A DNA stretch of 64,000 nucleotides from Gemmatimonadota bacterium (lineage in GTDB: Bacteria > Gemmatimonadota > Gemmatimonadetes > Gemmatimonadales > Gemmatimonadaceae): contig JAZKBK010000005.1 in NCBI GenBank assembly GCA_040388625.1, forward strand, positions 159,478 through 223,477, in the 5' to 3' direction. A model generated the notes under the pieces. It was not told the DNA's origin. It did not search any database and worked only from the letters and a program-made list of their open reading frames with translations. Below are positions 1 through 64,000 of this stretch, one piece after another (position 1 is the first letter of the stretch; each line of letters starts with the position of its first letter). Made by a program: the position numbers and the translations under genes.

Positions 1-1559
1 CGCCACGGGATGTTGCGAGCCGTGGCGAGCCATTTCGCGTGCTGGTTGAACATCGAGTCCACGATATGGATGAACGCTTCGTAGCAGGAGAACAGGCCGT
101 GTCTGCCGGTAAGCAGGTATCCCTCCAGCCATCCCTCGCACATGTGCTCGCTCAACACCTCCATCACTCTGCCGTCGGGTGCGACGTGCTCATCGCTCGG
201 CAATATCTCGGCGGTTGACGTGCGATCGGTGACATCGAACAGTGCGTCCAGCCTGTTGGAACTCGTTTCGTCCGGCCCCATGATCCGAAAGTTGCGTGCG
301 CTCATGTTGAGTCGCATTACATCCCGAAGAAACTTGCCGAGCACGCGGGTGGATTCTGCGTCGACGGCTCCCGGCGCCGGTACGCTCACGGCGTAGTCAC
401 GGAAGACCGGCATTGCGAGATCCTTGAGCAGCAGCCCGCCATTGGCATGCGGATTGGCGCTCATGCGGCGTGTGCCTGTGGGCGCGATGCTAGCGATCTC
501 CGGAACGAGTGTGCCATTCTCATCGAACAGTTCTTCGGGGCGGTAGCTCTTCATCCACTGCTCGAGCAATGCGACATGTCCCGGATTATCCTCAAATCCG
601 GTGACCGGTACCTGATGCGAGCGGAACGATCCCTCCGTCTGCTTCCCGTCGACGAACTTGGGGCCCGTCCATCCCTTGGGCGAACGCAGGACTATCATCG
701 GCCATGGAACGCGATGCGTGAAGCCGTGTTCGCGCGCGTCCTGCTGGATGCGCTTGATGTCCGCCAGAACGGTGTCCATGGTGGCGGCCATGAGCTGGTG
801 CATCACGTGTGGGTCGTCGCCGGAGACGAAACGAGGATCGTAGCCGTAGCCTCGCAGCAGCGACGTCAGCTCGTCGTCGCCGATTCGTGCAAGAACGGTC
901 GGACCGGCGATCTTGTAGCCGTTGAGGTGCAGGATCGGAATAACGGCGCCGTCCCGTGCGGGATCGAGGAATTTGTTCGAATGCCAGCTTGTCGCGAGCG
1001 CGCCTGTTTCTGCCTCACCATCCCCGATTGCACAACAGACGAAGAGATCCGGATTGTCGAATACGGCGCCATACGCGTGCAGCAGCGAATATCCCAGCTC
1101 TCCGCCTTCATGGATGGATCCAGGTGTTTCCGGAGCGACGTGACTGGGGATGCCGCCCGGAAACGAGAACTGCTTGAACAGGCGCTGGAGACCAGCGGTG
1201 TCACGACTTACCATCGGATAGATCTCGCTGTACGTCCCCTCGAGGTAGGTGTTGGCGACGACACCAGGTCCGCCGTGGCCTGGACCGGCGATGAAGATCG
1301 CGTCGATGTCGTGCTTCCGGATCAGCCTGTTCATGTGCACGTACATGAAGTTCAGTCCTGGTGTCGTGCCCCAGTGACCGAGCAGCCTGCGCTTTATGTG
1401 GTCGAGGCTCAGCGGTGCGCGCAGGAGAGGATTGGCGAGGAGATAGATCTGGCCGACGGAGAGGTAGTTCGCGGCGCGCCAGTATGCATCGATCAGCCGG
1501 AGTTCATCCGCGGAAAGTGGATTCCGGCTCGGCGTTTCATTCGCAATGACTGTCGTCAT
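1..1559 (-). CDS. xfp: phosphoketolase (xylulose-5-P/fructose-6-P), N-terminal ~519 codons; 3' end lies beyond the window start
   Basis: Own translation of the minus strand from ATG at 1559: [40 protein letters not shown]...GPGHGGPG...[10 protein letters not shown]...[17 protein letters not shown] lies 8 nt upstream. It is absent from the ORF track because there is no stop inside the window. The 382-aa + ORF 447..1595 is its antisense shadow. Confidence 0.9.
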
Positions 1560-1581
1560 GTCGATTGCTCCATGGGAATTG

Positions 1582-1627
1582 CAGGATCAGGATGATCCTG
1601 CCGTCCTGTCAGTGACTGGCAGGACGG
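1582..1627 (-). terminator. two adjacent inverted repeats downstream of the 4-TM gene (possible terminator / operator)
   Basis: CAGGATCA-GGA-TGATCCTG (1582..1600) and CCGTCCTGTCAGT-G-ACTGGCAGGACGG (1601..1627, one G:U). No U-tract. Confidence 0.35.
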
Positions 1628-1678
1628 AATACGCCGATGCAGCGCACGCGACATGCCGCAGGAGTGGCGACGTGCGGG

Positions 1679-2143
1679 TCAGAACCGCTCGCCCTTCGCC
1701 TCGCGTGCCTGACTGCCCACAGGCCGAATTCTTGTCCACATCGTGAAGAAGAAGACCCCGATCGCGATTCCCTGCAGGAAGCCGGCCGCGACGATCGCGA
1801 CGCGCAGCCACATTGCGGAGATGTTGAACAGGCTGGATCGCATTATTTCGCCACCGACCCGCGTGACGGTTCCGATCGTGATCAGCCAGTAAGCGATCGC
1901 GGCCAGTCGCGGATTGTATTGCGCGTCCGTCTTTTCCGGACGCGGAAAGAGCCACAGCGCGACACCCATGATCATCATCATCACGAAGCCGACGAACAGC
2001 GCGTGCGTGTGAGCGCTGACGAGATATTCGTCCGGTGCCGCACCCTGGAATTCCCGGCGCGCGATCAGGTACCCGCCTATCGACAGCCCGACTGCCAGAA
2101 AGGCGATTGCGGTCTTGAGGTAACGGCGGACGAGCGTGTACAC
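1679..2143 (-). CDS. 4-TM membrane protein with HxH..L.GF motif (mini NnrS/haem-copper-oxidase-like module), copy A
   Basis: 154-aa ORF with four hydrophobic helices. TM2 reads AHTHALFVGFVMMMIMGVALWLFPR. It is a paralogue of 14223..14645 and matches the repeat unit of 16268..17674. Confidence 0.75.
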   Translation of the reverse strand: MYTLVRRYLKTAIAFLAVGLSIGGYLIARREFQGAAPDEYLVSAHTHALFVGFVMMMIMGVALWLFPRPEKTDAQYNPRLAAIAYWLITIGTVTRVGGEIMRSSLFNISAMWLRVAIVAAGFLQGIAIGVFFFTMWTRIRPVGSQAREAKGERF

Positions 2144-2163
2144 GTCGCGCTACGCGCCGGCGC

Positions 2164-2233
2164 TCATGCAGCGACGCTCATGCAACTGCATTCATGCAAC
2201 TGCATTCATGCAGCTGCAGTCGTGCGGCCACCT
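2164..2233. repeat. tandem 14-nt repeat, about 5 units (TCATGCAACTGCAT), each unit an ATGCA-NN-TGCAT palindrome
   Basis: Units start at 2164, 2178, 2192, 2206 and 2220. Units 2 and 3 are identical and the outer units are degenerate. Together they fill the 62-nt spacer between the cupin stop (2206-2208) and the 4-TM start (2143). Confidence 0.85.
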
Positions 2234-2568
2234 GGCCTGGGCGTGATCGCCGCCAGTACGACGAATGGACCGCGAGGCGCGCGCATGCCGTGCAATTCGT
2301 TCGGCTCGTAGGTAACGACGCTTCCCGCGGAAACCGTCACGTCCTGTATCTCTCCATTGACCGGTCCGGAGATCACACCGGTGCCGCTGACCACTGAAAG
2401 AACGACGGTAGACGTACTCGTGTGCATGGCCACGCTGTCTTCAGGATTCAGTCGGAAGACGACGAGGCGCACATCTGGCGAGTCGTGCACGATCGCGCTT
2501 GCCGCTCGGCCAACCGACCCGGATACTGCCTTGTCGGCGATCGTCAGGCAGTCGTGTACTTGCATCAT
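2206..2568 (-). CDS. cupin-domain protein
   Basis: Start taken at MMQVHDC (ATG 2568), overlapping the upstream stop as ATGA. The small beta-barrel-like sequence includes VVFRLNPEDSVAMHTSTSTVVLSVVSGTGVISG...YEPNELHGMRA. The longer Arg-rich N-terminus given in the track is rejected. Confidence 0.7.
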   Translation of the reverse strand: MMQVHDCLTIADKAVSGSVGRAASAIVHDSPDVRLVVFRLNPEDSVAMHTSTSTVVLSVVSGTGVISGPVNGEIQDVTVSAGSVVTYEPNELHGMRAPRGPFVVLAAITPRPGGRTTAAA

Positions 2569-2795
2569 ACTGCCATTCCCGTGCTGTGGCGCCGGCCGGC
2601 GACCACTGCGTTCAGTGCGTTCAGCAACGCAGCTGGATCTGCACCGTCCCGCAGGGCGGCGTCCTGAACGGAAGTTGCACCACCGCAACACGCGTCTATT
2701 CCAAACTCGTTGAACACGTTTGTCGTGCCAGGGTGTGACTGTATGACGTCGTTGACGACGGATGCAAAAGTGATGACTTCGTCTTGCAATGACAT
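2565..2795 (-). CDS. ScdA_N (DUF542) domain-only protein, equivalent to the N-terminal domain of YtfE/ScdA di-iron repair proteins without the hemerythrin part
   Basis: Contains the FGIDACCGG motif typical of ScdA/YtfE N-terminal domains. Start is probably ATG 2795 (MSLQDEVITF); a TTG at 2831 is the alternative. Confidence 0.7.
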   Translation of the reverse strand: MSLQDEVITFASVVNDVIQSHPGTTNVFNEFGIDACCGGATSVQDAALRDGADPAALLNALNAVVAGRRHSTGMAV

Positions 2796-3020
2796 GAGTG
2801 ATGTCCGGATTTGATAAATGAATGTAGGCAATTCGCGACCTGATTCAAACTAGAGAACCGGGCGCACCATCGGTGTCAGTGTTTCCCTGAGATGGCGCAA
2901 CCCGTTGCCTGACAAAAAAATCCGGGCTTGCCCGACTGTTTGCGGTGTCCGGCGCCCGTACGTTCATCTCAATGCAGTCACTCACCCGCGCTCCACGCGA
3001 GCCATAAGCGAGGTAGTTGT

Positions 3021-5069
3021 ATGAGATCGTCGGTCAAGCTATATGCGGCTGTCGGGTACGTAGGCATCACCCTGAGCGGCCTCGCGTATGCCTGCGCGCC
3101 GAGTGTCAAGACGAATGCGTCCTCCGGCCTGCTGGCCGGTGACGCCGCGACTCGAACCTACGTGCCGCCAGGTTCGTACGACGAGTATTACGCCTTCCTG
3201 TCGGGCGGCTTCAGCGGCCAGGTGACGGTGTATGGGCTCCCATCCGGTCGTCTTTTCAAGCAAATACCTGTTTTTTCGCAATTTCCACAGACGGGCTACG
3301 GCTACAACGAGGACACCAAGGCGATGCTGACGACGACCTTCGGCCAGGTGCCGTGGGACGACTCGCATCACACGGAGATGTCGCTCACTGATGGCGTCCC
3401 GGATGGCCGCTGGCTGTTCATCAACGGTAACAACACTCCCCGTATAGCCCGTATCGATCTCAAGAAGTTCGAGACCGAGGAGATACTCCAGATTCCAAAC
3501 GCCGCGGGTGGCCACGCGTCACCGTTCGCGACGCCGGATACCAAATACGTGGTGTCGGCGACGCGCTTCAGCGTTCCGATTCCGCAGACCGACGTTCCCA
3601 TCGACAGCTACAAGAAGAACTTCAAGGGAACCATCACGTTCGTCAGAGCCGACCAGCCAGGGAAGATGGACGTCGCCTTCCAGATCATGATGCCGGGATA
3701 CGACTACGATCTCGGGCACGCCGGCAAGGGTCCGTCCGACGGCTGGTTCTTCTTCACGACGTACAACTCCGAAGAAGCGAATACGAAGCTCGAGGTGAAC
3801 GCGTCACAGGCCGACAAGGACTACATCGCCGCGATCAACTACAAGCAGGCGGAGAAGTGCATCGCCGACGGAAAGGGAAAGAAGTTCGGCGGGAGCTACG
3901 TCCACAACTATATGAATCCGGCCACCGGGATCGCGACGAGCGAGACGAAGACCGGTGTGACCATGTTGTATCCAGCCGATTGTGACGGTCTCGTGTACTA
4001 CCTGCCGACGCCGAAATCACCGCACGGTGTCGATATCGATCCGACAGGCGAGTACATAGTTGCCGGTGGCAAGCTGGCTACCGTCATTCCCGTGCACTCG
4101 TACACGAAGATGATCAAGGCGATCGCGGACAAGCAATTCGAGAAGACGATCGACGGAATCCCGGTTCTCCGTTACCAGGCAGTCATTGCAGGCGAAGTAC
4201 AGAAGCCGGGCCTCGGCCCGCTGCACACCGAGTTCGACGGCAAGGGCAACGCCTACACGTCGATGTTCATCTCGTCCGAAATCGTGAAGTGGAAGCTCGG
4301 CACTTGGCAGGTACTGGACCGGATCCCGGTGTACTACTCGGTGGGACACCTGATGATTCCCGGCGGAGACAGCAAGAAGCCGTGGGGCAAATATCTCGTC
4401 GCGCTCGACAAGATCACCAAGGACCGCTACCTGCCCACAGGCCCGGAAGGATCGCGCTCGGCGCAGCTGATCGACATCAGTGGCGACAAGATGAAGATGT
4501 TGCTGGACTTTCCGACCATGGGTGAGCCGCACTACGCGCAGGCAGTTCCGGCGAGCATGCTGCAGCCCACCTCGCTCAAGTTCCAGAAATTGACGGACAA
4601 CCACAATCCGGATGTCACGACTTCGGAAGCCGCTGGCGGAATCACACGCAAGGGCAAGCGCGTCGATGTGAAGATGATTGCGATTCGCAGTCACTTCGCG
4701 CCCGACAATCTGGAGGGAATCGAGCTCGGCGATACAGTGTACTTCCACGTCACCAACATCGAGCAGGACTGGAACATCGCGCACGGGTTCGCCGTGTTCG
4801 GTGCGAACACGTCCGGTGTCACGCTCCCGCCAGGTGAGACGAGGACACTGAGATGGGTTCCACAAGCAACCGGCATCTATCCTTTCTACTGCACGGACTT
4901 CTGCTCCGCGCTGCACCAGGAGATGCAGGGATACGTTCGAGTGTCGGCGCCGGAGATGCACGTTCCACTATCGGCGAACATCAGCAAGATCGCACAGACT
5001 CAGAATGGTCGCATGCCTGCCGAGCGCGGGCAGCACGGCGAGCGTGGCGAACATGGCGAGCACAGGTAG
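3021..5069 (+). CDS. nosZ: nitrous-oxide reductase NosZ, Sec-type signal (clade II-like)
   Basis: CuA motif CTDFCSALHQEM lies near the C-terminus and the body is beta-propeller-like. ATG 3021 is preceded by GAGG. N-terminus MRSSVKLYAAVGYVGITLSGLAYA has no twin-arginine motif. Confidence 0.93.
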   Translation: MRSSVKLYAAVGYVGITLSGLAYACAPSVKTNASSGLLAGDAATRTYVPPGSYDEYYAFLSGGFSGQVTVYGLPSGRLFKQIPVFSQFPQTGYGYNEDTKAMLTTTFGQVPWDDSHHTEMSLTDGVPDGRWLFINGNNTPRIARIDLKKFETEEILQIPNAAGGHASPFATPDTKYVVSATRFSVPIPQTDVPIDSYKKNFKGTITFVRADQPGKMDVAFQIMMPGYDYDLGHAGKGPSDGWFFFTTYNSEEANTKLEVNASQADKDYIAAINYKQAEKCIADGKGKKFGGSYVHNYMNPATGIATSETKTGVTMLYPADCDGLVYYLPTPKSPHGVDIDPTGEYIVAGGKLATVIPVHSYTKMIKAIADKQFEKTIDGIPVLRYQAVIAGEVQKPGLGPLHTEFDGKGNAYTSMFISSEIVKWKLGTWQVLDRIPVYYSVGHLMIPGGDSKKPWGKYLVALDKITKDRYLPTGPEGSRSAQLIDISGDKMKMLLDFPTMGEPHYAQAVPASMLQPTSLKFQKLTDNHNPDVTTSEAAGGITRKGKRVDVKMIAIRSHFAPDNLEGIELGDTVYFHVTNIEQDWNIAHGFAVFGANTSGVTLPPGETRTLRWVPQATGIYPFYCTDFCSALHQEMQGYVRVSAPEMHVPLSANISKIAQTQNGRMPAERGQHGERGEHGEHR

Positions 5070-5070
5070 A

Positions 5071-5679
5071 ATGATGTCACGCCTCACCCGCATGCTCACG
5101 GCGATTGCGTCGCTCGCTCTTGCAGGACTCTTCGTCCTCCCACTGTGGCGCGTACAGCTGGTCGCGCCACAGTACCCGGAGGGACTGGGCATGCGGATCG
5201 GGATCAGCGATGTCCGCGGGACCATGCCGACAGATCTCGACAACATCAATGGTCTGAATCACTACATCGGCATGAAGCACATCACGCCGTCCGCCATTCC
5301 CGAGCTGCGGTACATGCCGTGGATCGTTGCCGCACTGATACTACTCGGGCTCATCGCCGCCAGCGTGGGCAGCAGAAAGTTGCTGCTCACCTGGATCGGC
5401 GGATTCGCCGTCCTTGCAGTTGCTGGACTGGCCGATTTCTGGCGCTGGGAATACGACTACGGCCACAACATCGACTTCGAGCACGCGATAATCAAGATCC
5501 CGGGGATGACGTACCAACCTCCGCTGATAGGCGTGAAACAGCTGCTCAACTTCACGGCGATATCCTGGCCGGATACCGGTGCGTGGCTGGCACTGGCTGC
5601 ATTCGGACTGGGTGTGCTGGCAGTCATCATGACGTTCAGGCAGCGCGTTCCGGCTGCTCAGGAACATGCGCCCTCGTAA
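5071..5679 (+). CDS. nosB: NosB-like integral membrane protein of clade II nos clusters
   Basis: ATG lies 1 nt after the nosZ stop. About 200 aa with several TM helices, placed between nosZ and nosD as in clade II clusters. Confidence 0.6.
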   Translation: MMSRLTRMLTAIASLALAGLFVLPLWRVQLVAPQYPEGLGMRIGISDVRGTMPTDLDNINGLNHYIGMKHITPSAIPELRYMPWIVAALILLGLIAASVGSRKLLLTWIGGFAVLAVAGLADFWRWEYDYGHNIDFEHAIIKIPGMTYQPPLIGVKQLLNFTAISWPDTGAWLALAAFGLGVLAVIMTFRQRVPAAQEHAPS

Positions 5680-6939
5680 GTTGCTGCGCCCCGGCGCAGC
5701 CGCGCTGCTCTTGAGTCTTGGTGCGATCACCACGCCAGGGCTGGCGTCGCCTGTGCGTGCTGCGCAGCAGGTCGTCAACGTGTCGCCGACCGGGCCGGTA
5801 CGCAGCATACGGCAGGCGCTGACGATGGTCGCGCGCGGCGGCACGATCATCGTGCATCCCGGAGTCTACAGGGACACCACGATCGTGGTTTCAATCCCCG
5901 TCACGATCATGGGAGACCGGTATCCGGTCCTCGATGGCGAGAACGTACGCCAGATAATGACCGTGACGGCGGACAGCGTTACTGTGCGCGGCATCGCATT
6001 TCGGAACGTCGGTGTCGCGTTCACGGAAGATCTCGCCGCGATAAAGGTCGTGCGGGCGCGCTACTGCTCGATATCCGACAATCGCATCGACAACGGCTTC
6101 TTCGGCATCTACCTGCAGGAAGCCCAGTACTGTGCGGTGATTCGCAACGTGATACGCGGCACGCACGCGCGGGATGCAACATCCGGCAACGGTATTCATC
6201 TCTGGCATTCGCGCGACATCGTCATCCAGGGAAACCGAGTGTCCGGTCATCGCGACGGAATCTATTTCGAGTTCGTTCGTGAGGCTCACGTTCACGACAA
6301 TCTCAGCACGGGAAACCTGCGGTACGGCCTGCACTTCATGTTCTCCGACAGCTGCGATTACGAAGGCAATACCTTCCGGCGCAACGGTGCCGGTGTGGCG
6401 GTCATGTACACGCACAACGTGCGGATGGTGGGTAACCACTTCACCGATAACACCGGCTCGGCCGCATACGGCTTGCTGCTCAAGGAGATATCCGACAGCG
6501 AGCTCAGGGACAACATCTTTTCCGGTAATACGTCGGGGCTGTACGCAGATGGAGCCACGCGGCTGAATGCGCATCACAACACCTTTCTAAACAACGGCTG
6601 GGCGCTCAAGCTCCAGTCCAGCACCGAAGATGCCACATTCACGGCCAACAACTTCGCTGGCAACACGTTCGATGTGAGCACCAATAGTCGCTCGGCACAC
6701 TCGACCTTTCGCGGTAATTACTGGTCCGAGTATCAGGGATACGATCTCAACCGCGACGGTGTAGGAGATGTGGCGTACCGTCCGGTACGGCTCACGTCCG
6801 TCGTGGTAGCGAGATATGAGCCTGCGCTCATCCTGCTACGCAGCAACTTCCTTTTGTTGATGGACGCCGCGGAGCGAGTGCTGCCGGCTCTCACACCTGA
6901 AACGCTGGCCGACTCCGCGCCCGCGATGCGATGGGTAAA

Positions 6940-6943
<4 letters not shown>
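5666..6943 (+). CDS. nosD: NosD, periplasmic parallel beta-helix protein for CuZ assembly
   Basis: Signal peptide plus repeated beta-helix turns (NRIDNGFFGIYL, GNRVSGHRDGIYF, GNTFRRNGAGVAVM...). Position directly before nosF-nosY. Confidence 0.88.
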
Positions 6944-7667
<724 letters not shown>

Positions 7668-7671
<4 letters not shown>

Positions 7672-8456
7672 ACACCATGATGAAGGTTCTCAAGTATCAG
7701 GCGAGAGACGCCATCCGCAGTCGGTGGTTGATTGCCTATGCGCTGTTCTTCCTGGTGGTGACCGACGCGCTGCTGCGCTTCAGTGGCGATCCGGTAAAGG
7801 CTCAGCTGAGCCTCGTGAGTATCGTCCTCTTCGTCGTTCCGCTGGTCGCCATCGTGTTTGGAACCGTATACCTCTACAACGCACGGGAGTTCGTCGAGCT
7901 GATTCTCGCACAGCCTGTCGATCGTCGTCAGACGTACTGCGGCCTCTATCTCGGCCTCACACTTCCGCTGATCGTAACCTTTGTCGTCGGTCTTGCGCTG
8001 CCATTCGCCTTGAACGGACTCGACGCGTTGGCCTGGGGCAGGCTCGCAGCGCTCCTCGTTGCCGGAACCGTCCTGACGTGTGTATTCACAGCAATCGCGA
8101 CGTCGATCGCCGTGAAGTGCGAGGACCGGCTGCGCGGCCTCGGAGCCGCGATCGGAGTGTGGCTGCTCGTTACCATCGTGTACGACGGATTCGTGTTGCT
8201 GGTACTGGCGGTGCTATCGGATTATCCGCTGGAGCGTGCGACGCTCGGACTGATGATGGCCAACCCGATCGACATCGCACGGGTCGGCCTGCTGCTGAGA
8301 TTCGACGGGGCCGCGATGATGGGTTACACCGGCGCCGTATTCCTCAAGTTCTTCAGTGGCTCGTCTGGAATGGTCGTCGCCACGCTTGCGCTGACGGCCT
8401 GGATCATCGCACCGATCGCGTTCGGGGTGCGCGTGTTCCAGAGGAAGGACTTCTGA
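7668..8456 (+). CDS. nosY: NosY, ABC-2 type permease
   Basis: 262 aa with about 6 TM helices. ATGA overlap with the nosF stop and GGGAGG upstream. Confidence 0.85.
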
Positions 8457-8519
8457 TCCGTAGTCAGAAGCACAGCAAGCACGGAAACTGCAAAAACAAC
8501 AATCTTACCGGATGCAATC

Positions 8520-8975
8520 GTGAATCGTTCAGGTCTCAAGTCGAGCTTTGTCGTACTCTCCCTATTAGTGATCGGCGCGTGTGGGGGCGGGGAAAAGAAG
8601 GGAGAGAGCGAGGCGGGAGCTCCAGCGTCTTCGTCGCAGTCGTCGTCCCCGAGTGGCGACGTGGCTGCTCCGACTGGAAAAGTGGTGGTCGTCGAGCTCA
8701 ACAGCGACGCGCAGGGCAACTATTTCAAGCCTGCGAAATTCGAAGTGCATCGCGGTGACGTGATCCGGTTCACTCTGAAGAGCGGAGTGCATAACGTGCA
8801 CTTCCTGCCTGATTCCAATCCCGGCAAGACAAACCTCCCTCCGGCGAGTGATTTCCTTCAGCTGCCGGATCAGACTCTGGATGTCCCCGTCAACCTGGCA
8901 CCGGGAAAGTACTATTTTCAGTGTGATCCACACGCAGCGCTGGGGATGCACGGATACGTGGAGGTAGAACGCTGA
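8520..8975 (+). CDS. plastocyanin-like type-1 cupredoxin lipoprotein
   Basis: Lipobox LLVIGAC. T1 Cu ligands GVHNVHF ... CDPHAALGM, with the C-x2-H-x4-M spacing of plastocyanin. GTG start. Confidence 0.85.
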   Translation: MNRSGLKSSFVVLSLLVIGACGGGEKKGESEAGAPASSSQSSSPSGDVAAPTGKVVVVELNSDAQGNYFKPAKFEVHRGDVIRFTLKSGVHNVHFLPDSNPGKTNLPPASDFLQLPDQTLDVPVNLAPGKYYFQCDPHAALGMHGYVEVER

Positions 8976-8995
8976 AGGCAAGTGCCACCGATGAG

Positions 8996-10870
8996 GTGCG
9001 ACGGAGCAAGGTCACCAACTGGTACAATTCTCCGGCTGTAATTCCCGGCCTGGCGACGGCCTTTGTCCTGGGTGGTCTCGCGGCATGGATCCTCAGGTTA
9101 CCCGTATGGGCCCATCACATATGGATGGCTGGGCTGGTTGCGGGTGGTGCAATCGTCGTGACGGGCACCATCCGCGGTGCGCTGCACGGCAGGTGGGCGT
9201 CGGACATCGTCGCGGCCATGGCGATCGTCACATCTGTCGTCATGGACCAGCCCCTGGCCGGCCTCATCGTGGTGGTAATGCAAACTGGCGGCGAGGCGCT
9301 CGAGCGATATGCGGAGGGTCGAGCATCGCGTGCGGTTCAGGAGCTCGAGGCGGATCGTCCCAAATCAGCCCACGTTCTGCGCGGCGGCGAAGTATCCGAT
9401 ATCAGAGCAGACGAGATTGTCGTCGGCGACAGGGTAATCGTACGCGCCGGCGAACTGATACCGTGCGACGGAATCGTCGAAGAGGGTAGATCCGAGCTCG
9501 ACACATCAAGGCTCACCGGTGAATCGCTGCCGCAGTCGATCGAGCCGGGCGTACCGGTCAGTAGCGGAAGCATCAACGGCGATCGGTTGTTCACGATGCG
9601 CGCCACTGCGATCGCCGAGGCCAGTCAGTATGAGCGCATCGTGCAGCTCGTTCGGGCGGCACTGGAAACCAAGGCGCCGTTTCAACGGATCGCGGATCGC
9701 TACGCCGTCTGGTTCACGCCAATCACGCTCGTGGTAGCTGTTGTCGCGGCGGCAACCACGGGAGACTATCAGAGATTCCTGGCGGTGCTCGTCGTCGCGA
9801 CACCATGCCCCCTCATACTCGCCCCGCCGATCGCGATAATCGGGGGAATCAATCGTGCGGCCCGGCGTCAGATAATCGTGCGCAACGGCGCGGCAATCGA
9901 GCGACTCGCGACCGCCAATGTTGCCGTGCTCGACAAGACCGGCACACTGACGATCGGAAAGCCCGTAGTTCATGCAGTCATTCCACATCCACCATTCTCG
10001 CGCGCAGACGTATTGCGTCTGGCCGGCGCCGTGGAGCAGGGCGCCGCCCATCTGCTCGCACGTACACTCACCGACGCAGCGAAGGCGGAGAATGCGTCTC
10101 TACCACCCGTTCGGGATGTCGTTGAAGCTCCCGGCCGCGGCGTCACCGGGAGTATCGGCGACGATACGGTGATGGTCGGCTCGCACGGTTTCATTGCTGA
10201 GCGTCTGACGCTGGACGCCGATAACTCGATTCCCGAGGATTCCTCCGTCGGACTCAAGGCGTATGTCGCGATCAATGGAAGATTCGCTGGCGTGGTGGCA
10301 TACGACGAGCAGCTGCGAGAGAGCGTGCCAGCAATTCTCTCCGATCTCGAGTCACTCGACATTCCACGCGTCCTGCTGCTGTCAGGCGATCACGGTGACA
10401 ATGCCCGTGCGATAGCAAAGTCGCTCGGCATTACCGAAGTTCGCGGCGATATGAAACCGGGAGACAAGGTTGATGTAGTAAAGGAGTTGACCGCAGCGGG
10501 TGCTCGCGTTCTGATGGTGGGTGACGGCACCAACGATGCACCGGCGTTGAGCGCCGCAACCGTCGGAATAGCGCTCGCAGGTCACGGCGGCGGTGTCACT
10601 GCGGAGGCAGCCGATCTCGTGATTCTGGTCGACGATCTGGGCCGCGTACCCGAAGCGATTCGCATCAGTCGCCACAGCATGAAGATCGCACGAGAAAGCG
10701 TCTGGGCCGGACTTGGGCTCAGTGGAATCGCAATGCTGTTCGCGGCCGCTGGCAAGATCGCGCCAGTGCCCGGCGCGCTGCTTCAGGAAGTGATCGACAT
10801 CGCGGTGATAATCAACGCACTACGCGCCAGTGCTGGCCCGCGACGACCCGTTCAGCGACCCATCAAGTAA
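8996..10870 (+). CDS. heavy-metal P1B-type ATPase with TPCP transmembrane motif (P1B-5-like); no N-terminal metal-binding domain and no hemerythrin domain
   Basis: Motifs LTGESLP, VATPCPLILAPP, DKTGTLT and GDGTNDAP. 624 aa, GTG start. Confidence 0.85.
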   Translation: MRRSKVTNWYNSPAVIPGLATAFVLGGLAAWILRLPVWAHHIWMAGLVAGGAIVVTGTIRGALHGRWASDIVAAMAIVTSVVMDQPLAGLIVVVMQTGGEALERYAEGRASRAVQELEADRPKSAHVLRGGEVSDIRADEIVVGDRVIVRAGELIPCDGIVEEGRSELDTSRLTGESLPQSIEPGVPVSSGSINGDRLFTMRATAIAEASQYERIVQLVRAALETKAPFQRIADRYAVWFTPITLVVAVVAAATTGDYQRFLAVLVVATPCPLILAPPIAIIGGINRAARRQIIVRNGAAIERLATANVAVLDKTGTLTIGKPVVHAVIPHPPFSRADVLRLAGAVEQGAAHLLARTLTDAAKAENASLPPVRDVVEAPGRGVTGSIGDDTVMVGSHGFIAERLTLDADNSIPEDSSVGLKAYVAINGRFAGVVAYDEQLRESVPAILSDLESLDIPRVLLLSGDHGDNARAIAKSLGITEVRGDMKPGDKVDVVKELTAAGARVLMVGDGTNDAPALSAATVGIALAGHGGGVTAEAADLVILVDDLGRVPEAIRISRHSMKIARESVWAGLGLSGIAMLFAAAGKIAPVPGALLQEVIDIAVIINALRASAGPRRPVQRPIK

Positions 10871-12279
10871 TCGATGACGTCGGACGCGGTGTACGTCGTA
10901 CGCGTGCCGAGGAAGTTCTGAATACCAAGCAGATCATCACCGCTCGTCAGCAGCGGCGGCTCCTCGATTCCGCCACCTCGCACCTGCGCCTGCCCGATGT
11001 TCGCTGTCAGTCCGTTGCAGAGACATTCACGACCCTCTGTGTCCGCGAGCGCGCCGCCCTTCTTGACGTACGCGTCCACCGGCTCGGCGGGACAGCGATA
11101 TCCAATGCGGCCATCCGCATCGCGATAGGCAGTGCGCAGATAGCCGAGATCGCATTTACGCTCACGACGCGGCCCGTCGGCGTTGTCGCCGACCCATCGC
11201 ACGACCTTGAAGGGATATCCTGTTGGCGACGCACGCGGATCCGTCACCACATCCAGGTCTCCCAGCGCTGCATGGGCCAGGACTTCCTTCTTGAGCGACT
11301 CAGCGATGCCAGATTCCTCGCAGTACGCGAATAGCGTTCCGACCTGAACGCCGGCCGCACCGGCGACAAGCGCGTCAACGAGTGCTTTCGGTGATCCGGC
11401 GCCACCCGCGATCCAGAACGGCAGACCGAGCTCGGCGATGCGTGCGATGTCGACGACGTCGCGCTCTCCATAGATCGGCTCGCCCCGCTCGTTCAGCTTC
11501 TGTTCACCTCTCGGTGGCGCGTTGTGGCCACCTGCGGTCGGACCTTCCACCACGAAACCATCCACGCGGCCGTTCGCCTTTCTGGCAAGCGTGGCTGCAA
11601 GCGACGTCGCCGCCACGATGGCGATGAATTTCGGCCGCTTCATCGGCATCGACTGGTCGACACCATGAGCCGCGGGATCGAAACTGAGAATTTCGGACTC
11701 CCCGGCCGGCATTCCCTCGACGTCGAATTTCATCGATGCAGTGCGATGCTCGGAGAGCGCGTCCAGCACGCCGGGGATCTCACGTGGGATTCCAGCGCCC
11801 ATCAACACGTAATCCACGCCAGCGAGCATTGCACCGCACAGCGACGCCAGATTTGGCAGCTGTACCTTGGCGAGAAGATTGACGCCGACCAATCCGTCGT
11901 GGCCTTCCCTGGCCAGATACACTTCGACGAAATTCGCGAGCATCGTGACCTGCTGGCGCGCGACGCTGACGTGTTGCTTGTACATCGGAAGCATCTTGTA
12001 CGGCTGAGCTGCTGCGCGACCATTCGGAAGGAAGTAGCGCTTGAGCGCATCCTCACCGACGTGGGCGATCGGAAAATGCTCGATCGCTCGCCGTATGTGT
12101 CCACCCGGATCGCCGTCCTGGAGTCGGCGCACGAAAACCGTATCGAGCGCAGTTCCCGAAACGACGCCAAGATGACCGGCGCGCGCAACGGCGCGCGCCA
12201 GAGGCCAGTTTGAAACACCGACTCCCATTCCACCCTGAATGATGGTCGGAAGCATGATGTTGCGCGGTACGGTAGTCAT
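10852..12279 (-). CDS. nitronate monooxygenase (2-nitropropane dioxygenase) family flavoprotein, long form
   Basis: N-terminus IIQGGMGVGVSNWPLARAVARAGHLGVVSG and TIM-barrel FMN-type motifs (PFWIAGGAGSP). The 3' end overlaps the ATPase 3' end by 19 nt (convergent). Confidence 0.75.
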   Translation of the reverse strand: MTTVPRNIMLPTIIQGGMGVGVSNWPLARAVARAGHLGVVSGTALDTVFVRRLQDGDPGGHIRRAIEHFPIAHVGEDALKRYFLPNGRAAAQPYKMLPMYKQHVSVARQQVTMLANFVEVYLAREGHDGLVGVNLLAKVQLPNLASLCGAMLAGVDYVLMGAGIPREIPGVLDALSEHRTASMKFDVEGMPAGESEILSFDPAAHGVDQSMPMKRPKFIAIVAATSLAATLARKANGRVDGFVVEGPTAGGHNAPPRGEQKLNERGEPIYGERDVVDIARIAELGLPFWIAGGAGSPKALVDALVAGAAGVQVGTLFAYCEESGIAESLKKEVLAHAALGDLDVVTDPRASPTGYPFKVVRWVGDNADGPRRERKCDLGYLRTAYRDADGRIGYRCPAEPVDAYVKKGGALADTEGRECLCNGLTANIGQAQVRGGGIEEPPLLTSGDDLLGIQNFLGTRTTYTASDVIDYLMGR

Positions 12280-12316
12280 GCGGTGGGAAGTTACGGTTGG
12301 CTGCTTCTGCGTTCAG

Positions 12317-12346
12317 TCGGGGTAAGCTGGAAATATCGTAAAGGAA
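12317..12346 (-). promoter_or_regulatory. conserved upstream motif, copy 1 (shared with the nirK upstream region)
   Basis: TCGGGGTAAGCTGGAAAT-atc-GTAAAGGAA lies 38-67 nt upstream of the NMO-family ATG. It matches 29031..29048 at 17 of 18 positions, and the second 9-mer is identical to the one in the nirK copy. Confidence 0.5.
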
Positions 12347-12359
12347 TCCCCGACCATCA

Positions 12360-14156
12360 TCACTTGCGCGACGGATCTGGCGCCGCCGTAAATACGAACG
12401 TTTTGACTATCGCGAATGCAAACAGCACGAGCAACACCGACTGAAGGGCAGTAGTCTCGACCGTGGGGAACACTCCCAGCCACGAAATGTCGGGTACGTG
12501 CGGCAACGGCGTCATCGGCAGCACGTTACCCTCCTGCAATTCCCGTATTCCGCGACCCGCGAACACGAACGCCATGTAGTACAACAGCAGGCTGGTTGCC
12601 GCGAAGAACGTCCGCATCGGAATCTTTACACCGAACCGGTAGAACAGCACGAATACGATGCCCAGCGCGACGGAGCCTGTGACAATTCCCAGCGTGAGCG
12701 GCAGCGCCGCGCCGTGTGCCTGACTGAACAGCGCCTGATAGAAGAGAGCTGTCTCTGCGCCCTCGCGGTACACCGCAAGGAATGCGATGAGCATCAATGC
12801 TCCGCCACTACCTTGCTCCAGCGCCAACGACACCTTCTCTCTGATGAACTTCTGCCATTTGTGCGCTTCGACCTTGGAGATCAGCCAGTAGCTGACGGAG
12901 AAGAGCACCACGACTGCAACCAGCAGCGATACCGCTTCGACGATTTCGCTGCTCGCTGGAATCGCGGCGAGCGCAGTCTTGAGGATCACCGCTGTTATCG
13001 CGCTGGCGACGACACCGAGTGCCGCGCCGATCCAGATGGAGCGCAACCGTTTACGGTTTCCGGTCTTGATGAGAAACGCGACTACGGCACCCACAACGAG
13101 TATCGCTTCGAATCCTTCTCTGAGGATTATGATGAACGATTGCCAGAACATCGTCACGGCACCTTCGTCACTTCCATTTGCGAGCGCCACCGCGCGCGGT
13201 AGTGTGTCTGCGATCTCGTTGCGAGCACGAGTCGCCGCAGCCGTATCACCGCCGCGCACGGCGACCCTGAACTCGCCGAACAAGCGCTCCAACAATGAAA
13301 CCAGTCGGGGGTCCTTCGCGCGCACGACAGTTTCGAGCGGCTCGAAGGCGAGATACGCGTCGAACGCTCCGTCGCTTGCCGTGGCGGCGTTTCCGCGCCT
13401 CGCCGATGCGAGCGAGCTGTCAAGCAATGCGACTATCGAGGCCGCGGTGCTGCTGGCACCGGCTCCAGCGCCGGCAGCCTGCGACGGGAGTGGCATCGGC
13501 TGTCCGCGCAGCTGGTACACATAGTTCACTACCTCCCATCGCTGCTGAGGAGTGAGCGATTCCCCGAACGGCGGCATGGCGGTGCCGTTGATGCCGACCG
13601 ACGTCACATTGTACGCAAGCGTCGGAGTCAGATTCGGGGTGCCCGCCGCGCTTCCGATCGCCGGCACAGCCGTGGACAGAGTCCGCGCCACGGGTCCGTC
13701 GCCGAGCCCGCGCGAGCCATGGCACGAAGCGCAGCTTTCCGTGAAAATCTGTCGCCCGACGGCGGTATCGAGTGGTGCGGACGGCAGCTCCAGTGCAGCT
13801 GCATCGCCCAGGGCCGAAAGCAACGAGGCCCGGTATTGCTCCAGAGCCGCCGGCGGTCGTTTCTGCTTCACGGCGTCGATCAGTTCCTGGAGTGCCGCGC
13901 TGGCGGCCGGAGCGTCCCGTCCCTCCAATCGGCCCGCGACCTCACTGGCGTTTTCCAGGAATCCGGCGACCTCGGCGTACTCCTCCGCCGAGATAAGCTG
14001 GCCTCGCTTGTCGACCGCCAGCCCGTACTCGGAGACTGCGACCGATACGATGCTCGCCAACCTTCTGGCGGCCGTATCCTGGGATCTCATGGTCGCTGGC
14101 GTAAGCCATAGTGAGGCGAGGGCGCAAAGGCACCCTACCCGCCGCTTGCAGTTCAT
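12360..14156 (-). CDS. cytochrome c - FTR1 (high-affinity iron permease) fusion protein
   Basis: N-terminal signal, haem-binding CASCH plus distal MPPF, then a 7-TM FTR1 part with two REGxE motifs (ILREGFEAIL, VYREGAETAL). Confidence 0.85.
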   Translation of the reverse strand: MNCKRRVGCLCALASLWLTPATMRSQDTAARRLASIVSVAVSEYGLAVDKRGQLISAEEYAEVAGFLENASEVAGRLEGRDAPAASAALQELIDAVKQKRPPAALEQYRASLLSALGDAAALELPSAPLDTAVGRQIFTESCASCHGSRGLGDGPVARTLSTAVPAIGSAAGTPNLTPTLAYNVTSVGINGTAMPPFGESLTPQQRWEVVNYVYQLRGQPMPLPSQAAGAGAGASSTAASIVALLDSSLASARRGNAATASDGAFDAYLAFEPLETVVRAKDPRLVSLLERLFGEFRVAVRGGDTAAATRARNEIADTLPRAVALANGSDEGAVTMFWQSFIIILREGFEAILVVGAVVAFLIKTGNRKRLRSIWIGAALGVVASAITAVILKTALAAIPASSEIVEAVSLLVAVVVLFSVSYWLISKVEAHKWQKFIREKVSLALEQGSGGALMLIAFLAVYREGAETALFYQALFSQAHGAALPLTLGIVTGSVALGIVFVLFYRFGVKIPMRTFFAATSLLLYYMAFVFAGRGIRELQEGNVLPMTPLPHVPDISWLGVFPTVETTALQSVLLVLFAFAIVKTFVFTAAPDPSRK

Positions 14157-14222
14157 ATCCGATAAAAACTATCGGGTTACACTTGTACCGCTACTGCGGG
14201 CCTGTCCGGCCGCGAGGCCGCT

Positions 14223-14645
14223 TCAGACAGGGGTGGCTCCGGGCCGCCGCCGGGCGCCGTCGATGGTCCGCCAGATATTGTATACAAAACAGTATGCTGC
14301 GACGGCTGCCAGGACGCCTCCCGTGCCCAGCACGAACGGCGCAGCCGGCACTGCATTTGGCGCGAGGCAGAAGCCGATCACCATCAGCGCCAGACCTGCA
14401 TTGGCGAGCCACCATTGCACAGCTGCCACGCTCCGATTGTGCAACGGATGGCCAGTGAAACGCGGAATTACATGATATGCGACACCGTAAATCATCATCG
14501 TCACAAAGCCCAGCAGATTCATGTGAACGTGCGCAGGCCGGTAGATAATGAGTTGCGGATGCACGGCCATGGCGACACCAAGCGTTACGCCGAGTGCGAG
14601 CCAGGTGATGCTTGCCTTGAGAAACGCCTTTACGAACCACTCCAT
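14223..14645 (-). CDS. 4-TM membrane protein with HxH..L.GF motif, copy B
   Basis: 140 aa; TM2 reads AHVHMNLLGFVTMMIYGVAYHVIPRF. It aligns along its whole length with 1679..2143. Confidence 0.75.
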   Translation of the reverse strand: MEWFVKAFLKASITWLALGVTLGVAMAVHPQLIIYRPAHVHMNLLGFVTMMIYGVAYHVIPRFTGHPLHNRSVAAVQWWLANAGLALMVIGFCLAPNAVPAAPFVLGTGGVLAAVAAYCFVYNIWRTIDGARRRPGATPV

Positions 14646-14809
14646 TTACACAATTGCGTGTGAGTGAGATACATCTGCTGCTTGTGACGCAACTTACGTG
14701 GACGAGGAATTGATCGGTGTCGGCGTTTCCCTGAAGTGAGCGCGGCGATCTCCCGACACGGAATCCTGCGTCAGCGCACCGTGGCAGAACTTCTTTGTTC
14801 TGGTCTTCT

Positions 14810-15058
14810 CTAATCCCGGGCTGCGTCGACTGGGGCGAGCAAGGCTGTCCACAATCCTACGCGCTCGGCTGTAATCGCGTTTGGCGGCTCGAGCCGGTAC
14901 CGTGTGGGAACAGAACCGATCGGCCAACCAGCGAGGTAATCCTGTACTGTACCGGACACACCACTCCCACGCGCTTCCCGGACTGCGCGCGTGGGGTAGT
15001 GCACCATGATCTCTCCGCCACGAGCGGTGTAGCCAAGTCCCGTGGAATCAATCAGCAT
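14810..15058 (-). CDS. hypothetical 82-aa protein (weak call)
   Basis: The only sizeable same-strand ORF in the 434-nt gap of the operon. It starts 21 nt after the DUF2249 stop. No recognisable motif, and third-position GC looks lower than in neighbouring genes. Confidence 0.25.
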   Translation of the reverse strand: MLIDSTGLGYTARGGEIMVHYPTRAVREARGSGVSGTVQDYLAGWPIGSVPTRYRLEPPNAITAERVGLWTALLAPVDAARD

Positions 15059-15079
15059 ACGAGAACCTTGCGCTGACGA

Positions 15080-15334
15080 TCACTTCCGGGCAATCTGCAC
15101 GCGCCAGATTTCCGGTCCCTGTGCCTGATACGTCCACTCGAAAGTACCGGGATGCTCCGCTTCGAGCTGATACCGAAGCGGACGCGGATCGTGGTCGTTG
15201 ATGAGAATCATCGACTCCCCTTTCTTGAGACCCTCGAACGCGCGGAAGATGGTGGGATGCTTGTCGCGCGGAGGAATGACGCGAACGTCGAGCTCTATCG
15301 GGCTGGTGGACTGTGCTGCAGTTGACTGTGACAC
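15080..15334 (-). CDS. DUF2249 domain protein
   Basis: 84 aa: ELDVRVIPPRDKHPTIFRAFEGLKKGESMILINDHDPRPLRYQLEAEHPGTFEW, the typical single-domain DUF2249 pattern. Confidence 0.8.
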   Translation of the reverse strand: MSQSTAAQSTSPIELDVRVIPPRDKHPTIFRAFEGLKKGESMILINDHDPRPLRYQLEAEHPGTFEWTYQAQGPEIWRVQIARK

Positions 15335-15389
15335 GTATTACTCCTGATAGGAAAATTGGTATCTGTCGTTAATGGTGTGATTTCGCCTG

Positions 15390-16271
15390 CTATGCGTTGC
15401 GCCAGATTCTCACCTGGACTTCGCTGGTCTCTGGTTCGTCTATGATGAAGTGAAATCCTCGCTCTCTCAGGATTGGTAGAAGGAACTGTGGGACACGCTG
15501 ATTGACCTGGACCAGCATGCTATCAACAGGCAGCGTCTCGAGCGCTTCCAGCGTGCGCACCAGTGGCTCTGGAGGTTCGAGGTCGCGGACGTCGAGCCAC
15601 ACTTCCGTCCGTGCCGTGACACGGTTGTCCGCGCTGTCGCTCATCACGATTCGTGGTGCGACAGGTGCCGACGCCGTTGCTGGTGCCGTTGCTGGTGCCG
15701 TTGCTGGTGCCGTTGCTGGTGCCGTTGCCGAGGGCTCGATTGGTTCCTTTCGCCGAAAGAACCAGACCGACCAATCATCATCGGCATGCTGCTCGACCTT
15801 GTGACCAAAGCCGCGCTTCTCCATCACTCCGAACAGCGGCACCGGCTCGAATGGGGCACGTAGATGCAATACCGCGTCATCACCGAGCCCAGCGACAGCA
15901 GCCATGATTCGCGAGAACGGCTCACCTCCCTTCTTGAGCTCATCGCGCACGTCCAGCTCGACGACGGATGTGAACGGGGGCAAGGGGGTCGAATCGTCCG
16001 ATGTTGCCGCGACCGGACTTGCGGAAATACTTGCGCCTCCGATTCCGAGTACGCCGTTGAGCTCGTTTACGAGAGACTCGACGTTCATCTTGCAGACGCG
16101 AGCTGCCTGTGCCACCGTGGTCACACGGGCCATTATCCGGCGCATCGGCGAATGACGCAATTTCGCCAGTTGCGGTGAGTGGCTCGCTATGACGTCGATC
16201 AAACGCTCGTCGCGCTCGAACAGGCTCTGCAGCTTGTCCGACGCCTGTACAGGGGTAATGCTCGTATTCAT
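15390..16271 (-). CDS. DUF1858-like N-terminal domain plus two DUF2249 domains, with an (ATAP)n linker
   Basis: Start at ATG 16271 (MNTSITPVQ), overlapping the upstream stop as ATGA. The two domains begin VELDVRDELKKGGEPF... and VWLDVRDLEPPEPLVRTLEALETL... The 180-aa Arg-rich extension in the ORF track is rejected. Confidence 0.8.
   Translation of the reverse strand: MNTSITPVQASDKLQSLFERDERLIDVIASHSPQLAKLRHSPMRRIMARVTTVAQAARVCKMNVESLVNELNGVLGIGGASISASPVAATSDDSTPLPPFTSVVELDVRDELKKGGEPFSRIMAAVAGLGDDAVLHLRAPFEPVPLFGVMEKRGFGHKVEQHADDDWSVWFFRRKEPIEPSATAPATAPATAPATAPATASAPVAPRIVMSDSADNRVTARTEVWLDVRDLEPPEPLVRTLEALETLPVDSMLVQVNQRVPQFLLPILRERGFHFIIDEPETSEVQVRIWRNA
15673..15729. repeat. 12-nt tandem repeat GCCGTTGCTGGT x4.5 encoding the (ATAP)n linker
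   Basis: Direct reading of 15673..15732; it encodes PATAPATAPATAPATAPATA on the minus strand. Confidence 0.9.
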
Positions 16272-17674
16272 CTCGATGCCTTCGTGATTGTGGGTTGCAC
16301 GCTCGCCGAGCCTATGCCTCTGAACGATGTGGCAAGCGCCACGCGTGCTATCTGACTCACGAACAGCGCTACGGCGGACGCTACCAGGATCGCTGCGATC
16401 CGGACCACTGGCGAAATGCCCGTTACGACACCTGTAACCATGCCGAGACTGCCGATAGCGAATAACGCGAGATCGATGTGCGCCACGAGCGGGGAATACA
16501 GCTCCGCCACGGTCGGAACACGCTTCTTTCCCATCTCGTTGCGGAAGCGTGCCATCCAGGCGAGGAACGGCACGATCTTGTAGAACTGCCCGATCACATA
16601 GAGTGTGAGGCCGCCGAGCAGGCCCAGCATCACGTAGGCAGTATCGAGTCGACGGTACTCCGGGCCTAAGGCCAGAACTACCGGAGCCAGTGCGGCAGTC
16701 GCCGCGAGAAAGATGAGAGCGGTGCCAGCATGTCGCAGTCCCGCGTCGAGTCGCGGCCGCTTGCGTGCTCTGAAAAAGAGCCACGCCTGTCGGAGAAAGC
16801 AGAATATTCCGCATTCAATCAACAGGAGCCCCAGCCACACGACGACGCTGGATCTGACGCTGTGGCCGACCAATATCCCCGGTGCCAGAAGCAGGACGCC
16901 AGCCGTGAGCAGCGTGAGTGCGCGAGCCGTCCATCTCGTATCGGCGCCGTGCGCCAGGAGAAACATCGGCAGGAGGCGATGTGATATACCGACGATCATC
17001 ACCAGAACCCATCCGATCAGCGCGACGTGGAGATGCGTCGCGAGCACGGTGACGCGCCAGTCGCCGAGGAATCCGGTGTGCAGATTCTGCGAGAGTATGG
17101 CACCAATGCCGAACGTCACGGTGAGAAACGAGAGTGCTATCACGATCGCACTCCATATCACGTCGCGATCGGCCACTCTGCGCAGCGACAGCGCGACATT
17201 TACGATGAGACACGTGACGCCGATCGCTATCAGCGTGATTCCGGAGTTGCGGAGCATCACCGAGCTGAATGCGACTCCGGACGCAAACAGTGCGACACCG
17301 GGCGCGAAGGCGCAGAAGCTGACGTGTCCGGCGCGCTCCGATCTGATCGATACACCGAGTGCGACTGGCAGCAGTTGGTACATCGCCCCGAAGATCGTCA
17401 TGCTGAGCCAGCCGAGCGTGAAGCAATGTGTCACGCCGGCGACATGCGGAGAGAGATACAGACCGGCGGCGAGCTCCGGCGCGATCCAGATGAGTCCGAT
17501 GCAGCCTGTGCACAGGAAGAGCAGCGCGGCCGCGAAGTGCTCGCCGGGAAGGCGTAGCGACGGAGCGCCTTCCATTGCGAGCGCCGCCATCCCTGGCGCA
17601 CGTGGTGGTGCTGACCGCGCGGACCAGGCTGGAGCGCGCGCCGCGATGCGCGGTACCGGTGGAGCGGCACTCAC
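16268..17674 (-). CDS. 12-TM integral membrane protein built from three 4-TM repeats, with NnrS-like / haem-copper-oxidase-like His motifs (family uncertain)
   Basis: 468 aa with about 12 hydrophobic helices. Motifs are VTHCFTLGWLSMTIFGAMYQLLP, THLHVALIGWVLVMIVGISHRLLP and YVMLGLLGGLTLYVIGQFYKIVP. The GTG start overlaps the mrp stop as GTGA. Confidence 0.8.
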   Translation of the reverse strand: MSAAPPVPRIAARAPAWSARSAPPRAPGMAALAMEGAPSLRLPGEHFAAALLFLCTGCIGLIWIAPELAAGLYLSPHVAGVTHCFTLGWLSMTIFGAMYQLLPVALGVSIRSERAGHVSFCAFAPGVALFASGVAFSSVMLRNSGITLIAIGVTCLIVNVALSLRRVADRDVIWSAIVIALSFLTVTFGIGAILSQNLHTGFLGDWRVTVLATHLHVALIGWVLVMIVGISHRLLPMFLLAHGADTRWTARALTLLTAGVLLLAPGILVGHSVRSSVVVWLGLLLIECGIFCFLRQAWLFFRARKRPRLDAGLRHAGTALIFLAATAALAPVVLALGPEYRRLDTAYVMLGLLGGLTLYVIGQFYKIVPFLAWMARFRNEMGKKRVPTVAELYSPLVAHIDLALFAIGSLGMVTGVVTGISPVVRIAAILVASAVALFVSQIARVALATSFRGIGSASVQPTITKASR

Positions 17675-18783
17675 TCTGCGACTGCCTCGCCTTGCGCGAG
17701 CTGCCAGCCAAGCGCGTTGACGACTCTGTGCGCGATCGCGTCGAAGCTTCTGGCGAACTCGCTGTCGCCTCGCGTGATTACAGTCGGAGTGCCTGCGTCT
17801 CCCTCGCCCACCGCCAGTGCATCGAATGGGACTGTTCCGAGCAGCGGCACGTTCAGCGCGGTCGCGACGATGTTACCGCCGCCGCTGCCAAACGCGCCTG
17901 ACATGTTTTCCACGACGCCCAGTACGGGCACATCCAGCTTCGCGAACATGTCTCCCGCCTTCTGCGCCTCGACAGCTGCGAGCCGTTGCGGTTGCGTGAC
18001 AACGATTGCACCGGATACTTCGACGGCCTGCACGAGACTGAGCGGAATGTCGCCCGTGCCCGGCGGCAGATCGACGACGAGTACGTCGAGCTGCGGCCAT
18101 TCCACTCCACGCGCGAACTGCTTCACCGCCTTCGATACCATGGGGCCGCGCCAGATCGCCGGCGACCCCTCGCCCAGGAAGAAACCAAAGCTGATGAGCG
18201 TGAGTCCCAGCACCTCGACCGGAATTATGTGCTTGTCGGCGGTCACGCGAACCTGTTGCGCGCCGTTCTCGATTCCGAGCAGGATCGGCACACTGGGGCC
18301 GTAGATATCGGCGTCGAGAAGGCCGACCACGAATCCCGCGCGAACGAGCGCAAGGGCAAGGCTGACTGCGACCGTACTCTTTCCAACGCCGCCCTTTCCC
18401 GCGCCGACGGCGATGATGTCGCGGACGTTGCTCAGTCTGACGCGGTCCGCCCATGGGTCCGGTACTCCGGCGCGAGCGTGTCCGGAGTCAGGAGCGTGCG
18501 GAACTGGCCTGGTCGGTGGATCCGGTTTGACTATCTCGACCGTGACGAGTGTCGCGCCCATTGCGGAGAGGCGATCCCGGACCGCGACGCTGAGCCGCTC
18601 GGGGATGGACTCGTCCGTGGTGCGGAGCCCCAGCTGAACCTTGACCTGGGTCCCGCACACGGAGACGTGCTTCACCATCCCGAACGACACGACATCGCGC
18701 GTCAGCCCGGGGTAGTGAACGTCTCCGAGCGCGCTGCGTACCTTATCAACGTCGAGCTCGATATCTGGCTCAGCTGTTGCCAT
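17671..18783 (-). CDS. mrp: Mrp/ApbC/NBP35-family Fe-S cluster carrier ATPase with N-terminal DUF59 domain
   Basis: IIAVGAGKGGVGKSTVAVSLALAL deviant Walker A, an N-terminal VHYPGLTRDVVSFGMV segment, and CPxC-less Mrp architecture. 370 aa. Confidence 0.88.
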   Translation of the reverse strand: MATAEPDIELDVDKVRSALGDVHYPGLTRDVVSFGMVKHVSVCGTQVKVQLGLRTTDESIPERLSVAVRDRLSAMGATLVTVEIVKPDPPTRPVPHAPDSGHARAGVPDPWADRVRLSNVRDIIAVGAGKGGVGKSTVAVSLALALVRAGFVVGLLDADIYGPSVPILLGIENGAQQVRVTADKHIIPVEVLGLTLISFGFFLGEGSPAIWRGPMVSKAVKQFARGVEWPQLDVLVVDLPPGTGDIPLSLVQAVEVSGAIVVTQPQRLAAVEAQKAGDMFAKLDVPVLGVVENMSGAFGSGGGNIVATALNVPLLGTVPFDALAVGEGDAGTPTVITRGDSEFARSFDAIAHRVVNALGWQLAQGEAVAE

Positions 18784-18844
18784 GCCAGCACGCTAGCTTG
18801 ACTCCATCTGGCGAGGTGTGACGGATGTCTCAGGAAGACGAGCG

Positions 18845-20071
18845 ATGAGCGATCATGTAGTTGGTTCTGCAGCCCGCGCGAGGGTTCTGCACGAAACGCT
18901 GGCGACACAGTTTCCAGCGTCATTGTTCCAGTTCGATGCGCGAATGGCGGACGGATACTACTCCGACCGCTATTTCGTTCTGACCGCGAAGACCATATCG
19001 CACGCCGGGCTCGATCCGATTGTCACCATGCAGGTGTTTGCAAAACAACAGGGGATCCTTGCTGGCGTTTACGAAGCGCTTCGAATACTGCAGACTCAGC
19101 TCGCGATCAATCCGCGTACCGGAGTTCGCTACGACTTCGCCGAGCTCACGATCGATACGCTCGTGGATGGCGACGTCGTCGTTCCGTGGGAGCCGGTCAT
19201 GCACATCACCGGTCCCTACCTTGCGTTCGCGCATCTGGAAACCGATTACCTGGGCGTGATCGCAAGGCGCACATTGATCGCAACCAACGTGCGACGTGTC
19301 ATCGACGCTGCCAACGGTAAGCCTGTCATCTTCATGGGTGCCCGGCACGACGACTGGCGCGTGCAGACCGCGGACGGATTCGCGGCGAAGATTGGTGGCA
19401 TCGCCAGCGTCTCCACGGATGCGAATGGCGCGTGGTGGGGCGGTGGTGGCGTCGGCACGATGCCACACTCGATGATCGCGTCGTTTGGTGGCGACGTGGT
19501 GCGCGCGACACTTCAATTCGCACGATACTGTCGCGAAGCAGCGCTGAACATCGACGTCGTGAGTCTTACCGATTATCACAACGATGTGATCGGCGACTCG
19601 CTCGCAGTCGCGCGCGCAATGCGCGATGAGTTTGGCGACGGCGCGCTTTGGGGTGTGCGCGTCGATACGAGTGAGAAGCTCGTCGACAGGTCGCTCGAGG
19701 CGCAGGCGATGCGCTTTCCGGAACGACGGCTCAATGGAGTGTGCCCGGAGCTGATCGTTCTGCTGCGGTCGGCGCTCGATGCCGAAGGGTTCCGGTACGT
19801 CAGGATCGGCGTGTCCGGCGGATTCCACGGGCGGAAGATCGAGCGCTTCGAGACGGACCATGTTCCCGTGGACTTCTACGGGGTGGGGAGCTCCCTCCTT
19901 GGTCACAATAACGGTGATATCGACGGCCTCGCGAACAACTTCGACTTCACCGCGGACGTAGTTCGCCTCGATGGGAACGCCGAGAGCAAGGTGGGCAGGG
20001 AGGAACGCGGCAACGCGAGGTTCATACGGGTGGATCACGACCGGCTCGAGCGCACAACTGCCGCGCGATGA
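18845..20071 (+). CDS. nicotinate/nicotinamide phosphoribosyltransferase family protein
   Basis: ADGYYSDRYF..., GILAGVYEA..., GTMPHSMI and VRVDTS motifs of type II PRTases. A GTG at 18818 is an alternative start. Confidence 0.75.
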   Translation: MSDHVVGSAARARVLHETLATQFPASLFQFDARMADGYYSDRYFVLTAKTISHAGLDPIVTMQVFAKQQGILAGVYEALRILQTQLAINPRTGVRYDFAELTIDTLVDGDVVVPWEPVMHITGPYLAFAHLETDYLGVIARRTLIATNVRRVIDAANGKPVIFMGARHDDWRVQTADGFAAKIGGIASVSTDANGAWWGGGGVGTMPHSMIASFGGDVVRATLQFARYCREAALNIDVVSLTDYHNDVIGDSLAVARAMRDEFGDGALWGVRVDTSEKLVDRSLEAQAMRFPERRLNGVCPELIVLLRSALDAEGFRYVRIGVSGGFHGRKIERFETDHVPVDFYGVGSSLLGHNNGDIDGLANNFDFTADVVRLDGNAESKVGREERGNARFIRVDHDRLERTTAAR

Positions 20072-20143
20072 AGGCCGCTTCAGCTTGCATGTAGTCACAC
20101 CGCCCCGCAGATTGCGCGCGATGATACCGGTCGAGGTTGGATA

Positions 20144-20740
20144 GTGACAGTCTGCCTGTGGCTCACGGCGCATGGGTCCAGTTGCCTGGAGGCTGTCGCG
20201 GTCATCTTTGGTATCATCAGCGTCTACCTCGGCACGCGCGAGAATATCTGGAGCTGGCCAACTGCGCTCGTCAACGTGGCGCTCTTCTTTGCGCTCTTCC
20301 TCGAGTCCGGTCTGTACTCGGATACGGGGCTGCAGGTAGTCTATTTCGTCCTGTCACTGTACGGGTGGTACGAATGGCTGTACGGTGGTGCCGGTCGTAC
20401 TGCGATCACTGTAACGCGCACGTCGCGAAGGACGTGGACCGTGCTGGCCGGAATCGGCGTCGTGGTATGGGCGTTGCTCGGAACCATCACGTCCCGGCTG
20501 CCGGGAACAGCACTGCCGTACGTCGACGCCGCGACCACGACTGTGAGTCTGCTGGCTCAGTGGATGATGACCCGCAAGCTCATCGAGAACTGGTTGATCT
20601 GGATTGCCGTCGATGTGGTGTACGTCGGCATGTTCATCTATAAGGGGCTGTATCTCACCGCATTCAATTATGGGATCTATCTCGTCCTGGCGGTGATGGG
20701 CTACTTCGCATGGAAACGATCGCTCGCGGCGACGGCTTGA
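20144..20740 (+). CDS. pnuC: PnuC-family transporter (nicotinamide riboside or related vitamin)
   Basis: About 7 TM helices. TRENIWSWPTALVNVALFF...GWYEW...WIAVDVVYVGMF is the typical PnuC pattern. Confidence 0.8.
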   Translation: MTVCLWLTAHGSSCLEAVAVIFGIISVYLGTRENIWSWPTALVNVALFFALFLESGLYSDTGLQVVYFVLSLYGWYEWLYGGAGRTAITVTRTSRRTWTVLAGIGVVVWALLGTITSRLPGTALPYVDAATTTVSLLAQWMMTRKLIENWLIWIAVDVVYVGMFIYKGLYLTAFNYGIYLVLAVMGYFAWKRSLAATA

Positions 20741-21249
20741 TCCGGGTTGTTCTGATCGGATCGGAATCCACTGGCAAAACTGAGCTTGCCAGGGAGCTAG
20801 CCGAGCACTATCGCGCCGAGCTGGTGCCCGAGTTCGTGCGCGATTTTGCCGTGCGGAAAGCATCTCCGATCGAGCTTGCTGATACCGACGCAATCGCGCA
20901 CGGACAGATGGCGCTCGAAGATGAGCACGCAAAGCGGGCAACGCGGCTGTTGATACAGGATACAGATCTGCTCAGTACTGTCGTATATAGTGGGCACTAT
21001 TACGGAAAGTGTCCGGCGTGGATTGCCGCCGCTGCACACGAGCGCAGGCCGGACCTGTACCTTCTGCTCGAGATCGACGTACCGTGGGTACCGGACGATG
21101 TGCGGGATCGGGGAACACGCCGCAAAGAGATGCAGCAGCTCTTCCGCGACGCGGTCGCCAGATCCGGGTCGGCCTACGTCGTGATCGAGGGGACGTGGGA
21201 GCAGCGATCACTGCGCGCGCGCGCTGCGATCGATCGGTTGCTCGCGTAG
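20737..21249 (+). CDS. NadR-type ribosylnicotinamide kinase-like P-loop protein (kinase domain only)
   Basis: VVLIGSESTGKTELARELA P-loop. TTG 20737 overlaps the pnuC stop as TTGA; ATG 20710 is the alternative start. Confidence 0.7.
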   Translation: MIRVVLIGSESTGKTELARELAEHYRAELVPEFVRDFAVRKASPIELADTDAIAHGQMALEDEHAKRATRLLIQDTDLLSTVVYSGHYYGKCPAWIAAAAHERRPDLYLLLEIDVPWVPDDVRDRGTRRKEMQQLFRDAVARSGSAYVVIEGTWEQRSLRARAAIDRLLA

Positions 21250-21281
21250 CGTTCGGTAACGCCTGTACTACGCGAGCAACC
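21236..21281. terminator. bidirectional hairpin between convergent genes
   Basis: Perfect 14-bp inverted repeat GGTTGCTCGCGTAG / CTACGCGAGCAACC with an 18-nt loop. It spans the kinase stop codon, 9 nt before the receptor stop. Confidence 0.55.
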
Positions 21282-21289
21282 ACGCCTGG

Positions 21290-23383
21290 TCAGATCCCGA
21301 CTTTCAGTGTGACGAATACGTTGCGGGGCGGAAGCACGAAGTAGTACGACACCCCTTCACTCGCATATCCACTTCCGTACTTCTTGCTGTTCGTGAGGTT
21401 GTTGCCGCGAACGAGCAACTCCGCCTGACCGATTCGCCAGCCGATCGACGCATCCAGGTCAGCAGACTCCGGCAGGACATATCTGCGATCGCTCGTGTTC
21501 GCCAGGAATGAGACGCTCTGATATCTACCCTGCACGGCGAGATCGATCGACGGCGTCAGCGCGAACTGCGCGCGCGCGAAGCTCAGGAAGCGCGGCGTGA
21601 GCAACGGCTCGACGTTATGGTAGGTTACCGGCACATTGCCCGACGAATCGGTGTATTCGCGGATCCGGTTCATGCTTTCCGTCGCGTTACCGGAAAGTAT
21701 CCAGCGCGGAAGTCCGCGATAGGTGACGTCGGTCTCGATACCGCGACGGTAGCTCGATGCGACGTTCTTGTTCAAAGGGCTTCCGATGTAGCTGAGTGCG
21801 CCAATCGGTGCGATCTCGTTGCGGAAGTCCATCGAGTAGAGGTTGGCCTGGACATCCAGCGTCGCGCTGCGGTAGTTCGTGCCGATCTCGACGTCGTGAA
21901 CCGTTTCCGGTTTCACGCGACTCAGGCTGCCGACGAATCCGACACTGGACGTGTCCAGATTATCGAAACCGGCGAACATGTCGGTACGCGTCGGCTCGCG
22001 CGAATTCTTGCCGTACGACGCGTACACGGAAAGCGGACGCGTGAGCTGGTATGTAGCACCCACCTTCGGATTCAGGAACGACCATGAGGTCGAGCTGCCC
22101 GGTATGTCGGCATGAACGTCCGGCCTGTACCTGAACTCGGCGTGCCGTGCCTGAAGATCTCCGAATAGAGTTGCGCGGCCCAGGGTATATCCAACCTTGG
22201 CGAAACCAGCCAGATCATGCTTGTAGCTCGTATTGAAGTACAACGGATTGCTGAGATCAGGATGCATGAATGCGTAGTGATCGCGCGCGTAGCTGTCACC
22301 GTTGGCTCCGACGTCGAGCTTGAATCCCGAGAGATGATAACTCCATGCGCCGGTGAAACCGTACGACACGAAGTCGAGGTGCAACGTTTCGAGCGAGTCC
22401 AGAAGGACGTCGTAATCGCCCGTGGCAGCCAACCTGTAAATCGTCCCTGTGAAGGACGAGTTGGAGTTGACCAGATGGGTGTACGACAGGGCCGCCAGTC
22501 GCTCACCGAAGCCGTCGCGTTCCTGCGGGGAGAGCGGATTGATGCGGCGATTGGTGTCCAAGTCGGCTTTTGGAACGGCGAGGTAAGCCATGGTGTCTCG
22601 CATGTAGCCGGCCGTGACTGTGAATTTCAGAATGTCCCTGTCGCCAAAGTAGCCGCCACTCAGAAAGCCGGAAGCGCCATTGACCCCGGAGTGATACCGG
22701 TATCCGTCGGTCTTCAGCTGCGAGACGCGTCCGTAGAAGGCAAGATGGTGCGGTAGCAGACCTGTGTTGTAGTTCGCGCTGGCCCGCAATGAACCGAACG
22801 ATCCGGCCTCTGCCTGGAGCGTGCCGGACCGCGGCGCAGCGGCGAGCGACATCGTTTCCATGTTGATGGAGCCAGCGTACGAAGCTGTACCGTTGCTGCT
22901 GGTTCCGACGCCTCGCTGCACCTGTATGGACTGCAGACTGTTCGCGAGATCGGGAAAGTCTGCGAAGTAGAGAACCTGATCTTCCGGATCGTTGAGCGGG
23001 ATACCGTCCAGAGTGATGTTGATTCGCGACTGATCGATGCCGCGCAACCGGATGTAACTGTAGCCCCAGTAGTTGCCCGTTTCGGCATACGACGTGAGCG
23101 ACGGAGTAGCGCCCTGCAGCACGAGCGGAATGTCCTGCCCGAAATAGTGCTGCTGGATGTCGCTGCGCGACAGTGTTTTCTGCGAGATTGGCGCGTCGGG
23201 TTCTCTGACCGCCGAGATCATCACGCGCTCGAGCTTCCGGGCCGAATCGGCGCGGGACGTCGTATCTCGTTTTGTGTTCTGGGCCGTGAGCGGCGCCGTG
23301 GCCGCAAGCGTGATGAGGATTGACGTCGCAAAGGCAAACGTCGTGACGCGCCTGTAGCGCGGGGGTGTAGCAACTCCATTCAT
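21290..23383 (-). CDS. TonB-dependent outer-membrane receptor (probable thiamine/precursor uptake)
   Basis: 697 aa with signal peptide, plug region and long beta-barrel with a Y/F/G/N-rich pattern. It lies immediately downstream of the TPP riboswitch. Confidence 0.85.
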   Translation of the reverse strand: MNGVATPPRYRRVTTFAFATSILITLAATAPLTAQNTKRDTTSRADSARKLERVMISAVREPDAPISQKTLSRSDIQQHYFGQDIPLVLQGATPSLTSYAETGNYWGYSYIRLRGIDQSRINITLDGIPLNDPEDQVLYFADFPDLANSLQSIQVQRGVGTSSNGTASYAGSINMETMSLAAAPRSGTLQAEAGSFGSLRASANYNTGLLPHHLAFYGRVSQLKTDGYRYHSGVNGASGFLSGGYFGDRDILKFTVTAGYMRDTMAYLAVPKADLDTNRRINPLSPQERDGFGERLAALSYTHLVNSNSSFTGTIYRLAATGDYDVLLDSLETLHLDFVSYGFTGAWSYHLSGFKLDVGANGDSYARDHYAFMHPDLSNPLYFNTSYKHDLAGFAKVGYTLGRATLFGDLQARHAEFRYRPDVHADIPGSSTSWSFLNPKVGATYQLTRPLSVYASYGKNSREPTRTDMFAGFDNLDTSSVGFVGSLSRVKPETVHDVEIGTNYRSATLDVQANLYSMDFRNEIAPIGALSYIGSPLNKNVASSYRRGIETDVTYRGLPRWILSGNATESMNRIREYTDSSGNVPVTYHNVEPLLTPRFLSFARAQFALTPSIDLAVQGRYQSVSFLANTSDRRYVLPESADLDASIGWRIGQAELLVRGNNLTNSKKYGSGYASEGVSYYFVLPPRNVFVTLKVGI

Positions 23384-23390
23384 TTCACTG

Positions 23391-23470
23391 ACTCCCTACG
23401 CCGGTACAAACCGGATCAGGTTCTACGGGACTCTCTCAGCCTGCGCCCTTCGTGGGCAGGCACCCCGGTC
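23391..23470 (-). promoter_or_regulatory. TPP riboswitch (THI element)
   Basis: Minus strand reads CCGGGGUGCCUGCCCACGAAGGGCGCAGGCUGAGAGAGUCCCGUAGAACCUGAUCCGGUUUGUACCGGCGUAGGGAGUCAGUG. It contains the conserved GGGGUGC, CUGAGA and ACCUGAUCCGG...ACCGGCGUAGGGA blocks and ends about 8 nt before the receptor ATG. Confidence 0.9.
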
Positions 23471-23521
23471 AATGGATCAATTTATCGAGCTATGCGTGAC
23501 GGCGCCACGCTCTTGCGCGGA

Positions 23522-25411
23522 TCACTCAGTGGCTGTTTCGACTTCCTCGTCCAGGGGAGAGCAGAGCCACGCATACAACCCGACGGTGAAGATTGCACCG
23601 CCAAGCAGCATGAGCCACAGCTGCTCGTGCCAGATGAGGCCGATGAATGCGATGGTAATCCCAGCAGCGGTAATCAGCGGCTTGACCGTGCCTGCTGGTA
23701 CGTCGATCCCGAGCTCCGCGGCTGTTGATTCAGTCTCGTGCTGGTATGGCGCGGCGCCACTGGCGATCGGGTGGCCATTTCTGTCCCACAATGGATATCG
23801 TGACTCGATGGTCGGCACCACAGCGTAGTTATAGACTGGTGGCGGCGATAGCGTGGACCACTCGATCGTCGGTGCGCCCCATGGGTTGTTGCCTGCGATC
23901 GCCCCATGCCGGCGACTTCGCAGAACGTTGATCACGAAGATCAGCGTCGCTACGGCGATGATGTACGCGCCGATCGTCGATATCTGGTTGTCCAGCGTGA
24001 TCCCCTGTGCGGCGTCGTACGTATACACTCGCCTCGGCATCCCGTTGAGGCCGGCGAAGTGCATGGGGAAGAAGGCGAGGTTCGCCCCGATCAGCGTCAA
24101 CCAGAAATGCCATTTGCCGAGTGGCTCGTCGAGCAGGTGACCGGTCACCTTGGGGAAGTAGTAGTAGAAGCCCGCGAACAATCCCATCATTGTTCCGCCG
24201 AACAGCACGTAGTGAATGTGCGCGACGACAAAGTACGTGTCGGTTTGCTGCAGATCGGTAGGCGCCGATGCGTGCATGACACCGGAAATTCCGCCAATGG
24301 TGAACATCCCGACCAGCCCCAGCGCGAAGAGGCACGCGGTGGCGAAACGGATCGAGCCGCTCCATACGGTCCCCAGCCAGTTGAAGATCTTGATTCCTGT
24401 CGGGATCGCGATCAGCATCGACGTAACGCTGAAAGTCGCATCGGCGACCGGCCCCATGCCGACGGCGAACATGTGGTGCGCCCAGACACCGAACGCGAGA
24501 AATCCGATCAGTATCAACGAATACACCATCGCAGGATATCCGAACAGCGGCTTGCGCGCGAAGGTCGGCAGCACTTCAGAGACCAGGCCGAACGCCGGGA
24601 GAATCAGGATGTACACTTCCGGATGGCCGAACAGCCAGAACAGGTGCTGCCACAGCAGCGGGTCGCCACCGGCCGCGGGTTCGTAAAACTGCGTCCCGAA
24701 GAATCGGTCGAACAACAGAAATGTCAGCGCGACTGTCAGGACCGGAAACGAAACCAGAATCAGGAACTGAGTGACGAATGCTGACCACGTGAATACCGGC
24801 AGCCGCATCATGCGCATGCCGGGCGCACGCATGTTGATGATGGTCGTGATGAAGTTGAACGATGAGGCAAGCGTGGACAGTCCCAGGATCTGCAGTCCGA
24901 TCACATAGAAGTCCATGTTGAGGCCCGGATTGTACAACCGGGTGCTCAGCGGCGCATATCCGAACCATCCGCCGTTTGGCGCCGCGTTCCACAGCCAGCT
25001 CGCGTTGATGAAGAGTCCACCGAGCAGATAGACCCAGTAGCTGAACGCGTTGAGCCGCGGAAAGGCGACGTCGCGCGCGCCGATCTGAAGCGGGACCAGG
25101 ATGTTGAAGAAGGCCGCGCTCAACGGCATGAGAGCCATGAATATCATGGTCGTGCCGTGCATCGTGAATATCTGATTGTACAGCTCGGCGGACACCAGTC
25201 GACCATTTGGTCCAAAGAGCTGCGCGCGGATTACCAGCGCTTCGATTCCACCGAGCAGGAAGAACGTGAGCGAAGTGTAGAGGTACAGCTGGCCAATTCG
25301 CTTGTGGTCGGTGGTGGAGAGCCAACTCCAGATACCGCTTCGTTCTTTCCTTTCTACGTGCGGCGCACCATCCACAGACGTTCGTGGAGGAGCGGTCACC
25401 GTCGTTGCCAT
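23522..25411 (-). CDS. ctaD: haem-copper oxidase subunit I (A-type cytochrome c oxidase CtaD/CoxA), 14-TM form
   Basis: TTDHKRIGQLYLY, FWLFGHPEVYILILPAFG, WAHHMF and HYVLFGG motifs, plus a C-terminal extension with two extra helices. Start at MATTVTAPP (ATG 25411). Confidence 0.9.
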   Translation of the reverse strand: MATTVTAPPRTSVDGAPHVERKERSGIWSWLSTTDHKRIGQLYLYTSLTFFLLGGIEALVIRAQLFGPNGRLVSAELYNQIFTMHGTTMIFMALMPLSAAFFNILVPLQIGARDVAFPRLNAFSYWVYLLGGLFINASWLWNAAPNGGWFGYAPLSTRLYNPGLNMDFYVIGLQILGLSTLASSFNFITTIINMRAPGMRMMRLPVFTWSAFVTQFLILVSFPVLTVALTFLLFDRFFGTQFYEPAAGGDPLLWQHLFWLFGHPEVYILILPAFGLVSEVLPTFARKPLFGYPAMVYSLILIGFLAFGVWAHHMFAVGMGPVADATFSVTSMLIAIPTGIKIFNWLGTVWSGSIRFATACLFALGLVGMFTIGGISGVMHASAPTDLQQTDTYFVVAHIHYVLFGGTMMGLFAGFYYYFPKVTGHLLDEPLGKWHFWLTLIGANLAFFPMHFAGLNGMPRRVYTYDAAQGITLDNQISTIGAYIIAVATLIFVINVLRSRRHGAIAGNNPWGAPTIEWSTLSPPPVYNYAVVPTIESRYPLWDRNGHPIASGAAPYQHETESTAAELGIDVPAGTVKPLITAAGITIAFIGLIWHEQLWLMLLGGAIFTVGLYAWLCSPLDEEVETATE

Positions 25412-25541
25412 GCGTCCATCCCGTGTGCGAAATGGGCAGAGCTCGAAGTGGTGATGCACGGACCATTTCGGCAGTGCCTCCGACGCAGTCTAGGACGATG
25501 GACGGTCGCTTGATGTGACTTATGTCACGTTTCGCGAGTAC

Positions 25542-26264
25542 CTATCTCCCTTGAGCGCGCGCTCGCAGCTTTGCAACATCAGGAATCCGCATCCGCCCGC
25601 GCGGGAGCGATTCCACCAGCCCGGTGCGCTTCAACTGCCGCATCGCGCGTGAAACCGATTCCCGGGCGCTGCCTATCTCCATCGAGAGCTCTTCCTGCGT
25701 ACGATCGAGCTTGATCTCGATTCCGAACTGAGTGTGCGTGCCCGATCTTTCCGCATATCCGACGAGCAGCATCGCCAGCCGCGCGGCTACATCGTGGAAC
25801 GCAAGCGTCTCCGTCACGTGAACGAGGTGCCGGAGGCGCTTGCCGAGTGCGCGAATTATCGCCTGGGCTATGTCCGGATGCTCGCGGTACATCATTTCGA
25901 AATCATCACGCGCGAGAAACATCAGACGTGACGGCTCGACGGTAATCGCCGACGCGGGGTACGGGCCCCCGTCGAACAGTGGCAGCTCGGCGACAGGACG
26001 TCCGGGGCCCTCGATGTGCAGTACCTGCTCCTTGCCGTCCGGGCTCGTGCGATAGATACGCACTCGTCCCGACTGGATCACGTAGAGGCCGCGGCAGGTA
26101 TCGCCAGCGGTAAAGAGCACACGGCCGGCGCCGAAGTCGCGCGCGACACACCGGGCTGCGAGCTGGTGAATTGCCGAGTCTTCGAGTTCCGAGAAGATCG
26201 CCATCTGCCTGAGCAGATGGGTGATCCCGGTTGACGACTCGTCAGTCGATTTTTCCCGTATCAT
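25542..26264 (-). CDS. Crp/Fnr-family transcription regulator (no Fnr-type Cys cluster)
   Basis: cNMP-binding-like domain (GDTCRGLYVIQSGRVRIY) plus C-terminal HTH (TQEELSMEIGSARESVSRAMRQL). ATG 26264 overlaps the upstream stop as ATGA. Confidence 0.85.
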   Translation of the reverse strand: MIREKSTDESSTGITHLLRQMAIFSELEDSAIHQLAARCVARDFGAGRVLFTAGDTCRGLYVIQSGRVRIYRTSPDGKEQVLHIEGPGRPVAELPLFDGGPYPASAITVEPSRLMFLARDDFEMMYREHPDIAQAIIRALGKRLRHLVHVTETLAFHDVAARLAMLLVGYAERSGTHTQFGIEIKLDRTQEELSMEIGSARESVSRAMRQLKRTGLVESLPRGRMRIPDVAKLRARAQGR

Positions 26265-27040
26265 GGGGCGCCGATTCGGAGCGGCGACCACGATGGAGGA
26301 TCGCTGGCCGGGAAGCTGTCGATGGTGCTGTCACGGAATATTTCGCGCGTATCGTGCACACGACGTTGCTCGATCGCGCTGTCAAACAACGCACGGGTGG
26401 AGTCCGTGCAACTGTCTCCGACGCAGGTGAGCGGCGGTACCGAAACGATTCTGCGGTTCCGGACCCTGGCCATCGCGAGTGGCGTGCGCAGACGCGTGCC
26501 GTCCTGCAGCATCATGGTTGGCGTCCCGCGGACGTGATATTCCTCCCGACCGATCCTGCCCTCCTCGGCGACTGCGGCACGTGCGGCCGGACTGGCGAAG
26601 TCACGCTCGAATCGTGCGAAGTCGAGATCGGCAGCGCGTGCCAGCTCCAGCAACACACTGCGGTCGCCGATGTTGCGGCTCTCGCCGAAGAAGGCGCGCC
26701 GTACCGCGAGATCGAGACCCATGGCGATATTCATCCCCTGTTGCCGCGCTGCCCACACGGCTTCGAACGCCGGGAGAGTGGTCGCAGGCCAGTCAGGTGC
26801 AGTATAGGGGACGAAAGATGCGCCTGGCTCCTGTATCGCCGCGAGCCACCATTCCTGCTCCAGCACGTCGCGCGGGGGTGCCTCGTGATTGAACAGCTCC
26901 AGCGGGAAGAAACGCGTATATGCCAGAACGCGGCCGGCGTACTCCGGCTGAACGCGATGCACGCGGACAGCCATCACGTAGCACCAGGGGCAATAGTATT
27001 CAGCCCATTCCCACAATTCCGCGATCGATCGATCACTCAT
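26261..27040 (-). CDS. cytoplasmic DsbA/FrnE-like thioredoxin-fold oxidoreductase
   Basis: CPWC active site near the N-terminus (WAEYYCPWCYV) and no signal peptide. GGGAGG lies 8 nt upstream of ATG 27040. The C-terminal tail ends ...DSFPASDPPSWSPLRIGAP. Confidence 0.7.
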   Translation of the reverse strand: MSDRSIAELWEWAEYYCPWCYVMAVRVHRVQPEYAGRVLAYTRFFPLELFNHEAPPRDVLEQEWWLAAIQEPGASFVPYTAPDWPATTLPAFEAVWAARQQGMNIAMGLDLAVRRAFFGESRNIGDRSVLLELARAADLDFARFERDFASPAARAAVAEEGRIGREEYHVRGTPTMMLQDGTRLRTPLAMARVRNRRIVSVPPLTCVGDSCTDSTRALFDSAIEQRRVHDTREIFRDSTIDSFPASDPPSWSPLRIGAP

Positions 27041-27125
27041 CTGTGTGACCTCCCGTCCAGTTCTGAAGTGTGCGCTCTGAAATCTGCGTCCTACAGCGTG
27101 CGCCCCGGCGGTACTCGGTTGCGGT

Positions 27126-27141
27126 TGTGACAATAATCACG
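27126..27141. promoter_or_regulatory. CRP/FNR-type box TGTGA-N6-TCACG
   Basis: TGTGACAATAATCACG matches TGTGA-N6-TCACA at 9 of 10 positions. It lies 86-101 nt upstream of the dsbA-like/crp/ctaD operon and 113 nt upstream of the divergent DUF59 gene. Confidence 0.45.
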
Positions 27142-27253
27142 TTTCCACGTCCGGCACAGCGCGATCATTCAATCTATCAGATACGACGGGCAGAGGATGC
27201 AAACACGCCCTTTCGCAGACAATACACGTACTTGAGCAGACTGGAATACGCCG

Positions 27254-27565
27254 ATGGAGACACATAACGCAGCCGAAGGCGACATCTGGAACGCGCTACG
27301 TACCGTTATCGATCCGGAAATCGGTCTCGATATCGTTACGCTGGGCCTTGTATATGATGTCGCCGTCGGCACCGATTCCGCGGTGCCTGGCGAGACTATC
27401 CGCGTCACGCATACACTCACCACGCCCGGATGCCCCATGGAACGTATAATCACGTCCGGCATTCGCTCGGCGGTGGGTCGTGTTCCCGGTGTTGTGGCGG
27501 TGGAGACGAACCTGGTGTGGGATCCCATGTGGCACTCCGGGATGATCGCACCGGGTGCGTGGTGA
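27254..27565 (+). CDS. DUF59 (SufT/PaaD-like) Fe-S assembly family protein
   Basis: IWNALRTVIDPEIGLDIVTLGLVYDV...LTTPGCPM is the classic DUF59 signature. 103 aa. Confidence 0.85.
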   Translation: METHNAAEGDIWNALRTVIDPEIGLDIVTLGLVYDVAVGTDSAVPGETIRVTHTLTTPGCPMERIITSGIRSAVGRVPGVVAVETNLVWDPMWHSGMIAPGAW

Positions 27566-27584
27566 CGCTGATTACCCGGAGCAG

Positions 27585-27651
27585 CTGACAGAACCGCGCT
27601 CGCGCTGTTGCTGGCATCGGATGCCAGCGCTGCGAGCGGCGGTTCTGTCAG
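27585..27651. terminator. long nested hairpin between convergent genes
   Basis: Outer arms CTGACAGAACCGC / GCGGTTCTGTCAG (13 bp), inner arms GCTCGC/GCGAGC and GCTGGCATC/GATGCCAGC. The right arm contains the DUF3565 stop codon. Confidence 0.5.
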
Positions 27652-27884
27652 ATGATTCCAGCTTCGCGCGGGTCGCAGCACTTGACGCATTCGAGCGTCT
27701 TGCCCAGGAAAGTCGCGCGGCCCGATTCAGTCGTGACCCAGGTTCTGACCTGCCACGGTGGGTCGTGCCGCACGTGTTGTGTGTGCCCGCACTCGAGATC
27801 GGCGACCCAGTGGTTCTCTTCATCCTGATGGAATCCGATTATCCGTCTTGGAATCGCCGACCCCGCGCATGCATCCCGCTGCAT
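27648..27884 (-). CDS. DUF3565 domain protein (Cys/His-rich)
   Basis: IGFHQDEENHWVADLECGHTQHVRHDPPWQVRTWV matches the DUF3565 core; C-terminal CVKCC. It starts 31 nt downstream of nirK on the same strand. Confidence 0.75.
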   Translation of the reverse strand: MQRDACAGSAIPRRIIGFHQDEENHWVADLECGHTQHVRHDPPWQVRTWVTTESGRATFLGKTLECVKCCDPREAGII

Positions 27885-27915
27885 TACAAACTCCGTTGAT
27901 GTCCGTCGATGTCGC

Positions 27916-28935
27916 CTAGTGCGACATTGTGGTGAACTGCTTTGGTGTTCCGACCTGCACCATCCCGACCGCGCCCTTCTCGGCGTCGGCGAACGAGTGG
28001 GTCACGAAGGGATACAGACCTTCGCCACTCTCGTCCTTGTTGAACACCGCCTCGAACACTACTCCGCCACCGGCGGGCACCGGATAGGTCTGAACACCTT
28101 CCAGAGCGTGAGCCGGGTTACCGTCGGGATAGACACGATCGAATATCGCGCCGACGAGATGGAAGTCGCTGTTGAAGTTCGGTCCGGCGTTCACTACATA
28201 AAAACGTACTCTGTCGCCAACCGCAACCTTGAGCGGATGTTCCTTGTACTGGCTCGCGCGGCCGTTGAAGACAACGTAGCTCGCCTGCTTCGCGCGCTCG
28301 GCGTCCCAGTCAGCCTGGACCACGTTGCTGTCGGCAGTCGGCTTGGTGTAGAACTCGCTCTGCACGATTACGAATTCCTTGTCGGCCTTTGTGCCCCAGC
28401 CGTCGCGCGGATCCACGATGATCGGGAGATACATCCCCTGCATGATGTGCATGGTGACAGGCGGAGTTCCGCAGTGGACCATGAACGCTCCTGCGTCGCG
28501 CGCAACGAACTCGAATGCTACGGAGTCCCTGGGGAGTATCATTCGATATGCGACGTTCGCCGCGATCTGCGCGGCGTGAAAGTCGATCGAGTGCGGCATG
28601 TTGGATTCGTTGACGACGTTCACGCGAACCCGATCACCCTGCCGGACGTGTATTATCGGACCAGGCACGGTCCCGCCGAATGTCCATCCGTCGTACTTCA
28701 CGCCGTCCGCGATCTCGATCACGGCGTTCTTGATCGGGATGCGGTATTCCTTGATGCCAGCGTCGGACGCGTCGGTCAGACGCGCGTTGTACACTGGTGT
28801 GGTGGCGGTTACGACCTTGTCAAAATCGATATACTGCACCTTGTTCGCGCGGATCGCATTGTCGGTGAACCCCAGTACACCAGCTGTGAGGACACCAGTT
28901 ACGGCCAGCGCTGCAAGAATCTGTGTACGTGTCAT
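27916..28935 (-). CDS. nirK: copper-containing nitrite reductase NirK (compact two-cupredoxin-domain form)
   Basis: HSIDFH (T1 His, catalytic Asp, T2 His), VHCGTPPVTMHIMQGM (T2 His, T1 Cys, His, Met), FHLVG (catalytic His) and VTHSF (third T2 His). HC is not followed by His, so this is not a laccase. Confidence 0.75.
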   Translation of the reverse strand: MTRTQILAALAVTGVLTAGVLGFTDNAIRANKVQYIDFDKVVTATTPVYNARLTDASDAGIKEYRIPIKNAVIEIADGVKYDGWTFGGTVPGPIIHVRQGDRVRVNVVNESNMPHSIDFHAAQIAANVAYRMILPRDSVAFEFVARDAGAFMVHCGTPPVTMHIMQGMYLPIIVDPRDGWGTKADKEFVIVQSEFYTKPTADSNVVQADWDAERAKQASYVVFNGRASQYKEHPLKVAVGDRVRFYVVNAGPNFNSDFHLVGAIFDRVYPDGNPAHALEGVQTYPVPAGGGVVFEAVFNKDESGEGLYPFVTHSFADAEKGAVGMVQVGTPKQFTTMSH

Positions 28936-29030
28936 GATCTTCTCCGGATGATGCGAGATGTTCTGTTTCTCGCCTGCGGTTGTTCCGCATGTTGCATCGG
29001 GAAGCTAGGAGAAATATGGTATCCAATCTG

Positions 29031-29083
29031 TCGGGTTAAGCTGGAAATTCCCTGCGGGAATTGCCGTCCTGCGGGTAAAGGAA
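29031..29083 (-). promoter_or_regulatory. conserved upstream motif, copy 2, interrupted by a 26-nt segment containing a perfect palindrome
   Basis: TCGGGTTAAGCTGGAAAT ... GTAAAGGAA lies 96-148 nt upstream of the nirK ATG. The internal AATTCCC-TGC-GGGAATT sits at 29046..29062, and direct CCTGCGGG repeats sit at 29051 and 29068. Confidence 0.5.
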
Positions 29084-29179
29084 AGCCTTACCCGGAGTGG
29101 CCGCTGTAGGGGATTTCCGTACATATTTCGTTGTGGCTCCCCGACTTTGGAGAGTCTCCGACAGGGGTAGCTTTGACTC

Positions 29180-30448
29180 ATGGATGCGGCCGCAAAAGAG
29201 ACGGTGGAGCAGGGAGCCCGGCCGGAGGAGGAGATCCGTCCGGTGCCGCACGGCGCGCTGCTGACCCGGTTGGAGCGCGCCGATCAGTCCCCCCCGGGAT
29301 TCCAGGACCGAGACACGGACTTGGACGCCGATCTGACAGCGCGTCAGGCGGACGGGCAGGGTGTCCGCAGAGTCCCTCGCTGGATCGAGCGTCTGCTCCG
29401 CATCCCGCTGCCAGTGAAGCTTGTCGGCGCAAACGTCCTTCTGCTCGTCGTGGCGGCAACTACAGCGCTCGTGCTACGCCATCGCGAGCTGAGCACCGGC
29501 CCCGTCCTCGCGGTTGTGATCATCGCATATCTCGTCGCACTGCTGCTGAACACGGGGCTCGTCGTACTCGCGGTTCGGCCGCTTCGTGTACTCGAGAAAA
29601 CGGTGGACACGATCTGGCATGGTGATCTCGATGCACGGGTCCCGATATCCCTGCTCGCCGACAGACATGTCAGGCGTGTTGCGCGCATGTTCAACATTCT
29701 GCTCGATGGCCTCGTCGCGGACCGCGCACGCACGCGCCGCCTCGCCAGCGAGATCATCGACGCTGGCGACAGGGAGCGCGCCGCTATCTCACGCGAGTTG
29801 CACGATTCAGCCGCTCAGTCTCTCGCAGCGCTCGCGATGCAGCTCGGCGTCGCGGTCCGAAGCATCGACGACGCACCGCCCCACACGGTCCGCGAGCGCA
29901 TCGAAGGAGCTCGGACACTCGCAAACAGCACGCTGGAAGAAATACGCATGCTGGCGCATACGATGCACCCGCGCGTGCTCGACGATCTCGGCCTCATCGC
30001 AGCGCTCAAGCGCCTCGCGCGCGAGACGGCGGATCATTCCGCCAGCTACGCAACAGCGGGGAAGGCCGGGGCCATCGTCGTTGAAGTGCTGGCGACGGAA
30101 GGCAGCGACGATGCGCTGTCGGCACCTGTCAAGTCGGTGTTGTATCGTGTCGCGCAGGAAGCTGTGCAGAATGCGCGCCGGCACGCAGCGCCCAGACATA
30201 TCGAGATCCGTCTCGAGACCGGCGCGCGCTCCGTGATTCTGGAGATCGCAGATGACGGCCGCGGCTTCGATCTTGCCGCTAAGCAGCGCGAACAGACGGG
30301 CATTGGACTGTTCACGATGCGGGAACGCGTCGCCCTCGTCGACGGTGAGTTGCATGTCACAACCAGGCCGGGAGGCGGTACGTCCGTAGTTGCGTCGATA
30401 CCGTTGCACGATTCATCTTCAGAAGTTCAACGCGGAGCAGATACATGA
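29180..30448 (+). CDS. sensor histidine kinase, NarX/LiaS-like (HisKA_3 + HATPase_c), two TM helices with a minimal periplasmic loop, HAMP
   Basis: ERAAISRELHDSAAQSLAAL H-box and the GIGLFTMRERV G-box region. Confidence 0.85.
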   Translation: MDAAAKETVEQGARPEEEIRPVPHGALLTRLERADQSPPGFQDRDTDLDADLTARQADGQGVRRVPRWIERLLRIPLPVKLVGANVLLLVVAATTALVLRHRELSTGPVLAVVIIAYLVALLLNTGLVVLAVRPLRVLEKTVDTIWHGDLDARVPISLLADRHVRRVARMFNILLDGLVADRARTRRLASEIIDAGDRERAAISRELHDSAAQSLAALAMQLGVAVRSIDDAPPHTVRERIEGARTLANSTLEEIRMLAHTMHPRVLDDLGLIAALKRLARETADHSASYATAGKAGAIVVEVLATEGSDDALSAPVKSVLYRVAQEAVQNARRHAAPRHIEIRLETGARSVILEIADDGRGFDLAAKQREQTGIGLFTMRERVALVDGELHVTTRPGGGTSVVASIPLHDSSSEVQRGADT

Positions 30449-31104
30449 GCGCACCCACCATTCGCGTAATTCTCGCCGACGATCACGCCGTCGTCCGTGC
30501 AGGCCTCAGGGCGGTGCTCGGCGCCGCACCCGACATCGATGTGATCGGTGAAGCCTCCAATGGAGCCGAAGCCGTGCAGCTCGCCGACACTCTCGATCCC
30601 GACGTCGTTGTCATGGATCTGACGATGGATGGCATGGATGGCGCCACCGCAACACGCGAGATCGTCGCCAAGCATCTGCGCGCGCGCGTGCTCGTGCTGA
30701 CGATGCACGCCGAGGAGGACTATCTCATCCCCGTACTCGAAGCAGGGGCGGCGGGCTATCTGATGAAGAACGCCGCCGATCGCGAGCTGGTCGATGCCGT
30801 CCGCACCGTTGCAGGCGGCGACATGTTCATACGTCCAAGCGCCGCCAAGATTCTCGCGCAGGGCGTGACGAAGAAGGATCCGCTGAACGCCGACCGCACG
30901 CGCTTCGAGCGCCTGACCGATCGCGAACAGAACGTCCTGCGCCTGACGGCGCAGGGATATTCGGCACCGGAGATCGGCGAGCGGCTATTCATCAGTCCCA
31001 AGACAGTCGATACATACAAGCAACGCATAGGCGACAAGCTCGGACTCACTCACCGCGCCGAATACATCGCGTTCGCGCTGAAGCTGGGGTTGCTGACGGA
31101 ATAG
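30445..31104 (+). CDS. NarL/LuxR-family response regulator
   Basis: IRVILADDH...DVVVMDLTMDGMDG receiver plus C-terminal LTDREQNVLRLTAQGYSAPEIGERLFISPKTV HTH. ATGA overlap with the kinase stop. Confidence 0.9.
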   Translation: MSAPTIRVILADDHAVVRAGLRAVLGAAPDIDVIGEASNGAEAVQLADTLDPDVVVMDLTMDGMDGATATREIVAKHLRARVLVLTMHAEEDYLIPVLEAGAAGYLMKNAADRELVDAVRTVAGGDMFIRPSAAKILAQGVTKKDPLNADRTRFERLTDREQNVLRLTAQGYSAPEIGERLFISPKTVDTYKQRIGDKLGLTHRAEYIAFALKLGLLTE

Positions 31105-31125
31105 CACTCGTCATTCCTGCTCCCC

Positions 31126-34100
31126 CTACCGCTTCGTGTCCAGCTGCGCCAACAGTGTCGCGACAGCGGCATCAAGCTGTGAATCCTTCCCCGAATAACT
31201 CTCGCCCATCGGACGTGTAACTTCCACGTCCACTGGACGCGGATGCAGCTCCATGTCCTTTCCGTCGAGACTCGTGATTCGCGTTGACGGAAGGCGCTCG
31301 GTCGTGCCATCGATCAACGTCGCCGCCGAGGTGAAGATGATCCACCCGCCAGTCGGCTCGCCAACTACCTTGCCGAGCTTGAGCGTGCGATAGCCCTGCG
31401 TGAAATCCTCGCCGTCACTCAGCGTGTGCTGATTGGTCACGAGTATCGTCGGACGCTCCAGCGAGCGCTGGCCAAGCTGCGTGCGCGCCGACACCACGGG
31501 CCGGTCCCGGCTCTCCATGTTCAGATACGGTTGCCGCGATAGTACGTCCATCGCGTAAACATTGACGAATCCGCCATTGTTGTTGCGTACGTCTATCACG
31601 ACTCCGTCGCGCTTCATGTTCTCTGCATCGAGATCGACGTACAGCTGGTCCAGCGCGTTCTGCGACATGTCGTACATGTGTACGTAGCCGAGGCGCCCGT
31701 GGCTCGCCTTCTCGACGTACGCTCGCCGCTGCTCCACCCACGCACGATACAGCAATCCCTTCTCCGTAGTCGTGTTCACCGGGAGCACTGCAACATCGCG
31801 TGGTGCTGCAGACGGCGTGGCCGAAACTCCGAGCGTGGTTCTCCGGCCAATGGTGTAGGCGAGCAGCTGCTGAAGATTGGAGTGAGAGGTGAGCGGTGTG
31901 CCGTCCACGCTGCGCAGGTATTCGCCGACCTTGATGCCTGAAACCTCAGCCGGTGAAAGTGGAACGACCTGCGTGATGTGAAAGACACCGCTTCGCTCGT
32001 ACTCGTCGCGATCGAATCCGAGCCCGACGCGGCCCGCATATGGAGGATGCGGAGCCTGCGCACCGATTCCGGAGTGCGACGAGTTCAGCTCACCGACCAT
32101 GAGCGACAGAATTCTGCGCATCTGATCCGGTGTCTCCGCGCCTTCGATTCGCTGTGCGTATTCCGTGCGTATCGCGTCCCAGTTGACGCCGTTCATTCTG
32201 GGATTGAAGAAATTGTCGCGGAGATAGCTCCATGCTTCCGCGAAAACTTCGCGTTTCTCCCGCGAGAAGTCGACGTCCATCTCGGCCGACACTGCCAGTG
32301 GATGCGCCACGCGCGATTCGACCGTGATGCTGTTTATCCGGCCGCCTTCCAGGTAGAACACTTCCTTGCCGTCAGGCGACCATTGCGCGTCCGACTTGCG
32401 GCCCGTACTCGACGTCAGTTGCCGAGCCACCACGGGAGTCTTTGCGAGATCGTCGAGCGAGTACGTGTACAGGTTCGTCTGACCCGCCGAGCCCGCCGTC
32501 AGCAGCGCCGTTTTACCATCGGGACTTATCGACACGTCGAAGACATCCACTTCCACTGGAAGTAGCGACAGACGATCGCGAATTCTATCGAAGACGATGT
32601 TCGTCCGCGCCGGCGACCCCTTCACTCCATTGCGCCGCGCGGGTTGTGAATCCGGGCTGCTGATTGCGTTCCTGCTCGTGTCGCTCGAATCCCGCGGCGT
32701 CGCCGGCTGCTGGCGCCGCGGCAGCGGTTGAGTTTGCGGAGTCGGGACCCGTGGCGATTCCTCGCGAAAGAGATCGTGGAACTGATCTTCGCGAAAGTGC
32801 GGCGTACGCGGAATGAGATCGATGCGCGCAAGCTGGCGCATCTCTGTTCTCTGTCCCGTTGAGAGGAGTATGTAACTGCCATCCCTGCTCCATGCAATCG
32901 CGTTGCTGGACGTATTCGCCAGGAAGCTCACTGGCCTGCTATCCCCCCCGGCGATGTTCACTACCTGCACGTTGGAGAAATTTCTCGGGCCTGCATCCGG
33001 CGTGTAGGCGACCCAGCGGCTGTCCGGCGAGAACGCCATGTCGGATCTGCCAAGGAAGGGCGGCCGACTCAACTCCGCCGTTGCGAGCAGCCGATCGCTC
33101 ATACTCGGCATGTCGAGCACTCGCAGCTCGCGTGCATCACGCGTGTACACGATGTGCGCGCCATCCGGCGACCATTGCGGAGATACGTCGCTCGAACCAC
33201 CGTGCGTGAGCTGAGTTTCTTTGTTCGTGGTGAAGTCGTAACTGAAGAGGTGTCTTGGTCCGTCCCTGTCGCTGGTGTACACCAGCCGCTTGCTGTCGGG
33301 AGCCCACTCGAGCTGGTCTTCGGCGGCCGGCGTATTGGTCACGCGAATCGCATCGCCTCCGTCTTTTGACGACGCAGCGAATACCTCGCCGTGCACGATG
33401 AACGCCACCTTTCTGCCATCAGGCGATAGCGCGAATCGCTGAATGCCGTTCGTGAATGTGCGATGGTCGGTGCCTGCGGCAGCGGGGGAACCGCGCAGTG
33501 TGATCGGAACCGCAGCAGCCTTGTGCGTCGCGACGTCGTAACGCCATATCCCGAAATTGCGCTCGAACACGATCGACTTGCCGTTCGCCGATATCGCCGG
33601 CCAGATCACGCGGCCGTCGGTGAACGTCGTCAGTTGCCGTGCAGTCGCATTGGCGGATGCGGCTTGCTCCCACAGATTCGCGGTACCGCTCCGGTCCGAC
33701 ACGAAGTAGATGGTCGCCCCGTCAGCACTCCACATCGGCCAGCCACTCTTCGCGCCCATCGGAACTATCGGTGTATAGGTCGGCGTGCCACGTACATCGC
33801 GAACGAGATCGATCTCGCTCTCGTCCAGGTGGCTGTGACCCTTCCGCCACCACTGCCCGCGCGAGACGCCGCGCGCCGTGATCGCGAGTGTGTTGCCGTC
33901 GGGCGATGGTGCACCCCAGAATTCCGCCGCATAGCGATCGCCCGCCACCGCCATCGGCGTCCCGCCGTCGGAGTGCACGCGAAATTCGTCACTCATTCCC
34001 GAGATGTCGCTCCGGCCGGACGAGAAGTACAGCCACGCGCCATCGTGCGACCACGCGTCCAGCTGCTCTGCCTGATCGTCGTACGTGATACGTTGCAGCT

Positions 34101-34446
34101 CTCCAGTCGCCAGCGTCAGCACGTATATGTCGCCGTTTCCCGTGCGCGTGGATACGAACGCCATGCGCGTACCATCCGGCGAATACAGCGGCCGCGATTC
34201 GTCCGCAGCGTTCGACACCAGCAACCTTGCATCGCCACCCTGCGCTGGCACCGTCCATATATCGCCCGCCGATACGAACGCAATCTCGCTTCCGTCCGGC
34301 GACAGACTCGGCTCCGCGAACGACGGGAGCGCAGTTGGAGTGGGAGCGACGGCAGCTGTGGAACCGCGTTGCACCGACATCGGTCCGCTCGGAAGCGCGG
34401 CGATGGCGACGGACATGGCGAGGACTACGCGCGAGGAAAACAGCAT
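31126..34446 (-). CDS. tricorn-protease-like protein (PD40/TolB beta-propellers + PDZ + S41 peptidase domain)
   Basis: 1106 aa with repeated PD40 segments (SPDGSEIAF, SPDGTRMAF, SPDGRKVAF, SPDGAHIVY, SPDGKTALL, SPDGKEVFY) and a C-terminal S41-like region. Confidence 0.8.
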   Translation of the reverse strand: MLFSSRVVLAMSVAIAALPSGPMSVQRGSTAAVAPTPTALPSFAEPSLSPDGSEIAFVSAGDIWTVPAQGGDARLLVSNAADESRPLYSPDGTRMAFVSTRTGNGDIYVLTLATGELQRITYDDQAEQLDAWSHDGAWLYFSSGRSDISGMSDEFRVHSDGGTPMAVAGDRYAAEFWGAPSPDGNTLAITARGVSRGQWWRKGHSHLDESEIDLVRDVRGTPTYTPIVPMGAKSGWPMWSADGATIYFVSDRSGTANLWEQAASANATARQLTTFTDGRVIWPAISANGKSIVFERNFGIWRYDVATHKAAAVPITLRGSPAAAGTDHRTFTNGIQRFALSPDGRKVAFIVHGEVFAASSKDGGDAIRVTNTPAAEDQLEWAPDSKRLVYTSDRDGPRHLFSYDFTTNKETQLTHGGSSDVSPQWSPDGAHIVYTRDARELRVLDMPSMSDRLLATAELSRPPFLGRSDMAFSPDSRWVAYTPDAGPRNFSNVQVVNIAGGDSRPVSFLANTSSNAIAWSRDGSYILLSTGQRTEMRQLARIDLIPRTPHFREDQFHDLFREESPRVPTPQTQPLPRRQQPATPRDSSDTSRNAISSPDSQPARRNGVKGSPARTNIVFDRIRDRLSLLPVEVDVFDVSISPDGKTALLTAGSAGQTNLYTYSLDDLAKTPVVARQLTSSTGRKSDAQWSPDGKEVFYLEGGRINSITVESRVAHPLAVSAEMDVDFSREKREVFAEAWSYLRDNFFNPRMNGVNWDAIRTEYAQRIEGAETPDQMRRILSLMVGELNSSHSGIGAQAPHPPYAGRVGLGFDRDEYERSGVFHITQVVPLSPAEVSGIKVGEYLRSVDGTPLTSHSNLQQLLAYTIGRRTTLGVSATPSAAPRDVAVLPVNTTTEKGLLYRAWVEQRRAYVEKASHGRLGYVHMYDMSQNALDQLYVDLDAENMKRDGVVIDVRNNNGGFVNVYAMDVLSRQPYLNMESRDRPVVSARTQLGQRSLERPTILVTNQHTLSDGEDFTQGYRTLKLGKVVGEPTGGWIIFTSAATLIDGTTERLPSTRITSLDGKDMELHPRPVDVEVTRPMGESYSGKDSQLDAAVATLLAQLDTKR

Positions 34447-34728
34447 GGCGAGTTTGATTACCGAGTGAAGAACGAAATCCCGATCGTGAATGCGAGCTGG
34501 TTCAGGCTGTCACTGTGGTTGGAGCACCCCGATGGGCGCAATTCGCCTCGCTACACCTTCGCTGCATATTATGTACGATAGCGTACATATCCAGTGATGG
34601 GTGTACACAGAGCCGGCATTCCGGGGCAGAATAATCTGGCCAATTCTGAGCGAGCTTGTGAGGGTGCGGGAGGTGCGCGTCCGTTGCTCGTTGCCCGTGT
34701 CTGGCACACTACTTACAGCTACCCCGGT

Positions 34729-35406
34729 GTGAACAGTCGACATCGACACGCAGCGGTGGTCATCATTGCGTTGCTTTCCTTCACCGCTTGCCATGGCCAC
34801 TCGCCCGACTCCGGCGGTGATGTGGCACTCGCGCGCGATCTCGCCGAGGCTCAACTCGCTGGCTCGTCTGCGAGCGCGGGAGGGCGTGTCGCGTCGGACT
34901 CGGCGGACGCCGCCCCCAGCTCGGATGCAGGCAATCCGCCCGCCGTCACACCCCCCGGTGCGGCTTCGCTTGCGACTCGTGCCGCCGTCAGGAACGCCGT
35001 GGCATCTGCTGCATCGTCGCGGAAAGCTGTGGATCGCACACGCAACCGTGCGAAACAAACACGAACCGATCCTTGTGCATCAACCGAATCGCAGGATCAG
35101 AGCAGGTGCCTCGCGCTGAGTGCTCATCGCTCCAATGTGCGACTCGACTCGATCTATCGACTGATTGTGAAGGCCGTGCGCAAGCAGCAGCGCGTTCCGG
35201 CTGGTGCCGCAGATCCGCCCTACGCCGCGACGCTCGGTCAGGCAGAGAAGACGTGGACGTCGTGGCGCGACGCGGAATGTGAGCGAGTCACACGCGGCAA
35301 GGGCGGTGATCAGTGGGCCGTGCCGCGCGCCAGGTGTCTTGCGACTCTGACCGATGAGCGCGCAGCCGAGTTGGATCGGATACTGGGGAAGGCAAGGAAG
35401 CGCTGA
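34729..35406 (+). CDS. DUF1311 (LprI-like) domain lipoprotein
   Basis: Lipobox LLSFTAC. C-terminal LGQAEKTWTSWRDAECE...RARCLATLTDERAAELDRIL is the DUF1311 pattern. The GTG start is uncertain. Confidence 0.6.
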   Translation: MNSRHRHAAVVIIALLSFTACHGHSPDSGGDVALARDLAEAQLAGSSASAGGRVASDSADAAPSSDAGNPPAVTPPGAASLATRAAVRNAVASAASSRKAVDRTRNRAKQTRTDPCASTESQDQSRCLALSAHRSNVRLDSIYRLIVKAVRKQQRVPAGAADPPYAATLGQAEKTWTSWRDAECERVTRGKGGDQWAVPRARCLATLTDERAAELDRILGKARKR

Positions 35407-35442
35407 CGCGCCGTGCTCACCGCCAGCTATGAGGGGCGAGCC

Positions 35443-36018
35443 CTACTTCGTTCCGTCCTTGACCGCCTGTGCTACCGCTGCGGCCACCTGATTCCCGATG
35501 CCAGCGTTGACGGTACATGGCGCCGGGTCGCCGGACGTGCCGTTGGCTTTTGCCGACGCACTCGCAACGCTCGTAACTGCGCTGCTCTTTTCAGATCCGC
35601 GCAACGCTGTCGTCACCTGTATCGTCACGTCGTATCGCGAAGCGTTCGGAATCCCGGCGACATCGCCGCACTCGATCAGCGACGTGAGCGGCTTGCCACC
35701 GAAGTCGCTGTGCGAACGATCACGCTCTCCAGCGATGACGTGCGTCGTGGAATCATACTTCGTGATTCGCAGACCCAGCTTGCTGTACGCGATGGGTAGA
35801 TATTGCCAGGTGGTTGTGGCTGACGCCTCGATATTGTGCCACACAAGCGGGGTCGGAGAGTTCGGAATGAAATCCACGCTCGTTGCGCCCACCTGAACCT
35901 GTTTGACGTCGGTCGTCTGCCCAATGTCGCTCGACGTGCCGGCGCCACCGCTTGCGCAGGCCATACAGGCTACACAGGCTGCCAGGGTGAGTGCACCAAT
36001 TGTCGCAGATGATTTCAT
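35443..36018 (-). CDS. hypothetical lipoprotein
   Basis: MKSSATIGALTLAACVACMAC signal/lipobox, with a strong GGAGGTAAGG immediately upstream of ATG 36018. No recognisable domain. Confidence 0.65.
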   Translation of the reverse strand: MKSSATIGALTLAACVACMACASGGAGTSSDIGQTTDVKQVQVGATSVDFIPNSPTPLVWHNIEASATTTWQYLPIAYSKLGLRITKYDSTTHVIAGERDRSHSDFGGKPLTSLIECGDVAGIPNASRYDVTIQVTTALRGSEKSSAVTSVASASAKANGTSGDPAPCTVNAGIGNQVAAAVAQAVKDGTK

Positions 36019-36194
36019 CCTTACCTCCAATAGGCGATTTTCTTCAGGGCGATTCCGCGCGTGGCCGCTCAACCCGGAAGCTACAGCGCGCAGGCTGGCG
36101 GCGACAGCTGTTCCCGGGGGATACCTTTATAGCCGGGTATCACAGGGTTCCACGCAATCACCAACATCCGTCCTGGACAAACCGTAAGCTTGCT

Positions 36195-37136
36195 ATGCTG
36201 ACCCCATATTCGCTTTTACAGGCAGCCGAGGTCCATATAACGGCCTCGGACGTCGCGACTGAATACGCCGGCTTCCTCGCGTACTTCGGTATATTCGGAG
36301 CCCTCGGCTTCCGATGGCTCGTGCTCCGTCGAACTGCGTCACGCCAGCCGGAGATCGGCGCAACCGGCAGTCCAGTTGCGCTATCGCTGCAGTCGGCGGA
36401 GATAGGCGCCGCGCGCATCGGTATGATCGGTGCGTTTTTCATGTTGCTCAATCTGCTGATGAACCTTTCAGCCCGAGCCGCCGACAAGGGAATATCCTTC
36501 GGGAGCGCGATCGCAGCGGGCGGTGGGCGGACAGTAGCAGCGTTCCTGTTCGTCGCCGTGTTTTTGCTGGCGTTCGCGGTCGCACTCAAGCGTGCACGCG
36601 CCGCGTGGATCGTTGCTGCGCTTGCCGGCATCATATACGCATTGCAGAATATCAGGTCGGGCAAGTGGGCGTCACTCGTCAATCCGCTGCACGAAGTGGC
36701 GGCATCGCTGTGGATCGGCACGCTGTTCGTCCTCGTAGTCGCGGGGCTCCCCGCGATTCTTCGCAGCTCGCTTTCGTCCGAGCGGCGCGGCACGCTGGTC
36801 GCTGATCTGGTCGGCGACTTCTCTCCGGTTGCGATCGGTGCCTCGTTGCTGCTTGTGATCACAGGTATCACTACAGCGTGGCGCCATCTCAAGTTCGTAG
36901 CGGCGCTGTGGACCACACCGTATGGCTACGCCCTCGACGTCAAGCTCGTGCTGGTTGCAACAGTCGTCGCGCTCGGTGCGTGGAACTGGCGACGCATGCG
37001 TCCGCGGCTCGGCGCGGAGCAGGCCGCGCATGACATACGGCGCAGTGCAAAGGCGGAGTTGTTCGTTGCGTCGCTCGTGCTGGTTGTAACTGGCATACTC
37101 GTAAGTCTGCCATCACCGCGGCTTCCACACCCGTAG
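36195..37136 (+). CDS. CopD-family copper-resistance membrane protein
   Basis: About 8 TM helices and CopD-like C-terminal helices (LDVKLVLVATVVALGAWNWRRMRP). Start at ATG 36195. Confidence 0.6.
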   Translation: MLTPYSLLQAAEVHITASDVATEYAGFLAYFGIFGALGFRWLVLRRTASRQPEIGATGSPVALSLQSAEIGAARIGMIGAFFMLLNLLMNLSARAADKGISFGSAIAAGGGRTVAAFLFVAVFLLAFAVALKRARAAWIVAALAGIIYALQNIRSGKWASLVNPLHEVAASLWIGTLFVLVVAGLPAILRSSLSSERRGTLVADLVGDFSPVAIGASLLLVITGITTAWRHLKFVAALWTTPYGYALDVKLVLVATVVALGAWNWRRMRPRLGAEQAAHDIRRSAKAELFVASLVLVVTGILVSLPSPRLPHP

Positions 37137-37153
37137 CGAGAGCTGGGGACGAC

Positions 37154-38512
37154 TCAGGAAGAAATCGTTTCACTCGCCGTCGCAGGCTTTGAGCTCGGCG
37201 GTGATGTCAGTATGCCGCGCCTCTCGTAGATCGGGTGCATCACCGCGCGCAGTCTGGGAAGACGTGACGCGAACCATATTCCGGCCGCGACCGAGGCTGC
37301 GCCGCCGAACAGGATCGTGTACTCCGATCCGATTTTCGCGGCGACCGCTCCGGCCAGGAGACTGCCGATCGGTGCGGTGCCCAGGAATGCCATGACGTAG
37401 AACGCCATCACGCGCCCGCGGAGACGCTCGTCGACGAGCGTCTGGATGATGGTGTTGATCGATGCCATCTGCACCATGAATCCTGCTCCCACGATCGGCA
37501 GTATCGCGAGCGACAGCCACAACTGGCGCGACAGCGCGAAGCCGATGAGTCCGAGTCCGAACGTGACGGTTGCCATGGCACTCACGTCCTCGAGTCCTAT
37601 CACCGACAATCTCGAAGCGAGATACAGCGCGCCGATTAGCGCGCCCACACCCGATGCTGTCATGAGGAAACCCAGCGTGTGCGCGCCGCCATGCAGCGTT
37701 TGCGTTGCGATTGCAGGCATGAGCACGGTGTAAGGCATGCTCATCGTGCTCACGATCGCGAGCAGTATCAGCGCGGTGCGAATCGGCAGCGAGCCCTTGA
37801 TGTATTGCAGTCCCGTGCGAAACTCCTCCGTCACGCGCGTCGTTATCGGCTCGCGCTCCGCGCGTGTGACGTGCATCGCCAGCAGCGAAGCGATCACCGC
37901 GATGTAGGAGATTGCATCGACCATGAAGCACCAACCCTCGCCGGCGAGCGCGATGATCATACCACCGATGGACGGCCCCACGATGCGACTCGCATTCACC
38001 ATCGTCGAGTTGAGCGCTATCGCGTTTGACAGATAGCTGCGATCCTCCACCATCTCGACGACGAACGCCTGGCGCGCGGGAGTGTCGAACGCATTGATGC
38101 TTCCCTGTACCAGCTGGAGGATCAGGATCTCCGTGACGGTGATCACGCCGGCGAACGCAAGAATGGCGAGCGCGAGTGATTGCAGCATCGATAGAACCTG
38201 CGTCACCACCAGCACGGTATGACGGTTCCATCTGTCGATCAGCACGCCGCTGAACGGCGTGAGGATCAGCGTCGGGATCTGGCTGCAGAAGCCGACGACG
38301 CCGAGCAGTAACGCGGAGCCGGTGAGTCGATATACCAGCCAGCTCGTTGCGATTCGGGTGATCCATGTACCGACGAGCGATACACTCTGACCGCCGAAGA
38401 ACAGGCGGTAATTGCGGCTGCTGAGTGCGCGGCCGATGCTCGGTCGGCGGGAAGTCGGTGGTGGTGTGGGGAGGGGTGCGGAGATGGGTGCGGTCATTTT
38501 TTCATGCCGCAC
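37154..38512 (-). CDS. MFS transporter (EntS/MFS_3-like)
   Basis: 452 aa with 12 TM helices. N-terminus reads NYRLFFGGQSVSLVGTWI. Confidence 0.8.
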   Translation of the reverse strand: MRHEKMTAPISAPLPTPPPTSRRPSIGRALSSRNYRLFFGGQSVSLVGTWITRIATSWLVYRLTGSALLLGVVGFCSQIPTLILTPFSGVLIDRWNRHTVLVVTQVLSMLQSLALAILAFAGVITVTEILILQLVQGSINAFDTPARQAFVVEMVEDRSYLSNAIALNSTMVNASRIVGPSIGGMIIALAGEGWCFMVDAISYIAVIASLLAMHVTRAEREPITTRVTEEFRTGLQYIKGSLPIRTALILLAIVSTMSMPYTVLMPAIATQTLHGGAHTLGFLMTASGVGALIGALYLASRLSVIGLEDVSAMATVTFGLGLIGFALSRQLWLSLAILPIVGAGFMVQMASINTIIQTLVDERLRGRVMAFYVMAFLGTAPIGSLLAGAVAAKIGSEYTILFGGAASVAAGIWFASRLPRLRAVMHPIYERRGILTSPPSSKPATASETISS

Positions 38513-38574
38513 GTCGGTTATTCAAGGAGCACGCCGCGCCGGCTTTCCGCAGCGTTCGTCAGATGGGGCCCGAA

Positions 38575-38931
38575 TCAGTGCTCGTCGGATCCGGCAGGCA
38601 GCGTGGCTGCCAGGTCGGCCGGCTGGATCCATTCATTGGCCCAATCGCCGATCGCGACGATCGCCGTTTCGAGTGCGCGGCCCTTGTCCGTAAGCTCGTA
38701 TTCGATGCGCACCGGTGTCGTGGGGAATACGTTCCGTTTCACCACCCCTTCGGCTTCCAGCTCCCGTAACCGCTCCGCGAGCATCCGATCGCTGATGTCG
38801 GGGACGTTCTCCCGGATTTCGTGGTATCTGGATTTGCCGGCGAGCATTGCGCTGATGATCGCGCCAGTCCAGCGGCGACCAATCAGTTCGACCGCCTTGT
38901 GATACTTGGGGCAAACCGATTCCTGGCTCAT
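38575..38931 (-). CDS. HxlR-family transcription regulator
   Basis: CPKYHKAVELIGRRWTGAIISAML...RYHEIRENVPDISDRMLAERLRELEAEGVV. Confidence 0.9.
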   Translation of the reverse strand: MSQESVCPKYHKAVELIGRRWTGAIISAMLAGKSRYHEIRENVPDISDRMLAERLRELEAEGVVKRNVFPTTPVRIEYELTDKGRALETAIVAIGDWANEWIQPADLAATLPAGSDEH

Positions 38932-38959
38932 ATACTGTATGTAAATAGGAGTACGGGCA

Positions 38960-38988
38960 TTGACAATAGTTACTTATCTAAATATAGT
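38960..38988 (+). promoter_or_regulatory. sigma70-type promoter for the yceI-like gene
   Basis: TTGACA (38960-38965), a 17-nt spacer, then TATAGT (38983-38988), inside an AT-rich island. Confidence 0.6.
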
Positions 38989-39009
38989 AACTTATCTAGA
39001 GTTATCTAC
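38968..39009. repeat. direct repeats TAGTTACTTATCTA / TAGTAACTTATCTA / GAGTTATCTA (candidate HxlR operator)
   Basis: The two 14-mers lie 18 nt apart with one mismatch and overlap the -10 region. A third, partial copy follows. Confidence 0.6.
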
Positions 39010-39057
39010 ATGACTCTATGACCGAACGGTTTAAAATCCCCTTCTCGGAGACTTTGG

Positions 39058-39633
39058 ATGTTTACAAGTACAAAGAACGACACAGGAGCTGGCGTGACTA
39101 GCTTGGCCGGAACATGGAAGATCGATCCTGCGCATTCGGGAGTCGAGTTCGTCGTCACCCACCTGATGATATCGAAGGTTCGGGGGCGGTTTTCGGATAT
39201 TTCCGGCTCCGTCGTGACCGATGGCCATCCGGCGGGATCGCGGATCGAGGCGGAGATCGGCACGGCGAGCATTACGACCAATGATGCGGGGCGAGACACG
39301 CATCTTCGGTCGGGGGACTTCTTCGATGTGGAGAAATTTCCGAAGATCCGGTTCGTAAGCACCGCCGTGAAGCCGGCCGGGGACAACGAGTTCGTGGTAG
39401 CCGGTGATCTGACGATCCGCGGCGTCACGCGCCCGGTGGAGATGAAGGTCACCGCCGAGGGGTTCACGAAGGATCCGTGGGGCAACGACAGGGCGGGATT
39501 CAGCGGCTCGCTCAAGATCGACAGGCGCGACTTCGGCCTCACGTGGAATCAGGCGCTGGAAGCCGGCGGCGTCATGGTGTCGAACGAGGTGAGGCTGACG
39601 GTTGACGTCGAGCTGACGCATGCGCCGCAGTAG
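39058..39633 (+). CDS. YceI-family periplasmic/lipid-binding protein
   Basis: WKIDPAHSGVEFVVTHLMISKVRGRF...RDTHLRSGDFFDVEKFP. Confidence 0.9.
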   Translation: MFTSTKNDTGAGVTSLAGTWKIDPAHSGVEFVVTHLMISKVRGRFSDISGSVVTDGHPAGSRIEAEIGTASITTNDAGRDTHLRSGDFFDVEKFPKIRFVSTAVKPAGDNEFVVAGDLTIRGVTRPVEMKVTAEGFTKDPWGNDRAGFSGSLKIDRRDFGLTWNQALEAGGVMVSNEVRLTVDVELTHAPQ

Positions 39634-39706
39634 ACTCGCCATGTAGCACGGATTTTGCCCCCTTTCTGCTTCGCGAGGCCAATACGGCAGACAGCGAACC
39701 AGAGAG

Positions 39707-40339
39707 GTGGCAATCATGGTACGTGGGACCAGAAGCAGCGCATTTGCGGTCGCGCTCTGCGCGGTGACGATGCTCGGCGCATGCAAGAAGGGGAATGAGG
39801 CGGCCGATACGACCATGGCCGGTGCCGGCACAACCGACACGTCGATGGCTGCCGGCGCGGGATCGAGCACTTCGATGAACGCACCCGCCGCGACCATGAC
39901 GGATGCGCAGATCTTCGCGATGCTGGCGGCAGCCAACCGGGGCGAGATCGACGCCGGCAAGATGGCATCGACCAAGGCGACGAGTGCATCGGTCAGGTCG
40001 TTCGCGCGCGATATGGTGACGGCGCATACCAAGATGCTGAACGATGGCAACGCACTGGCAAAGAAACTCAACATCACGCCTGACACGACAGCGGCCGATT
40101 CCATCAATGGAATGAATCAGTCGACCGCGGCGACGCTGACGGCAGCGGCGAAGGGTGCGGCGTTCGATTCGGCGTACGTGAACGCGCAGGTAGCAGGGCA
40201 CGAGTACGTGCTGGACATGATCAAGCGCGCGGAAGGGCAGGCGCAGAACCCGGAGCTCAAGTCAGCTCTGACATCGGCGGAGCCCCAGGTTCAGCAGCAC
40301 CTGGACCGAATAAAGGATATTCAGAGCAAGCTGAAATAG
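39707..40339 (+). CDS. DUF4142 domain lipoprotein
   Basis: Lipobox MLGAC. Duplicated helical pattern: GEIDAGKMASTKATSASVRSFARDMVTAHTK... and DSAYVNAQVAGHEYVLDMI. Confidence 0.75.
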   Translation: MAIMVRGTRSSAFAVALCAVTMLGACKKGNEAADTTMAGAGTTDTSMAAGAGSSTSMNAPAATMTDAQIFAMLAAANRGEIDAGKMASTKATSASVRSFARDMVTAHTKMLNDGNALAKKLNITPDTTAADSINGMNQSTAATLTAAAKGAAFDSAYVNAQVAGHEYVLDMIKRAEGQAQNPELKSALTSAEPQVQQHLDRIKDIQSKLK

Positions 40340-40341
40340 CA

Positions 40342-40700
40342 CTTCGCGGACGCGACATCGATCGCGTATTTCTGGACGGAGTGGAGCGTCGCTCGAGAGC
40401 GATGCTCCACTATCTGGTCGCCGCGATGCGGGCGACACAGACGACGGAACTGCAGTATCTGATTCAGAGAACTGCGCCGGTGTTTCTGAACGACATGGAC
40501 CGCGCACACACGCTCAGAGGAATATTCTGAGAAGTGGAGTGCGCGGTTTTTGTCCGGTGTCAGTGCCCTGTGCGCGATGGTCGATGCGTTCATGCGTGGT
40601 GGCAGTACGATGCGCACGATTGGGGACCACTTAGGCATCCATCACTCGCGCGTGAGCCGGATCAGCAGCAACTCAGAGAGAGCGCGCGCGGGACGAGGCC
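40342..40700 (+). pseudogene. possible frameshifted relic of the C-terminal HTH part of a transposase-like (IS200/Y1-associated) gene
   Basis: Two frames give ...RTAPVFLNDMDRAHTLRGIF* and then ...MRGGSTMRTIGDHLGIHHSRVSRISS. The second resembles the GYS..IA.HLG.HYSTVSR HTH seen at the C-terminus of some Y1-transposase-like proteins (from memory). Confidence 0.3.
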
Positions 40701-40786
40701 TGACCGCGGATTTTCGGGTGCTGGATCTTCGGGTGGACAACCACCGCCTGAAACACCAGATTATCCCGGCCTCCTCGAAAACAATC

Positions 40787-42784
40787 ATGCTCCTGCGTCG
40801 TTGTGGCAATGTTGCGCTGATTCTGTTGCTGGGCGTCGCGCTAAGCTGTTCAAGCGACACTGTCGCCGGTCCCGGACGACCCGCCGCGGGCACTGCGTTC
40901 ACACGATCGCTGACGTCGGTCTCCGGTGCACGCATACCGGCTGTGTATTTCTCGAACCCGACCGCGGGCTATCGCTCGTGGGCAGATAGTGCTACCGCGA
41001 CGTTGCAGGCGGACGGTGTGCTGGCATTCCATCTTTACGAATCAGGCACCAGCCCGCTCAGCGCGCCACACGAAAACCAACCGTCCACCGCGTATTTTGC
41101 GTCCGGGGTCCTGACCAGCGATTCGACGTTCGCCATCTACTATTTGGGTTCCTCGATCCCCGATCTCGGAACGATAAACGCCGATGGCAGTGTCACTGTC
41201 AACTTCAACGGCGTCGATGATAACGGCCAGCGAGTGTCATTCGGTCGCTGGGTTTTTGCGAGTGCGTATCGCGGACCGGCGCTCAACCCGGCGCCGCACA
41301 TCAGCGGTGTCGATCCAGCAACCGTCACGGTCAGCGACAAGGCTGTCATGCTGACGATCAATGGATCCAGCTTTACGCCTGCCTCGACAGTCTCCGTCGG
41401 CGCTCAACAGCTGCAGTCGGTCCTGGTAGGCTCGACGCAATTGCAGGTGAATCTGCCACCGCAACTCGTGGCGACTCCGAGCACGTTCAACATCCTGGTT
41501 ACGAATCCCGGGCCCGGCGGTGGCACGTATTACTACCCGGTCTCCGTCACGCGCGCCGCTCCGACAATTGCTTCGCTCTCTCCGAACACTGTTGCCGCCG
41601 GCGCCGAGATCTACACCATCACGATTACAGGATCCGGGTTTGACGCTGGCACGATGGTGTCGGTCAATGGCGTGCTGCGACACGCTTCGGGGGCGGTAAC
41701 ACCGACGACTCTGTCAGTGTGGATGGATCCATCGGAACTCGCCGCTGCTGGCGTCATCCAGATCGCGGTGGTGAATCCACCACCGGGTGGTGGGTCATCC
41801 AGTTCGCTGCCGTTCACGGTAACTGCAGCAGCGCGGCAACTCACATCGGAGATCATTGCTCCGGTATCGGCGACCGTCCTGGCCAGCGACCCTGTTCGGT
41901 CAGTGGTCTATGCAGGAGAGGACGGCTTCGATCCCGTTCACCCGAGATCCATAATCGCGCTCGACGGGGCAACTGGCAACGTGCTCTGGTCGATACCGAC
42001 GCGCGGAACGCCAACGATGCTTGCAGTCTCGGGCGATGGTCAGTTCCTGTATTATGCCGCGTCCCTGGACTCTGCAATGCACCGCGTTGTACTCGCAACG
42101 GCGACGGTCGATCTCACGATACCGATGTACAACACTTCGCAGTGTTTTCCTCGGGTACCATTCGGCGTCGTGACTCCGGGAAGTCCTCACACTCTCGTCG
42201 TAGAGCAATACTGCTTTCCAGGCCTGGATTTCGGGTTTAGCGGAGTGATGGTATACGACGACTCGATTGCGAGGCCGAAGTTTGCATTCGATCCAAACAG
42301 TACGATGCTGGGTCCGCTCGCATTTGGAGCGTCTGCCACGGCACTGAATGCATTCTATGCGGGAGCAGTGTATGACATTTCGATCGATGCAGCTGGAGCG
42401 ACGAGCAGCGCACCCCACTATATAAACGGCGGTCCACCCAATTCCGACATCGCGTACTTGAACGGAATAGTCTATTCGACCATAGGGCCACTCTATAATT
42501 CAGTCACGCACGGTCAGGTTGCGCGATCGACCTGGTTCCCATCCACCGTGTATTCCATCACCCCCGGCCGCGACGGAAAAACCCTGTACGCAATCACCGA
42601 CAGATTGACGCTCGATGCGCTGGACGTGAGTCAGGGCACATTTGTCGGGAGCGTAGCTGTTCCCGGTCCGGATGCTCCAAGGCAGCAACTCGTTCGCTGG
42701 GGTACCGACGGTGTCGCGTTTATCGGTGGCGGAACTGGCCACGGTGGAAGTGTCTATCTGGTACGATCCGATCTCGTTCACTAG
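40787..42784 (+). CDS. secreted/lipoprotein with three IPT/TIG domains and a C-terminal beta-propeller-like region
   Basis: Lipobox LLGVALSC. Three repeats of the P.I.S..P....AG....ITI.GSGF type (ISGVDPATV..LTINGSSF; IASLSPNTV..ITITGSGF). Confidence 0.7.
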   Translation: MLLRRCGNVALILLLGVALSCSSDTVAGPGRPAAGTAFTRSLTSVSGARIPAVYFSNPTAGYRSWADSATATLQADGVLAFHLYESGTSPLSAPHENQPSTAYFASGVLTSDSTFAIYYLGSSIPDLGTINADGSVTVNFNGVDDNGQRVSFGRWVFASAYRGPALNPAPHISGVDPATVTVSDKAVMLTINGSSFTPASTVSVGAQQLQSVLVGSTQLQVNLPPQLVATPSTFNILVTNPGPGGGTYYYPVSVTRAAPTIASLSPNTVAAGAEIYTITITGSGFDAGTMVSVNGVLRHASGAVTPTTLSVWMDPSELAAAGVIQIAVVNPPPGGGSSSSLPFTVTAAARQLTSEIIAPVSATVLASDPVRSVVYAGEDGFDPVHPRSIIALDGATGNVLWSIPTRGTPTMLAVSGDGQFLYYAASLDSAMHRVVLATATVDLTIPMYNTSQCFPRVPFGVVTPGSPHTLVVEQYCFPGLDFGFSGVMVYDDSIARPKFAFDPNSTMLGPLAFGASATALNAFYAGAVYDISIDAAGATSSAPHYINGGPPNSDIAYLNGIVYSTIGPLYNSVTHGQVARSTWFPSTVYSITPGRDGKTLYAITDRLTLDALDVSQGTFVGSVAVPGPDAPRQQLVRWGTDGVAFIGGGTGHGGSVYLVRSDLVH

Positions 42785-42790
42785 CGTTCA

Positions 42791-45721
42791 CTATTGTCGT
42801 TTGCCTTTCCCCTCTGCCTCTATCGCCCCCGCTCCGCCGGCTCTCCTCGGATCAGCGCCCGCCGTAACAGTCCTGTCACTGAACGTGATCGCGGCTGCGT
42901 AGCCCATCCTGAGCTCGCCAGGTAGCGAGATGAAACGAAGCTGGTGGCCGAATTTCTCGAGGTCGCGCTCCACACTCGGCGCGAAGCCATCCTCGAGCTC
43001 GACGACGAAGTCGCTGCGATTCCCCACGCGGTCGCGTGAAAGAAGAAAACGAGGGAGCTCGATTGCGCGCTGAACGTCCAGCTTCTGATCCAGCACTCCC
43101 TCGACGATGCTGTATACCGCCGACGTGATCCACGAGTTGCCTGCGGCACCAACCGCGAGCACGGGCCGAAGCTTCGCGCCCGATCCATGGAAGACGATCG
43201 TAGGTGCAAGCGTGCTGCCGTTGCGAGCATACGGTGCGCGACCTCCGAACGCGGCGCTGTCGCTGCCGTACGACGTGACCTTGTCGTTGTAGAGGAAGCC
43301 GAGCCCAGGTGACACGTAGAAGCTCCCACCCCATGTGCCGAGTGTCTGAGTCACCGCTACCACGTTGCCGTCTGCATCGCCGACGGTGAATGCAGTGGTG
43401 CCGGTGCGGTGACAGTCGCTCTCGCCCTCTTCGGCGTCTGTGCCGCCGCATCCTGTCGCAAGCATCGTGTTTCCGCCGTCGGCTCCGCTCTGCTTGCGGC
43501 CAGTATCACTCGCTGCACCGCTCGCACTGTCCTTCGCGGCGCCACCGGTGTGCGCCATGGCGCACTTGGGTGTGTCGCCGCTCAACTCCTTGCTCGTGAG
43601 CGCGCGCCGCGCATCGAAGCAATTCCATCGTGCGCGCGCACTGTCCTTGCTCGTGAACGCGCTGATGTTGACCGGCCAGAGGCCGGGATCTGCGATGCGG
43701 TTGCGTGCCGATGGAACGAGCTTCCACGCTTCGATCATCGCGTGGATGGTGGCCGCATCTTCAGTATATGATGGGAGCCGCGGCAAACGCTCGAGCATGT
43801 TGAGCTGCGCAACGAGCGTCGCGCCGCCCGAAACTGGAGGGGCGCTCGAGTAAACAGTAAAGCCGCGGTAACTTCCGGCAACCGGCTCGCGCTCGGCGGC
43901 GTAGTAGCGCATGAGATCGCTCATGCGCATCGCGTTGCCGTGTCCGCGCAGATCGGCGACCATTCGGCGGCCAACGGCGCCCCGATACACCGCATCCGCG
44001 CCGCTGTCGGCGATCTGTTGAAGTGACCAGGCGAGATCAGGATTGCGAAGTGTATCGCCAGCTTGCAACGGCTTGCCGTCCGGGAAGAACAGCTTGCGAC
44101 TTCCTTCGTATTTGAGGAAATGCTCCCGCTCCGTGGCGAGTGTGGTGGCAAGCCCATCGCTCACGACGTATCCGCTCCTCGCTGCGCGTATTGCGGGTGC
44201 GACGAGATCGGCCCACTTGACCTTGTGGCTCCCGTATTCCATCCATGCCTTGTGCATCCCTGCAATCGTGCCCGGTACGTTCGGCAGCACGGGGCCGTCG
44301 TCAGGGTAGCGTCCGTTGACGAGAATCGCGTGCTCGTTGGTGAGGACGTCCTGTGGAAGTCGCGTCATGAACTCGATGACGACGGGGTGCGGCATCGAGT
44401 CGAGCCGGATGAGCATCTCGCCGTAGCCGCCGATCCCGCTCGCGTCGGGCTCTACGACGCCGAGTGCGAATGACACAGCTACCGCGGCGTCGACGACGTT
44501 TCCACCCTTGCGAAGAATTTCGAGACCAGCTTCAGTGGCAACCGGATTCGCGCTCGAGACGGCGGCGTGTCCTGTAGCTGGTTCGCGCAGCGATGGACGA
44601 CGCAACAGCATCTCGTGCACGATCTTCGCGAGATCATCATCGGACCTTGCCGCAAGTGCGCGCGGACGGAACGTGTCGCGGAGTGTCTCCCACTGCGTGC
44701 GACGCGACGCAGCATCCGGAGTCGAGTAATACAACTGCGCGGTGCGCTGCCACGCGGCGTCGAATCGCGCAGCGTTGCGATCGCGACGATCGACTGCGAT
44801 CGCCAGCGTTGCGGAGTTTCCACTATCGGGTGCGGGCGGTGCGGACACATACCACAACTCGCCCGATCCCTTCTGCACTGCGCCCGCGGCGCGATCACCC
44901 AGACGGTCTGGATCACCGTTGTAGCCGGGTGGCGGCGGTGGAAGCTCCACGAGTGCGAGAGTGCTTCCGCTTGGCGACCACGATGGTGCAGCCCGGCGCG
45001 CGCTGACGAGATTCACGTAATCGTTATCCGGCGTGGTGATCCAGACACCAGCGGGACCGCTACGCGTGCCGAATGCGATCCGATGCCCGTCCGGAGACCA
45101 TGTCGGATGCTCGACTTCGCGATTGGTTACTACGGTTGAAATGGAATCGCCATGCATCGAGGCGATGCGGAGCCTGCTCCCCGTTTCCGTGACTGCCACG
45201 AAGGCGATCTGTTTGCCATCGGGCGCGAACGCCGGCCAACCCTCGGCGCCGGTCTTCGACTTGGTGAGTCGTCGCTCATGTCCATCTGTCGAACGGATGT
45301 AGATGCGTGCTGTGGGGCCGCGGCCGCGTACAAAGGCCAGCGTGCCGTCGGGTGCGAATGTTGGGCTGCTCTCCCATGCGTTTGAATCGGTCACACGCTG
45401 GGGAGACCCCGCGGCCGTGCTCGTTCCTGCGGCGCCGAGCCGCACTTTATAGAGTCGGGAGTCGCCTTCGCGACTGGACGCGAACACGAGAGAGCTGCCG
45501 TCCGCGCTCCACGCCGGCTCGCGGTTCCATGCAGCTCCTGACGTGATCTGGATCCAGTGCGTGGCATCACTCGCAGAGCGCTGCACCCAGATGTCGCCGT
45601 CGATGGCGAGTGCCAGGCGGCCGCCCGGTCCGTAAGCCGCGTCCTGTACGCCGCCGGTCGGTGTTCCGGGACTGGCTGCTGTCTGGAGGACGAGCAACAT
45701 GGCTGCGAGCTGAACCATCAC
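42791..45721 (-). CDS. fusion of an N-terminal PD40/TolB-like beta-propeller (~380 aa) with gamma-glutamyltranspeptidase
   Basis: PD40 segments (SADGSSLVF, APDGTLAFV, APDGKQIAF, SPDGHRIAF), then GGT motifs AVSSANPVATEAGLEILRKGGNVVDAAVA and the autoprocessing site GTTAFTVGDADGNVVAVTQTLGTWGGS. Confidence 0.85.
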   Translation of the reverse strand: MMVQLAAMLLVLQTAASPGTPTGGVQDAAYGPGGRLALAIDGDIWVQRSASDATHWIQITSGAAWNREPAWSADGSSLVFASSREGDSRLYKVRLGAAGTSTAAGSPQRVTDSNAWESSPTFAPDGTLAFVRGRGPTARIYIRSTDGHERRLTKSKTGAEGWPAFAPDGKQIAFVAVTETGSRLRIASMHGDSISTVVTNREVEHPTWSPDGHRIAFGTRSGPAGVWITTPDNDYVNLVSARRAAPSWSPSGSTLALVELPPPPPGYNGDPDRLGDRAAGAVQKGSGELWYVSAPPAPDSGNSATLAIAVDRRDRNAARFDAAWQRTAQLYYSTPDAASRRTQWETLRDTFRPRALAARSDDDLAKIVHEMLLRRPSLREPATGHAAVSSANPVATEAGLEILRKGGNVVDAAVAVSFALGVVEPDASGIGGYGEMLIRLDSMPHPVVIEFMTRLPQDVLTNEHAILVNGRYPDDGPVLPNVPGTIAGMHKAWMEYGSHKVKWADLVAPAIRAARSGYVVSDGLATTLATEREHFLKYEGSRKLFFPDGKPLQAGDTLRNPDLAWSLQQIADSGADAVYRGAVGRRMVADLRGHGNAMRMSDLMRYYAAEREPVAGSYRGFTVYSSAPPVSGGATLVAQLNMLERLPRLPSYTEDAATIHAMIEAWKLVPSARNRIADPGLWPVNISAFTSKDSARARWNCFDARRALTSKELSGDTPKCAMAHTGGAAKDSASGAASDTGRKQSGADGGNTMLATGCGGTDAEEGESDCHRTGTTAFTVGDADGNVVAVTQTLGTWGGSFYVSPGLGFLYNDKVTSYGSDSAAFGGRAPYARNGSTLAPTIVFHGSGAKLRPVLAVGAAGNSWITSAVYSIVEGVLDQKLDVQRAIELPRFLLSRDRVGNRSDFVVELEDGFAPSVERDLEKFGHQLRFISLPGELRMGYAAAITFSDRTVTAGADPRRAGGAGAIEAEGKGKRQ

Positions 45722-45815
45722 TGGGTGATCTCCTTGAGTGATCGGGGGCGAGGCCCGACCCGTGACTACCGACCTCGAGCGTGGAAGAGGACGGGAAGCG
45801 GAATTGCTTTATTGA

Positions 45816-46205
45816 TTACGGTATGTACGCGATGCAGTCGATCTCGACTCGCAGTCCGTCGCCCGGCAGAGCCGCCGCCTGCACCGTCGTGCGAGCAGGG
45901 CGGTGATCGCCGAACACGCGACCATAAACAGCGTTCATCCGGCCGAATTCATTCATGTCGATGAGAAACACTCCGCAGCGCAGCACATGCTGCAGGCTGG
46001 ATCCGGCCGCCTCGAGTATGGTCTGCACGTTCCTGAGGCACTGCTCCGTCTGACTTTCGACATCTTCACCCGCCATGCGATTCGTGGCCGGATCGAGCGC
46101 GCCCTGTCCGGAAACGAACACCAGTCGCTCGAATCCCATCGCGGGAGAGTATGGGCCGAGCGGCCTGGCTGAGCCGCTGGGTGTGATGGGGAAGTGGTCG
46201 GTCAC
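45816..46205 (-). CDS. RidA/YjgF/L-PSP family enamine/imine deaminase
   Basis: PLGPYSPAMGFERLVFVSGQGALDP...ARTTVQAAALPGDGLRVEIDCIA. GTG 46205 is chosen to keep the conserved GPYS motif. The 368-aa ORF in the track is an upstream read-through. Confidence 0.8.
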   Translation of the reverse strand: MTDHFPITPSGSARPLGPYSPAMGFERLVFVSGQGALDPATNRMAGEDVESQTEQCLRNVQTILEAAGSSLQHVLRCGVFLIDMNEFGRMNAVYGRVFGDHRPARTTVQAAALPGDGLRVEIDCIAYIP

Positions 46206-46421
46206 GATGTGTGGGGCTGTGAGTGAAATTGTACCTGAGCCTAGTGCGTTGGCGTGCGTGCCGGTAGTCGTGTTCCTGCTGCCATGGATCCGGAAGCGGG
46301 TGGCGGCGCGGAGCGTTGGAAAGTTCTTCTTGCGGTTGTGCGCGACGCCGGTATCTTGGTGCCCTTGGTCAGGCGTTCGCACCTGCGCAATCTGTCGCTC
46401 TCCACGCACAACGAGGCGTCG

Positions 46422-47891
46422 TTGAGTACTTCCGTTGGGCGTCCCGCGAACCTCCGCTCCTTTGCTCGGAGCCTGATGGCGGCATCGCTTGCGATGCCCA
46501 TAGTACCAGTGGCTGCGCTGCATGCGCAACCCATGGTGGTGCAACAGGTCGGCTCCAAACCGGCTGCAGACACGCTCAGGAACCCGCCGGTTCTGCGCAA
46601 CATCTCCTCCAAGCCGCACACGGTCGAGGTAAACATCGTCGCGGCGCCCGCCCGGATTTCTGTCCTGCCGGGCCGTCTCACCGATGTGTATGCGTATAAT
46701 GGATCCATTCCGGGCCCAACGCTGGAGGCACGCGAAGGCGACCGAGTCATCATCCACTTTCGCAACGAGCTGCCGGAGGCGACAACCGTGCACTGGCACG
46801 GGGTGCATCTGCCTGCAAAGATGGATGGCAGCCCGTTCGACCCCGTGCCGCCGGGCGGACACTACGATTACATCTTCAACATCCCACGCGGAACCGCCGG
46901 AACGTACTGGTATCACCCCCATCCCGACGGACGAAGTGAGTACCAGGCCGCGATGGGATTGTTCGGCGCATTCATCGTTCGCGCAGCCAATGATCCAATA
47001 GCGACGCTTCCGGAAAAGTTGCTCATACTGTCGGATAACCGCTTCCGACCCGACGGATCGATCGAGTTCGCCGATTCGAATTCAACCCAGTCAAACATTG
47101 ACATGGAGAACGGGCGCGAAGGCAACGTGCTCTTCGTCAACGGCCAGGTCATGCCTTCCATCGTGATCCGTAAGGGCGAGGTCCAGCGTTGGCGCGTGGT
47201 CAATGCGTCGGCGGCGCGCGTGTACCGGCTTGCCATCCCCGGTCAGGTGCTGCTGCACGTTGGGAGTGACGATGGTTTGTTCGAGCACGCGGTGCAAAGG
47301 AACGACATCGTGGTTGCCAACTCCGAGCGAGTGGAGCTGCTCGTTCGTGGAACAGGGAAACCCGGGAGCAACGCGGAGCTCATGGATCTGCCCTACGATC
47401 GCTACATGCCGCAGACTCGGCCGGCGGACTGGAATACGTCGCGTGTTCTGCTCGACTTGCACTACAGCGATCGGGTGATGCCGGCTCCTGTCACGCTGCC
47501 GACGACGTTTCGAGTCGTTCCAGCACTCGATACGGCCACTGCTACGGTTACGCGTACTGTCGTGCTGAGCCAGGGTATGATCAACGGACACACGATGGAC
47601 ATGTCACGCGTTGACATGCAGGCGTCCGTTGGCGCGACAGAGATATGGGACGTAGAGAACGTCGTTGGCATGGATCATCCATTTCACCTCCACGGATTTC
47701 AGTTTCAGGTGATCGACCGGAACGGTGTACCGGAGCCGTTCCGCAGCTGGAAGGACGTCGTCAACATCCCCAAACACGAAGCCGTGCGATTCATCGTCCG
47801 CTACGCCGACTTTCCTGGGAAGTGGATGTTTCACTGTCACATCCTCGCGCACGAGGATCATGGCATGATGGCGGTTCTGCAAGTGCGATAA
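46422..47891 (+). CDS. three-domain multicopper oxidase (CueO/laccase-like)
   Basis: TVHWHGVHLP, HPFHLHGFQF and WMFHCHILAHEDHGMM copper motifs. The start is uncertain; TTG 46422 has GAGG 5 nt upstream, and the first possible start is 46254. Confidence 0.85.
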   Translation: MSTSVGRPANLRSFARSLMAASLAMPIVPVAALHAQPMVVQQVGSKPAADTLRNPPVLRNISSKPHTVEVNIVAAPARISVLPGRLTDVYAYNGSIPGPTLEAREGDRVIIHFRNELPEATTVHWHGVHLPAKMDGSPFDPVPPGGHYDYIFNIPRGTAGTYWYHPHPDGRSEYQAAMGLFGAFIVRAANDPIATLPEKLLILSDNRFRPDGSIEFADSNSTQSNIDMENGREGNVLFVNGQVMPSIVIRKGEVQRWRVVNASAARVYRLAIPGQVLLHVGSDDGLFEHAVQRNDIVVANSERVELLVRGTGKPGSNAELMDLPYDRYMPQTRPADWNTSRVLLDLHYSDRVMPAPVTLPTTFRVVPALDTATATVTRTVVLSQGMINGHTMDMSRVDMQASVGATEIWDVENVVGMDHPFHLHGFQFQVIDRNGVPEPFRSWKDVVNIPKHEAVRFIVRYADFPGKWMFHCHILAHEDHGMMAVLQVR

Positions 47892-47910
47892 CCCCTGCAA
47901 GGAGGTCAAA

Positions 47911-48603
47911 GTGACGCGAACCTTCCTTACGCGACTGCTTGCTGTCAGCTCATTAATATCTGCCGTCGCAATAGTGGGATGGGTGCACCAGAGTCCGGAC
48001 GAAGTCGGCCGCGTCGCCTTGAAGTCGAATCACCTGACGCCTTCTCCCGACGACGAGATTCTACTGGGACGATCCCTGGTATTGAATCACGATTGCGCAG
48101 GGTGTCACGGCGGTGTCAGCCCGGCATCGAAGGAGTGGCTCGCCGGCATGACGCGTCCCGACCAGGAGTTTCTGATCGGGCCCTGTGCGCTCAAGCTCGA
48201 TGCAAAACCGTGCTGGCGCACGCGTCCGCGCAATCTCACACCGGACAATGCAACAGGCCTGGGGCGGTTTACCGAACGGCAGATATTCAACGCGCTGCGT
48301 TATGGCCTTCGTCCGGAAGACACGCCTGACGTCGACATCACGTCGGGTACTCCGGGCGTCGGCAACTTTCCTCAGCACCCGCACTATCTCGCTCCACCGA
48401 TGCCGTGGCCGGGTTGGCGCTACATGTCCGACAGGGAGCTGCAGGCGATCGCCGCATATCTCAAGCGCGCCGTCAAACCTGTGAGCAACAAGGTTCCGGA
48501 GAGCGAAGGACCGCCCGACTTCTGGGCGAGCGTTTACACCGTCGATCTGATCGGTCCCTATCCGCCGCCGGCATTCCCCGCTGCCAACGAGCGGGTTCCT
48601 TGA
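47911..48603 (+). CDS. membrane-anchored monohaem cytochrome c
   Basis: N-terminal TM helix and a single CAGCH motif. GTG start 19 nt after the oxidase stop. Confidence 0.75.
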   Translation: MTRTFLTRLLAVSSLISAVAIVGWVHQSPDEVGRVALKSNHLTPSPDDEILLGRSLVLNHDCAGCHGGVSPASKEWLAGMTRPDQEFLIGPCALKLDAKPCWRTRPRNLTPDNATGLGRFTERQIFNALRYGLRPEDTPDVDITSGTPGVGNFPQHPHYLAPPMPWPGWRYMSDRELQAIAAYLKRAVKPVSNKVPESEGPPDFWASVYTVDLIGPYPPPAFPAANERVP

Positions 48604-48608
48604 TGGAG

Positions 48609-48666
48609 AACGAAATACGGGACGGCAGCTGCGGATCGAGTCCGAGCTGCCGTCCGGTATTTCGTT
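48609..48666. terminator. bidirectional hairpin between convergent genes
   Basis: 22-nt arms AACGAAATACGGGACGGCAGCT / AGCTGCCGTCCGGTATTTCGTT with one mismatch, and a 14-nt loop that itself pairs CGGA/TCCG. Confidence 0.6.
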
Positions 48667-49198
48667 ATTGCGCTGGCTGGCTCGACGGCGGCACGAGCCC
48701 GAGCATGCGCATGTAGGTAACCATGTTTCCGTAATGCTCGTTGTCGTGCGTCGCGTTTACCAGGAGCACACCACCCTGCGTGAAATGCTGTCCGAACATT
48801 TCCACGGCTCCGCCCAGATTCGAGGGCGGCACTGCATACGCGCGTGCACAGTACGTATTTGACTCATCCAGTGCCTTCACGAGCTCGGCCTTGGACATGT
48901 TCCGCTTCTCGAAGTCATCTTCGGCTGGCACCTTTTCGCCAAGTGCAGCGGCGCAGAACATCATCTGAGAGCCGGCGACGTGCGCGACGAGCTGACCGAA
49001 GCTTCGAACGGTCGCGACCGGCTTGTACGCATAGGAGGATTCCGGCACCGCTGCCGCCGAACGAGCCAGGTACTTGCTGACGGTGACCCACTGGTCGCGC
49101 ACTTCGGAATCGGGGGAGCGTGGCGACGAGCCAGGGGCCTGAGCGAACAAGGGCGGCGCAACAAGGAACGCCAACACAATCGCTGGGCGGATGAACAT
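48665..49198 (-). CDS. DinB-family (DinB_2) protein with signal peptide
   Basis: MFIRPAIVLAFLVAPPLFAQA signal peptide. FGQLVAHVAGS...ATHDNEHYGNMVTYMR is the His triad pattern. Confidence 0.75.
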   Translation of the reverse strand: MFIRPAIVLAFLVAPPLFAQAPGSSPRSPDSEVRDQWVTVSKYLARSAAAVPESSYAYKPVATVRSFGQLVAHVAGSQMMFCAAALGEKVPAEDDFEKRNMSKAELVKALDESNTYCARAYAVPPSNLGGAVEMFGQHFTQGGVLLVNATHDNEHYGNMVTYMRMLGLVPPSSQPAQ

Positions 49199-49361
49199 GG
49201 CGAAGCTCCTGAGCGAGAGGGGGCCGACGATACTCGAATGTCGCGCCGGTCGGGATTGCGCGCAAGGAGCAAGATGGCGTGCCCCCGCTGCTGGAATCCC
49301 TCGCCGAATAACCTTGTGCGACGGGAACAACCTGATCCCGTCGCACAACCTGCGGACCTCC

Positions 49362-49715
49362 CTACGGCTTCTTCGTCTCGCTCTTCGCCTCTTTTCGTTC
49401 GTCCTTCGGCGTCTCGTGTCCGACTTCCACTATCGCGCCGGTCTTTGCGTTGACGTTCACTTCGTCGATACCGCTCTTGCCGGACGTCTTCATGTCGAAC
49501 GAGTAGATCAGACGTCCCTTTTCCTGTTCCAGCTCCTGCGACTGAATCGACGCTTTCGGCAGACGCTTCATCGCGATGGCGCGCGCAGAGTCGAGTGATA
49601 TCTTCGCCTGCTTTGCGAGCGCAGGCGGGACGTCCGTCTTAGGCGTCGTTCCCTGTGCGAACAGGGGCGCGGCGATCAGAGTAGCGGCTGCTGCCGCGAT
49701 CGATGCGATCTTCAT
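49362..49715 (-). CDS. PepSY-domain secreted protein
   Basis: MKIASIAAAAATLIAAPLFAQG signal peptide and ISLDSARAIAMKRLP...IYSFDMK...EVNVNAKTGAIV. AGGAG lies upstream of ATG 49715. Confidence 0.75.
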   Translation of the reverse strand: MKIASIAAAAATLIAAPLFAQGTTPKTDVPPALAKQAKISLDSARAIAMKRLPKASIQSQELEQEKGRLIYSFDMKTSGKSGIDEVNVNAKTGAIVEVGHETPKDERKEAKSETKKP

Positions 49716-49805
49716 GATGCTATCTCCTGTGATGGTTGAGCGCGGCGTGCACTTCGCGCCGATCATCTAACCATACGGCGTCAACCTGTCCCGCCGGTTA
49801 CAACA

Positions 49806-49838
49806 GGAGCCCGATCGCCAAACGCTCGATCGGGCTCC
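49806..49838 (-). terminator. hairpin downstream of the beta-propeller gene
   Basis: Perfect 12-bp arms GGAGCCCGATCG / CGATCGGGCTCC with a 9-nt loop. Flanking CAAC/GTTG extends the stem. Confidence 0.55.
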
Positions 49839-49862
49839 GGTTGCACTCTCGTTGTGTAGATA

Positions 49863-50891
49863 CTACCGACTCATCTCGATCAACACGAACGATCCCGGCA
49901 ATACGGGCGGACGCCTGCGCGGTGCACCAGCTACCTGCGCGGGTGAAGGACCGAACTCCGCGGTAACTGTGTACAGTTTGTGAGTCTTTGGATCGAACGT
50001 CATGGTGCGCGCCGCTGGCATCGTCGTGATAGTCTGCAATACGGCAAACGTGCCAGGCTTCGTCTCATGCGCGACAGTGATCGTGCCGTCTCCGTTGGAG
50101 CTGAACGCGAGGCCGGTACCAGGATCGAACTTGTTTGCATCCACACCAGATCCGATCGGCACCGTACCAACCACCGCACCGCGCTTGATGTCGGACATCG
50201 CCATCACCTTGCTGTGACATCCACTGAACAGCAGCATGTGCGCGCGATCGATCGCCAATCCACTCGGCGACTGGCACGGTGCCAGCGGCCAGCGACGGAC
50301 AACCTTCATGGTGCGCGTGTCGATCTCGACGATCTGACTCTTGTCCTCGATGTTGGCGTACACCTTACCGTTGCCGCCACTGACACCGAATTCCGGCTTG
50401 CCGTCCAGCGGAATGTTGGTGATGAGCTTGCCAGTTACCGGGTCGATCACCGATGACGAGCCAGCGTCACCATTCATCGTGAAGATCCTGTTCGACGCAT
50501 CATCGTAGAGAATTGCATCATCGTCCACTGCAGCAACCGTCTTGCCGAGTACGCGGAGCGTCTTGAGATCGAACATGTACACGGTGCTGTCTTCGCCTGA
50601 TGTCACGAACCCATGTCCTGCATGGTATGCGAAGGCGACACCGTGCGCACGGTTGAGTCCCTTGATCTCACCAAGGAGCTTTCCGTTGGACGGATCCACC
50701 ACCATTACGCGATTTTCGCGTGCAATGAAGATGCGGTTCCCGACAGTATCGAACGCAAGGTAGTCCCAGCTTCCGTCGCCGCCGAGCTTGTAGCGGTTGG
50801 TGATGTGGTACTGGCCGTTCTGTGCGGCAAGCGCGAGTGGAACCGCAAGCGTCGCGATCAGGGCGAGCTTACCGATGGTACGTAATGTCAT
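49863..50891 (-). CDS. YncE-like / YVTN-repeat seven-bladed beta-propeller protein, secreted
   Basis: Signal peptide. DGSWDYLAFDTVGNRIFIARENRVMVVD...AHGVAFAYHAGHGFVTSGEDSTVYMFD repeats. Confidence 0.75.
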   Translation of the reverse strand: MTLRTIGKLALIATLAVPLALAAQNGQYHITNRYKLGGDGSWDYLAFDTVGNRIFIARENRVMVVDPSNGKLLGEIKGLNRAHGVAFAYHAGHGFVTSGEDSTVYMFDLKTLRVLGKTVAAVDDDAILYDDASNRIFTMNGDAGSSSVIDPVTGKLITNIPLDGKPEFGVSGGNGKVYANIEDKSQIVEIDTRTMKVVRRWPLAPCQSPSGLAIDRAHMLLFSGCHSKVMAMSDIKRGAVVGTVPIGSGVDANKFDPGTGLAFSSNGDGTITVAHETKPGTFAVLQTITTMPAARTMTFDPKTHKLYTVTAEFGPSPAQVAGAPRRRPPVLPGSFVLIEMSR

Positions 50892-50946
50892 TTACGGTTC
50901 TCGAATAGACGCGGGACGATGGCTGCCACGGCATCACTACCTGCAG

Positions 50947-51420
50947 CTACGGTTTGATCGGGAACGGTGCGTCGCGGAAGACTTCCGCTTCTGTCTTGTA
51001 TCCGCCGCGTGGTGCCTGTTGCACCGGCGTTGGACGACGTGTCGCCTCACCGGTTGCGGGCGTTGGTGTCACGGCAGTCGGTGCGGCAGCTACTGCTTGC
51101 GGTGGCGTCACAGGCTGCGGCGCAGCTGCGACCGGCTGGACAACTGCAGGCGGCGGCGCTCTGTGCTCGGCGACCTGTTTCTGCGCTGGAGCGGGCGCGC
51201 GTTGCGCGTCCGGGGCTCGCTCGACCGCAGAAACTACATCGCGACTACCGGATGCGGGAGCGAGCGTGAGCGAAGACGATGTCGACGACGCCGCGTCGAG
51301 ATCTCTGCTCAGATCCGAAGACGGCTTGGCCGGCGCGTTGCACGCCGCCACGCCAGTGACAGCGACCAACGTCATTCCAGATAGCCATACCAAGCGTCGT
51401 GTCTTCACCGCATCCTCCAC
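50947..51420 (-). CDS. Pro/Ala-rich hypothetical lipoprotein
   Basis: Lipobox VTGVAAC followed by a low-complexity PA-rich body. No domain recognised. Confidence 0.5.
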   Translation of the reverse strand: MEDAVKTRRLVWLSGMTLVAVTGVAACNAPAKPSSDLSRDLDAASSTSSSLTLAPASGSRDVVSAVERAPDAQRAPAPAQKQVAEHRAPPPAVVQPVAAAPQPVTPPQAVAAAPTAVTPTPATGEATRRPTPVQQAPRGGYKTEAEVFRDAPFPIKP

Positions 51421-51580
51421 AGGATCATCAGTTGAACCTACGATCTATAGTACTCCCTACCCGCCTGTCCGAGCCATCGAATACCGCGAAAGCCCGAATC
51501 GAACGACCGTTCGAAGAATTTACCCGTCAGACTTGAGCGAATCACTTGTATGTGCCCGTTTCCTGCAAGGGTAGGGTGAT

Positions 51581-52099
51581 TTGTCAGTGTATCGGGGGCA
51601 TCGAAGGGTGGATACGTTTCTTGGGAGAGCACTTACTGACGCCGCGACGGGCCTGCCGAACATCCCCTATTTTCGGATAATTCAGAACTGGGAGGAGCGG
51701 AGGGCCAGGCGCAGGAACACCATGGTCAGAGTAATACGCGTCGCCGCCGAGGGCGGCGCCGAGAGCCTGCGGCGCGCCCTGCTGTGGCGACTCTGCCAGG
51801 AGCTCCGGACTTCGGACCTGATCGCGTCGGAGGGGAAAGACACATTCCACATCCTGCTGACCACGCCGGATGCCGAGAATGCCGCCGCGATCGCAGAGCG
51901 AGTTCAGCGCCTCGGCGCCACGCTCGGGGAGTCCGCCAACCTCGAAGGCTCGCCGCTCGTGCTACGGACGGCAATAGAGCCGCCGACGGAACATGTCGCC
52001 GAGAAGGGACCCTGCGACCCATGTGAGGACCACGAACTCATCAGACAGCCACCGCCCGCGGCGCGTGGTGACGGGCCGGCATCTGACGATCCGGCCTGA
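51581..52099 (+). CDS. degenerate GGDEF-domain protein (A-site GKDTF, I-site RxxD retained)
   Basis: DAATGLPNIPYF matches the DxLTGLxNRRxF entry motif. In RTSDLIASEGKDTFHILL, RxxD lies exactly 5 residues before the degenerate GGDEF. TTG start. Confidence 0.6.
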   Translation: MSVYRGHRRVDTFLGRALTDAATGLPNIPYFRIIQNWEERRARRRNTMVRVIRVAAEGGAESLRRALLWRLCQELRTSDLIASEGKDTFHILLTTPDAENAAAIAERVQRLGATLGESANLEGSPLVLRTAIEPPTEHVAEKGPCDPCEDHELIRQPPPAARGDGPASDDPA

Positions 52100-52238
52100 T
52101 CGCACCAGGCGGAAAGCGCTGGCGCTGGCCCGGCCCCGGGCCGCAGGGCATTTTCAATGCTCACCAATAACCCGGAAGTTTCGTTTGACTGACGAACTCG
52201 GATCGCGCGCATGCAGGGCTGTCAGGCGTGCGCGTCCC

Positions 52239-53873
52239 ATGCACGCAATCGCTGGAAATTGCTTCGGTGCGCTGATCGCGCTGGTTCTGTGCATCGGGAC
52301 GAATGCGCTCGCACAATCCACAAAATCTGCACCGCGTAAATCCTCGAGTAAATCTGCGCCCGACAAGTCTGCGTCGATAAAGAGCGCCGAGTCTTTTGTG
52401 TTGAAGAGCGGCAATGACACAATCGCCGTCGAGACCGTGCAACAGAACGGCAACGACATCAGCGCGGCGATGGATGCGCGCGGCAGCAGTCGTTACACGC
52501 TGGATGTGAAAGTCGATTCGCAGAGTCTCGTGTCACGTCTCGAGATCAAGGCGTACAGTCAAGCGGGCACGACACCGACGGCACACGCAATCGTCGCGAT
52601 CGTCGATGATAGTGTATTCGCACAGGTCGGTACGGGAATACAGCGCGCCGCCACGAAAGTCGGGGCAATTCCGTGGGTCAATCCGTCGTTTGCATTGCTG
52701 CAGGTACTCGTGCAGCGCGCACGTCGACTCGGAGCGGGACCGGTCACGATCCCTCTCTTTCTCATCGAGGGCGGCAGCACCGTCTCGGCGACTGTCACGC
52801 GGCTCGGCGCGGATTCCACGATCGTCGACGTGGGTGGCGCAGAGCTGCGGTTGCACACGTCACCGAATGGAGAGGTTCTGGGCGGCGCAGTTCCCGCCCA
52901 GCATTCGGAGATCGTACGTCACACGATTCCGTATTCCGCGACCGGTGTCGCGCTCGCCAAGCCCGATTATTCCGCACCGGCGAATGCGCCGTACACGAGT
53001 GAAGAAGTGAGGGTGACTACTCCCGGGTCGTTCGTACTGGCTGGAACACTCACGATGCCCAAACGCCGGAACGCACGCGTTCCCGCGGTGGTCATGATAA
53101 CGGGTTCTGGACTGGAGGATCGCGACGAAACCATCCCCGGTGTGGTTGGTTATCGTCCGTTCCGCCAGATAGCCGATACACTCAGCGCGCGCGGTATCGC
53201 GGTCCTGCGCATGGACGACAGGAGCTTCGGCGCATCGGGCGGCGATGCTGCTTCGGCCACGACGGCCGATTTTGCGAATGACATCCGCGCTGCGCTTGCA
53301 TATCTCAAGTCGCGCCCCGACGTAGATGACGGGCACCTCCTTTTGATCGGACACAGCGAAGGTGGCGAGATCGCGCCGATGATTGCAGCAACCGATCCAT
53401 CGCTCGCGGGAATCGTGACGCTCGCTGGACCGGCGTCGACCGGCCGCGAGATCAGTCACGCACAGCTCGAATACGCTGTCACGCGTGACACTGCGCTCAG
53501 CGCCGTGCGGCGCGATTCCATACTCAAGGGACAGGACGCGATCCTGGATTCGGCGGCGGCGCATCAACCGTGGGTGAAGTACTATCTGTCGTACGATCCG
53601 ATCGCCACGGCCAGGAACGTACGCGTTCCCGCTCTGGTGCTTCAGGGTGGCAACGATCGGCAGATCAGCCCGGATCAGGCGGAGAAGCTCGCGGCAGCGC
53701 TACGGGCTGGTGGCGACAAGGATGTTACGGTGCACGTCTTTCCGGAGCTCGACCATCTATTCCTGGTGGATCCGACCGGTGATCCGAGCGGTTATGCGAG
53801 GTTACCGTCGAAACTCATCGGTGCTGACGTCCTGGGGACGATCGCCGATTGGGTGAGCGAGCACTCGAACTAG
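52239..53873 (+). CDS. secreted alpha/beta-hydrolase (S9/dienelactone-hydrolase-like) with an N-terminal beta-rich domain
   Basis: Signal MHAIAGNCFGALIALVLCIGTNALAQ. Nucleophile elbow GHSEGG. C-terminal LVLQGGNDRQ...ELDHLF supplies the Asp and His. Confidence 0.8.
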   Translation: MHAIAGNCFGALIALVLCIGTNALAQSTKSAPRKSSSKSAPDKSASIKSAESFVLKSGNDTIAVETVQQNGNDISAAMDARGSSRYTLDVKVDSQSLVSRLEIKAYSQAGTTPTAHAIVAIVDDSVFAQVGTGIQRAATKVGAIPWVNPSFALLQVLVQRARRLGAGPVTIPLFLIEGGSTVSATVTRLGADSTIVDVGGAELRLHTSPNGEVLGGAVPAQHSEIVRHTIPYSATGVALAKPDYSAPANAPYTSEEVRVTTPGSFVLAGTLTMPKRRNARVPAVVMITGSGLEDRDETIPGVVGYRPFRQIADTLSARGIAVLRMDDRSFGASGGDAASATTADFANDIRAALAYLKSRPDVDDGHLLLIGHSEGGEIAPMIAATDPSLAGIVTLAGPASTGREISHAQLEYAVTRDTALSAVRRDSILKGQDAILDSAAAHQPWVKYYLSYDPIATARNVRVPALVLQGGNDRQISPDQAEKLAAALRAGGDKDVTVHVFPELDHLFLVDPTGDPSGYARLPSKLIGADVLGTIADWVSEHSN

Positions 53874-53987
53874 AGCGATCAACGTGGAGTGCAGGGCGAG
53901 TCGTGGTGACGCACAATGTCGGATGGGGTTGATCCGCGGCGAGTGTAGCGGATGCGAGACCAACCCCACCCTCCATCCCAGCTTCAA

Positions 53988-54407
53988 CTACGGACCGTAG
54001 CCTGGAGGTGGCGCCGGATTGTTCGTCGTCGACGATGCGGCGACGATGATGGTGCCAGTCATCTGCGGATGGATCGTGCAGTGGAACGTGTAAGTCCCAG
54101 CTGTGCTGAATGTGCGCGAGATCGACGTGTTTGCATTGACGCCGGTTATGTCGCCGGGCGGATTGGTTCCGGTATCGAACTTCACCGCATGCCCCACCGT
54201 TCCGAAGGCGAAGGTCACCGTACCGCCGGGCGCGATGGTGACGGCGTTGGGCGAGAAAGCCAGTTGTGCTGTAGCGGCTACCGTCGCGGTTTGGGGGGAC
54301 GGCCCCGGCGGTCCCATGGTTCCGCTTCCGCTCGCGCCTGACGATCCGCATCCGACGAGTCCTGCGGCGAGTACTGCGGTAGCCAGTGTCAGGTTTCCAA
54401 GGTGCAT
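53988..54407 (-). CDS. amicyanin-like type-1 cupredoxin lipoprotein
   Basis: Lipobox AAGLVGC. T1 ligands GHAVKF ... HCTIHPQM, with the C-x2-H-x2-M spacing of amicyanin. Confidence 0.85.
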   Translation of the reverse strand: MHLGNLTLATAVLAAGLVGCGSSGASGSGTMGPPGPSPQTATVAATAQLAFSPNAVTIAPGGTVTFAFGTVGHAVKFDTGTNPPGDITGVNANTSISRTFSTAGTYTFHCTIHPQMTGTIIVAASSTTNNPAPPPGYGP

Positions 54408-54742
54408 TTCGGGTACCTCTGTTGTAGAGATGAAGTCTTACCTGTGGATATCTGATTTGCGTACATGTACGTAACAACCACATTGCGAGAGAGCGCATTC
54501 GCAGCACGGTGAATCGCATGTGATTGTCGGTCAACGATTCGCACTGCGCGATGTAGTTGTCTGCGTGGATTTCGTTGGCATTCGCGATGAGTATTGCGAT
54601 GCGAGTTGACTGATGTCACGAGCATTTGCACCGGCACATGCATGCGACAATCACGGCTTGCCGTTGACGGACGCAAACACGCCGTCCAAGCGCAGGGATA
54701 TACCGTTCACCGTATTGCGATTCATGATGCTATTATTACAGG

Positions 54743-55984
54743 ATGTCACGGGGCGTCCAAGCGATGGGTAGAACCGTTACGCCGGCCTCCGGCGCCGCAT
54801 CTGATACCGGGATGAGCGGCCTCCGGTGGAGGACGCTCATCGCGATCTGGTCGCTTCCCGCCTTCGTCGCGTCGTACTCTTCATATGTAGCCGCCGGCGC
54901 CCAGGGGCACCCGATTGCGTTCTGGCGAGCGCTCGCGATGCAGTGTCCGGGATGGTATGTGTGGGTGCCGCTCACGCCAGTCGTGTTTGCGCTTGCGAGA
55001 AGATTCCCCGTCGAGCGGCGTCCGAATCTTCGCACCGTCGGCGTGCACGTGGCGTTTCTGATTCTCGCGCTCGTCCTGTACACCACGGTCTACGTCTGGG
55101 CCAACATCGAGTTCAGGCCGTCACCGCTCGCGCTCACGCCTGCGTTGGTCAAGTCGGTGCTCGTCGGCTCGATCGTCATGACGCTGGTGCTGTACGCCGC
55201 AACGCACACAACGTGTCTCGCTTTGGAATATGCAACGCGCGATCGCGAGCGCGAGCGGCGCACACTGGAGTTGGAAGCGCAGCTTGCCCGCGCGGAACTG
55301 CATACGCTCCGCGCACAGTTGCATCCGCACGTTCTGTTCAACGCGCTTCACACTATCGCCTTGCTGGCGCGCCGCGATTCCAATGAAGCGATCCGCGTTA
55401 CCGTGCTGCTCGGCAACGTTCTCCGAAGCGTGCTCGACAGCGGTGGCACCGACGAGCGTCCGCTGCGCGAAGAGATATCGCTGATACAGCAGTATCTGGC
55501 GATCGAGCTCGTGCGCTTCGCCGACCGGCTTCAGGTGGTGTGGGAAATCGAGGACGAAACGCAGGACGCGATGGTTCCAACGTTGCTGTTGCAGCCCCTG
55601 GTGGAAAACGCGCTCCGCCACGGAATCGCGCGCAGCGTGAATGGTGGCACCGTAGTCGTTTCAGCACAACGGTCGGAGCAGAGCGTGTGCATCACGGTCT
55701 GGAACAACGGACCGTCGTTGCCCGGTGGCAGAATCGGGCGCCGCGGTGTGGGGCTGCAGAACACGGAAGAGCGGCTGCACAGGCTCTATGGTGACGCCGG
55801 ACGCCTTACCATCGTCAATGATCCGCGCGGCGGGGTGAGTGTCCGCGTCTGCGCGCCGTGGCGTACCGCCGATGTCGCGGCACCCGGTGACAAGGCGGAG
55901 CTAGTGGTCGGTCCCTACACCACGTACAGCGTGACTCGCGAGGCGAACTCGGATCTCGTCGTAGCGTCGACGCCCGACAGGTAG
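54743..55984 (+). CDS. LytS/YehU-type sensor histidine kinase (copy 1)
   Basis: LRAQLHPHVLFNALHTIALL (His_kinase motif) and QPLVENALRHGI...GVGLQNTEERL. The last ~28 codons overlap the convergent regulator gene. Confidence 0.85.
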   Translation: MSRGVQAMGRTVTPASGAASDTGMSGLRWRTLIAIWSLPAFVASYSSYVAAGAQGHPIAFWRALAMQCPGWYVWVPLTPVVFALARRFPVERRPNLRTVGVHVAFLILALVLYTTVYVWANIEFRPSPLALTPALVKSVLVGSIVMTLVLYAATHTTCLALEYATRDRERERRTLELEAQLARAELHTLRAQLHPHVLFNALHTIALLARRDSNEAIRVTVLLGNVLRSVLDSGGTDERPLREEISLIQQYLAIELVRFADRLQVVWEIEDETQDAMVPTLLLQPLVENALRHGIARSVNGGTVVVSAQRSEQSVCITVWNNGPSLPGGRIGRRGVGLQNTEERLHRLYGDAGRLTIVNDPRGGVSVRVCAPWRTADVAAPGDKAELVVGPYTTYSVTREANSDLVVASTPDR

Positions 55985-56764
55985 CCGCGTCCCGTCACGC
56001 AGTACCATCGCGGCTGATCCGTCACGTTCGCGCCTCAGCTCGGCAATCTGATCGACGTTCACCAGAATCGATCGATGCGCGCGCGCGAAGTTGTTCGGAT
56101 CGAGATCCTGTTCGATCGCGCCGAGTGTGCCGCGCAGTAGATGCGCCTTTCCCTGCGAATGGACGACGATGTAATCGTTGTCGGCCCCGATCCATTCGAC
56201 GGTATTCACCGGCACGATGATTGTACGCACGCCATGCGGAATCAGAATGCGCTGTACGTACGCCTTGGGTGTGGCTGCAGCCGCAGACGGCGCGAAATCA
56301 TTCCGCGCCAGCGACAACACTGCCTGGCTCAGCCGCTCCGCCCGTATGCGCGCATGCAACCGTCGCACCCGATCCATGCAGCGAGCGATTCTCGCATCGG
56401 TGAACGGCTTGACGAGGTAATCCGACGCGGCGAGGTTGAACGCTTCGATCGCATAGCTGGAATACGCCGTGACGAAGACGAAGATCGGCAGCTCTTCCGG
56501 CGGCGCTTCTTCCTGCAAGGTGCGTACGACGTCGATTCCGTTGACGTCGGGCATCTCGACATCCAGAAAAACGACATCCGGCCGGTTAGCGCGGATCATC
56601 TTGATCGCCTCTCTGCCGTTCCTGGCGCCCGGAAGTACTTCGATCCCATCCAGTGCGGCGAGGATATGGCCAAGTCCGTCGCGCGCGATGGCCTCGTCAT
56701 CCGCTACCAGAGCGGTAAGTGTCGCCGTGGGCGTCGTGGCCGAATTCGACTCGTCGGACGTCAT
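55901..56764 (-). CDS. LytR/AlgR (LytTR) family response regulator (copy 1)
   Basis: LTALVADDEAIARDGL...DVVFLDVEMPDVNG receiver plus C-terminal LytTR (IVPVNTVEWIGADNDYIVVHS...HRSILVNVDQI). Start at ATG 56764. Confidence 0.85.
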   Translation of the reverse strand: MTSDESNSATTPTATLTALVADDEAIARDGLGHILAALDGIEVLPGARNGREAIKMIRANRPDVVFLDVEMPDVNGIDVVRTLQEEAPPEELPIFVFVTAYSSYAIEAFNLAASDYLVKPFTDARIARCMDRVRRLHARIRAERLSQAVLSLARNDFAPSAAAATPKAYVQRILIPHGVRTIIVPVNTVEWIGADNDYIVVHSQGKAHLLRGTLGAIEQDLDPNNFARAHRSILVNVDQIAELRRERDGSAAMVLRDGTRLPVGRRRYDEIRVRLASHAVRGVGTDH

Positions 56765-56852
56765 ACCATGGAGAATACCATCCGACGGCGTAAAGGGCGA
56801 ACCAGCACGCCTAATGGTCGGTGGCACGGGCTGAACGGTCGGCCTCGCGGGT

Positions 56853-57557
56853 CTAGCTGATACGCTGCCCGGCGAAGCGATATCCACGTTTCCGGACTGT
56901 CATCAGATAGCGCGGCTCGGACGGCACCGGCTCCAGCTTGCGCCTGAGCTCAGCGATGTGAATGTCGACTGTGCGTGTGACCACTTCCGAGTGGTAGCCC
57001 CAGACCACCTTGAGCAACGTCGCGCGCGAGGCGATGGCGCCGCGCATTCGTATCAGCGCGACCAGCAGGTCGAATTCCTTGGTCGTGAGCGCAACAGGTA
57101 CTCCGTTCTTCCTGACGGCGCAGGCAGGAATATCGATCTCGACGTCGCCGAAAGCGAGCACGGTCGCAGTATCATCATCGCTCGGCGCTGATTCCTGTAC
57201 CAGAGTCTTGAGTCGCGCCAGAAATTCGGTGGGAGCGAACGGCTCGACCGTGCACCTGCCGCCCATCGACGCTCCCAGGGCGGAAGACCCGGTCCCCGAC
57301 GCCCATGGAGCGAGTATCAGAATCGGTGTGTCTCGGCTCGCCGAGCGCGGCGTGCTGATCATCGAAAGTGGCGGTGCATTGGGAGTGCAGGATGCAACGA
57401 CGATAGCACCGGGGCGATTCACCAGCGTGCTGCTCGCGATTCTGAGATCGTCGGCTCTCTGAACGTCGTAACCAGCGGCGGCCATGAGTCTGTCGATGCC
57501 GAGCGCCGCGCCATATTCCGCGCCGATTATGGTGATGCACTGTGCTGGGTTGGCCAT
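56853..57557 (-). CDS. OmpR/PhoB-type winged-helix regulator with a degenerate (pseudo-)receiver domain
   Basis: The C-terminal domain is canonical (LTTKEFDLLVALI...VWGY...RTVDIHIAELRRKL...TVRKRGYRF). In the receiver, the acidic pocket (IIGAEYG), the phospho-Asp position (AIVVASCTP) and the conserved Lys (VEPF) are all replaced. Confidence 0.75.
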   Translation of the reverse strand: MANPAQCITIIGAEYGAALGIDRLMAAAGYDVQRADDLRIASSTLVNRPGAIVVASCTPNAPPLSMISTPRSASRDTPILILAPWASGTGSSALGASMGGRCTVEPFAPTEFLARLKTLVQESAPSDDDTATVLAFGDVEIDIPACAVRKNGVPVALTTKEFDLLVALIRMRGAIASRATLLKVVWGYHSEVVTRTVDIHIAELRRKLEPVPSEPRYLMTVRKRGYRFAGQRIS

Positions 57558-57699
57558 GCGTCAGCTCCGTTCAGTGGTGAACAACTACACGCAATGCTAA
57601 CGTAACCCGTACAATGCTGTCCTGTCGCCGACATTGCGGTGAGGTGCACCGGCCGCGCGGCGAACGGTCCCATTCGCCGCATTCATGCACCCGCCGCAG

Positions 57700-58161
57700 C
57701 TATTGCCGCACCATGGTCTCCTGCGCGGCAGTAGCCTGCCAGCGCCCGTCCAGATACCGGAGCACATCGGTGAAGCGAAGCGTGGATACCGGCTTGTTGT
57801 CCGCACCGGCGATCGTATTCAATCCCCGCACCAGTACAGTGTTGTCGAAGCGATCGATACGCCACTCGCTGAAATGCTGAGTCAGTCCCGGCGGGGTTAC
57901 CGGGGCGCTCGCGAGCACGTCACGTCTGGTTCGCAACATGCCCTGCCAGTTGGTATCGACAAAATTGTTGGCCAGCATGCATCGTAACGTGGTGGTGTCA
58001 TGCGCAACCGCCGCCGTCGCCCATGTCGTTTCGAACGACACGACGGCGGAGTCCGTCATGATCCTGTGCATTGTTGGCGCGCAGGAGGATCGTTGCGCAC
58101 CAGCAGGCGCAACAGCGGCGATTATCCAGAGGCTGGTCGCTGCAATTGATGCGAATCTCAT
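57700..58161 (-). CDS. DUF4440/SnoaL-like (NTF2-fold) secreted protein
   Basis: Signal peptide. ...TWATAAVAHDTTTLRCMLANNFVDTNWQG...FTDVLRYLDGRWQATAAQET. Confidence 0.65.
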   Translation of the reverse strand: MRFASIAATSLWIIAAVAPAGAQRSSCAPTMHRIMTDSAVVSFETTWATAAVAHDTTTLRCMLANNFVDTNWQGMLRTRRDVLASAPVTPPGLTQHFSEWRIDRFDNTVLVRGLNTIAGADNKPVSTLRFTDVLRYLDGRWQATAAQETMVRQ

Positions 58162-58320
58162 TCAACCGCTCGTTCGTTCAGATCCACAGCCATTCACGGG
58201 TAGAATGGCCGCCCGTCCCGGATACGACCCGCTTGTCCCACGGGTATGGACAATCGACGTCATGATCGATTAGTCATAGGGTGAACTTACGCATTTTTTC
58301 TCCCACTATAGCTTGGTGGC

Positions 58321-59418
58321 ATGAGAGTGTTCTGGCGGCGCGCAGAGATCGTCGTGGTCGTGGCCACCGCGGTCGGCCTCCTGATGTTCGGATATCACTA
58401 CCTCGACTTCGTGACGCGGGGAGTGTCCGTGCCGATCTACGATCCTCTCATAAGCGAGATGACCGGCGCATGGGGCGCGATTATCCTGCTGATGGGCCCC
58501 GTGCTTCCCATTGTACGCAGGATTCAGAAGCGTGGTGGCGCCCTGGCAGTACCGTTTCACCTTGCCGTGCTCGTTGGCTTCTCTGTCCTGCACACGTCAT
58601 GGAACGCCGTCACGCGGCAGCTCCTGTACACGATCTTCGGGCTCGGTCACTACGATTACGGAATCATGCCGACGCGCTATTTCATGGAATTTCCCATGGA
58701 TGTGATCGCGTACGCATTGTTCGTATCCCTCGTGACGCTGGTAGATCACTATGGCGCGTCTCGCGATCGCGAGGTGCAGGTTGCGCGACTGGAAGGAGAG
58801 CTCAACAGGCTGCGGCTCGCGACGCTCGAGTCTCAGCTGCAACCGCATTTTCTTTTCAATGCACTGAACACCGTGTCGTCCGTGATGTACGAGGATCTCG
58901 CTGCCGCGGATAGCATACTCGCGTCTCTCGCCGATCTGCTGCGCCGCACACTGCGCTCGTCGCCGGGCCCGGAAGTATCGCTGCAGGATGAGCTCGAGAC
59001 GTTGGACCTCTATCTCGCGATAATGCGCGCGAGGTTTGCGGACAGACTCACTGTCGATGTCGATATTTCCGATGACGTACGTCGCGCGGCCGTCCCACCG
59101 CTGTTGTTGCAACCGCTCGTTGAAAATGCGCTCAAGCACGGCGATCCAGGGCCTTCGATTCCGGCGCATGTCACGCTGCGAGCCCGACAATCAGGCGGCG
59201 ATCTTCTGCTCGAAGTCCAGGACAACGGCCTTGGAATCACGGGATCTCCCGAAGCTGCAATCGGAAAGGGGATAGGACTCGGCAATACCAAGCGTCGCCT
59301 CGACCATCTCTATGGCGACCACCACCAGCTGGCGTTGCAGAACAGATCGTCTGGCGGTCTCAGTGTCACGGTCAGGATCCCGTTCCACCGTATCGCGCCG
59401 GAGGCGACTCATGAGTAA
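58321..59418 (+). CDS. LytS/YehU-type sensor histidine kinase (copy 2)
   Basis: LESQLQPHFLFNALNTVSSVMYED and QPLVENALKHG...GIGLGNTKRRL. Confidence 0.88.
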   Translation: MRVFWRRAEIVVVVATAVGLLMFGYHYLDFVTRGVSVPIYDPLISEMTGAWGAIILLMGPVLPIVRRIQKRGGALAVPFHLAVLVGFSVLHTSWNAVTRQLLYTIFGLGHYDYGIMPTRYFMEFPMDVIAYALFVSLVTLVDHYGASRDREVQVARLEGELNRLRLATLESQLQPHFLFNALNTVSSVMYEDLAAADSILASLADLLRRTLRSSPGPEVSLQDELETLDLYLAIMRARFADRLTVDVDISDDVRRAAVPPLLLQPLVENALKHGDPGPSIPAHVTLRARQSGGDLLLEVQDNGLGITGSPEAAIGKGIGLGNTKRRLDHLYGDHHQLALQNRSSGGLSVTVRIPFHRIAPEATHE

Positions 59419-60187
59419 CGCAGCCGGCCTCAAGGTGCTGATAGTGGATGACGAGCGCCCCGCTCGGCAGAAGCTGCGCAGATTGCTTGGCAGTGATACG
59501 GAGGTCGTTGCGATATATGAAGCGGCCGACGGCGTCGCGGCGATCGAGACGATCCGCAACGAAGCACCCGATGTAGTATTTCTGGACGTCCAGATGCCGG
59601 GCGTGGACGGGTTCGGTGTTGTTGATGCGCTGCCACCCGATGCGTTGCCCCACCTGGTATTCGTCACGGCTTTCGACACATACGCCGTGCGAGCGTTCGA
59701 CATGCACGCCGTCGACTATCTGCTCAAGCCGTACGATGCCGAACGGTTCGAGCGTGCGTGGGCGCGTGCCAAGGAGACCGTCGCGGGCAGGCTAGTCGGC
59801 GAGGAGCGCGACCGTTTGCGCCGATTGGTCGAGGACGCCGAGGCTTCGCGCCCGCAGCGCGCAGAACGGATACTCGTCGAATCGGGCGAGCGCGTATTAT
59901 TGATTTCCGTGGACAGGATCGACCGTATCGAGTCAGTGCGAAATTACGTGCGGCTGAAGGTTGGACCGGATGTCTACCGCGTTCGCGCCACCCTGACGCA
60001 ATTCGAGCGGCGGCTCGATCCCGTGAAATTCGTGCGCATCAGCCGCTCGCAGATCGTGAATCTCGATCGCGTCGCCGAGCTCAGGCCCTGGTCGCACGGA
60101 GACTATGTAGTCGTGATGCGCGACGGCTCGCAGACGCGGTTGAGTCGCCGTTACCGGGACGGGCTGGATCGATTCGGACTTTCCTGA
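59411..60187 (+). CDS. LytR/AlgR (LytTR) family response regulator (copy 2)
   Basis: LKVLIVDDERPARQKL...DVVFLDVQMPGVDG plus LytTR (ISVDRIDRIESVRNYVRLKV...ISRSQIVNLDRV). 8-nt overlap with the kinase. Confidence 0.9.
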   Translation: MSNAAGLKVLIVDDERPARQKLRRLLGSDTEVVAIYEAADGVAAIETIRNEAPDVVFLDVQMPGVDGFGVVDALPPDALPHLVFVTAFDTYAVRAFDMHAVDYLLKPYDAERFERAWARAKETVAGRLVGEERDRLRRLVEDAEASRPQRAERILVESGERVLLISVDRIDRIESVRNYVRLKVGPDVYRVRATLTQFERRLDPVKFVRISRSQIVNLDRVAELRPWSHGDYVVVMRDGSQTRLSRRYRDGLDRFGLS

Positions 60188-60359
60188 CCCGGGCGCCGGG
60201 CGGGGCACTCCGCCGGCGTGGGGCGGCCAGCTTGTCGCTCAACCATCTGTATCAACCGCTCGCCGCGCGATGGCGGTCATCGGCGGACGTTACGTCAGAT
60301 GCCGCGGTGCAGTGGCCATATTTATAGTTTGTGGGGTATCTTCGCACCGTGGCCCAATC

Positions 60360-60896
60360 ATGATATCACAGCTCTCATATACTACTCCTGCACGCAGGAT
60401 ATCTCACCGCATCCTTCACGCCGCCCTGGCCGCGGCCTTGCTCGTCGGCGCCAGGCCCGTCGTGGCGCAGTCGGGTGAGGGAATCGCGATCGGGGCGATG
60501 GCGCCGGCAGTGACCGTCGCCGACGTGTCCGGCAAATCCGTTCGCGTGACGCCGACGATCGGACGCCCCATGCTGATCGAGTTCTGGGCGACGTGGTGTG
60601 AATTCTGCGAGCGTCTCGAGCCGACGATGAAGGCGACGTACAGCAAGTACGGCGACAAGGTTCAGTTTGCAGCGATCGCCGTGAACGTGAATCAGTCGCC
60701 CAGGCGCGTCGCGAAGCACGTGAAGGATCGGTCGCTCAAGTATCCCGTGTACTACGACGACAGTGGCAAGGCAACCGATGCATACGATGTCGCAGCCACT
60801 TCTTTCGTCGTGATCATCGACAAGAAGGGGAGGGTCGCGTACACGGGCGTTGGCGACAAGCAGGATCTGGACGCGGCCATTCGCGGCGTTCTGTAG
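60360..60896 (+). CDS. TlpA/ResA-like periplasmic thiol:disulfide oxidoreductase
   Basis: Signal/anchor, then LIEFWATWCEFCERLEP (CxxC redoxin motif). Confidence 0.85.
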   Translation: MISQLSYTTPARRISHRILHAALAAALLVGARPVVAQSGEGIAIGAMAPAVTVADVSGKSVRVTPTIGRPMLIEFWATWCEFCERLEPTMKATYSKYGDKVQFAAIAVNVNQSPRRVAKHVKDRSLKYPVYYDDSGKATDAYDVAATSFVVIIDKKGRVAYTGVGDKQDLDAAIRGVL

Positions 60897-60973
60897 TCAA
60901 TTCGGTTGTCAGCACGGTAATCAGTTCTTCAATCCATCCCGTAGTTCGTCCGTAACTCTCCAGCAGCGAGTCG

Positions 60974-61561
60974 ATGACAATGTTCAGGATCATGAAATTC
61001 CCGGCAATCGCGATGTTGATGGCAGCGCCATTCTGTTTGAAGGCCCAGGGATCGATGGGTGGAATGGCGATGCCTCCGGCGCAGGCTTCATCCGCACCCG
61101 AAGTGGGCACGATGGCGCCTGATTTCACGGCGCAGGGCGCGGACCAGTCCGGTACGCATGCTGTATCTCTCAGTTCCCTGCGCGGGCACGTTGTCGTGCT
61201 GGCGTTCTATCCGGCGGATCGGTCGAGCGGATGCACTCACGAGCTCAACAAGTTCCGCGATGAGTACTCCAAGATATTCGGATCCGATGTAACGGTGCTT
61301 CCCATCTCGCTCGACAGCCTCGAATCACACGTGAGCTGGGCACACGACTCGAAATTCCCATTCACGCTCGTCGCCGACAACGGCGGAAAGATCGCGAGCA
61401 CGTATGGCTCGTTGATGGCGGGGCGTCCGTACGCCAGCCGGACCGTGTTCGTGATCGGCAAGGATGGCAAGATCGTGAGCCGCAACATGAAGTTCGGTGC
61501 ACTGGATCAGCACGCCTACGACGATCTTACCGCGGCGATCGCGAAGGCGAAGACCGAGTAG
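60974..61561 (+). CDS. secreted Bcp/AhpC-TSA family peroxiredoxin
   Basis: Signal peptide (MKFPAIAMLMAAPFCLKAQG). APDFTAQG...VVLAFYPADRSSGCTHELNKF holds the peroxidatic Cys. Confidence 0.85.
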   Translation: MTMFRIMKFPAIAMLMAAPFCLKAQGSMGGMAMPPAQASSAPEVGTMAPDFTAQGADQSGTHAVSLSSLRGHVVVLAFYPADRSSGCTHELNKFRDEYSKIFGSDVTVLPISLDSLESHVSWAHDSKFPFTLVADNGGKIASTYGSLMAGRPYASRTVFVIGKDGKIVSRNMKFGALDQHAYDDLTAAIAKAKTE

Positions 61562-61592
61562 CACGACAGTCGGGAAACTGTAGCTCGGAAGC

Positions 61593-62294
61593 GTGGATCT
61601 CTCCCAGATCGGAATCCGGCTGTCGCAGAGTCCTGCGACAGCCATTCCGATCCTGTTCTTCACCGGCGTCCTCACCAGCCTGACGCCGTGCATCTATCCA
61701 ATGATTCCGATCACCGCGGCAATAGTCGGTGGTCAGTCGGTTGGCCGCAGCACTCGCCGCGGCGTCGCGTTGACCCTGATGTACGTCTTCGGGCTCTCGC
61801 TGGTTTACGCGCTGCTCGGGTTGCTCGCGGGGCTCACGCAAACGCTGTTCGGCACTGTGAGTGCGAGTCCGTGGGCAGCACTCGTCACCGGCAATCTGCT
61901 GCTTCTATTCGGTCTCTGGATGCTCGACGCGATTCCGATCCGAATCCCCTCCGCACTACTCGGCGGCGGACGCACCGAATCGGTCAGTTCGCTCGGCGGC
62001 GCATTCATAATGGGATGCGCATCGGGACTCGTCGCGGCACCGTGTTCCGCGCCAGTGCTCGCCGCGGTTCTCACATGGGTCGCGGTGACCAAGAGCGCGG
62101 TACTCGGCTTCATCTACCTGTTCGTCTTCTCCATCGGCATGTGCGCGTTGCTGGTGGTAGTCGGAATATTCGGCGCAACATTCGCGCGATTGCCGAAGTC
62201 AGGGATGTGGATGGTATGGGTCAAGCGCGCGCTCGCGCTCGTGATGCTCGGCGCTGCGGAGTACTACTTCGTCCACGCCGGCTTGACGATGTAG
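61593..62294 (+). CDS. ccdA: CcdA/DsbD-family transmembrane thiol-disulfide electron transporter
   Basis: FFTGVLTSLTPCIYPMIP and GLVAAPCSAPVLAAVL are the two conserved Cys helices. 6 TM helices. Confidence 0.88.
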   Translation: MDLSQIGIRLSQSPATAIPILFFTGVLTSLTPCIYPMIPITAAIVGGQSVGRSTRRGVALTLMYVFGLSLVYALLGLLAGLTQTLFGTVSASPWAALVTGNLLLLFGLWMLDAIPIRIPSALLGGGRTESVSSLGGAFIMGCASGLVAAPCSAPVLAAVLTWVAVTKSAVLGFIYLFVFSIGMCALLVVVGIFGATFARLPKSGMWMVWVKRALALVMLGAAEYYFVHAGLTM

Positions 62295-62389
62295 GCGTGT
62301 TCCACGCGCACTCTGGATCTCGCGTGTCGAGCGCCGCACGGGTGCGCTGCAGGACTCAACCGATTCCATCGGGCTGCAATACAACGCCG

Positions 62390-63289
62390 TTAGAACGCCG
62401 CAGGCAACAGGCGTCGCGGTGGATCGAACGCCTTGTGACCGCGCGTGTCGTACGGGACGTCCCGCGGCGCACCTCCATTCGGCCAGTCCAGCTCCTTCCC
62501 GTGTGAATCACGTCGCGGATGAGACACGACAAACGCCGCGACGTCGTATGCTTGCTGATCGCTCAATATGCCAGCCGAATCGAACGGCATGTTGTGTCTG
62601 ATGAACGACGCCGCGCGCTCCATACGCGCCAGCGACGCCCCTATCGAATAGGAGCGGGGCCCCCAGAGAGGGGTTGCAGGTGGTATCCCCTGTCCATCGG
62701 CGCCATGGCAACGCGCGCACCGCGCGGTAAATATCGATGCGCCACGTGACGTCTCGCCGCTCATATCAGGCATCTTCGGCAACCCTTCGCCGCTCACGTG
62801 ACTCCCCACCGCCACTCCGTGCGACACGAGCGCGAGATATGTAACTATGTCGTTCATCTCCCTGCTGTCTGACGGAATATTTCGCCCCGCCATGCTGCGC
62901 CGCATGCAGTTGTTGACACGATCCTGGATCGTGATCACGCGCCCGTCGCGCGTCGCATAGTTGGGATAGCGTGCGTACGCGCCCGTCAACGGAATCCCGT
63001 TTGGGCGTCGGCCGTTGTCGACGTGGCAACTGAAGCAGCGGAGTGAATTGCCGACGTAGCCGGGCAGGCTGTCGCGCGTTGCCGCAAGAATCGCGAAGCC
63101 GCGCCGCGCCGACGCCCCTTCCGGGCCGGATGGATATGTCGCGGAATCGTAAAGCGTCACAATCGTTCTGGACGCGATCGTAGTCGTACTGCTCGTGCGA
63201 AGACTGTCGCGCGCGTTTGCAGCATCATTCGCACGAGTGCCACACGCGAGCGACGCAAGCGCAACTACGCTGGCCGTAATGCGAAGCAT
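62390..63289 (-). CDS. dihaem c-type cytochrome (TsdA/SoxA-like family)
   Basis: Two CxxCH motifs (CFSCH, CARCH) and lipobox-like LASLACG. Directly downstream of the PQQ dehydrogenase. Start at ATG 63289. Confidence 0.8.
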   Translation of the reverse strand: MLRITASVVALASLACGTRANDAANARDSLRTSSTTTIASRTIVTLYDSATYPSGPEGASARRGFAILAATRDSLPGYVGNSLRCFSCHVDNGRRPNGIPLTGAYARYPNYATRDGRVITIQDRVNNCMRRSMAGRNIPSDSREMNDIVTYLALVSHGVAVGSHVSGEGLPKMPDMSGETSRGASIFTARCARCHGADGQGIPPATPLWGPRSYSIGASLARMERAASFIRHNMPFDSAGILSDQQAYDVAAFVVSHPRRDSHGKELDWPNGGAPRDVPYDTRGHKAFDPPRRLLPAAF

Positions 63290-63439
63290 GAATTCCCGTC
63301 CAACTCCTGACATCGGTCCTCCGTGGAGCGCTGCAACGTCCCAGGCAATGGGAAGGTAACGCTCCACGGAGGACCTGCGCGACCGCTGGTCGAGCCCGCC
63401 AGCCGCGATCGCCAGCCGCGGCCGCCAGCTACGCGGGCA

Positions 63440-64000
63440 TCACTGTTGCGCCGGCAGCGCGAACGCCATCACGTAGTCGCCAACGCCGAATTCCTTGCCT
63501 CCGCCGGCCGTGATCACCATGTACTGCCTGCCATCCCGTCCGCTCACGTAGGTCATGGGCGTCATGCGAGCGCCTGCCGGAAGTCGAGCGCTCCAGAGTT
63601 CGTTTCCGTTCGCCGCATCGTAAGCGCGCACCATGCGGTCCAGTGTGCCGGCCTGGAATATGACTCCGCCCGCGGTCACGATGGGGCCGCCCAGCGCCAG
63701 ACCACCCCATTTCTCGCGGCCCGGCCCGCCCGTTGGCCAGCCGCCGAGCGGCACTTCCCAGCGCCGCGCGCCGGTCGACATGTCGATTGCAATCAGCGTT
63801 CCGAATGGCGGCTTGACGCACGGTACGGAATCCGGACCGACCAGCAGGGAACGGCGTCGCATCACATACGGAGTTCCGTGCATGTGTGTGTATTCGTATC
63901 CCAACCGCGAATCGGAGCTGCTGATGCCGTCGCGCTTGTATTCAACCGAGTCGATGAGCTGCACCATCGCCGGAATGCGATTCGCCGGCACGATGATCGT
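63440..64000 (-). CDS. PQQ-dependent (quinoprotein) dehydrogenase, C-terminal ~186 codons; 5' part lies beyond the window end
   Basis: GTLIAIDMSTGARRWEVPLG...GGPIVTAGGVIFQAGTLDRMVRAYDAANGNELW...TPMTY...RQYMVITAGG are PQQ beta-propeller W-motifs. The frame stays open to position 64000. Confidence 0.8.
   Translation of the reverse strand, partial: TIIVPANRIPAMVQLIDSVEYKRDGISSSDSRLGYEYTHMHGTPYVMRRRSLLVGPDSVPCVKPPFGTLIAIDMSTGARRWEVPLGGWPTGGPGREKWGGLALGGPIVTAGGVIFQAGTLDRMVRAYDAANGNELWSARLPAGARMTPMTYVSGRDGRQYMVITAGGGKEFGVGDYVMAFALPAQQ

Follow-up and report, generated by a model that had tools for sequence, protein, structure and literature searches.

A predicted promoter-operator module common to nirK, an NMO-family gene, and a NarL/FixJ-type two-component operon in Gemmatimonadaceae

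Repeated strings as parts of a putative promoter-operator module

An 18-mer and a 9-mer that recur upstream of nirK and of an NMO-family gene in the 64,000-nt stretch of DNA analyzed here (the window) are probably pieces of the promoter-operator module of a single Gemmatimonadaceae regulon, which would be governed by an autoregulated member of the NarL/FixJ family. The module consists of a strong 17-bp palindrome, GTAGGGGA-W-TCCCCTAC (box A); a weaker 17-bp box (box B), centered 22 to 23 bp (two helical turns) downstream of box A, in which only the promoter-proximal half-site CCCCGAC is well kept; an unconserved spacer of 22 to 23 nt; and a -10 box, TAnnTT.

The strings themselves are as described in the initial annotation. 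The 18-mers TCGGGTTAAGCTGGAAAT (29031 to 29048) and TCGGGGTAAGCTGGAAAT (12317 to 12334) are identical at 17 of 18 positions, the 9-mer GTAAAGGAA follows both (29075 to 29083, after a gap of 26 nt, and 12338 to 12346, after 3 nt), and both copies are located 5′ of minus-strand open reading frames, nirK (27916 to 28935) and the NMO-family gene (10852 to 12279). The similarity of the 18-mers is far above chance (two matches in the window at up to 3 mismatches, with 0.01 expected), and it runs on to a TA(G/A)CTTCCC box at an identical distance of 22 nt. A scan of the whole 3.84-Mb genome found the 18-mer in these two copies only, the next best matches having 4 mismatches, while the composite module occupies only about eight or nine promoter positions; a dispersed repeat (REP or MITE-like) was thereby ruled out. 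Footprinting of orthologous upstream regions found the element conserved, and the proposal that it is a promoter-associated regulatory sequence common to the two genes thus appears sound. The 18-mer and 9-mer are real but arbitrary slices of a larger unit comprising boxes A and B, the spacer, and TAnnTT.

Part of the nirK element had also been said to recur upstream of the phosphoketolase gene. The strings exist there (GGGAATTGC at 1574 to 1582, CGTCCTG at 1602 to 1608), but their recurrence is attributable to chance, because the genome holds 46 copies of GGGAATTGC and 948 of CGTCCTG and the phosphoketolase upstream region has no CCGAC/-10 module.

Layout of the nirK, NMO-family, and kinase promoters

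The features upstream of nirK are as follows.

27916 to 28935, minus strand: nirK, copper nitrite reductase (TIGR02376, 192 bits, below the 296-bit cutoff, plus multicopper oxidase domains)
29075 to 29091, minus strand: distal box A, GTAAGGCTTTCCTTTAC on the gene strand; contains the 9-mer and has the best block-A PWM score upstream of nirK (20)
29052 to 29068, minus strand: putative, degenerate middle box (box M), GACGGCAATTCCCGCAG on the gene strand; occupies the 26-nt "insert"
29046 to 29062, no strand assigned: perfect palindrome AATTCCC-N3-GGGAATT; extends from the right half of box M across the M-B gap into the first base of box B
29030 to 29046, minus strand: proximal box B, TTCCAGCTTAACCCGAC on the gene strand; spans most of the 18-mer and is the second-best PWM position
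29002 to 29007, minus strand: -10-like hexamer TAGCTT, 22 nt downstream of CCCGAC; CCTA..TT invariant in 10 genomes
28936 to 28995, minus strand: predicted 5′ leader of about 60 nt with two conserved hairpins and a GGAG ribosome-binding site

In each of the nine same-genus nirK orthologues scored, the distance from the start of box A to the end of CCCGAC is 61 to 63 nt; the mean pairwise identity of box A is 0.73 against 0.42 for the flank. The promoter-proximal half-site CCCGAC of box B occupies 29030 to 29035; CCCGACAGA is invariant among same-genus nirK orthologues, and CCCCGAC is the reverse complement of GTCGGGG, with which the NMO box A begins on its left side. No such conservation is seen in the 22-nt spacer (identity, 0.34). 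In the predicted leader, with a transcription start placed solely from the -10 position, the hairpins span 28975 to 28989 and 28953 to 28973, and orthologues keep the stems while the loops vary or expand.

The 26 nt between the two strings had been taken for a palindrome-bearing insert that splits one element. Instead, this stretch is an additional, weakly conserved unit of box length in the nine same-genus nirK orthologues aligned, and on sequence grounds we read it as a third, degenerate box, one operator length long, with no recent insertion. The center of box M lies 23 bp from that of box A and 22 bp from that of box B; its offset (-39/-40) ranks among the top 2 to 4 PWM positions in 9/9 orthologues scored, and its conservation is intermediate and poor (0.53). 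The palindrome AATTCCC-TGC-GGGAATT (29046 to 29062) and the direct repeats CCTGCGGG (29051 to 29058 and 29068 to 29075) are present as claimed, and perfect 7-N3-7 palindromes, at about 8.6 per 64 kb, are not rare in themselves. As a conserved core both were ruled out, being kept only where NirK is at least 97% identical. The palindrome is found in three genomes (G000, G015, and G016), is weakened in G011, and is absent from more distant nirK orthologues; because it is lost beyond the closest relatives, it is, as far as these alignments go, lineage specific and not a conserved unit.

The promoter of the NMO-family gene has two boxes.

10852 to 12279, minus strand: NMO/FabK-superfamily FMN oxidoreductase (PF03060, 69 bits)
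12338 to 12354, minus strand: box A, GTCGGGGATTCCTTTAC on the gene strand; fixed offset of -39 in 10/10 same-genus genomes
12316 to 12332, minus strand: box B, TTCCAGCTTACCCCGAC on the gene strand; spans most of the 18-mer; second-best PWM position (p of about 1e-3 to 1e-4)
12288 to 12293, minus strand: -10 hexamer TAACTT, separated from CCCGAC by 22 nt and from the ATG (12279) by 8 nt; near-leaderless

Here the mean pairwise identity of box A is 0.89 against 0.34 for the flank. The common regulation of the two genes had been rationalized by nitronate-derived nitrite serving as the substrate of NirK; this is unsupported, since the protein is only distantly related to characterized nitronate monooxygenases, its best PDB relatives being 2-nitropropane dioxygenases at only E = 3e-8, with a Pfam score of 69 bits.

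A third copy of the module, missed in the initial annotation, precedes the two-component operon that diverges from nirK.

29106 to 29122, plus strand: box A, GTAGGGGATTTCCGTAC
29129 to 29145, plus strand: box B, ending in CTCCCCGAC; TCCCCGAC is invariant or nearly so in 11 genomes
29168 to 29173, plus strand: -10 hexamer TAGCTT; TA..TT invariant, with the ATG (29180) 6 nt downstream, in 11 genomes; leaderless
29180 to 31104, plus strand: candidate cognate two-component system (Pfam/NCBIfam matches, translation, and PDB neighbors)

GTAGGGGAATCCCCTAC occupies the same position before the kinase operon in 11 genomes, and the box A offset is -40 in 11/11 kinase promoters. In G018 and G014, nirK and the kinase operon share a single box.

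In aligned orthologues, the predicted -10 hexamer is followed by the start codon after 6 nt (kinase) or 6 to 8 nt (NMO), a leaderless layout; transcription starts were taken from leaderless start codons or from the -10 position. Counting the A of the leaderless kinase ATG as +1 would put the center of box B at about -43, next to the -35 region or overlapping it, and that of box A at about -65/-66. The module promoters appear to have no usable -35 hexamer, judging from poor conservation at the 17-nt position. The nirK promoter would have three boxes in phase, and the NMO, kinase, and multicopper oxidase promoters two each.

Conservation and genomic specificity

Across the footprint sets (6 nonredundant genomes for nirK, 8 for NMO, and 11 for the kinase), the boxes and the -10 element have pairwise identities of 0.73 to 0.89 against 0.34 to 0.46 for spacers and flanks, and in most nirK and NMO promoters the second-best match of the box-A PWM is the box B position. 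The exact string CCCGAC-N22-TAnnTT has six matches in the genome, five of them on one contig and correctly oriented before genes. Box-A PWM sites scoring at least 8 number 111 in the genome against 102 in a reversed-genome control; of the 111, eight have CCGAY-N22/23-YAnnnT at 22 to 24 or 45 nt, and all eight are promoter placed. A looser composite scan allowing mismatches (box A, at least 11/16) gave 8 matches in the real genome against 7 in the reversed one, indicating that specificity requires either a high-scoring box or the addition of exact distance rules.

This pattern of conservation bears on whether the module acts as DNA at all. The NMO element sits in an 80-nt gap after the upstream gene, and base pairing between its half-sites, TCGGGG and CCCCGA, would be possible if transcription read through it, as would suit a transcribed RNA element; alternatively, the copies could be a relic of promoter duplication without common regulation. 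We consider either account most improbable, given that conserved blocks, set at constant distances from start codons, alternate with freely varying spacers (a DNA-level signature), that the module occurs on both strands serving divergent genes and before unrelated genes in many genomes, and that an Rfam scan of the nirK/kinase intergenic region (28800 to 29300) returned no match at E ≤ 1.

The candidate regulator

The kinase (29180 to 30448) has a cytoplasmic N terminus, two transmembrane helices, and HisKA_3 (PF07730) and HATPase_c (PF02518) domains; its linker is possibly of the HAMP type, the match being subthreshold, and no GAF domain or recognizable O2- or NO-sensing domain was found among Pfam/NCBIfam matches or in the translation. 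The NarL/FixJ-type regulator (30445 to 31104) combines REC (PF00072) and GerE (PF00196) domains, and its nearest solved structures are VraR and NarL, followed by DevR (E = 2e-32).

This pair had been proposed as the regulator of the element and is favored by our analysis, given the third module copy before its own operon in 11 genomes and the co-occurrence of palindrome and kinase. Within the genus, 11 genomes have the best palindromes in front of the kinase/regulator operon, and in three other genera they precede a multicopper oxidase-kinase(-regulator) gene set. The palindrome is present in 22 of 28 kinase-positive genomes versus 4 of 33 kinase-negative ones (Fisher p = 2.5e-7; p = 0.004 within the family), a co-occurrence that partly tracks phylogeny and that comes entirely from MAGs. 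Most likely, then, the neighboring two-component system controls all module promoters. The phosphorylated regulator would bind box A as a dimer and cooperatively recruit a second dimer to the weak box B, from which RNA polymerase would be activated, a role suggested by the apparent absence of a usable -35 hexamer; the regulator would also activate its own operon.

The same promoters could instead be real operator-promoters whose palindrome is bound by another factor, the two-component operon being a mere target. Candidates include the Crp/Fnr-family protein encoded at 25542 to 26291, DrpA/DrpB, and an unlinked NO/O2 sensor. The regulator assignment draws only on autoregulation logic and co-occurrence, the island encodes other regulators, and the kinase has no recognizable O2- or NO-sensing domain, all of which would fit such a factor; against it, odd-length, G-rich 17-bp palindromes are typical of GerE/NarL-type dimers, and the palindrome is physically tied to the kinase operon in four genera. 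We therefore regard this explanation as unlikely. The Crp-family protein in particular, suggested earlier as a second candidate, is a poor one, because the boxes are odd in length, rich in G, and unlike Crp/FNR boxes; by eye, no conserved block of the nirK, NMO, or kinase alignments matches either of the even-length palindromes TTGAT-N4-ATCAA and TGTGA-N6-TCACA.

Apart from CCCCGAC, box B of the kinase promoter scores poorly with the box-A PWM (p of about 0.05), so the proximal element could be recognized by something else. A rival reading is a dedicated alternative sigma factor that reads CCCGAC and TAnnTT, leaving box A as an auxiliary activator site. CCCGAC is indeed conserved more strictly than a weak secondary operator needs and occurs essentially only at module promoters. 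However, its distance of 22 to 23 nt to the -10 box is too long for sigma-70/ECF spacing (16 to 19 nt), CCCCGAC coincides exactly with a half-site of box A in the NMO promoters, and no sigma factor gene adjoins the sites among the genes annotated in and around the island, where annotation is partial; this explanation seems to us distinctly improbable. The module motifs are also unlike the ECF (AAC/CGT) and sigma-54 (GG-N10-GC) consensus motifs, and readings of CCCGAC as a sigma-54, ECF, or standard -35 element were rejected by inspection for their misfit in spacing and motif.

Other candidate members of the regulon

Control by the NarL/FixJ-type pair would extend to further promoters. Inside the window, the predicted members are nirK, the NMO-family gene, the kinase/regulator operon, nosZ, and an operon encoding a 4-TM mini-protein and FTR1-cytochrome c.

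2875 to 2964, plus strand: nosZ promoter, with an upstream box-like element (2875 to 2891), a proximal box (2920 to 2936), and -10 TACGTT (2959 to 2964)
14691 to 14757, minus strand: probable promoter of the 4-TM mini-protein/FTR1-cytochrome c operon (pattern match and orthologous positions), with a degenerate box A (14741 to 14757), box B (14719 to 14735) ending in GCCGAC, and -10 TAAGTT (14691 to 14696)

The proximal nosZ box, ATCCGGGCTTGCCCGAC, is a pattern match (PWM 7.4, p = 3e-5) followed by a 22-nt spacer; an alignment of 6 genomes shows each of the three elements conserved, and the promoter may have a three-box layout like that of nirK. At the orthologous position of the 4-TM/FTR1 promoter, G002 has a near-perfect box, GTAGGGGATTACCCTAC, and G008 a box with 2 mismatches, each accompanied by ACCGAC-N22-TAnnnT.

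Three to four operons beyond the window are also predicted members. The module is found before the operon of a TAT two-domain multicopper oxidase (C5:133984) and at two tandem-USP genes with a divergent secreted-protein/porin-like operon (C5:147114-147230). An AI-2E transporter/USP/P-type ATPase operon (C6:252817) is assigned less securely: its promoter is conserved only in one 95%-identical relative, and 63%-identical homologues differ in context.

Implications

Gemmatimonadaceae are abundant in soil and carry clade II nosZ, which makes them potential N2O sinks, and our literature search found no paper on denitrification regulation in the family. The present analysis yields an operator sequence and a promoter layout, names a candidate regulator, and outlines a draft regulon of nirK, nosZ, metal/redox accessory genes, and stress proteins. 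These could be used to interpret metatranscriptomes, to predict which MAGs coinduce N2O and nitrite reduction, and as a basis for reporter or DAP-seq studies of uncultured lineages. A broader reading, which we offer as possible though doubtful, is that in soil and peat Gemmatimonadaceae this family-restricted two-component system acts as master switch both of copper-based denitrification (through nirK and clade II nosZ) and of a set of dormancy-like stress genes, with a kinase that senses unconventionally. The last point is raised because a short cytoplasmic N terminus, two membrane helices, and possibly a HAMP-type linker are all that the kinase offers for sensing. Its input might be the membrane or the respiratory chain, or might come by way of the TAT-exported two-domain multicopper oxidase; this oxidase is predicted to be cotranscribed with the kinase in other genera and to belong to the regulon here.

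Comparison with known systems

NarL-family control of a copper nitrite reductase gene is known from Neisseria, where the NarQ/NarP two-component system activates the aniA (nirK) promoter from upstream sites. The boxes described here do not match the Escherichia coli NarL/NarP heptamers (TACYYMT, in a 7-2-7 arrangement), and the kinase has no P-box, unlike NarX/NarQ with their periplasmic nitrate-sensing P-boxes. The core of the box, TAGGG-N5-CCCTA, nearly equals the NreC box, reportedly described by Fedtke et al. in 2002 as TAGGG-N4-CCCTA; the spacer is one base longer here. NreC of Staphylococcus carnosus and S. aureus is likewise a NarL-family protein, which activates nitrate/nitrite respiration operons via a GC-rich palindrome (PMC8139620, PMC5694512). 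However, the cytoplasmic NreB senses oxygen through a PAS/[4Fe-4S] domain of a kind that the present, membrane-bound kinase lacks, and the targets here are copper-type nirK and nosZ in another phylum rather than nar/nir assimilatory-type operons.

DevR/DosR of Mycobacterium tuberculosis offers a parallel in layout, being a NarL-family regulator with an autoregulated operon, as is predicted here. Two or more DevR boxes stand in tandem, the proximal one near -42.5 and the next near -63.5, and a strong box cooperatively brings about binding to a neighbor that is poorly conserved (PMC3177182); the tandem palindromic boxes of the present module, also in helical phase, would lie at about -43 and -65 from the inferred starts. 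Divergent DevR-regulated promoters can share boxes (PMC3177182), as nirK and the kinase operon do in the two genomes noted above, and the gene contents overlap in tandem USP proteins, a P-type ATPase, and a Pyridox_ox_2 protein. The box itself differs, being GGGGA-W-TCCCC over 17 bp here and GGGAC...GTCCC over 18 to 20 bp (core GGGAC-N4-GTCCC) for DevR, whose box length and key bases are given in PMC3177182. Moreover, VraR and NarL are at least as close to the regulator as DevR is. Its recognition helix reads KTVDTY, in contrast to KTVKNY in DosR, so that what we take to be K182 and N183 of DosR align with D and T. The kinase, with two transmembrane helices and a possible HAMP-type linker, has no GAF/heme domains, and the regulon includes denitrification enzymes. 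Regulator ranking, recognition helix, lack of a GAF domain, and box consensus set the system apart from the DosR/DevR dormancy regulon proper; by analogy, the module would extend NreC/DosR-style tandem-box activation to another phylum and to copper-type denitrification.

The repeated element upstream of nirK and the NMO gene

The two 18-mers at 29031-29048 and 12317-12334 differ by one base, and each is followed by GTAAAGGAA, the gap being 26 nt for the former and 3 nt for the latter; all strings quoted in the initial annotation were located at their positions. Both copies sit 5' of minus-strand open reading frames, and a third transcription unit diverges from nirK.

Genes referred to in the text
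27916-28935 (-), nirK, copper nitrite reductase with multicopper-oxidase domains (TIGR02376 192 bits, under its cut-off)
10852-12279 (-), NMO gene, NMO/FabK superfamily, 475 aa
29180..31104 (+), kinase/regulator operon, NarL-type pair; regulator at 30445-31104 with REC and GerE domains, partner kinase with HisKA_3

At up to 3 mismatches, the 18-mer has 2 matches in the window versus 0.01 expected, and the whole 3.84-Mb genome (62% G+C) holds no further copy, the next best match having 4 mismatches; it is therefore neither a chance match nor a dispersed repeat, the latter being ruled out by the presence of only two copies. The proposal that nirK and the NMO gene share a regulatory element is supported, both by this two-copy 18-mer and by footprints in orthologues. 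The supposed recurrence of part of the nirK copy upstream of the phosphoketolase gene is attributable to chance, since its pieces have 46 and 948 genome copies. Two hairpins on the 5' side of that phosphoketolase-like gene (window 1582-1628; CAGGATC-AGGAT-GATCCTG and CCGTCCTG-N11-CAGGACGG) are unrelated to the promoter module and possibly form a terminator of the upstream gene. The suggestion that the two genes are linked by nitrite released from nitronate found no support: the NMO-family protein is only remotely akin to characterised nitronate monooxygenases, solved NMO and FabK enzymes matching at E = 3e-8 or worse, and the label "nitronate monooxygenase" is weak. The protein is 57-99% conserved across Gemmatimonadaceae, and in the source genome its gene runs convergently toward the end of the nos cluster.

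Architecture of the promoter module

On the gene strand, the similarity of the nirK and NMO promoters runs on through CCCGAC, exactly 22 unrelated bases, and TA(G/A)CTTCCC (ATTTCCAGCTTAACCCGAC-N22-TAGCTTCCC in nirK; ATTTCCAGCTTACCCCGAC-N22-TAACTTCCC in NMO). The 9-mer previously described forms the right-hand portion of box A, a palindrome of 17 bp (ideal GTAGGGGA-W-TCCCCTAC), and the repeated element is redefined here as belonging to an operator-promoter module with two or three boxes, used in a wider regulon. The module comprises box A, box B ending in CCCCGAC, a spacer of 22 to 23 nt, and a TAnnTT hexamer. In aligned orthologues, the conserved ATG follows this hexamer by 6 nt in the kinase promoter and by 6-8 nt in the NMO promoter, a leaderless-mRNA layout which argues that the hexamer is the -10 box. 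The kinase operon (29180) and the NMO gene (12279) appear to be leaderless or almost so, and predicted leader lengths are ~60 nt for nirK and ~50 nt for nosZ. The predicted nirK leader (28936-28995, minus strand) contains the hairpins TGCGG-AACAA-CCGCA and GCGAG-loop-CTCGC just 5' of GGAG; their stems are kept and their loops are variable in orthologues (one loop is expanded by 25 nt in the related genome G020), and they may serve to control mRNA stability or translation.

Numbered from the A of the kinase ATG (+1), CCCGAC of the kinase promoter occupies -40 to -35; box B, the 17-mer that stops at the same point, is centered at -43, and box A at -65/-66. A symmetric position weight matrix (PWM), derived from 28 different box A sequences, ranks the box B frame second among all positions in most promoters of the nirK, NMO, multicopper oxidase, and USP genes (p ~1e-3 to 1e-4 per position). 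Since the left arm of NMO box A, GTCGGGG, has the invariant CCCCGAC as its reverse complement, box B would best be taken as a single good half-site with a degenerate partner; counting against this reading, box B of the kinase promoters has no likeness to box A beyond CCCCGAC (p ~0.05).

Conservation across related genomes

The related genomes whose orthologous upstream regions were aligned are all MAGs of uncultured Gemmatimonadaceae. For nirK (10 genomes, NirK 71-100% identical), the conserved blocks are GTAGGG.TT.CC..TAC, TTTC.A..TT..CCCGACAGA, and CCTA..TTCC.GA.G, followed by the two-hairpin leader and GGAG. The NMO pattern in 10 same-genus genomes is GTCGGGGATTCCCCTA-(5)-T.C....TTA.CCCGACT-(22/23)-TA..TT-(6-8)-ATG, and 4 of these 10 gave no match to an orthologous-type nirK. 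Upstream of the kinase operon, 11 genomes share GTAGGGGAATCCCCTAC-(6)-...CTCCCCGAC-(22)-TAGCTTT-(6)-ATG. The nosZ alignment (6 genomes) retains AATCCGGG.T.GCC.GACT and CCGTA.GTTCA, plus an upstream block. In the nosZ upstream region (2860-2905), a further genus-invariant block, GGTGTCAG..TTTCCCTGAG, precedes a largely conserved CCTGAC; both fit box A poorly and may be sites for another factor. Across the boxes and -10 hexamer, pairwise identity averages 0.73-0.89, versus 0.34-0.46 in spacers and flanks.

Offset from the start of box A to the end of CCCGAC
NMO promoter, -39, 10/10 genomes
Kinase promoter, -40, 11/11 genomes
nirK promoter, -61 to -63, 9/9 genomes

The nirK copy had been described as split by a 26-nt insert, a view that found no support: the extra 23 bp, found in 9/9 same-genus nirK orthologues aligned, would accommodate a putative third, degenerate box, box M (29052-29068, GACGGCAATTCCCGCAG), at distances of 23 bp to A and 22 bp to B. 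Its offset is among the top few PWM positions in all nine orthologues, with intermediate conservation (0.53). In the nosZ promoter, a weaker box-like element stands upstream at the offset seen in the long-spacing nirK layout, and gaps of comparable length (38-40 nt) occur in the multicopper oxidase promoters of two other genera (G026 and G030). Only G015 and G016 retain AATTCCC-N3-GGGAATT and the CCTGCGGG repeats, with partial retention in G011; this perfect palindrome and the repeats are, on such a distribution, a lineage-specific overlay on M and the M-B gap and not the conserved unit.

A draft regulon

CCCGAC-N22-TAnnTT has 6 matches genome-wide, of which 5 lie on one contig in the correct orientation before genes: nirK, the NMO gene, nosZ (window 2931-2964), a multicopper oxidase operon (C5:133984-134050, C5 being a contig of the source genome), and the kinase/regulator operon, whose copy (29106-29173) lies within the nirK intergenic region and had been overlooked. 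The box A matrix at a score of at least 8 gives 111 genome sites versus 102 in a reversed-genome control, and only 8 of the 111 have CCGAY-N22/23-YAnnnT at 22-24 or 45 nt. These 8 and a ninth candidate found by other means constitute the draft regulon.

Draft regulon of the module
1, nirK, window
2, NMO gene, window
3, kinase/regulator operon, window
4, nosZ, window
5, TAT-signal two-domain multicopper oxidase operon, then PAS kinase, Pyridox_ox_2 protein, and SulP, C5:133984, outside the window
6, two tandem-USP genes, C5:147153
7, divergent secreted-protein/porin-like operon with three phased boxes, C5:147114
8, AI-2E transporter/tandem-USP/P-type ATPase operon, contig C6:252817
9, 4-TM mini-protein/FTR1-cytochrome c operon, window 14691-14757

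In promoter 9, box A is decayed in the source genome, and the orthologous position is a near-perfect box in G002 and a 2-mismatch box in G008. The AI-2E operon is the weakest member, since its site is kept in one 95%-identical relative only. C5:147114-147230, outside the window, is a divergent promoter pair with a common box, one side leading to the two tandem-USP genes and the other, with the three phased boxes, to genes for a secreted protein (231 aa) and a porin-like one (462 aa), beyond which, downstream, there is a radical-SAM gene.

The candidate regulator

The module with the best palindromes lies 5' of the kinase operon in 11 genomes of the genus, and in three other genera (G026 L066, G030 L067, and G028 L074) the module lies ~1.1-1.3 kb 5' of the kinase. 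In G026 (L066 190-3240), a TAT two-domain multicopper oxidase gene fills this gap, giving an MCO-kinase-regulator operon. The multicopper oxidase of the source genome is 54 kb away with its own module copy, and the enzyme may be functionally tied to signalling. At up to 2 mismatches, GTAGGGGAWTCCCCTAC is found in 22/28 genomes with the kinase versus 4/33 without it (one of these 4 being only 67% complete), with Fisher p values of 2.5e-7 for all genomes and 0.004 within the family; a control pattern has 8 matches in 61 genomes. Operon placement and co-occurrence together are what comparative genomics ordinarily shows for an autoregulated two-component regulon, binding being predicted, and the NarL-type pair, already named as a candidate in the initial annotation, is the likely regulator of the module. 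In the kinase, an N-terminus of ~75 aa is cytoplasmic, two membrane helices stand close together, and HAMP matches below threshold; no GAF or PAS domains were found in it. The practical value lies in understanding nirK and nosZ control in soil Gemmatimonadaceae.

Comparison with known systems

TAGGG-N5-CCCTA, the core of the box, most resembles the palindrome of staphylococcal NreC, which Fedtke et al. in 2002 reportedly gave as TAGGG-N4-CCCTA. That NreC binds a GC-rich palindrome is documented (PMC8139620, PMC5694512). The rule for DevR/DosR is that two or more boxes stand in tandem and in helical phase, at -42.5 and -63.5; binding starts at a conserved box and spreads cooperatively to a neighbour of poor conservation, and divergent promoters can have common boxes (PMC3177182). 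Recent cryo-EM work on DosR describes contacts with sigma region 4 and the RNA polymerase alpha subunits (PMC13486717). Membership in the DosR/DevR regulon fails, because the regulator here is no nearer DevR than VraR or NarL, its recognition helix is not the same, the kinase is without GAF domains, and the box differs in sequence and length. The likeness, however, is in the module architecture, which follows the tandem-box rule, and in the gene content, which recalls that regulon in its USPs, P-type ATPase, and Pyridox_ox_2 protein.
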